Origin: a virus
Lineage: Duplodnaviria > Caudoviricetes
Direction: 5' to 3' (one strand)
DNA length: 30,541 nt
Virus record (IMG/VR): IMGVR_UViG_3300024310_000025
Location: 1-30,541 of that record
The notes beneath the pieces were generated by a model. It searched no databases, was not told where the DNA came from, and was given only the letters and a program-made list of their open reading frames with translations. Shown in pieces: positions 1 through 30,541 of the stretch (its first letter is position 1; every line of letters begins with the position of its first letter). The translations under genes and the position numbers were made by a program.

Positions 1-33
1 GGCGGCATCCAGCACTGGCGGAAGGCCGTTCAT
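1..33 (-). CDS. 5' end of a gene truncated by the window edge (MNGLPPVLDAA...), possibly a SAM-dependent methyltransferase
   Basis: ATG at 33 overlaps the TGA of 30..929 (ATGA). VLDAA resembles the start of SAM-binding motif I, but only 11 codons are visible. Confidence 0.3.
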   Translation of the reverse strand, partial: MNGLPPVLDAA

Positions 34-929
34 GCTTCACCGGTTGGGTGTTGTGGGCGCGTCACCGCCGATGCGACAAGCCAATGGGTAGGATTGCCGA
101 GCCCGAGCACGCCGGGCGGGTCAGAGAACGCCGCGGTAGTCACCCAGCCGGAGATCCCGCGGATATCCTCCCAATGGGCAATGCCGCGCACAAATCCCCA
201 CGTTCCCATGTCGCGCCCGACGACAATGCGGCTGCCGTCCTTCGGCGCCGTTTCGATGGGCTGCCACGCTTCCTGCGGTACTGCTCTGAGCCGGTCGTTC
301 TCCGCCTTCTCGTCACGCCAGCGCGCTTCCCAATAGCGTTCAGCAGCGCCGGGTTCGTATGGGAATGAGCAGCGCGGGCAGGGTGGCCTCTCCGTGCCGG
401 CAGATGGCTGTGGTTTAACGGGACGCGCGCCGCTGCCATTGCAGAAAGAACAGACTTCGCCGCTATCGGGGTGATTGCTATAGCCACTCCCGCAGCACAC
501 GTCACAGGTCGCGGCAGAGGAGCATTTGACTGGGTTCGCACACAGGCATGGCCCGACGCTCTGATTTTCGAGCACACACCCGTCGATCGCATACGGGCAC
601 GTCTCGACCGGAGCGGCCGGCTGGGCGGCGTCGGCACAAGGATGGCACCAAACGACAAGCGCAGCCTCTCCGTTGAGAGCGCATCCGCATTTCTGGCAGT
701 GCCCATCCACTGATTGGGCAGGAGCGATGGCGCGCAGCTTCTTGACCCATGACTCGACACACAGAAACTGCCCGTGCGTGTCCTTGATCCAAGCGAGATC
801 GTTAAGCAGTTCTTCCGCATATTTGCGGTCACTTGCGATGTCAGCGGATGACTGGCGCCCCGCCCCGCAGATGTAGCAGGCAGGATCGCTACCTCCGCAG
901 CGACTGCAAAATTGTCCGATGTCGCTCAT
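30..929 (-). CDS. Multi-zinc-ribbon protein with C-terminal DUF551-like domain
   Basis: C-terminal WQPIETAPKDG...PTHW motif typical of DUF551; many CxxC pairs, including CDVCCGSG/CSFCNGSG (DnaJ-type CxxCxGxG). Confidence 0.7.
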   Translation of the reverse strand: MSDIGQFCSRCGGSDPACYICGAGRQSSADIASDRKYAEELLNDLAWIKDTHGQFLCVESWVKKLRAIAPAQSVDGHCQKCGCALNGEAALVVWCHPCADAAQPAAPVETCPYAIDGCVLENQSVGPCLCANPVKCSSAATCDVCCGSGYSNHPDSGEVCSFCNGSGARPVKPQPSAGTERPPCPRCSFPYEPGAAERYWEARWRDEKAENDRLRAVPQEAWQPIETAPKDGSRIVVGRDMGTWGFVRGIAHWEDIRGISGWVTTAAFSDPPGVLGLGNPTHWLVASAVTRPQHPTGEA

Positions 930-1039
930 TGCGCAATCCCTACGAATTGGAGAAAGAAGCCGACAGCATAGGCAGCGGCGGGGAAGCCGATCGGCGCCAG
1001 CATGCAGCCCAGGAAGGTGACGAGAAGGACGCGGGTCAT
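926..1039 (-). CDS. 37-aa hydrophobic peptide (MTRVLLVTFLGCMLAPIGFPAAAYAVGFFLQFVGIAQ)
   Basis: Translated by hand; ATGA overlaps at both ends (1036-1039 and 926-929). Confidence 0.6.
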   Translation of the reverse strand: MTRVLLVTFLGCMLAPIGFPAAAYAVGFFLQFVGIAQ

Positions 1040-1209
1040 GCCTCGTCCCTCATTTTTTCGTATTCATAGTCCGGATCGCGCCAGCTCTTACCGCACTCTC
1101 CACTGCATTTGTCCGGCTGCCATCCTCCGCGACATTCCCACGGAGCCGCACCGCAGAACTCGCATCGGTCGTCGTCGGGATTGTGCGTCTTCCAATCGTC
1201 GTAGCTCAT
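1036..1209 (-). CDS. Small Cys-rich phage protein (MSYDDWKTHNPDDDRCEFCG...)
   Basis: Protein-like ORF in the operon; stop overlaps the next ATG. Start may be at 1209 or 1215. Confidence 0.65.
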   Translation of the reverse strand: MSYDDWKTHNPDDDRCEFCGAAPWECRGGWQPDKCSGECGKSWRDPDYEYEKMRDEA

Positions 1210-1246
1210 AGGCATCCCCAATGTCGTAGCGTCAGTGAAAGTGCGC

Positions 1247-1327
1247 TCAGATACGCGCGTCCCAAAAGAACCAAATGAGAAGAACAACGATCACAGCGAT
1301 AATTCCGAGTGCGATTATCCAGCCCAT
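1247..1327 (-). CDS. 26-aa single-TM peptide (MGWIIALGIIAVIVVLLIWFFWDARI)
   Basis: AGGAG Shine-Dalgarno upstream; ATG directly follows the TAA of the preceding peptide. Confidence 0.55.
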   Translation of the reverse strand: MGWIIALGIIAVIVVLLIWFFWDARI

Positions 1328-1390
1328 TTACGTAGCTCCTGCGAGAACGAACACCACGGCGAAGAATGCGAAGACGCAAAAGATCATCAT
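1328..1390 (-). CDS. 20-aa hydrophobic peptide (MMIFCVFAFFAVVFVLAGAT)
   Basis: ATG overlaps the HNH stop (ATGA 1387-1390); TAA abuts the next ATG. Confidence 0.4.
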   Translation of the reverse strand: MMIFCVFAFFAVVFVLAGAT

Positions 1391-1749
1391 CGCTCGCGCT
1401 CCGCGTGGACTATCTCGCCATTAAACTTCCTCCACCTCGTCATGGTGCGGGGCTTCTTGATCCCAAGGTGACGCTTGCGAACGCGATCGTTCTTGGCCTT
1501 CTGCTTCACGTCCTCGGCGGTCTTGACCTTGTGCGGCTCAACGAGCGCGGGAGCCAGATTCGCTTCCCTATTCTCGCCGCCGTTAATGATGGCCTGCGGG
1601 TGTTCGATTTCCCACTTGTCGCCAGCCATGATCTTTCGGCCGGATAAGTAGCAAATGCCGTTATGGCGTTCGAACACCCGCAGACGGACGCGCGGAGGGG
1701 CTGGCGTATCCGGCGTCTTTCCGATCCATTCGGGGACTTCGCGGGTCAT
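1387..1749 (-). CDS. HNH endonuclease
   Basis: RLRVFERHNGICYLSG...WEIEHPQAIINGGENREANLAPALVEPHKVKT beta-beta-alpha-metal pattern; ATG 1749 overlaps the upstream TGA. Confidence 0.85.
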   Translation of the reverse strand: MTREVPEWIGKTPDTPAPPRVRLRVFERHNGICYLSGRKIMAGDKWEIEHPQAIINGGENREANLAPALVEPHKVKTAEDVKQKAKNDRVRKRHLGIKKPRTMTRWRKFNGEIVHAERER

Positions 1750-2081
1750 ACGCGCGCCCTTGTGTTGCTGCTCTGCGTTCTCCATGCCTCAATCTTGGCG
1801 TCAGCCGCAGCCCGCAAGAACCGATGGCCCTCATCGATCTCAACCGCCTGGCGGATTGCTTCAAGGTGCTGAACGTAACGCTCATCAGAATAAGCTTCCC
1901 GTTCTTGAAGGACGGCCGACATCGCGCCGTGTTCCTTCATCAGCTTGGCCTTGAGCACCTTGCGGTACTCTTCGACGTAGACACGATTGGCCTTGGCCTG
2001 AGCTGCATCCCGCGCATTGTCACGGAGATAATCCAGTGCCTTGTCGATCTCGTCGTCGGTTATGAACGAACGGTTGCTCAT
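1746..2081 (-). CDS. Conserved helical/coiled-coil phage protein next to the recombinase (possible recombination mediator)
   Basis: 111-aa helical ORF with ATGA overlaps at both ends; function inferred from position only. Confidence 0.6.
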   Translation of the reverse strand: MSNRSFITDDEIDKALDYLRDNARDAAQAKANRVYVEEYRKVLKAKLMKEHGAMSAVLQEREAYSDERYVQHLEAIRQAVEIDEGHRFLRAAADAKIEAWRTQSSNTRARV

Positions 2082-2788
2082 CCCACCATCCTCATGACAT
2101 CGCCGGCTTCCTGCTTGCGAAGCTCGGCTAGGTGCTCCTTGCAGATACCGCGGAACATCTCCTGCCAATCCTTTTTGAGGTCTGCGACGCGCGCGATAAC
2201 ACCTTCATCATTCATCCAAGCGATAAACTTCTTGGACTCACCAAACTGGTGGGCCTCTTTCTGAAGAGTTTCGAATATAGGCCGCTGGTCAACCACGCGC
2301 AGTTTCCTGGCAGATTCTGCATGTGGAATGTTGTCGATCACCTCGCCGTGCTCGTCATAGTCGGCGGCTGGCAAGATGTCGGCAGGGCGCGTGACATGCG
2401 GATTGGGACGCTTGAACTCGTCGGACTCGTCTTCGGAGTAAAGATCGCCGTGAGTTGCCAGAAGCTTCAAGATTACCCGATCTCGCGACCGCTTCTCAGC
2501 CATCGCAGCCATATATGCGTTCTTACAATTTTCGGGCGCAGCCTCGCCGAACGACCATTCCGTCTTATCGCCCATTGACGCGAACGTGCAGATCACCATG
2601 CTGCGCTTTACGAGGTCGCAAGCGACGACAGACGGGCGCTCAAACTTGATGTCCAGCTCAATGGCGATACGCTCAAGAGCCTTGTGCTTGACCGCGTAAG
2701 CCTTTCCGCCGGGAACAGGCCACACTTCGTCGGAGGTGACGCCGTACTTTTTCATGAAGTCAGCGACTTCCCGCGGGATACTAGCCAT
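2078..2788 (-). CDS. Putative ssDNA-annealing recombinase (Rad52/Sak-like)
   Basis: KHKALERIA...EWSFGEA...NAYMAAMAEKRSRDRVILKLL...LYSEDE pattern and position in the left early operon. Confidence 0.55.
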   Translation of the reverse strand: MASIPREVADFMKKYGVTSDEVWPVPGGKAYAVKHKALERIAIELDIKFERPSVVACDLVKRSMVICTFASMGDKTEWSFGEAAPENCKNAYMAAMAEKRSRDRVILKLLATHGDLYSEDESDEFKRPNPHVTRPADILPAADYDEHGEVIDNIPHAESARKLRVVDQRPIFETLQKEAHQFGESKKFIAWMNDEGVIARVADLKKDWQEMFRGICKEHLAELRKQEAGDVMRMVG

Positions 2789-3059
2789 TGTGGATCACTC
2801 GCAGTTGCGACGGTTGACGGGCCATCAGGAAAGAGGCGATAAGCTGGGCGCGGGTCAGGATCTGACCGATCGCAATGCGCTGCCGCTCGATCAGGTCAAC
2901 CGTTTCCGGGTTCGCCGCGAGGCCGCACATCTCGTCCAGCTCGCGAATGATGCAGTCGAGCCGGTACTCGATCTGTACCTCAGCGGGCTCGCCGGCCATG
3001 CTCTTACGGACGGCTTCGAGAAGCTGGCTGTCGAGGTCTAGGTCTGACATGGCACCCAT
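2781..3059 (-). CDS. Hypothetical phage protein
   Basis: Helical ORF; TGATG coupling at 3057-3061. Confidence 0.6.
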   Translation of the reverse strand: MGAMSDLDLDSQLLEAVRKSMAGEPAEVQIEYRLDCIIRELDEMCGLAANPETVDLIERQRIAIGQILTRAQLIASFLMARQPSQLRVIHNG

Positions 3060-3145
3060 CACAGCACCCACGTTACGATTGAGAACACGCCAAGTCCGGC
3101 GATGACGCAGGCACAGAAAAGATCGATACGATTCTCGGGGATCAT
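3059..3145 (-). CDS. 28-aa single-TM peptide (MIPENRIDLFCACVIAGLGVFSIVTWVL)
   Basis: Translated by hand; ATGA overlap at 3142-3145 and TGATG overlap at 3057-3061. Confidence 0.55.
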   Translation of the reverse strand: MIPENRIDLFCACVIAGLGVFSIVTWVL

Positions 3146-3348
3146 TTCAGCCTCCGCGCGGCTTCCTGCTGTTCGCGAATTGTGAGTGGATCGTTCCCGC
3201 CGTAAAAGTTGCCGCAGAAGCGGTCCCATGCGGCCTCAGCGGCGTTCTGCTCACAGTCGTCGCAGATGATCTCGCCGAATTCGTTCTCTTCGCGGATCGA
3301 GCAAGAGCAGTTGCACTTGTCGCAGAGGTTGCCAGCGATGATCATCAC
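3142..3348 (-). CDS. Small zinc-ribbon protein
   Basis: CDKC...CDDC pairs; ATGA overlaps. Confidence 0.6.
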   Translation of the reverse strand: MMIIAGNLCDKCNCSCSIREENEFGEIICDDCEQNAAEAAWDRFCGNFYGGNDPLTIREQQEAARRLK

Positions 3349-3692
3349 GCTTCCTCCATCCCGAAGGCACTGGCTGCGCGCACGCCAGCGACCAGCTCAA
3401 CGAATTCGTATTCCTTTTGGGAGAGCAGCTTGCCGTCCTGCGCCCAGCGCTGAATGACGGTCCCGCACACATCGGCGGTCGCATCCCGGCAGGTTCCGTT
3501 TTCGAGCGAGAACGCGACGATCTGGCGAAGGTCGTTGTATTCGCCGGTCGAGACCTGATGGATGACCTCGGCGCGGTCCATGGCGTTGCCGTCGATCCAA
3601 GGCTCACGACGTCCGCAGAAGACAATGAACTTCTCGGCCGGGCGGATCGCTGCGATCTCGATGACGTTGGAGGCTGGAAGCTGCTGGTTCAT
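3345..3692 (-). CDS. Hypothetical protein, first gene of the leftward early operon
   Basis: 115-aa ORF downstream of the PL-like promoter with a GGGGA RBS. Confidence 0.7.
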   Translation of the reverse strand: MNQQLPASNVIEIAAIRPAEKFIVFCGRREPWIDGNAMDRAEVIHQVSTGEYNDLRQIVAFSLENGTCRDATADVCGTVIQRWAQDGKLLSQKEYEFVELVAGVRAASAFGMEEA

Positions 3693-3720
3693 AGTGCCGT
3701 TCCCCGTGTTGACGAGAACG

Positions 3721-3771
3721 ACCTTACACTAGATGAAAATAACCGCAACAACTATTTTGCATCTAGCGTAA
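3721..3771 (-). promoter_or_regulatory. PL-like promoter with two repressor operators
   Basis: Minus strand TTGCGG-N16-TAAGGT (3748-3721). Operators TTACACTAGATGAAA (3724-3738) and TTGCATCTAGCGTAA (3757-3771). Confidence 0.75.
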
Positions 3772-3793
3772 CAATAATATTGTGCAGCGCAAC

Positions 3794-3817
3794 AAAAAGC
3801 CCGGCGCTGGGCCGGGC
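3794..3817 (-). terminator. Rho-independent terminator ending the cI transcript
   Basis: GCCCGGC/GCCGGGC stem (3799-3805/3811-3817) followed on the minus strand by a U5 run (A3794-3798). Confidence 0.75.
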
Positions 3818-3841
3818 GGTGGGCATCGGATTCGGGATTAA

Positions 3842-3970
3842 CTATCTCAGGAAGTAGATCAGCAGGCCGCCAGCCAGTACGACAAAGATCAGCATCGTCT
3901 TTGCCAAATCTCGCATGAGCGCTTTTGCCCGCGCCTCATAGGCTCCATCGGAAAGATTGTTCTCGGTCAT
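3842..3970 (-). CDS. 42-aa membrane peptide co-transcribed with cI
   Basis: ATG 3970 overlaps the cI TGA; C-terminal TM MLIFVVLAGGLLIYFLR; followed by the terminator. Confidence 0.6.
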   Translation of the reverse strand: MTENNLSDGAYEARAKALMRDLAKTMLIFVVLAGGLLIYFLR

Positions 3971-4305
3971 TTGTCGGTTCCAGTTTTGACGACAGATCGC
4001 GCGATTTCTTCGATAAGCTGGCGCTCGCCCTGTTTGGCCTGGTCCCAGATAGACCACATGGCCTCAGGTTCCTGTGGGTTGCGCATGATGAGGCTGGCAG
4101 GATCAGTCATCAGCGTATCTGCCAGCGCCTCCAAGACATCCTGAGTGTAGGGCTGCGTTCCCTTCTCGATCCTGGAAATGCTTGCCACGGACGTTTCAAG
4201 GCGCCCGGCGAGCTGTTCTTGGGTCAGCCCTCGGAACTCGCGCCATTCCTTGAAGAATGTCCTGCGCCGCTGGCGTGGCTTCTGAAGTGCGATTCTCTTT
4301 GGCAT
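3967..4305 (-). CDS. cI: CI-like XRE HTH repressor (short, no S24 peptidase domain)
   Basis: FKEWREFRGLTQEQLAGRLETSVASISRIEKG is an XRE HTH; divergent from the cro-like gene. Confidence 0.85.
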   Translation of the reverse strand: MPKRIALQKPRQRRRTFFKEWREFRGLTQEQLAGRLETSVASISRIEKGTQPYTQDVLEALADTLMTDPASLIMRNPQEPEAMWSIWDQAKQGERQLIEEIARSVVKTGTDK

Positions 4306-4314
4306 TCCAGCACT

Positions 4315-4390
4315 TTACACTCTATGCAAGTGAATTACCCTCACACTAGATGCAAAATCGCTTGCGGACGATTTACAACTAGTGTAAGGG
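4315..4390. promoter_or_regulatory. OR-like region: three operators and PR-like promoter
   Basis: TTACACTCTATGCAA (4315-4329), TCACACTAGATGCAA (4341-4355), TTACAACTAGTGTAA (4373-4387). Plus strand TTGCGG-N17-TAAGGG (4362-4390) mirrors PL. Confidence 0.8.
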
Positions 4391-4398
4391 ATTGAGGC

Positions 4399-4641
4399 AT
4401 GAGTGAAGCAGAGAGAACGAACCCTGTTCGGAAATGGCGCAATGAGCGAAAGCTCAGCCTTGAGGAGGCGTGCCAACTATTTGCCGACCGCGGTTATCCA
4501 AAGCCCTCCATCGCAAAGCTTTCCAGAATCGAGCGCGATCAGGACATCCCGGCAGAGATGGTCCCGGCGCTGGAGCTGATCACGGGAATTCCAGCCAAGG
4601 AACTGCGCCCTGATCTCGCTGAACTGTTTGGGGTGGCTTAA
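4399..4641 (+). CDS. cro: Cro-like HTH regulator
   Basis: HTH plus C-terminal ITGIPAKELRPDL motif typical of Cro/YdaS-like proteins. Confidence 0.8.
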   Translation: MSEAERTNPVRKWRNERKLSLEEACQLFADRGYPKPSIAKLSRIERDQDIPAEMVPALELITGIPAKELRPDLAELFGVA

Positions 4642-4883
4642 TGGGCCAGCCGCAGCCGGTCTTGCATGATGGATTTGCTGCCGTCCTCGTCCAGCGTTCG
4701 ACGGGCATCGGCAATTCCGGCCTCGGCGCCGATCAGGGAAACTATCAAGTTCAATTGCGCGCCGCCGTCGATGGTAAATCCGACGCAGCGAAGCACGCCG
4801 TTGACTTTTCGAAACGCTCCAAATCCATCGACGTAAATCGTCTGCATTCCGGTTGCTTGGAAAAGCAACTCTTTGTCGTTCAT
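4638..4883 (-). CDS. Hypothetical protein antisense to the PR operon
   Basis: Protein-like 81-aa ORF; stop overlaps the cro stop; G-rich RBS and upstream promoter candidate. Confidence 0.6.
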   Translation of the reverse strand: MNDKELLFQATGMQTIYVDGFGAFRKVNGVLRCVGFTIDGGAQLNLIVSLIGAEAGIADARRTLDEDGSKSIMQDRLRLAH

Positions 4884-4915
4884 GGGAAGTGCCCCCCGCC
4901 TCGGGTGAAGGAGAC

Positions 4916-4945
4916 ATCCTATGCGCGGTTGGGAAAAACTCGCAA
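4916..4945 (-). promoter_or_regulatory. Leftward sigma70-type promoter (PRE-like position)
   Basis: Minus strand TTGCGA-N18-TAGGAT; GCGGTT/AACCGC inverted repeat at 4925-4930/4952-4957. Confidence 0.45.
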
Positions 4946-5026
4946 GTTAAAAACCGCTGCGCGCGCATGCGACAAAAGTTGCTCTGAGGTTGAATCGAAT
5001 TTTCTCCGTTCCTTCGGAGGAACACA

Positions 5027-5278
5027 ATGACCCGGCGTGCGAGCCTCACGGGGATAAGCACTCGCACGCCGGGGCGCGGCGTCACGCAATACTACGCCGG
5101 CAACGAAATTCCTCTGCCTTCAGGCTCGATCCGATCGCCTGTACCTCCGCTCAAATCTCTCAATCTGTCGCAGGCCATTCTCGACGGCCTCGCGGTGCTC
5201 TTTGGTCTTTTCTTCCTCGCTGCGCTGTTCGGGGGGTTGCCGCTCGCCGTCGCGCTGATGGTTCTGGGAGTTTTCTAG
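5027..5278 (+). CDS. Putative membrane protein
   Basis: GGAGG RBS inside hairpin GTTCCT-TCGG-AGGAAC (5008-5023); hydrophobic C-terminus; overlaps an antisense ORF. Confidence 0.4.
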   Translation: MTRRASLTGISTRTPGRGVTQYYAGNEIPLPSGSIRSPVPPLKSLNLSQAILDGLAVLFGLFFLAALFGGLPLAVALMVLGVF

Positions 5279-5353
5279 GTATCTGACGAGATTTGCGGTT
5301 GCCGCCGCAAGCTCGATCCAAGTGTCTGAATTATCGTTCGCCGCTTTCTTCAT
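5120..5353 (-). CDS. Hypothetical protein (MKKAANDNSDTWIEL...)
   Basis: The AANDN motif is common in small rhizobial phage proteins; overlaps 5027..5278 on the other strand. Confidence 0.45.
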   Translation of the reverse strand: MKKAANDNSDTWIELAAATANLVRYLENSQNHQRDGERQPPEQRSEEEKTKEHREAVENGLRQIERFERRYRRSDRA

Positions 5354-5413
5354 GTCCGCAACATGAGGGAAGGAATTGCGAAAGTGTTGTCAAAGTTTGC
5401 GAGGAAAAAAGCG

Positions 5414-5785
5414 ATGAGTGCCGCCGCGTTAACGTCCATCACCCGCAGCGCCTTGGGCGCCCTGGTCGATCGTGAGGAGCGCCGCACAGGCTCCCGCATG
5501 GTGGCTTATGAGATCGTCGCGCAGACGATCGGCGCCTCCGCATCCTGGGTGCGCGCTTTCCTCGGAAAATCGGAAGGGGTCAAAGAACCCCGGATAACTT
5601 TGTTCCAAAATATCAGGGCCAGTTACGAAAATCTTTGTAGCCGCGTCGAACAAGAAAACCGAGCTGATGAGTTGAGATTGAAACTCATCAAGGGAGAGAT
5701 CGATGCGGTTACTCAAGGCTTTGATGCACAAGGTCTCCGTCAAAACGAGAACGTTGTGGGCCGTTTTCTTGGCAAAGATCCGTAG
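5414..5785 (+). CDS. CII-like transcriptional regulator
   Basis: HTH-like AYEIVAQTIGASASWVRAFLG; position after cro; GAGGA RBS before ATG 5414 (alternative start 5363). Confidence 0.5.
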   Translation: MSAAALTSITRSALGALVDREERRTGSRMVAYEIVAQTIGASASWVRAFLGKSEGVKEPRITLFQNIRASYENLCSRVEQENRADELRLKLIKGEIDAVTQGFDAQGLRQNENVVGRFLGKDP

Positions 5786-5810
5786 GGGAATTTAACAGAG
5801 GAGGCAGGGA

Positions 5811-6284
5811 ATGGAATCATTGGAAGTTCGTATAGTGACACCAGCAGAACGCCGGGAGCGCTTACGCCGTCTCTCCGGAATTATCGCTCCGGAACAGATG
5901 CCCGATATCATCGAGATCGCATCCAAGTTTCCATCTATTTCAAACGAGCAGATGGAAGAGGCCCACGAAATCTTCTTCAAGGGCGGCTTCACCAGGATCG
6001 AGACGATTCAGCGCGCGGTCCTGGTGGAGTTTCAGGGCGTCTCGATGGCCGACCTCAAGTCGAGACGGCGCACTGCAAACGTCGTCAAGCCCCGCCAGAT
6101 CGCCATGTATATCTCAAAAGAGATGACCAACCAATCGCTGCCCGACATCGGCCGGCGCTTTGGGGGACGCGATCACACCACGGTGCTCCATGCCGTCAAG
6201 AAGATCGGATCGATGGTTGCGGCCGACTGCTACTTCGCCGCGATGATCAAGCGTGTCATGGCACGGGTGGAGGGCGCCCGATGA
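5811..6284 (+). CDS. Stand-alone DnaA domain IV (DnaA C-terminal HTH) protein
   Basis: [39 protein letters not shown] is the DnaA signature; no AAA+ domain; GAGGAGG RBS. Confidence 0.9.
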
Positions 6285-6424
6285 AGCCCCGCCTGAGAGA
6301 CCTCCTGAGGGCGCAGAAAGAGGCGCTGAGGAAAGCATCCCCGAAGTCGAGGGATCGCCTCCGGCATCGTGTGCGTATCCTGGAGCGGGTTGCGCAGCTC
6401 AAGCGCGAGGTCAAAGCAGCGTGA
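6281..6424 (+). CDS. 47-aa basic helical protein ([18 protein letters not shown]...)
   Basis: Translated by hand; ATGA and GTGA overlaps with neighbours. Confidence 0.55.
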
Positions 6425-6639
6425 CCAAGATTCGCAAGAGTGTGCCGACCAGGGGCGTGCATGAATGGTGGCTTTTGAACTGGGAGTACATCATGCCGGA
6501 TTTCAGCAAGCCCGGCCATTCCATCATTGAGTGGAGCGGAGCAGGCGCCCCGCTTGAGCCTGACAGTATCAACCGCGTTCAACCCACCACAACTGAAGAG
6601 AACGCGGATGGCGACGACAGGCGACAACAGCCAGCTTAA
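6421..6639 (+). CDS. Hypothetical protein
   Basis: GTG start overlapping the previous stop; VHEWWLLNWEY...IIEW. Confidence 0.5.
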   Translation: MTKIRKSVPTRGVHEWWLLNWEYIMPDFSKPGHSIIEWSGAGAPLEPDSINRVQPTTTEENADGDDRRQQPA

Positions 6640-6859
6640 GGCAATCGTAGGACGAATTGAACAGGTCGAGATTGAGATTAAGGACCTGCAGACCGGACGC
6701 AATGAAATCTACGCCGAAGCCAAGTCTAATGGGCACAACGTAAAAGCGCTCAAGGATGCTGTTCGGCGCCGGAAGGCGGATGCCAACAAGCGCGCTGAGC
6801 ACGAGGCCCAGGTTGACCTCTACATGGCCGCTCTCGCTTCATTGGTGCGCCCATCGTGA
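6608..6859 (+). CDS. gapR: GapR/DUF2312 (UPF0335) DNA-binding protein
   Basis: QLKAIVGRIEQVEIEIKDL...EIYAEAKSNGHNVKALKDAVRRRK...VDLYMAAL matches the DUF2312 pattern. Confidence 0.85.
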   Translation: MATTGDNSQLKAIVGRIEQVEIEIKDLQTGRNEIYAEAKSNGHNVKALKDAVRRRKADANKRAEHEAQVDLYMAALASLVRPS

Positions 6860-7614
6860 CTGCTACTGCAGAACTCATCAACAGGCTGGTCGCCAGCGGC
6901 ATGGATGCCGCCGAGGCGGCCGGCCTTGTCGCGCGTGCTGCAGTTGAAATGACAGGCGCACTGACTAAAAAATCCTCGGCTGCGATCCGCCAGCAACGCT
7001 ATCGAGACCGTAACGAAGCGTCACGTCGTAACGCCTCTGAATGCGATGAAAGCGTAACGAACCATAACGAAACCGTAACGCGTTACGCTGATGCAGAAGC
7101 GTCACGAAACGTAACGGAGCGTAACGAAAGCATAACGCGTTACGATCGCCCTCTCTCTTCTTTAGAAAATAAGAATAGAAAGAAAGGGGAGAGGCTTTCG
7201 GAAATCTGGTCGCCGAGTGACGCCGACCGTGACTTCGCTCGGAAGCTCGGTTGGTCTGAAACCCAGATCGACGCCGAGGCTGCGAACTTCCGGGATTACT
7301 GGATCGCAAAGCCCGGGTCAGGCGGGTGCAAACTCGATTGGCCGGCTACTTGGCGCAAGTGGACAAGATCCAGCAAAATCAAACCCGCTGGCTCGCCTGC
7401 AGTCCCTGTCGGACAGCCCGTATCCGGCTTTTACGCCAAGTTTGGGAGCGAGGAGCAGGATGCTTGGGACGCTTACCGAAAGGCCCGGGAGGGGAAGTCA
7501 TTCCCCCGGGATAGCAAGGGCGGCTGGCACCACACGTCGCAATGGCCGCCTGGATATACGCCGAACCCATCTGCAGGTCAGGCCGATGCACCGCGATTGA
7601 GGACGATGCAATGA
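6856..7614 (+). CDS. Phage replication initiator (lambda O-like, DnaT-like C-terminal domain)
   Basis: AIRQQRYRDR, internal iterons, and FRDYW...KLDWPATWRKW C-terminal motif. Confidence 0.75.
   Translation: MTATAELINRLVASGMDAAEAAGLVARAAVEMTGALTKKSSAAIRQQRYRDRNEASRRNASECDESVTNHNETVTRYADAEASRNVTERNESITRYDRPLSSLENKNRKKGERLSEIWSPSDADRDFARKLGWSETQIDAEAANFRDYWIAKPGSGGCKLDWPATWRKWTRSSKIKPAGSPAVPVGQPVSGFYAKFGSEEQDAWDAYRKAREGKSFPRDSKGGWHHTSQWPPGYTPNPSAGQADAPRLRTMQ
7009..7190. repeat. Replication origin: 12 CGTAACG-like iterons plus AT/purine-rich stretch
   Basis: CGTAACG/CGTCACG/CATAACG/CGTTACG at 7009, 7019, 7027, 7053, 7063, 7074, 7081, 7100, 7110, 7120, 7131, 7138; A-rich stretch about 7160-7190. 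Confidence 0.8.
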
Positions 7615-7808
7615 TCCGCGATCCCTCAGACGGCACGGTGCGAGAGGTACCGCCACCCAAATCCGGCGGTACGAGCGCTTCCCGCCGGGATCAGCCGGCG
7701 CCGGGTCCAGACACCGGCATCCGCCAGCCTACCAAGACCGAGGCAATGATCCGCCTGGACAAATCCCGCGAATGGCTAAAAGCCTACCACGAAAGGAAGA
7801 AAGCCTGA
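7611..7808 (+). CDS. Hypothetical protein (MIRDPSDGTVRE...)
   Basis: ATGA and TGATG coupling with neighbours. Confidence 0.55.
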   Translation: MIRDPSDGTVREVPPPKSGGTSASRRDQPAPGPDTGIRQPTKTEAMIRLDKSREWLKAYHERKKA

Positions 7809-8029
7809 TGGCAACCATCCTCGAAGCAGCCCAAGAGCTGATAAAGCAACTCAACTCGCCGGCCATCGCACATGCCGTCTGGGTGCAGAACACAGTTGAC
7901 CCTGAAACAAACGGATTCGTCCCCGTGCTCAAGGTATCGATCCGACCCGGATGGAAGAACAGGATCACCGTACCAAACGAATGCAAGGGCTTTGCCGTGA
8001 TGCAAGAGCCGTGGCCGAAGGGGAAGTGA
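7808..8029 (+). CDS. Hypothetical protein
   Basis: TGATG coupling at both ends. Confidence 0.55.
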   Translation: MATILEAAQELIKQLNSPAIAHAVWVQNTVDPETNGFVPVLKVSIRPGWKNRITVPNECKGFAVMQEPWPKGK

Positions 8030-8319
8030 TGCCCGCGCGAATTAGAAAGATCCGACACGACGAGAACACCCGGCAGAAAATCCAGGTGGCTCAAATCCTC
8101 AATAGGCTCAACGCTCTGATCCTCGGTCAGATCGACATGCCACCCCATGCCGTCACAGCCGCTCTAGGGCTGCTCAAGAAGGCATTGCCTGACCTCCAGT
8201 CAGTTGAGATTTCAGGCGAAATTCAAAAGACATACGTCGCGCGCATGCCCGCTAAGGTCACTGGAATTGATGAATGGCAGAAGAACTACGTGACGCCCCG
8301 GACGATGACCAAACAGTAA
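8029..8319 (+). CDS. terS: Terminase small subunit
   Basis: TRQKIQVAQILNRL...AALGLLKKALPDLQSVEISG; directly upstream of and overlapping terL. Confidence 0.7.
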   Translation: MPARIRKIRHDENTRQKIQVAQILNRLNALILGQIDMPPHAVTAALGLLKKALPDLQSVEISGEIQKTYVARMPAKVTGIDEWQKNYVTPRTMTKQ

Positions 8320-9806
8320 TTTGGGAGCCGCAGCCGCGTCAGGAAGCATTCATCACATGCCCAGTCGATGACGTTGGGTTCGGAGGCGCGCGAGGAGGCG
8401 GCAAGTCTGACGGGGTTGTTGGGGATTTCATCGACCATGAGGAGACCTATGGCGAGCATGCTATTGCGATGGCCTTCCGCCGTGAGCGAACGCAGCTCGT
8501 TGAGCTTATCGAACGCGCCAAGCAGATCCTCACGCCGCTGTCCTACAAGTGGCATGAGCAGGACAAGTACTTCAGGGGGCCGAAGGGCGGCCGGCTTCGT
8601 TTCACCTACCTGGACTCGGATTCGGACGCTGATGCGTATCAGGGCCATAGCTATACGAGGCTGTATCCCGAGGAGATGGGTACGTTCCCCAATGAGGCGC
8701 CGATCAACAAGATGACTGCGACGCTGCGGTCGGGCCATGGCGTGCCGTGCCAGATGAAGGGCACCTGCAACCCTGGAGGACCAGGTCATCAGTGGGTCAA
8801 GGCGCGATACAAGCTCGATACCCATCCGTTTGGCATGGAGGTCTTCCGGTACGAGTTCGAGAACCCGTTCACGAAGAAGAAGATCGAGAAGACGCGCGTT
8901 TTCATTCCCTCCAAGGTCGTGGACAACAAGTTTTTAGGCGATGACTACGTTGCGAACCTGTTTCAGGTTGGCTCGGCAAATCTCGTGAAAGCGTGGTTGG
9001 AAGGCGATTGGAGCGTCATCGAGGGCGCATTCTTCCCAGAGTGGAGCACGGAAAAGCATGTCATCCCGCCGTTTCAGATTCCAGATTCTTGGCTACGATT
9101 TCGATCTGGCGATTGGGGTTCAGCGCGTCCGTTCTCAATCGGATGGTGGGCCGTCGTGGGTGACGATCACAGGATTGGCGGGCCAGAAATTGGAGGTGGG
9201 CCAGCTCGTATTTTGCCGCGGGGGTCGCTGGTTCGCTACCGCGAGTGGTACGGAGCATCTGCCCCAAACGTCGGACTCAAACTCCCCGCCGAAGAAGTCG
9301 CTGACGGCATCATAGCGAGGGAAACCGATGAGCCAAGAGACCTCGAAGGCAAGTCTGCCATCAGTTATGGGGTGCTGGACCCTTCCTGTTTTGACGCCGA
9401 CGGAGGTCCATGCATCGCTGAACGAATGGCCTCCCGCAAAGTGTTCTTTAGGCGCGCTGACAATAAGCGAACGGCACGGGTCGGAGCTATTGGTGGATGG
9501 GATCAGGTACGTGCCCGTCTCGTGGGCGACGGAGAGCGCCCCATGATGTATTTCTTCTCCACCTGTCGAGACAGCATAAGAACGCTTCCCGCGCTCCAGC
9601 ACGACCAGAACAAGCCTGAGGACGTGGATACGGAGAACGAGGACCATGCGCCGGATGAGATCAGGTACGCCTGCATGAGCCGGCCATATGTGAAGGACAA
9701 TCCAATCAGGAAGCAGGGCAAAATCCTGATTGTTGGGCCAGGCAACGAGGTGAGCTTGAATGATTTGTGGGAAAAGCAGGCGCCGCAGAGGAGGGCGAGG
9801 GTATGA
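8274..9806 (+). CDS. terL: Terminase large subunit
   Basis: Walker A GGARGGGKS, Walker B-like YTRLYPEE, coupling motif TCNPGG, nuclease GDWG and EDHAPDEIRY. Confidence 0.95.
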   Translation: MAEELRDAPDDDQTVIWEPQPRQEAFITCPVDDVGFGGARGGGKSDGVVGDFIDHEETYGEHAIAMAFRRERTQLVELIERAKQILTPLSYKWHEQDKYFRGPKGGRLRFTYLDSDSDADAYQGHSYTRLYPEEMGTFPNEAPINKMTATLRSGHGVPCQMKGTCNPGGPGHQWVKARYKLDTHPFGMEVFRYEFENPFTKKKIEKTRVFIPSKVVDNKFLGDDYVANLFQVGSANLVKAWLEGDWSVIEGAFFPEWSTEKHVIPPFQIPDSWLRFRSGDWGSARPFSIGWWAVVGDDHRIGGPEIGGGPARILPRGSLVRYREWYGASAPNVGLKLPAEEVADGIIARETDEPRDLEGKSAISYGVLDPSCFDADGGPCIAERMASRKVFFRRADNKRTARVGAIGGWDQVRARLVGDGERPMMYFFSTCRDSIRTLPALQHDQNKPEDVDTENEDHAPDEIRYACMSRPYVKDNPIRKQGKILIVGPGNEVSLNDLWEKQAPQRRARV

Positions 9807-10108
9807 CGCAGCGGATGTGCAGGGTATGCGGGGATTGGCACGACCTGGACGAGGCGTGGCCTGATCCCTGCGTAAGGCACTTCAAGTCAGCAGCGCCCTA
9901 CGTCATCTCCGACAACATGGACGCGCTGAAGCATCACGCAACGGGCGAGATCATGACCAGCAAGCGGGCCTTCAGCAGGGCAACGCGGGCGGCGGGATGC
10001 ATTGAGATTGGCAATGAGGTGATGAAACCTCGCGCTCCTGTTAAGCTGGACAGGGGACAGAGGCGCGAGGATATCAAACGCGCATTGTACGAACTGAAGA
10101 ACCGTTAA
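9803..10108 (+). CDS. Small head-module protein with Cys/His motif
   Basis: MTQRMCRVCGDWH...SKRAFSRATRAAGCIEIGNE; ATGA overlap with terL. Confidence 0.65.
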   Translation: MTQRMCRVCGDWHDLDEAWPDPCVRHFKSAAPYVISDNMDALKHHATGEIMTSKRAFSRATRAAGCIEIGNEVMKPRAPVKLDRGQRREDIKRALYELKNR

Positions 10109-10320
10109 TGCTTCTTGCCGGCCTTGGTGTCTTCGGGCACGACGACTGCCGGCTTCTCGCCGGGCTTGACGCCATCGATGTGGTTTGCGAGCGCGCGGAT
10201 GGCCAGGGTATTGGCCTTGATCGCACGCTGGATTCCATCCGTTGACGATAGATCGACGGGAGTTTCCGTCCAGTTGAATTCATCAAAGGACGATGCAACG
10301 ACTTCGTTTGCGGTGGCCAT
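10105..10320 (-). CDS. Counter-oriented 71-aa hypothetical protein (moron-like)
   Basis: GGAGA RBS, GC-ending codons, convergent TTAA stop overlap, AT-rich upstream region. Confidence 0.6.
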   Translation of the reverse strand: MATANEVVASSFDEFNWTETPVDLSSTDGIQRAIKANTLAIRALANHIDGVKPGEKPAVVVPEDTKAGKKH

Positions 10321-10329
10321 GATAATAAT

Positions 10330-10477
10330 CTCCGATGGAGGAGATTTGACAATCTGTGGTTCGGTAAATGGTTCCTACAGAGCAATTGTGCGTGCGCATG
10401 TTGAAAACTCAATTTCATTTCTGAGCGCGATTCGCGAATAAGCTATATCAGCCTGCATATTCTTACGGGGAATTTGC
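10330..10477. promoter_or_regulatory. AT-rich divergent promoter region (head operon and moron)
   Basis: GCTATATC (10442-10449) fits the alphaproteobacterial -10 GCTANAWC; palindrome ATTCGCGAAT 10430-10439; TTGACA at 10346-10351. Confidence 0.45.
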
Positions 10478-11596
10478 TTGGCTGAAGAACTAGCCGATAC
10501 CCACGCAGCGGAATCCGCAGAGATCGCCTCCACGTCAGGCGGTGATATCGGACGCGATACCTCGCCGCCCGAGCGTCTTTCCCTCCGCGAAACCCTGAAC
10601 AAGTCGGTTGAGGAAGTCCGCGAGAAAGAGCGTGTTGAGCGCGCCCGCGATGAGCAGGGCAAGTTCGCGAAGGAAACAGTAAAGCAGGCCAGTGCGGAGA
10701 AGCCCGCAGTGGCGGCCAAAGAGTCACCTAGCGGTGAGGCTCCAGCCCCGGCGGAAGGTCAAACGCCCCCCAAGACGAGCGGCCCTCCGCCGGGCTGGTC
10801 TCAAGCCTCCAAAGAATTCTACAATTCCCTGCCTCCCGATCATCCTCTCAGACAGGATATTGCGAAGCGGGAAGATGAAGTCTCCAATGGGTTCAAAACC
10901 TATTCGGAGAAGACCAAGCAGTACGACGCCATCGAGCAGGTGCTAGCACCGAACCGGGCCAGGTTTCAGCAATTTGGCCTCAAGAACGATGCGGAGGCCG
11001 TCAGCCGCCTCTTTGAGTGGGAAGCCGCGATTGCTCGCAGTCCGCGGGAGACCATTGCCCAACTTGCTCAGCAGTATGGCGTTGACCTTTCACAATTCGC
11101 CCGATCTCCCGCGCCCTCAGATGGCAGCCAGGATATTCCGGAGCACCTTCGTCCCGTCTTGGATGAAGTCGGCCAGTTGAAGCAGCAGGTCTCTGGTTTT
11201 GTCACTGCCCAACAGCAGGCAGAGCAGAGCCGTATTGCTGCTGAGCTTTCCGCGTTCGCAAAGGACAAGCCGCATTTCGAAAAGGTGCGCGTGGCCATGG
11301 GTCAGATGATGACCGCAGGGCTGGTGCAACCCAATGACCTGGAAGGCGCCTATCAACGGGCGATCTGGGCCGATCCCGAACTGCGCGAAACCATGTTGCG
11401 AGAGCAGGAAGAAAAGCGACAGGCCGAATACACCAGGACGCAGGCAGAGCAGGCCGCCAAGGCCAGGCTCGCCGCTGTCTCCCCCGCGCCGCGCGCACGT
11501 CAAAGTGCCGTAGTGCCGCAGGACAAGAGCAGCAAGGGTGTTCGTGGATCCATTCTGGCAGCCGTGAACGAGGTCTCGGAGAGGAATCGGGCCTAA
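10478..11596 (+). CDS. Capsid scaffolding protein
   Basis: Acidic/Pro-rich N-terminus, RDEQGKF and PPPGWS motifs, coiled coil; directly upstream of the MCP gene; TTG start. Confidence 0.8.
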   Translation: MAEELADTHAAESAEIASTSGGDIGRDTSPPERLSLRETLNKSVEEVREKERVERARDEQGKFAKETVKQASAEKPAVAAKESPSGEAPAPAEGQTPPKTSGPPPGWSQASKEFYNSLPPDHPLRQDIAKREDEVSNGFKTYSEKTKQYDAIEQVLAPNRARFQQFGLKNDAEAVSRLFEWEAAIARSPRETIAQLAQQYGVDLSQFARSPAPSDGSQDIPEHLRPVLDEVGQLKQQVSGFVTAQQQAEQSRIAAELSAFAKDKPHFEKVRVAMGQMMTAGLVQPNDLEGAYQRAIWADPELRETMLREQEEKRQAEYTRTQAEQAAKARLAAVSPAPRARQSAVVPQDKSSKGVRGSILAAVNEVSERNRA

Positions 11597-11612
11597 CCCA
11601 CAGGGGTAGGCA

Positions 11613-12647
11613 ATGGCCTTTCCAAATCTCTCTGAAATCGTGACGACCACTCTGCGGAATCGCACGGGTGAACTGGCTGACAACATGAGCCGCAACAACG
11701 CTCTGCTGGCACGTCTCAGCAAGCGCGGGCGCATGAAGACGTTCTCGGGCGGTCGTACCATCGTCCAGGAACTCAACTACGCCAACAACCAGACCTTCCA
11801 GTGGTATTCTGGCTATCAGACCCTGAATATCGCGCCGTCGCAGACCTTCTCTGCCGCGGAATACCCGATCCGCCAGTCTGCGGTTGCAGTGTCGATCTCC
11901 GGCCTGGAAGAACTCCAGAACTCCGGCGAGGAAGCGATCATCGATCTGCTCGAAAGCCGTATCGAGAACGCCGAAGACACGTTCATGAACGGCATGTCGC
12001 AGGGCGTCTATGGCGACGGCACGGTGACCGGCTCCGTCAACGGGCTTCAGTTGCTCGTGTCGGCCTCGCCGTCCTCGGGCATCGTCGGCGGCATCGATCG
12101 CGCGACCTGGACGTTCTGGCAGAACCAGGCGTACGGCGCTGTCACCAACGGCGGCGCTGCTGCAACCGCGGCGAACATCCAGAACTACATGGATTCGTTG
12201 TGGGTCACTCTGGTTCGTGGCCGTGACGCTCCGGATCTGATCGTCGCGGACAACAACTACTACAAATATTACTGGCAGTCGCTTCAGGCGATCCAGCGCA
12301 TTGCGAGCGAAAACGGTTCGGGCGAGTTCGGCACCTTGGGCTATCAGACGCTCAAGTACAACACGGCCGATGTCGTGCTCGACGGCGGTTTCCAGGGCTT
12401 CAGCACTGATCCGCTGCCCTATGAGACCTCGGCCGGCACCTCTGCCGTTGGCGGTGCCCCGTCCAACACGATGTACATGCTCAACACCAAGTACATCCAT
12501 TGGCGCCCGCACGCTCGCCGCAACATGGTCCCGCTCGATCCCGACCGCTTCAGCGTCAACCAGGACGCCATGGTAAAATTAATTGGATGGGCAGGGAACA
12601 TGACACTTTCCAACGCATTTTTGCAGGGTGTTTTGTACAATACCTGA
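11613..12647 (+). CDS. Major capsid protein
   Basis: 344 aa, strong GC3 bias; TTTLRNRTGELADNMSRNNALL...SISGLEELQNSG pattern; position after the scaffold gene. Confidence 0.9.
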   Translation: MAFPNLSEIVTTTLRNRTGELADNMSRNNALLARLSKRGRMKTFSGGRTIVQELNYANNQTFQWYSGYQTLNIAPSQTFSAAEYPIRQSAVAVSISGLEELQNSGEEAIIDLLESRIENAEDTFMNGMSQGVYGDGTVTGSVNGLQLLVSASPSSGIVGGIDRATWTFWQNQAYGAVTNGGAAATAANIQNYMDSLWVTLVRGRDAPDLIVADNNYYKYYWQSLQAIQRIASENGSGEFGTLGYQTLKYNTADVVLDGGFQGFSTDPLPYETSAGTSAVGGAPSNTMYMLNTKYIHWRPHARRNMVPLDPDRFSVNQDAMVKLIGWAGNMTLSNAFLQGVLYNT

Positions 12648-12721
12648 TGACAATGAGTAGCGCAGAACACAAAGAAGTAGTAGAATTTCCGGCTAATGTA
12701 AATGCCGGAAGGAGCTATTTC

Positions 12722-13342
12722 ATGCGCTTGATCGATCGCATCGGACAACGATACGACCGCCTGCTTGTTGTCGCCCGTGCACCGAACGCTAGCGAGCGCG
12801 ATACGAACGCTCGCTGGAGCTGCAAGTGTGATTGTGGACGCATGGTCCTTGCCTACGGGCATGACCTTGCAAGGGGAAAAGTAAAATCATGCGGGTGCTT
12901 GAATGCCGAAAGGATTTTCAAGCACGGCAAGTCGCGAACTCTGACCTACAACGTATGGAAGCAAATCTTCCAACGATGTGAGAACCCCAAATCGCCTTCG
13001 TACAAAAACTATGGGGCAAGAGGGATCACTGTTGATCCATCGTGGCGTGATTTTGAGACCTTTGTTGCTGACATGGGTGATTGCCCTGAGGGGTTTTCAA
13101 TTGAACGTGTCGATAACAATGGCCCTTACTGCAAAAGCAATTGCGAATGGGCGACATCAAAAACTCAGCGAAACAATACGCGCCGAAATCGACGCCTCAA
13201 AGCGTTCGGCCGTGAACAAACGCTGATGCAGTGGGTAGAAGAGTTCAATGTCCCTTGGGATCGAGTGAGATCGCGGCTGCGCTATGGCTGGACCCTTGAA
13301 CAGGCTCTTACGGAGCCGCCTCTTTACGAAAGGAAACACTAA
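12722..13342 (+). CDS. Free-standing HNH homing endonuclease
   Basis: IDRIGQRYDRLLV..W.CKCDCG...SCGC, RC.NP...YKNYGARGI, IERVDNNGPYCKSNCEWAT; lower GC; AAGGAG RBS (alternative start 12647). Confidence 0.85.
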   Translation: MRLIDRIGQRYDRLLVVARAPNASERDTNARWSCKCDCGRMVLAYGHDLARGKVKSCGCLNAERIFKHGKSRTLTYNVWKQIFQRCENPKSPSYKNYGARGITVDPSWRDFETFVADMGDCPEGFSIERVDNNGPYCKSNCEWATSKTQRNNTRRNRRLKAFGREQTLMQWVEEFNVPWDRVRSRLRYGWTLEQALTEPPLYERKH

Positions 13343-13908
13343 TGGCTAACCCGAACATTGCGGGCTTCAGCACCATCGGCCTTGAAGGTGCGGATTACAC
13401 CGCGACCTACACCGGTTATGCGCAGTCCTCGGCGGTCTCTTCGACCAACACTCCGGACTATCCCGGCCCGACCGGCCAGTATTCCCTTGGTCAGATTTCC
13501 AAGGGTGCTGACGGCTCGGAATGGGTCTACGTGCTGGCTGGTAGCGCCATCACCCAAGGCGATGTCGTTATCATCACCAACACGGGTGCGCTCTGGACGG
13601 CCACTTCGATCACCAACACGCTCGCCGCATCCAAACTCGGCAACTGGCTCGGTGCCCAGCCGTTCACTGCCGTCACCAGCGGCCAGTATTGCTGGGTGCA
13701 GCGCGCGGGCAAGTGCGCCGGCATCAGCGTGATCGCCTCGACCTCGGCAAACGTCACGCTGTACACCACGACCACGGCGGGCCGCCTTTCGTCCGCCTCG
13801 GTTGCTTCCACCACCTCGATTGCTTCGGGTGTCGTCCTGACCACGGCGAACGTGTCGGGCCTCACTCAGGCAATCTTCAACTTCCCTGTGGTGGGTGCGA
13901 CGCAGTGA
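13342..13908 (+). CDS. Head decoration/cement protein
   Basis: Ser/Thr/Ala/Gly-rich; EWVYVLAGSAITQGD...GQYCWVQ; position after the MCP gene. Confidence 0.65.
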   Translation: MANPNIAGFSTIGLEGADYTATYTGYAQSSAVSSTNTPDYPGPTGQYSLGQISKGADGSEWVYVLAGSAITQGDVVIITNTGALWTATSITNTLAASKLGNWLGAQPFTAVTSGQYCWVQRAGKCAGISVIASTSANVTLYTTTTAGRLSSASVASTTSIASGVVLTTANVSGLTQAIFNFPVVGATQ

Positions 13909-14681
13909 TTTGGGAGCCAGCGATCATATCGGTTTGGCCTAACTTCCAGGAGAGCCTGGAAGCGAATATCCGCGCCAATTCGAAACGATCGCTGCCTTTC
14001 CTCACACAGCAAACAGAGAAGTCGGAGCCGCTTGCCATCGTCGGCGGCGGCCCGACCCTCAAATACACAATCGACAAGCTTCGCGAGTTCAAGGGCGCTG
14101 TCCTGGTGTGCTCGTCCGCGCATGACCATTTGCTGAAACAGGGTGTCATCCCTGATTACGCCGTGTTCTGCGATGCCATGCCATCGCCGCAATGGCTGGA
14201 ACTGAAGCGCCCGGATTGCACCTATTTGCTGGCGACGCAGTGTCATCCATCAGTGTTCGATCACCTGTCCGATTGCCGCGTCATGATGTGGGACGTGGCC
14301 GGAGAGCTTCCGGAAGAGTTATTCGAGGGGCGCGGCAGGATTGCCGGAGGCTGTACCGCCGCGATGCGCTCGATCGCGCTCGGCATGGTTCTTGGGTACA
14401 CGGACTTGCACTTTTTCGGGGTGGATTCCTCGTTTGAGGATGAGAAATTTGCGTACCCCGACGACACCGACAACAACGAAATTCTAGAGGCGAAGATCAA
14501 TGGGCGCGTGTTCAAGACGACGCTGCCGCTGATCGCCCAAGCGCAGGATTTGCAGAACCTCTGCACGAACTACGGTCACATGTTCTCCGTCACAGTGCAC
14601 GGAGACAGCCTGTTTGCCGATGTCTGGAAGGACATGCGAGCGAAGACCGACGCACTGATCAATAGGGAGAAGGCAGCATGA
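13905..14681 (+). CDS. Maf/MptE-like (DUF115, MAF_flag10) protein, possible glycosyltransferase
   Basis: LAIVGGGPTL, GVIPDYAVFCD, ALGMVLGYTDLHFFGVDSSF motifs; GTG start overlaps the previous stop. Confidence 0.75.
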   Translation: MIWEPAIISVWPNFQESLEANIRANSKRSLPFLTQQTEKSEPLAIVGGGPTLKYTIDKLREFKGAVLVCSSAHDHLLKQGVIPDYAVFCDAMPSPQWLELKRPDCTYLLATQCHPSVFDHLSDCRVMMWDVAGELPEELFEGRGRIAGGCTAAMRSIALGMVLGYTDLHFFGVDSSFEDEKFAYPDDTDNNEILEAKINGRVFKTTLPLIAQAQDLQNLCTNYGHMFSVTVHGDSLFADVWKDMRAKTDALINREKAA

Positions 14682-15463
14682 GTGATTCCTACACGCCGTT
14701 CGCGCCGATCAAGTACGATCAGCAGGCCGTCAGCCGGCAGGGCTGGGGCATGGCCAATTCCGGGCCTGACGACAATCAGTTGATGGTCGGCTTCTACAAG
14801 CGCTCCATCCTGAACCGGGCGAAGTCGCAGGAGGCCGGCGTTCCCATCCACGAAAGCCGCGACTTCGTGAAGATCCAGCATCCCGGCGAAAGCCTCAATG
14901 TGGTCGATCGCGAGGTGACGCCGCAGGACAAGGCGCGATGGCCCAATAAATGGGCGCAGTACGAGGCCGGCGTCAACCAGATCCCCGATGGCATTCCGAT
15001 CAACCTGCTGTTTCCGACCAAGCCGGAAATCGAGACGACGCTTCGCGGCTACAACATCCACACCGTCGAGCAGCTCGCCAATCTCTCGGCCCACGGTATC
15101 GGCACCATCGGCATGGGCGCCCAAGATTGGGTGAACGCTGCCAAGAAGTACATGGAGCGGGCCGAGAAGGGCATCGATCACCATCATTTCGAGACGGCGA
15201 TTGCCAAGAAGGATCAGCAGATCGCGACCTTGACGCGGCAGGTCGAGGAACTGGCCGCATTGGTGCAGAGCCGGTCCAAGGAAGCCCCCAATCCTCAGAG
15301 CTACGACTTCCAGGAAGCGCAGATCAACCGCATCCATGCGAGTGCGGATGAAAGCCAAGCCTTCCTCCAGCCTCCCGCGCAGTTCGTGCAGGACTTGTCC
15401 GGCTCCGTCGAGCCGAGGAAACCCCGCGGCCGGCCTCCCGGCAGCAAGAACAAGGAGCACTGA
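14678..15463 (+). CDS. Phage protein with HhH-like segment, coiled coil and C-terminal AT-hook-like motif
   Basis: LRGYNIHTVEQLANLS; KPRGRPPGSKNK. Confidence 0.7.
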   Translation: MSDSYTPFAPIKYDQQAVSRQGWGMANSGPDDNQLMVGFYKRSILNRAKSQEAGVPIHESRDFVKIQHPGESLNVVDREVTPQDKARWPNKWAQYEAGVNQIPDGIPINLLFPTKPEIETTLRGYNIHTVEQLANLSAHGIGTIGMGAQDWVNAAKKYMERAEKGIDHHHFETAIAKKDQQIATLTRQVEELAALVQSRSKEAPNPQSYDFQEAQINRIHASADESQAFLQPPAQFVQDLSGSVEPRKPRGRPPGSKNKEH

Positions 15464-15464
15464 A

Positions 15465-15833
15465 ATGACCAAGATGCAGGATATGATGGGCCTCGGATTT
15501 TCGTGGCCCCAAGCGATCGCTCTCGGAGATTCGTCGGTCGCTATTACCGCAGCCGGAACGACTTCGGCCAATGCGACCGCGTGCGATGCGCAGAATACCA
15601 TCTTCATCATGACGGCCTCCGGTTCGGATGGCGTCCGTATGAACGCATCCGTTCCGCTGCTGACCCCGATCGTGGTGGCCAATACCGCGGCCGGCAACGG
15701 CAAGGTCTATCCCCATACAGGTGGCACCGTGAACAGCGGTTCGACCGATGCCGGCGAGACCTGCAACGCTACCACCGTTCAGATTTGGTATCGCATCAGC
15801 TCAACCGCTTGGATTGCCGTTCTGGGGGCCTAA
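15465..15833 (+). CDS. Small Thr/Ala-rich virion protein
   Basis: AAGGAG RBS; beta-rich sequence with VANTAAGNGKVYP. Confidence 0.6.
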   Translation: MTKMQDMMGLGFSWPQAIALGDSSVAITAAGTTSANATACDAQNTIFIMTASGSDGVRMNASVPLLTPIVVANTAAGNGKVYPHTGGTVNSGSTDAGETCNATTVQIWYRISSTAWIAVLGA

Positions 15834-16787
15834 GTGGCGCAACTGACGTATATCGAGATTGTTCAGGCTGTCACTGGCGAATTGGGCTTGGTGCAGCCGT
15901 CGATTGTCGTCGGCGCAACTGACCTTCAGACCCAGCAGTTGGGGGCTCTCGTCAACCGCGAGGGCGACAACCTCAGGCGAACCCATAACTGGACAGCGCT
16001 GCAAAGCTTGTTCACGCTGAATGTGGGGGCGCCGCTGGTCACGACCGGAAACGTGACGAACGGCTCGGCCATCATCACGGGCATCCCGACTACGGCTGCG
16101 ATTACGGCGGAAACCTTCGTCGTGACCGGAAGCAGCATTCCCGTGGCTGCGCGCGTCCTGACGGTGGATAGCGCAACCCAAGTCACCATGGACATGGTGG
16201 CGACGGGAAGCGCTACAGGGACGGCTCTGACGTTCTCAAAGGACACGTATCCTGAGAATGCGGACTTTGACCGCTTCCTGAACGGGACGGCGTGGGACAG
16301 AACCAACCGCTGGGCACTCCTTGGCCCGGATTCTCCACAACTAGACGAATACCACCGTTCAGGAATTGTGACGACGGGGCCACGTAGACACTTCCGTCAA
16401 CTCGGTTCCTTAACAGCAGGCACTTATCGGTTATGGCCACCACCTCAAACTGTGGACACGCCGTTTCAGATTGCATGGGAATATCTCTCGCTCAATTGGG
16501 TGCGTAACGGCGGCGGCACGCTTCAATCGTCCATGACTGCCGACACTGATACTCCAATTCTGGATTCACAGGCCATCATTCTCGGCGTGAAGTGGCGTTT
16601 TCTACAGGCCAAGGGCATTCCGACCGCTGCATCCATGCAGACGGAATATATGGACTACGTGCAGCAGTTGATTGCGCGCGACGGCGGCGCTCCGACGCTC
16701 TCGATGGGCCGTCGCTGGCAGCCTTACCTGCTCAGCCCGTACAACGTGCAGGACGCTAACTACCCCGCAGGCGACGGGAGCGCATGA
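15834..16787 (+). CDS. Head-tail adaptor (podovirus type) with inserted beta-rich domain
   Basis: N-terminal IVQAVTGELGL, C-terminal AIILGVKWRFLQAKG; position before the nozzle gene. Confidence 0.65.
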   Translation: MAQLTYIEIVQAVTGELGLVQPSIVVGATDLQTQQLGALVNREGDNLRRTHNWTALQSLFTLNVGAPLVTTGNVTNGSAIITGIPTTAAITAETFVVTGSSIPVAARVLTVDSATQVTMDMVATGSATGTALTFSKDTYPENADFDRFLNGTAWDRTNRWALLGPDSPQLDEYHRSGIVTTGPRRHFRQLGSLTAGTYRLWPPPQTVDTPFQIAWEYLSLNWVRNGGGTLQSSMTADTDTPILDSQAIILGVKWRFLQAKGIPTAASMQTEYMDYVQQLIARDGGAPTLSMGRRWQPYLLSPYNVQDANYPAGDGSA

Positions 16788-18397
16788 TGCGTAATACCCT
16801 CGCCATCAAAAACGACATGATGAAGGGCACGGGAAAGGCCCTTCCGATGTCGATCCCCGCCTCCATCAAGGGCTGGGACCAGATCAGCTCGCTTGCCGAC
16901 ATGCCGCCTGATCATGCGGTGCAGCTCGACAACTTCATTCCGCGGCCCGGCTACCTTGAGATCCGCCGCGGTTCGCAGGCATGGGCAACCGGCATCGGTG
17001 GCGCTTCCACCCTTGTCGAAACCATCATGGTTTACAACTCGCCCAACCTGACCAACTCCAAGATGTTTGCAGTTGGGAATGGTAGTATTTACGACATCAC
17101 GGCGAGCGGCGCGGCCTCGATCACGACGGTCACGGGGCTGTCGAATTCGCGCCTGCAATATGTGAACTTCACCAACGCCGCGTCAACCTCGTTTCTGGTG
17201 ACGGCCAACGGGCTTGACGTCCCGAACTATTACGACGGCTCGGCATGGGCTGCCATGAGCCTGACGATTACGGGGCAATCGGCAAACAACATCGTGAACT
17301 GGGCCGCTTGGAAGGGACGCCTGTGGTGTGCCTTCATTAACTCGACACAGGTCGGCTACCTCGACAATAGCGCGATTGCAGGAAACGTCACCCTGTTCGA
17401 TCTCGGGCAAAACATGACCCGAGGCGGCTATATCCAGGCTATTGCGACGTGGACGCAGGACGACAAGCAGAACGTTGACGAATACATCTGCTTCATCACC
17501 TCGCGCGGTCAGGTCATCATCTACGGCGGCACCGATCCGAGCACAGCCGACACCTTCGCGCTTGTGGGAATCTACGATCTCGGCGCTCCCATTGGACGGC
17601 GCTGCTTCATGCGGATTGCCGGTAACCTCTGGCTCATCAATGTGGACGGCATCACTCCCATGTCGGAGATGATGACGCTTGACCGGGCCGCGGTTGCCAA
17701 GGTCGCACCCACCACCATGATCCAGAATGCGATGATGAATGCCTCGCATCTCTACAAGAGCAATTTCGGCTGGCAACTCATGGAGTATGCCAAGGGGCAA
17801 CTCGTTATCCTCAATATTCCACAGGTTGAGGGACAGACGACGGTTCAGTTCGTCATGAACACGCTGACCGGAGCTTGGTGCCAGTTCACGGGGCTGACAG
17901 CCAATTGCTGGGAAATCCTGAATGATGTTCCGTTCTTCGGCTCGAATGACGGGACGGTCTATCAATGGGATGTTGGGTCGGGTGATTACGTCGATGTCTC
18001 CGATCTTCCCATTACGGCAACGGTCCAGACCGCCTTCAACTACTTCAAGAGCCGGGGGCATTTGAAGCGCTGGACCATGGCGCGGCCGATCCTTACCACG
18101 GACGGGACGATCACGCCGGGCATCGGATTGAACATCGATTTCGGAACCGGCGCTCCGATCTCGACGCCTTCAACGATCAGCACTGGCGGCGCACAATGGG
18201 ACGTTTCGCAGTGGGATGAGGCTGTGTGGCCGCTGAACTCCGCAACCGTTGCCAATTGGACCACTGTTGAGGGGATCGGGCAATGCTGCTCGATCATCAC
18301 ACAGGTGGTCACCTCAGATAACGGCACCGATCAAGGCGTGCTGTTGCAGTTGAACGGGTGGGATCTGATCGCAGAACCGGCCGCGGGGTTCTTCTGA
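16784..18397 (+). CDS. Tail nozzle / DNA stabilization protein (P22 gp10 / T7 gp12-like)
   Basis: 537-aa beta-rich protein, LDNFIPRPGYLEIRRG; podovirus gene order. Confidence 0.7.
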   Translation: MMRNTLAIKNDMMKGTGKALPMSIPASIKGWDQISSLADMPPDHAVQLDNFIPRPGYLEIRRGSQAWATGIGGASTLVETIMVYNSPNLTNSKMFAVGNGSIYDITASGAASITTVTGLSNSRLQYVNFTNAASTSFLVTANGLDVPNYYDGSAWAAMSLTITGQSANNIVNWAAWKGRLWCAFINSTQVGYLDNSAIAGNVTLFDLGQNMTRGGYIQAIATWTQDDKQNVDEYICFITSRGQVIIYGGTDPSTADTFALVGIYDLGAPIGRRCFMRIAGNLWLINVDGITPMSEMMTLDRAAVAKVAPTTMIQNAMMNASHLYKSNFGWQLMEYAKGQLVILNIPQVEGQTTVQFVMNTLTGAWCQFTGLTANCWEILNDVPFFGSNDGTVYQWDVGSGDYVDVSDLPITATVQTAFNYFKSRGHLKRWTMARPILTTDGTITPGIGLNIDFGTGAPISTPSTISTGGAQWDVSQWDEAVWPLNSATVANWTTVEGIGQCCSIITQVVTSDNGTDQGVLLQLNGWDLIAEPAAGFF

Positions 18398-18813
18398 TGA
18401 GAATCCTCGCATCTGGAAACGATCAACTCATCATCGACTGGACCTATCACAATTTCGGTGTGCTCTGCACCAAAGTGGATATAGCGCTCGGCGTGATCGA
18501 GAACGACCAGATTGTAGGTGCGTGCTTCTTCCAGGCTCACAATGGTCCGGATGTTGAACTCTCGTATTTCGGGCCGAACACGCTCTCGCTCGATCTGGTC
18601 AAGCAGATTGCGAAGATCGCCGTCGATCATCTCGGAGTCAGCCGGATCACAATTCGAACTGCGAAGTCGAATAAGTCGCTCACAAAGAATGCTCACAAGC
18701 TCGGCTTTGTCTATGAAGGTATTCGGCATCATGCCTATGGGAACGAAGATGCTGTGATGTTTGGCCTGTTCGGAGAGAACCTTGCTCGCTTGGCAGGAAA
18801 GGTCTTGCAATGA
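18397..18813 (+). CDS. GNAT-fold acetyltransferase-like protein
   Basis: LGVSRITIRTAKSNKSL...KLGFVYEGIRH motif; TGATG coupling. Confidence 0.75.
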   Translation: MRILASGNDQLIIDWTYHNFGVLCTKVDIALGVIENDQIVGACFFQAHNGPDVELSYFGPNTLSLDLVKQIAKIAVDHLGVSRITIRTAKSNKSLTKNAHKLGFVYEGIRHHAYGNEDAVMFGLFGENLARLAGKVLQ

Positions 18814-19637
18814 GCTTCAACCAGCCAAAATCTCCTGATCCGGTTGCGACCAGCAATGCGCAGCAGCAGTACAATACTGACGCGGCGAAGACGCAAAATC
18901 AGCTCAATTCGTATAATCAATCTACGCCGTTTGGAAACATCCAGTACGTCGCTGATCCTAGCTCGCCGTCTGGATATCGCATCTCGACGACGCTCTCTGC
19001 GCCGCAGCAGACGGCATACGACACGGCTGGCAATCTGCTGACCAACACGTCGAGCATGTATTCCAAGGCGCCGGATTTGAACGGCGAAACGGGCGCGGTT
19101 GCAAACAAGCTCAACCAGTGGAATGCGCAGTATCTTCAGCCGATCTTCAATCAGCAGGATTCGAACCTTGAGGCGAGGCTCCGCAATCAGGGGCTGACGC
19201 CGGGATCGCAAGCCTATGACAACGCCAAGAACCTGCTGGCCCGTAACCAAGGCGATGTCACCACCAACTACCTGACCAAAAACCAGGGGCAGGCGTTCAA
19301 TCAGGCCGTCACCGAATACGGCATGCCGCTTCAGACCGCACAAAGCCTGTTCGGAATGGCGGCTCCCAAGGGTTTCCAGGGCACGCCGAGCGCAACGATC
19401 CAGCCTCCGAACTACTCCGGCCAGGTGCAGCAGAACTACCAGAACGAGATGCAAAACTACCAGAACACCTGGAACGGCATCGGCAAGCTTGCCGGCGCTG
19501 GTGTCAGCCTCGCCATGGCTCCGATGACCGGGGGGGCGTCGCTCGCGGGAGGTCTCGGTTCGATGTTCGGGTCAAGTCCAGGTGGAACGGCAGGCGTCAT
19601 GAACTATGGCGGCCAATCGTGGCCGTCGTTCGGTTGA
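18810..19637 (+). CDS. DNA ejection/pilot protein
   Basis: Gln/Asn-rich, Gly-rich hydrophobic C-terminus; follows the GNAT gene as in podoviruses. Confidence 0.6.
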   Translation: MSFNQPKSPDPVATSNAQQQYNTDAAKTQNQLNSYNQSTPFGNIQYVADPSSPSGYRISTTLSAPQQTAYDTAGNLLTNTSSMYSKAPDLNGETGAVANKLNQWNAQYLQPIFNQQDSNLEARLRNQGLTPGSQAYDNAKNLLARNQGDVTTNYLTKNQGQAFNQAVTEYGMPLQTAQSLFGMAAPKGFQGTPSATIQPPNYSGQVQQNYQNEMQNYQNTWNGIGKLAGAGVSLAMAPMTGGASLAGGLGSMFGSSPGGTAGVMNYGGQSWPSFG

Positions 19638-19645
19638 GGTGAGAG

Positions 19646-21037
19646 ATGGCAGACTATTTCTCTACCAGCCCATCGTTCGTCAACCCGTCTTACGCGACGC
19701 CGGAGCAACTGGCGAACGAACGGGCCTATGCCGCTGAGCTGATGAAGCAGAGCGGGCAGGAGGTCAAGCATCCTGCTGGCGCGCTTGCCAACGCTCTTTT
19801 GGGCATCGCTGGCGGTCTTGAACGCAACAGGGCAAACGCACTTCAGAATGAAGCCGCAACGGCCAATGCCGGGAATATGACGGCGCTGATTTCGCAGCTC
19901 CAGGGTGGCCAGAAGATCGATCCGCAGAACCTTGGGCATATCATCGCCAATCCGATGGTGTCGCCTGAGCAGAGGGCACTTGCCATTGAGTTGATGCGGC
20001 CGAAGGGCGTGGAGGACGTTGTCGGTCGTCCCGGCTACGCAAGCCCCGTCCAAGGCGTTCAGGCTACTCCCGTGCAAGGCAATTTCCAGCCCGGCTACCG
20101 TGCTCCGGAAAGCGCTGGCAGCGTCTCCACGGTTACGCCGATCCCGGCGCCGATGCCGGCACAGCGTCCCAAACTCGATGCGGTCAGCCCGCAAGGCGGC
20201 ATCTTCGGCGGCATGAATTCGAGCCCTGTCGGCTGGAATGGCAATCCTCCTCCGGCCCCAACCGCGGCCCCGAGTGGAGGTCAGGCGCCCGGTGCAGTGC
20301 CTCCCGCTGCGCCGGCGCCTGCTGCTCCTACCTTCAACGAACGGTTTACCGGAGGCTCGCGGCTGGATGCGCTGGCCGCAAAGGACCGCGAGCTTAGTGC
20401 TGAAAAGGCTAGAACCGAGGGTGGGGCTAAGGCGGAAGCTGAGAACATCGGCAACACTGTGACGCAGGCAAACAGCGCGCGGCAATTCGGCCAAGACGCC
20501 AGTGTCATGGAAGACCTGATCCGCTCCAATCCGAAAATGGAATTCGGGGCATGGGCGAAGCCGACAAACGAGGTTTTGCGCATCATCCAGAACATTACGG
20601 GCGATAAGCTCGTAGATGCAAAGACCCTTGCTGCTTCCGACGCCACGGAAAAGCTCAATCTGTCGCTGGCTGCCGCGATGCAAAGCCGGTGGGGCCTCAA
20701 CCCGAGCGCTATCAATCTCGCTCAGGGCTCTACGCCTGGAAACGAGAAGAGCCGGCAGGGTACGCTTGATCTTCTTGGCCTGATGAAACAAGGCGCCAAG
20801 CGCGACGAGTATATTGCAACTTCGCTTTATCCTCAGTTCGCCCAAGCGGGGAAACTGTCGGAATTTCCGGCAGCCGTAAGCAAGTTTTATCAGGCCAACC
20901 CGCTCGTTGAGCCGAACACGGGTCATCTCATCATGGACCCAGTGCCGATCCAGAATCCGCAAGACGAAAAGCGGTTGGGCCTGAAAAAGGGGACGCCCGT
21001 TAAGCTTCCCGATGGCCGCATTGGATGGGTGCCGTAA
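19646..21037 (+). CDS. Internal virion/ejection protein
   Basis: Ala/Pro/Gln-rich; ends KKGTPVKLPDGRIGWVP; gene order. Confidence 0.6.
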   Translation: MADYFSTSPSFVNPSYATPEQLANERAYAAELMKQSGQEVKHPAGALANALLGIAGGLERNRANALQNEAATANAGNMTALISQLQGGQKIDPQNLGHIIANPMVSPEQRALAIELMRPKGVEDVVGRPGYASPVQGVQATPVQGNFQPGYRAPESAGSVSTVTPIPAPMPAQRPKLDAVSPQGGIFGGMNSSPVGWNGNPPPAPTAAPSGGQAPGAVPPAAPAPAAPTFNERFTGGSRLDALAAKDRELSAEKARTEGGAKAEAENIGNTVTQANSARQFGQDASVMEDLIRSNPKMEFGAWAKPTNEVLRIIQNITGDKLVDAKTLAASDATEKLNLSLAAAMQSRWGLNPSAINLAQGSTPGNEKSRQGTLDLLGLMKQGAKRDEYIATSLYPQFAQAGKLSEFPAAVSKFYQANPLVEPNTGHLIMDPVPIQNPQDEKRLGLKKGTPVKLPDGRIGWVP

Positions 21038-22407
21038 TGGCCGATCCTTGGGCAGCTTATAGTCCGATCCAAACAGAGCAGCCAGCTCCTCAGGTTGGCG
21101 CATCGGCAAGCTTTGATGATCGCTGGGCTGCATACAAGCCGTTTGATCCGAATGCCACTGAGCCTCACCAGAAGACGTTTGTCGAAAAGCTCGGTGAAAC
21201 GTGGCCAGCGCAATTGGCGAAGGGGGTCTATAGTGCGGTCACGCTGCCCGGAGATGCCTATCAGGGCAAGTTTGCGGTGCAGCCGGAGAAGCCTGGATGG
21301 GTCACCGAAGGCGATATCTCCAACCTCGACGCTGCCGATAGGGAGCTAGTCAGGCGTTCCGGCGATTTGGCTGCCATCGCGTCCCCTGTTTCGCCCCGCA
21401 GTATGGTTTCGCAGACCATTGGCGGGCCTCCGACGAGGGAGGCATTGGACGCCGCAGCAGATGCCGGCTATAATGCCGTTCGCACTTCAGGTGTTGAATA
21501 TGCTCCTCAATCCGTCGCGAATTCAGCTTCGGAATTGGCGCGAGCGCTGGAAGCCAAGGGCAGAAGTGAGCGACGCGCCCCCGAAACCCATCAACTCGTC
21601 AATGAGCTGGCAAACCCTCCCGCCGGAGCTGTCAGCGTCCCTATCACAGGGCTTGATGCCGCTCGGCAAGAACTCGGCAATATCGCCAAAGACCACACCA
21701 AGTCTCCCACCGAGCGAGCCGCTGCCGAGATCGCCAAGCAACATATTGATAACTATCTTTCTAGCGTTCCTAAAACCGATGTTCTGGCTGGTGATGCCGA
21801 CGCTGCTGCGAAATCGCTCCGCGCTGCGCAACGTGACTATTCCGCAGCGCGCCGGTCGGAAACGATCGGAGACCTTACCGACACTGCCGAGAGGCAAGCA
21901 GCCCGCGCGAATTCCGGGCAAAACGTAGACAACCGGCTACGCGCCAAGGTCGGCGGTATCCTCGACAGCGAGAAGAAAAGTTACGGGTGGTCTCCGGACG
22001 AACTCGCTCGCATCGAGGACATCAACAACGGAACGACGCTCGGTAACACGCTGCGCAATACCGGCAATGCGCTAGGTGGAGGCGGCGGAATGCTGGCAGC
22101 CATCTATGGCCTGACCGGCGCAATGTACAATCCCTATGTCGCTGGACTTCCTATCGCTGGCGCCCTGCTCAAAAAGGGCGGCGATGCGATGACCCGTCGC
22201 GCCATCACCAAGCTTGATGAAACTACGCGGATGCGCTCCGCACTCGGCGACGAACTTGCCGCTGGTCCGGCAGTTATGACGCCGATCGAACAGGCGCGGC
22301 AAAGCGCAATGATCAAAGCGCTCATGTCAGGCGGAATGCAGTATCTGCCGGGGCAGCAACCGTCTCAAAACGATTTGGTCGTTCAGATGCTTCAGAGGCA
22401 GCAATGA
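21037..22407 (+). CDS. Internal virion/ejection protein
   Basis: MADPWAAY start, helical, GGGGGML hydrophobic segment; TAATG coupling. Confidence 0.6.
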   Translation: MADPWAAYSPIQTEQPAPQVGASASFDDRWAAYKPFDPNATEPHQKTFVEKLGETWPAQLAKGVYSAVTLPGDAYQGKFAVQPEKPGWVTEGDISNLDAADRELVRRSGDLAAIASPVSPRSMVSQTIGGPPTREALDAAADAGYNAVRTSGVEYAPQSVANSASELARALEAKGRSERRAPETHQLVNELANPPAGAVSVPITGLDAARQELGNIAKDHTKSPTERAAAEIAKQHIDNYLSSVPKTDVLAGDADAAAKSLRAAQRDYSAARRSETIGDLTDTAERQAARANSGQNVDNRLRAKVGGILDSEKKSYGWSPDELARIEDINNGTTLGNTLRNTGNALGGGGGMLAAIYGLTGAMYNPYVAGLPIAGALLKKGGDAMTRRAITKLDETTRMRSALGDELAAGPAVMTPIEQARQSAMIKALMSGGMQYLPGQQPSQNDLVVQMLQRQQ

Positions 22408-22943
22408 TATCGGTTTGTAAAGTCTGCAATCAAGAGAAGGAAATGGCGCGCTATCAGAGAGAATCTGGTGGCCGGTACTATTTCAGAAAATTGTGTGTCC
22501 AATGTTGGAGTGAGGAGCGTCGCCCCTACCAAGAAAAGTATCGCAAGGACAATGCTGATGAACTGAAATCCTATCATCAGCAAAAGCACGCCGGTAAGCG
22601 CGGCATGCGAAATACAGCGGCGAAGCTCTATTACGAACGACAGAAAGACAAGTGCTTAGCTGCATATGGCGGTGTTTGTGCATGCTGCGGGGAGCATCGC
22701 AGGCCTTTCCTTACATTCGATCATAAGAACAATGATGGGGCTCAGCACCGGAGAAAAATCGGTGCCGGTCATGTGTTCTATCGCTGGATGATCGACAACA
22801 ATTTTCCAGAGAGCATTCAGGTTCTCTGTTTGAACTGCAATGCGGGCAAACACAACAATGGCGGCGTATGCCCGCATGAGTTCGAACGCTTGAACTACAC
22901 CAAGCCAACCGAGAGGGTCCCCAATCCCTCTCAGAAACAATAG
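22404..22943 (+). CDS. Free-standing HNH endonuclease with zinc fingers
   Basis: CKVC..CVQC, YGGVCACCGE...LTFDHKNNDG...QVLCLNCNAGK; lower GC. Confidence 0.8.
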   Translation: MISVCKVCNQEKEMARYQRESGGRYYFRKLCVQCWSEERRPYQEKYRKDNADELKSYHQQKHAGKRGMRNTAAKLYYERQKDKCLAAYGGVCACCGEHRRPFLTFDHKNNDGAQHRRKIGAGHVFYRWMIDNNFPESIQVLCLNCNAGKHNNGGVCPHEFERLNYTKPTERVPNPSQKQ

Positions 22944-22952
22944 GAGGCTCAA

Positions 22953-24422
22953 GTGCCATTCAACGGCTCCGGGGTCTTCAGTATTTTGAACGTTTTCGTG
23001 CCCAACACCACGATTCTTTCGTCTGCGGTGAACGCGAACTATACCGATATCGCCACTGGCCTTTCTGACTGTCTGACCAGGGACGGGCAGGCCGGCATGA
23101 CGGCGGCATTTAAGGCGATTTCCGGGACTCTGGCAACGCCCGGCATCAGTTTCACCTCGGATGCAACCGCAGGTCTTTACCTGTCGTCTTCGGGCGTTAT
23201 TGGGCTAGTCGCAAAATCCTTGGGAATTCTGGTCAATTCCTCGATCTACTGTGCGACCGCCGCCGCAGTGCAGGCGGGCGGCTCCGGCTATGCCGTTGGC
23301 GATACGATCACCCTGACGGGTGGAACCGCCATCACGCAAGCGGTTCTGACGGTTGCGACCCTGAGCGGATCGGCCGTTGCAACTGTCACTGTGACCTATT
23401 CCGGCTTTTATTCGGCCAAGCCTACAGACCCGGTTGCGCAGGGATCGACCTCTGGAAGCGGCACTGGCGCAACGTTCAATATGACATGGGCGGCGCAGTT
23501 TACCCGGTCGATTGTGACGAACGAAGCCGGGGCACTTCCTTGGACTCGCCTTGGCGCTTCCTCATATGTCTCGGGCATCATGGCAAAGGCCAATGCCTAT
23601 GACTATGCGAAGTCGATCATCGCGTTCGGTTCGGGAACGTTGCTGAGCAATGCGACGAGTCCGCCGACGCTCACCACGACGCTCAATCCGACGCTTATTC
23701 CGAACTACATCTCAGGGCTCACCCTGTCTACGGGTGGCGGTTCGGCCATCTTCGGCATTGCGGCTGGCGTTGCAAACGATTCTACCAACACCACGCTAAT
23801 GCAGCTTGGATCAGCCTATACCAAGACCACCTCTAACTGGGCAGTCGGGTCTACGAACGGAGGGCTGGATACGGGCGCCATTGCGAACGGCACCTGGTAT
23901 CACGTCTATCAGATCCAGCGTCCTGATACTGGCGTGGTCGATGTCATCTTTTCGCTGTCAGCCTCGGCGCCGTCGCTGCCGGCAAACTACACGCTGTACC
24001 GTCGTATTGGTTCGATCAAGACGACGACCGGATCTCCAGTTTGGCAGAAGTTTGTCCAAGTCGGTGATCAGTTCCTATGGGACGTGATGGTGAACGACAT
24101 CAATACGGCGACGCTCGGGACCACGGCAACATTATTCGCTTTGACCACGCCGCTAGGCGTTCAGACGACAGCGCTCCTTCGGGGCTCGATGTCGAACGCT
24201 TCTGCCAGCATTTACGTGATCGTCAACTCTCCATCGGAGAGCGCTCAAGCTTCTGCGGCGGCCAGCGCGAGCATATCAAACCCTGTCGCTGGTGTTGCGA
24301 ACTCCGGCAGCCTTTCCGCGCTCACCAACACTTCAAGCCAAGTGAGAGCGGTTTCCAACGCCAGTAGTACGACGGTTCTCATGAGCACCTATGGATGGAT
24401 TGATACGAGAGGTAAGGGATAA
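22953..24422 (+). CDS. Tail fibre / receptor-binding protein
   Basis: AGGAGG RBS with GTG; N-terminal MPFNGSG...DIATGLSDCLTRDGQ anchor; TWYHVY...YRRIGSI domain; Ser/Thr/Gly-rich. Confidence 0.75.
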   Translation: MPFNGSGVFSILNVFVPNTTILSSAVNANYTDIATGLSDCLTRDGQAGMTAAFKAISGTLATPGISFTSDATAGLYLSSSGVIGLVAKSLGILVNSSIYCATAAAVQAGGSGYAVGDTITLTGGTAITQAVLTVATLSGSAVATVTVTYSGFYSAKPTDPVAQGSTSGSGTGATFNMTWAAQFTRSIVTNEAGALPWTRLGASSYVSGIMAKANAYDYAKSIIAFGSGTLLSNATSPPTLTTTLNPTLIPNYISGLTLSTGGGSAIFGIAAGVANDSTNTTLMQLGSAYTKTTSNWAVGSTNGGLDTGAIANGTWYHVYQIQRPDTGVVDVIFSLSASAPSLPANYTLYRRIGSIKTTTGSPVWQKFVQVGDQFLWDVMVNDINTATLGTTATLFALTTPLGVQTTALLRGSMSNASASIYVIVNSPSESAQASAAASASISNPVAGVANSGSLSALTNTSSQVRAVSNASSTTVLMSTYGWIDTRGKG

Positions 24423-25186
24423 TGGTCGATCTCAGAGCCCTTACTGAGGCAAATACGAAACGCTGGGCGAATGCCAAGCCGACGCGAGCCTCAATGGCAA
24501 ACTCCGTGGCAAAGCGATTGATCGCCGCCAAGGCCCGTTACCAGACGGTATCGTCCAAAACTGGCGTTCCTTGGTTCGTGATTGCGGTTATCCACGAGCG
24601 GGAATCCTCGCAGAGCTGGACGACCCATCTCGGGCAGGGTGATCCGCTGAGCAGCAAGACGGTTCATGTTCCTGCTGGCCGGGGACCATTCTTCGGGCCG
24701 GATGCATGGGAGCGCGGAGCGATCGACGCGCTGGCTGATTGCGCGCCCTATCTCGCCCGCAAGAAGAACTGGAATACGCCCGGCGACGTGCTGACAAATC
24801 TGGAGGCCTTCAATGGTCTTCGATACGCCAGCGAAGGGCGGCCATCGCCTTACGTCTTCTCGGGAACGTCGATCTACGATCCGCCGACCGGTCCAGGCGG
24901 CAAGGTTCAGCGCGATCATGGTCCCATTGATCCTGTTGTAGACAAGCAGCTCGGCTGCGCCGCGATGCTCATGGCAATGATGGCGCTCGACCCGTCAATC
25001 AAGTTTGGCGGGACTGTGAGCAAAACGAAGGTGGCCTCTGCCGGAGGTGGAGTGGTCGTTGCGGCTGGTACGGTCGCAACTGGGGTGCATCAGGGATGGC
25101 CTCTTTCCTATTGGATGATTGCAGCCAGCATGGCGCTTGTCGTCGGAGTGATTGCCTATTCCATCTTCCGAACCAAGAAGGTCTAG
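24422..25186 (+). CDS. Endolysin (lysozyme-like) with C-terminal hydrophobic segments
   Basis: TGVPWFVIAVIHERESS...LGQGDP...FNGLRY...PSPYVFSGT...DKQLGCAAML. Confidence 0.8.
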   Translation: MVDLRALTEANTKRWANAKPTRASMANSVAKRLIAAKARYQTVSSKTGVPWFVIAVIHERESSQSWTTHLGQGDPLSSKTVHVPAGRGPFFGPDAWERGAIDALADCAPYLARKKNWNTPGDVLTNLEAFNGLRYASEGRPSPYVFSGTSIYDPPTGPGGKVQRDHGPIDPVVDKQLGCAAMLMAMMALDPSIKFGGTVSKTKVASAGGGVVVAAGTVATGVHQGWPLSYWMIAASMALVVGVIAYSIFRTKKV

Positions 25187-25187
25187 C

Positions 25188-25673
25188 ATGACGGTTCTCG
25201 CTTTATCCCTTTTTGTCCTGTCGCTGGCCCTGACCTGGTACGCCTTATGGGGCCGCGCCTGGCTGAAAACCAAGTCGTGGGCAAAGCCATTCTTCGACCT
25301 GATCGAACCGCTCGAACTCGTCCTCTTCAAGAAGTCCGAAACGATCCTTTTCGCTCGGATGAAGATGGTAACGGGGCTTTTGCTCGCATTTCTGACGCAG
25401 ATCGGAACGATTGACCTAACTCCGATCATGCCGTTTGTCCCGGAGAAGTATCAATCCTGGGTTCATGCGGCATTCAATCTTGCACCTCTGATGCTCTCAA
25501 TCGTCGGCTGGATGGATGAAAAGCTTCGCAATCGGACGACGCTACCGATTGAAGTGGTCTCTGTTCCCGACAAGGTAATGGCAGAAAATCCAAAGGTTGC
25601 TGAAGCAGTTTCAGTGGCAGCCATCGCAAAGCAGGAATCAATTACGGCGATTAACGAAGAAAAGGCGGCCTGA
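25188..25673 (+). CDS. Multi-TM membrane protein (holin/antiholin candidate)
   Basis: Three hydrophobic segments; immediately after the endolysin gene. Confidence 0.55.
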   Translation: MTVLALSLFVLSLALTWYALWGRAWLKTKSWAKPFFDLIEPLELVLFKKSETILFARMKMVTGLLLAFLTQIGTIDLTPIMPFVPEKYQSWVHAAFNLAPLMLSIVGWMDEKLRNRTTLPIEVVSVPDKVMAENPKVAEAVSVAAIAKQESITAINEEKAA

Positions 25674-25674
25674 G

Positions 25675-26109
25675 GTGGAATGGCTGCTTGGCAAGCTGAT
25701 TGCTGCTCCGGTCATCGGCGCCATTCTGTCACCGATCATCAACGGGCTGCTGACGGCGCAGAAGCAGAAACTTGACGCGATTGGCAGTCACGAAGCCGTT
25801 GCCGCCGACCTCGCCAAGCGATCGTTCGATCTTGATATGAAAGAAGCGGAAGTCAACGCTTCAACCATAAAGGCAGAGCAGGGCAACTGGGTCACGCGGT
25901 CGATCCGTCCGCTTCTGGCTTTGCCGGTGATCATTCTGATGTGGAAGCTGCTTGTCTGGGACAAGGCGCTGGGGCAGTGGACCAGCGGCACGACGGACAG
26001 TCTTAGCGATCAGATATGGTGGTACTGCACGACAGTAACAATCGCGTACATGGGTGGTCGATCGGCAGAAAAGGTAGCCGAGAAGATTGCGGGTATTTGG
26101 AAGAGATAA
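25675..26109 (+). CDS. 3TM holin (GTA-holin-like)
   Basis: EQGNWVTRSIRPLLAL...AYMGGRSAEK pattern; GTG start. Confidence 0.65.
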   Translation: MEWLLGKLIAAPVIGAILSPIINGLLTAQKQKLDAIGSHEAVAADLAKRSFDLDMKEAEVNASTIKAEQGNWVTRSIRPLLALPVIILMWKLLVWDKALGQWTSGTTDSLSDQIWWYCTTVTIAYMGGRSAEKVAEKIAGIWKR

Positions 26110-26112
26110 CGA

Positions 26113-26186
26113 GCGGGCCAGCCATACGCGCGAACGAATGGCCAGCCCTGACCGACCACCGGAAGGATGAGGTTCCAATGACGGCT
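26113..26186 (-). ncRNA. PtaRNA1/SymR-like cis-antisense RNA (two hairpins, anti-SD loop)
   Basis: Minus strand AGCCGUCAUUGGAA-CCUCAUCC-UUCCGGUGGUCGGUCAGGGCUGGCCAU...AUGGCUGGCCCG; stems close fully only through G-U pairs on the minus strand. Confidence 0.55.
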
Positions 26187-26255
26187 GCCAACCATTCAAC
26201 CACAGGTTATCAGCGCCATGCTGTTCAAAATTGCTCATTGGTTAAGTCGGGATGA
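26178..26255 (+). CDS. 25-aa leader peptide (MTAANHSTTGYQRHAVQNCSLVKSG)
   Basis: SD-like GGATGAGG at 26165-26172; stop overlaps the ATG of 26252 (ATGA). Confidence 0.45.
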   Translation: MTAANHSTTGYQRHAVQNCSLVKSG

Positions 26256-26548
26256 CGAACCAAACCGACCTTACGGACGTTCAGGCGGCGTTTCTAAAAG
26301 GCATGACCGATCAACGGGCTGCCAACATGTGGGACGCCGCAGACTTCATTGCCGACCTTTCGCCGGACACAAAGGATTTTCTCCGAAAGGCAGACAAACA
26401 GAAGATCGAGCAGCTCGACGCGACACTCAAATTCATGAATGCCACGGGGATCGTCTGGAAGTTCCTGTTGGCAGGTGGCGTCACCATCTTCGGATTTGTC
26501 AAAGCGTGGGAGTGGCTCTCGCAGTTCTTCACTGTCAAGCTGAAATAG
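26252..26548 (+). CDS. Membrane protein with C-terminal TM (lysis region)
   Basis: 98 aa; IVWKFLLAGGVTIFGFV; no clear SD of its own. Confidence 0.65.
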   Translation: MTNQTDLTDVQAAFLKGMTDQRAANMWDAADFIADLSPDTKDFLRKADKQKIEQLDATLKFMNATGIVWKFLLAGGVTIFGFVKAWEWLSQFFTVKLK

Positions 26549-26583
26549 CATGCGCGGAGGATGCCCCGACCACCCGCGAACTG

Positions 26584-26955
26584 ATGCTGCTGATCAACGA
26601 GCACAAGAGCGCGAACACGCAAAGGTTCGAGGCACAGGAAAAAGCGGTTGCCGCGGCATTGGCGGCGGCAAAAGAGGCCACCGCAAAGGCCGAAAGCGCG
26701 TCAGAGAAGCGTTTCGATTCCGTCAACGAATTCCGGGCGACGTTGAAGGACCAGCAAGCCATGCTGGCCCCGCGCGCCGAGGTCGATGCAAAGCTTCAAT
26801 CGATAGAGGAGAAGATTGCTGTAAATGCGGTGCAGGTAGCCCAACTCAACAGCAGGGCAGAGGGGGTTGCACAACTCTGGGGATTCATCTCGGTTGGGTT
26901 AGGAATTGTCATTGCGGGGGCCGCACTATTTCTGCGGCGCCGGGGAGTGGCGTGA
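26584..26955 (+). CDS. Coiled-coil protein with C-terminal TM (lysis region); start uncertain
   Basis: RFEAQEKAVAAALAAAKEATAKAESASEKRFDSVNEFR coiled coil; LWGFISVGLGIVIAGAALFL TM. Confidence 0.65.
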   Translation: MLLINEHKSANTQRFEAQEKAVAAALAAAKEATAKAESASEKRFDSVNEFRATLKDQQAMLAPRAEVDAKLQSIEEKIAVNAVQVAQLNSRAEGVAQLWGFISVGLGIVIAGAALFLRRRGVA

Positions 26956-26956
26956 C

Positions 26957-27157
26957 ATGTCTATCGCACCGATCATACTCCGGGTCAGGTGCCATATCTT
27001 TGAGCCAAACTACCGGATTATCCGCGCGCAGTTCAACGTAGTGGACGGCCCGGAAGGATTTCCCGAGTACGTCATGACGAACCTTTTGCGTGAGCGTGGC
27101 GTTCCCCAGGACGGGCGTTTTTACCGGATCACGATTGATCCGCTTTTCCCTAACTAA
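26957..27157 (+). CDS. Hypothetical 66-aa protein
   Basis: GGAG RBS; starts 1 nt after the previous stop. Confidence 0.5.
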   Translation: MSIAPIILRVRCHIFEPNYRIIRAQFNVVDGPEGFPEYVMTNLLRERGVPQDGRFYRITIDPLFPN

Positions 27158-27168
27158 AGGATGCAATC

Positions 27169-27384
27169 ATGCTCGCCTCAGTCATTACGTTTATGATCTA
27201 CGTGTGCGTGCTCGCACTCGTGATCTATCTCATTTTGTGGGTGCTGCGGGATGTCCTCGGGCTTCCGATCCCTGCCAAGGTCATCCAGATTCTCTGGGTC
27301 ATCGTGGCGCTGATCGTCATCCTGTGGCTGGTTCAGATGGTCCTCGGAGGTGGCGGGATGACGCGCTTTCCCTCCATCCGCTGA
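27169..27384 (+). CDS. Small two-TM membrane protein (Thivi_2564-like)
   Basis: AAGGA RBS; two hydrophobic helices joined by LPIPAKVIQI. Confidence 0.7.
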   Translation: MLASVITFMIYVCVLALVIYLILWVLRDVLGLPIPAKVIQILWVIVALIVILWLVQMVLGGGGMTRFPSIR

Positions 27385-27485
27385 GGTAGACGACCTTCCG
27401 CCTGTCCCTCCAGCTCCTCCGAGCATCTGCCGGGGGTGCTGAGGTCCCTCGGAATTACGCACTTTGGGATAAGTCGAACGTAGTT

Positions 27486-27515
27486 TTAGTTGGGTTGAGT
27501 CGAGAGGAGTATAAT
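27486..27515 (+). promoter_or_regulatory. Putative promoter for the portal gene
   Basis: Perfect TATAAT at 27510-27515, 31 nt before the portal ATG; weak -35. Confidence 0.45.
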
Positions 27516-27546
27516 TCGCGCAAACCGATTTGGGCTCAAAATTCGC

Positions 27547-29922
27547 ATGGCTGAAGAGAAGTCAAAAGATCAGAAGCTTGCGGCTTACTGGAAAAGCCAG
27601 ATCGAGCAATGCGACCGCGAGACCAACAAATGGCACAAGCGCGGCGAGAAGATTTCGCGCCATTACCGCGATGAGCGCGATGACAATTCGGTTGGCGTCG
27701 CCCGCAGGTTGAACCTGTTCTGGGCCAATACCGAAACGCTCAAGCCCGTCATCTACTCCAAAACTCCGGTCCCGATCTGCGAGCGTCGCTTCCTCGACAA
27801 GGATACGACCGGCCGGATGGCCTCGACCATCCTTGAGAGGAATCTCCGCTATGAAGTTCAGATGTCCGGATTTGACGCGGCTGTTCGTAAGGCGCGCAAC
27901 GATTACCTCCTGGTCGGTCGAGGACAAGTTTGGTTACGATACTATCCCCTTTTCGGAGAACCAATATCGCCTGCTCAGTCTGGCGATAACGACATTGAGC
28001 TTTCCGGGTCAAGCGATCCGCTCCCTGATGACACTGAGCCGGAAGAAGAGGCCGAGCGCGAGCTTCTGAGAGAAAGCCTCTGCGTCGATTACGTCCATTG
28101 GCAGCGATACTACACCTTACCGGCCTATGCTGCGACGGAAGAGGAGATCGAGGGCAAGGGCCGCAAGATCTACATGAGCCGTTCCGATTGCATTGAGCAT
28201 TTCGGCAAGAAAATCGGCTCTAAGATTCCGCTGACGCACAAGCCCGGAGACGACAAGGACTCCACGAAATCTTCTAATACATCGCCGTCAACACTGACAG
28301 GCAAAGACGGCATGCAGGCCGTCGTCTATGAAATCTGGTGGAAGCCAGAGCGCATGGTCTACTTCTTTGCTGATGGCTATGACGAGCTTTGCAAGAAGGT
28401 TGATGACCCGCTGAAGCTCGACGGCTTCTTCCCGTGTCCGTCCCCGATTACGGCGACGATGACGAACGATACGACGATCCCGGTTCCGGACTATGCCGAG
28501 CTTCAGGATCAGTACGCGCAGATTGACGACCTTACCAAGCGCATCGATATCCTGGTCGGTGCCTGTAAGGTAGTTGGCGTCTATGACGCGGCGGCTCAAT
28601 CGCTCAAGCGTGTCTTTGAAGAAGCGCAGGAGCCAAACCTTATCCCGGTTGATAGCTGGGCCATGTTTGCCGAGAAGGGCGGCTTGAAAGGGGCGATTGA
28701 CTGGGTTCCGATTGAGCAGGTTGCCAACGTCCTCAAGATCCTGATCGAGACGCGCCAGCAGATCATTCAAGACCTCGACCGGATGACCGGCATTTCCGAC
28801 ATCATGCGCGGCACGTCCGATGCTCGGGAGACCATGGGAGCCCAGAGGCTCAAGACCAACAATTCAGCCACGCGCATTCAAGAGCGTCAGGATGATATGG
28901 CCCGGTTCTGCCGGGACATCATCGCCATCATGGGCGAGATCATTTCAGAGCAATACACTCCCGAAACGTTGATCCAGGTTTCGGGGGCTATGAACGATGA
29001 AGGTCTGGACCCCCCGGCCATATCCCCACAGGTCGCAAATCAGTTGCCACCTCAGGCCATTGGTCCAGCTATCGCGCCCGCCGCAGTTCCTCCTGCTGGC
29101 CCTCCCGGCGCGATGCCCCCGGCTGCGGGTGCGCCTTCCCCGCAGCCGGGGCCGCCATCCATGGCTCTGCCTCAGGAGACACCCGAGCAGAAGCAACAGC
29201 GCAAGATGGCTCTGATCATGGAAGCCATTGGCCTGTTGCGGCAGGACAAGCTGCGCGGCTTCCGGATCGACATTGAAACCGACTCCACGGTTCAGGGCGA
29301 TCAGGAGCAGGAGAAGGCCCAGCGCATCGAGTTCATTACGGCGGTTACGAAGTTCATCGAGACCGGAGCGCAGGTTACGCAGATGGTTCCTGAGGCAGCG
29401 CCATTGCTTGCCAAGATGCTTCAGTTTGGCGTGCGCGGCTTCCGGGTGGGGCGCGATCTCGAAAGCGCCATTGAGGAATTCTGTGAGAAAGCAGAACTGG
29501 ACGCCAAGGCAGCCGCGGCCAATCCGCAGGCTAAGCCTGATCCTGAGATGATCAAGGCAGAAACCGAGCGCATGAAGGCGCAGTCGGAAATCCGCCGGCA
29601 GGAGATTGAGAACCAGGGCGAGGAACGTAACGCCACCATTGATCTGGAAAGCAAGAAGATCGACCTGCAAATGAAGCAGATCGAGTTCCAGATCAAGCAG
29701 CTCGAATTCCACGGGAAGCGGATTGAAGCATCCATGCCGAAAGAAGGCGAGGGAAGCTCATCCGATAGTGATGGTATCCATCCTCACATGGCGCTGCAAC
29801 AGATTGCCGAGGCGGCAAAAGTCTTCGACATGGCATCACGGCGTAATGCGGCGCCCAAGAAGATCATCCGAGGCCCGGATGGCAAGGCATCCCACGTCAT
29901 TACCGACTTTCAGGAGCAATAA
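27547..29922 (+). CDS. Portal protein (podovirus/P22-like with C-terminal coiled coil)
   Basis: 791 aa; LNLFWANTETLKPVIYS, GRGQVWLRY, MTGISDIMRG...ETMGAQRLK, FRIDIETDST, helical C-terminus; no other portal candidate in the window. Confidence 0.85.
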   Translation: MAEEKSKDQKLAAYWKSQIEQCDRETNKWHKRGEKISRHYRDERDDNSVGVARRLNLFWANTETLKPVIYSKTPVPICERRFLDKDTTGRMASTILERNLRYEVQMSGFDAAVRKARNDYLLVGRGQVWLRYYPLFGEPISPAQSGDNDIELSGSSDPLPDDTEPEEEAERELLRESLCVDYVHWQRYYTLPAYAATEEEIEGKGRKIYMSRSDCIEHFGKKIGSKIPLTHKPGDDKDSTKSSNTSPSTLTGKDGMQAVVYEIWWKPERMVYFFADGYDELCKKVDDPLKLDGFFPCPSPITATMTNDTTIPVPDYAELQDQYAQIDDLTKRIDILVGACKVVGVYDAAAQSLKRVFEEAQEPNLIPVDSWAMFAEKGGLKGAIDWVPIEQVANVLKILIETRQQIIQDLDRMTGISDIMRGTSDARETMGAQRLKTNNSATRIQERQDDMARFCRDIIAIMGEIISEQYTPETLIQVSGAMNDEGLDPPAISPQVANQLPPQAIGPAIAPAAVPPAGPPGAMPPAAGAPSPQPGPPSMALPQETPEQKQQRKMALIMEAIGLLRQDKLRGFRIDIETDSTVQGDQEQEKAQRIEFITAVTKFIETGAQVTQMVPEAAPLLAKMLQFGVRGFRVGRDLESAIEEFCEKAELDAKAAAANPQAKPDPEMIKAETERMKAQSEIRRQEIENQGEERNATIDLESKKIDLQMKQIEFQIKQLEFHGKRIEASMPKEGEGSSSDSDGIHPHMALQQIAEAAKVFDMASRRNAAPKKIIRGPDGKASHVITDFQEQ

Positions 29923-29924
29923 CT

Positions 29925-30401
29925 ATGGCACTCTATAGCACCAACAACACGCAGGCGGGTTCGCAGCAGAACCTGTCATCGGCCTACAAGACCATCGTTT
30001 CGCTGACGGCAGCAACGGGCGCGGCCACGCTCAAGCGCGGCTGGATCTATGAATGGGAAGTCGGCGCCGATGGTGCTCCGAACGCTTCCGATACCACGAT
30101 TGTGTGGGATTGGTCGCGGCAGAGCACGCTGGGAACGGGCACCTCCGCAACCCCGTCACCGCTTGATCTGGCGGACTCGGCGGCAGGGTTGGTATCAACC
30201 GTCAACTACACGGCTGAGCCGACGATTGGCGTTTCGCTGATGACGGTAGCGCTCAATCAGCGCAATTCGCAGCGCTGGATCGCCCGTGACGAAAAGTCGG
30301 CCCTGATCATTCCGGCAACCAACGTTGCAGGTATCGCGGGCCGGGCCAAGTCCGCGATCTACGCTTCGACCGTCGTCATGACCGAGATGTTCGCAGAATG
30401 A
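29925..30401 (+). CDS. Thr/Ala/Ser-rich putative virion protein
   Basis: AGGAG RBS; beta-rich 158-aa ORF after the portal gene. Confidence 0.6.
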   Translation: MALYSTNNTQAGSQQNLSSAYKTIVSLTAATGAATLKRGWIYEWEVGADGAPNASDTTIVWDWSRQSTLGTGTSATPSPLDLADSAAGLVSTVNYTAEPTIGVSLMTVALNQRNSQRWIARDEKSALIIPATNVAGIAGRAKSAIYASTVVMTEMFAE

Positions 30402-30541
30402 GGCAGGCACAGGGCTACACGATTATCACGGGTCCAGCGCCTGGTACGGGCGAAATGGACTCGTTCACGTGTGCCCATTGCCAGCGTGTTCGCTTCGTCA
30501 AGCCGATGCAGAGAGCAGAAGACATGGGTGGCATTTGTCAT
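30398..30541 (+). CDS. Zinc-finger protein, truncated by the window edge (MRQAQGYTIITG...TCAHCQR...GGICH)
   Basis: ATGA overlap; CxxC motif; open to the end of the window. Confidence 0.55.
   Translation, partial: MRQAQGYTIITGPAPGTGEMDSFTCAHCQRVRFVKPMQRAEDMGGICH

Follow-up and report, generated by a model that had tools for sequence, protein, structure and literature searches.

In phage lambda, CII acts downstream of cro and controls PRE. The same phage supplies, in paQ, a precedent for an antisense RNA (PMC12197685). PMC1891008 describes SymR as a repressor of symE whose promoter lies inside symE, and as a stable RNA, in excess and possibly a titrator. RepX is a 75-nt RNA of two stem-loops lying across the repA RBS (PMC8136791), and PtaRNA1 receives a brief mention in PMC3300014.

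The locus described here lies in the lysis region of a 30.5-kb linear virus record, 68% complete, whose whole 30,541-nt stretch is hereafter the window. Terminase, major head and portal genes were found in it, along with cI/cro-like HTH genes at 3967-4641. Blastn against cultured phages returned short chance matches only. We propose that transcription of an antisense RNA is turned on by a host Crp-type activator and that this RNA silences a leader-coupled membrane gene, a model that, taken whole, we rate slightly above an even chance. With high confidence we infer that the antisense RNA is transcribed; that it represses the membrane gene through leader coupling is likely, and that one particular Crp subfamily activates the antisense promoter is somewhat favoured. 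The features concerned are as follows (window coordinates):

24422..25186, plus strand: probable endolysin, resembling by eye a PG-binding-domain protein at the equivalent place in locus L008
25675..26109, plus strand: holin gene with a putative start codon (PF11351 GTA_holin_3TM, E 2.7e-5; phrog_3427 holin, E 1.3e-11)
26104..26186, minus strand: predicted antisense RNA of about 75-80 nt (fold, covariation, SymR register, and 66.1 bits with model R1, whose training set includes the window sequence)
26115..26148, minus strand: hairpin 2, a GC-rich stem resembling a terminator, its U tail weak (4 U in 9 nt)
26151..26185, minus strand: hairpin 1, with the anti-start codon held in the stem and the loop CCUCAUCC (26172-26165) as anti-SD
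26165..26172, plus strand: leader SD, from predicted anti-SD pairing
26178..26255, plus strand: leader ORF of 25 codons, its stop overlapping the membrane gene start (ATGA)
26194..26202, minus strand: predicted antisense −10 with extended −10 TG (TTGAAT at 26199-26194), without the canonical −11 A
26222..26237, either strand: TGTTCAAAATTGCTCA, a 16-bp palindrome with its centre at about −42.5 relative to the antisense promoter, a likely host Crp/Fnr-family activator site
26252..26548, plus strand: 98-aa protein related to phrog_35975, all-helical, whose single hydrophobic segment is C-terminal (about residues 67-83); its gene has no SD

The lysis region thus runs from the probable endolysin, for which Pfam gave no match, through a membrane gene to the GTA_holin_3TM holin ending at 26109, whose stop lies 4-6 nt from the 3′ stem of the antisense RNA. 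The initial annotation had placed a two-hairpin RNA on the minus strand here, and folding both strands bears this out: 26113-26186 forms two hairpins at −38.7 kcal/mol on the minus strand (z −4.07, 1/200 shuffles equally good) versus −23.8 kcal/mol on the plus strand (z −0.96, 34/200 shuffles equally good). All five G-U pairs that it had singled out as specific to the minus strand are there, with two further ones making seven, and the minus strand is confirmed, as far as predicted structure goes, as the folded, antisense strand. The loop of hairpin 1, said to be antisense to the leader SD, indeed faces GGATGAGG at 26165-26172, 5 nt ahead of the ATG at 26178. If its 5′ end corresponds to the one annotated for SymR, the RNA would start near 26186. 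A terminator scan called none at hairpin 2.

The leader and the membrane gene are arranged like mok and hok. As originally described, the 25-aa ORF ends in an ATGA overlap with the start at 26252, and the gene beginning there lacks an SD of its own: in the window the leader is predicted to pair with the anti-SD at −6.6 kcal/mol, against −2.2 kcal/mol for the membrane gene. Among membrane-gene loci the leader measures 22-25 codons in 17/17, the next start falls −5 to +5 nt from the leader stop in 16/17, and pairing ranges from −4.2 to −9.3 kcal/mol for leaders (17 loci) and from −1.5 to −3.8 kcal/mol for membrane genes (16 loci). Six homologues lacking the cassette have their own SD in three cases (−5.0 to −5.8), a weak one in two, and one start that could not be located. 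Leader-mediated translational coupling is therefore supported at sequence level, with leader SD, SD-less target and stop/start overlap all kept, and an SD-bearing leader overlapping an SD-less target start is what hok/mok/sok-type coupling entails. A 7-codon ORF (MPRPPAN, 26561-26584) lies further downstream and overlaps by TGATG the next gene, a coiled-coil protein with a C-terminal TM (about 26584-26955); it is possibly a second coupler.

The RNA-leader cassette precedes the 98-aa gene in 28 of 33 homologue loci, a total that counts the record of the window itself as well as near-duplicates and three truncated loci, and it does so despite differing upstream genes. It is missing in five (L015, L028, L033, L035, L047) and also in L076, and therefore a gene of this type can, to judge from these layouts, work without it. 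On the protein tree the cassette is patchy, requiring four changes, with 33/500 shuffles equally low. For a set of 17 loci chosen by protein rather than fold, with exact and near duplicates and truncated loci removed, the minus-strand consensus holds both hairpins at −24.3 kcal/mol and compensatory changes affect 13/20 pairs, which answers the question of covariation among relatives raised with the first description; the plus-strand consensus reaches −7.4 kcal/mol, with hairpin 1 lost and only 9 pairs of hairpin 2 left. Because they are kept and covary in homologues picked by protein similarity only, the hairpins are more than chance. A set of 27 sequences, in which those 17 loci are joined by 10 of 28 pattern matches picked after seeing that they fold, and which is biased in that respect, has 92.4% of cells paired and a covariation of 0.683 versus 0.212 (0/500 shuffles), slid controls of this alignment giving 33-45% paired cells. 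Hairpin 2 has 93.7% of cells paired and two-sided changes in 11/13 pairs.

The 98-aa protein has 22 near homologues and forms 54 clusters at 50% identity, and those bearing the cassette are about 55-60% identical to one another. Its hydropathy peaks at 1.92 at residue 67. Pfam gave nothing at E≤1 and no known type I toxin family (Hok, Ldr, SymE and others) matched; the only PHROG match, phrog_35975, is a family without annotated function, and ESM Atlas returned unnamed clusters only. No holin-family homology was detected with Pfam or PHROG, the holin match belonging to the upstream gene, and the AlphaFold model is all helical at low confidence (pLDDT 59, pTM 0.25). What the protein does have is a membrane segment and a lysis-cassette location, both expected of a holin or antiholin, and a lysin or holin domain lies upstream in 5/7 cassette loci and 3/3 cassette-less loci. 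From location and topology, there is an even chance that it is a lysis accessory or membrane-toxic protein. The sole homologue in a named genome, at 39%, comes from a Rhodopseudomonas MAG, and the family of that MAG served as proxy host group (61 host-family genomes), the host assignment following from this one homologue.

A resemblance to SymR and PtaRNA1 had been suggested. In the sense of Rfam membership it fails, the window giving no relevant match at the gathering threshold and none to symR, PtaRNA1 or Plasmid_R1162 even at E≤10; phage relatives reach 32 bits with symR (gathering 61), 25 with PtaRNA1 (gathering 47) and 25-31 with Plasmid_R1162, RF00043 (gathering 55). As a statement about SymR-like cis-antisense RNAs it stands. 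A covariance model built from 27 phage RNAs (R1), with SymR and RepX outside its training set, detects E. coli SymR at 46.5 bits on the annotated strand and in register (next match 8.6), and plasmid RepX at 35.9 bits on its known antisense strand, across from the repA start (next match 11). Because R1, made from phage RNAs, detects both, we regard the resemblance to SymR as real homology at superfamily level, as far as models of sequence and structure can tell, and not as Rfam membership. The features on which we delimited the superfamily are a pair of covarying hairpins antisense to the mRNA, an RNA that spans both the SD and the start codon of the ORF facing it, a promoter embedded in the target ORF (predicted here from a positional −10 signal), and a single model that detects known members on known strands; all were found. 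RF00043 matches in L030, L032, L062, L075, L084 and L440 place the Plasmid_R1162 model on the mRNA strand, opposite to the RepX RNA, and at L051:1799-1865 an int-alpA RNA (RF02996) scores above threshold beside an RNA-controlled ORF. A suhB/BjsR lead was dropped: Rfam scans of the window and relatives gave no suhB match, and PMC5082802 was not relevant.

Two strict patterns scanned against viral DNA returned at least 150 loci, with about 300 estimated for one pattern. In 121 of 131 distinct loci the antisense strand folds better, and 109 fold well, 83 of them directly on ORFs of at least 50 aa and the other 26 on short leaders; the 83 ORFs include RadC, Bro-N, 12 HNH nucleases and 3 GIY-YIG-like ones. 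Leader-type loci have the next ORF overlapped or abutted in 21/26, a hydrophobic segment in 15/25 next ORFs, and a lysin, holin or cell-wall-binding domain just upstream in 6/13 of those scanned; R1 matches also occur in at least 19/61 host-family genomes, 68 candidates per genome having been scored. Judging from these matches, the antisense RNA is a widespread portable module, not confined to the 98-aa gene, since it also precedes unrelated lysis-region membrane genes. This breadth was missed in the initial annotation.

Several side observations accompany this spread. Free-standing HNH and GIY-YIG genes in L109, L123, L136, L141, L143, L150, L160, L161, L171, L185, L197, L217, L116 and L219 have their own SymR/RepX-type RNA and canonical antisense promoter, and several of them sit between head or tail genes. 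One prophage region carries two RNA-leader cassettes 1.7 kb apart (L080 and L102; G044:C1:1744393 and 1746128), each ahead of a different small membrane/coiled-coil gene. Similar-looking membrane proteins are fused directly to the RNA-controlled start in L210 and stand behind a separate leader in L058 and L125, a comparison of layouts that suggests the leader may be a detachable coupler. In L113 and L129 the cassettes are coupled to primase-polymerase and DnaB helicase, an echo of the replication-helicase control by RepX.

Missed in the initial annotation, the conserved codons of the leader are predicted to be the antisense promoter, composed of a weak −10 and the palindrome. Because its conserved residues coincide with these two elements, the leader probably has no function as a peptide. 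An antisense TAnnnT occurs at one fixed offset in 59 of 102 non-redundant RNA loci, versus 2-6 in seven other search windows, and the extended −10 is frequent among the loci that have it. Membrane-gene loci show TTnnnT, with a canonical −10 in 0/17, and have the palindrome at −42.5 in 20/20 (19 distinct leaders), with no indels and a variable spacer. The palindrome is found in 6/26 leader-type loci (one of them a training duplicate), ahead of several unrelated genes, in two further RNA-leader loci from another scan, and in 0/83 direct-ORF loci. A canonical −10 is present in 0/5 palindrome loci versus 59/97 others (p 0.012), and a sigma-70 promoter scan called none at the antisense element. A weak −10 with a dyad at about −42.5 is the signature of an activator-dependent promoter. 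A 16-bp dyad near −41.5/−42.5 of a weak promoter, as found here, corresponds to Crp/Fnr class II. With 30.5 bp between palindrome and −10 box, the spacing is at least as good a match to LuxR-type sites as to those of Crp class II.

Four of eight phage records have a second strong copy of the palindrome: in G003, G004 and G215 it follows cro by 140-410 bp, and in the circular G218 it occupies the corresponding place. The scores of 17.1 (G003) and 22.5 (G004) compare with maxima of 7-12 from 10 shuffles. The window is not among the four, its best cro-side score being 3.4; there was likewise none in G066, G214 and G216, the other match in G214 being a start codon, and no clear −10 at equal spacing was seen by the cro-side palindromes. 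GcrA-like genes follow cro in G215 and G066, and a palindrome variant sits between divergent argD-like and gcrA-like genes in L427 (G035:C1:5288328). Just 3′ of cro there is a conserved leftward ORF of 80-92 aa from no known family (window 4638-4883, minus strand; L259:17611-17889; L435:1141-1407), with a second palindrome about 90-100 bp upstream in G003 and G215. In L262:4588-5184 and L265:13483-14220 the cI frame continues unbroken through cro, a gene of the other strand; this would allow a longer CI from a PRE-like promoter.

On host chromosomes the perfect palindrome occurs at 18 sites in 12/61 host-family genomes (reversed control 0) and in 2/151 genomes order-wide. Its sites are mostly intergenic, beside sodB, cold-shock (csp), desaturase, phasin, L,D-transpeptidase and Crp/Fnr genes, with some matches in coding sequence or at start codons, looser matches being among the coding ones. 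One Crp/Fnr subfamily, whose closest solved relatives are Crp/Fnr-family regulators, is present in 12/12 palindrome-positive versus 12/49 other genomes (p 1.6e-6, uncorrected for kinship). The three members nearest the query have the palindrome 130-205 bp upstream, the query having been chosen for that reason; the next 20 score at least 10 upstream in 6/20 versus 1/20 gene bodies, a level that the best of 20 shuffles also reached in 6/20 regions. One upstream site is identical to that of the window over 18 bp. Members of the expanded subfamily sit in stress-type islands with ECF sigma, KaiC-like and PHA genes (L285/L291, L283, L286, L448, L457-L459), for which the palindrome is a candidate 16-bp operator. 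In a viral scan the perfect palindrome gave 53 distinct sites, 47 in DNA below 56% GC and six GC-rich ones with no cI/cro or lysis link by phmmer. No LuxR/GerE (PF00196) or Crp (PF13545) HTH exceeded the cut-off in five phages each.

The same antisense and leader switch could have its palindrome bound by a host LuxR-type quorum-sensing regulator or by a phage CII-like activator, and we think this unlikely. The −42.5 centring and the 16-bp dyad resemble lux/tra boxes, in which the dyad overlaps the −35 (PMC1766932), and in G003, G004, G215 and G218 the cro-side sites occupy the place of CII action, with paQ as a precedent (PMC12197685). Against both binders stand the enrichment of the palindrome in intergenic DNA of host chromosomes and its tight link to one Crp subfamily; a LuxR binder has in addition to face the absence of GerE/LuxR HTH in 5/5 phages, and a CII-like one the dissimilarity, by eye, of the CII-position proteins of these phages. 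A shade less probable still is a constitutive, type-I-TA-like safety catch against a leaky toxic membrane protein, the palindrome being an ordinary −35 or a repressor/roadblock site. The stability, excess and possible titrator role of SymR (PMC1891008) would suit it, as does the same RNA fronting 12 HNH and 3 GIY-YIG-like of the 83 direct ORFs without a palindrome, but the strict dyad at a fixed distance, tied to loss of the canonical −10, and the lack of any sigma-70 call in the region argue otherwise.

That RNA and leader are a functionless vestige of a decayed homing-endonuclease or other mobile gene seems very improbable. Free-standing HNH genes of late operons are frequent companions of the RNA, and the protein-tree distribution of the cassette is patchy, as given above; however, at about 55-60% protein identity the stems show compensatory changes, the leader keeps its length, and both the stop/start overlap and the promoter geometry are retained. 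Among the loci inspected no nuclease gene preceded such a membrane gene, and a direct HNH precursor of the leader was not seen. Least credible of all is that the hairpins work on the mRNA strand as a cis attenuator, or that the minus strand codes for the 125-aa ORF at 26238-25861. Hairpin 2 is partly able to form on the plus strand, and the ORF does exist in the window, but G-U pairs and hairpin 1 are found on the minus strand only and the antisense fold is the better one at 121/131 distinct loci. As a protein, the minus-strand ORF was rejected: it is not conserved and exceeds 100 aa in only 2/16 loci.

According to the model that we favour, with a Crp/Fnr-family regulator of the host as activator, the antisense RNA would be made from a promoter inside the leader, its loop would pair with the leader SD to block leader translation, and the coupled, SD-less 98-aa membrane gene would thereby be silenced. 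Binding of the regulator at the −42.5 palindrome would switch the RNA on, and while the regulator is active the RNA would impose a threshold to be overcome by read-through or early late-operon mRNA. Several relatives would have this regulator at work downstream of cro too, and one host signal would both favour lysogeny and restrain the lysis-region protein. This allows us to speculate further, at somewhat less than an even chance, that temperate phages of Nitrobacteraceae/Xanthobacteraceae wire a host Crp/Fnr sensor into the lysis-lysogeny circuit in place of CII, through the cro-side palindrome and a leader-promoter SymR/RepX-type RNA silencing interchangeable lysis-region membrane proteins, and that a single superfamily of plug-in translation silencers unites SymR, RepX and hundreds of uncatalogued phage RNAs found before homing endonucleases. 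If true, there would be a testable route for host physiology to tune a phage lysis-region gene post-transcriptionally, a Crp/Fnr subfamily that is expanded and uncharacterised would gain a binding site, and attention would be drawn to small membrane proteins beside holins, an overlooked class whose dose must be controlled. Whatever the regulator, SymR and RepX belong to one widespread RNA module missed by Rfam thresholds.

The separate parts have precedents, and their combination is without counterpart in the literature searched; the searches returned nothing on the cassette, the palindrome or a SymR-RepX superfamily, with supplementary regulon tables, which could hold the motif, outside their scope. 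Like SymR/symE of E. coli (RF01809), the phage element is a two-hairpin cis-antisense RNA (about 77 nt) over SD and start, with its promoter within the target ORF. Unlike SymR, the phage RNA would act on a 25-codon leader and, by coupling, on a membrane protein, symE being an AbrB-fold toxin, and a palindrome at −42.5 stands where SymR has a plain promoter. RepX, the R1162 ctRNA of IncQ plasmids (RF00043), shares the 75-nt, two-stem-loop form and the position antisense to RBS and start codon, but it controls the plasmid replication protein RepA directly, with no leader. PtaRNA1 (RF01811) is likewise a mobile cis-antisense RNA, an antitoxin per Rfam, and the relative L075 scores 25 bits with its model; it differs in that the window gives no match and the gathering score of 47 is not reached.

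In hok/mok/sok and in P1 c4-icd-ant, an RNA acts on a downstream gene via a short coupled upstream ORF, as proposed here. Gifsy-1 IsrK-orf45-anrP is also RNA control through a short coupled upstream ORF, although IsrK activates and does not repress (PMC12197685). All three have another RNA fold and other proteins, and the 98-aa protein has no Hok-family match. With lambda CII/PRE plus paQ, and with PAK_P4as15, the locus would share an antisense RNA that delays late or lysis functions, and with the lambda pair also one activator that serves a site near cro as well as a late-control antisense promoter (here in 4/8 records; PMC12197685 for the known systems). The difference from CII/paQ and PAK_P4as15 is that the activator here is likely host-encoded (Crp/Fnr) and that the target would be a single lysis-region membrane gene, not Q or endolysin.
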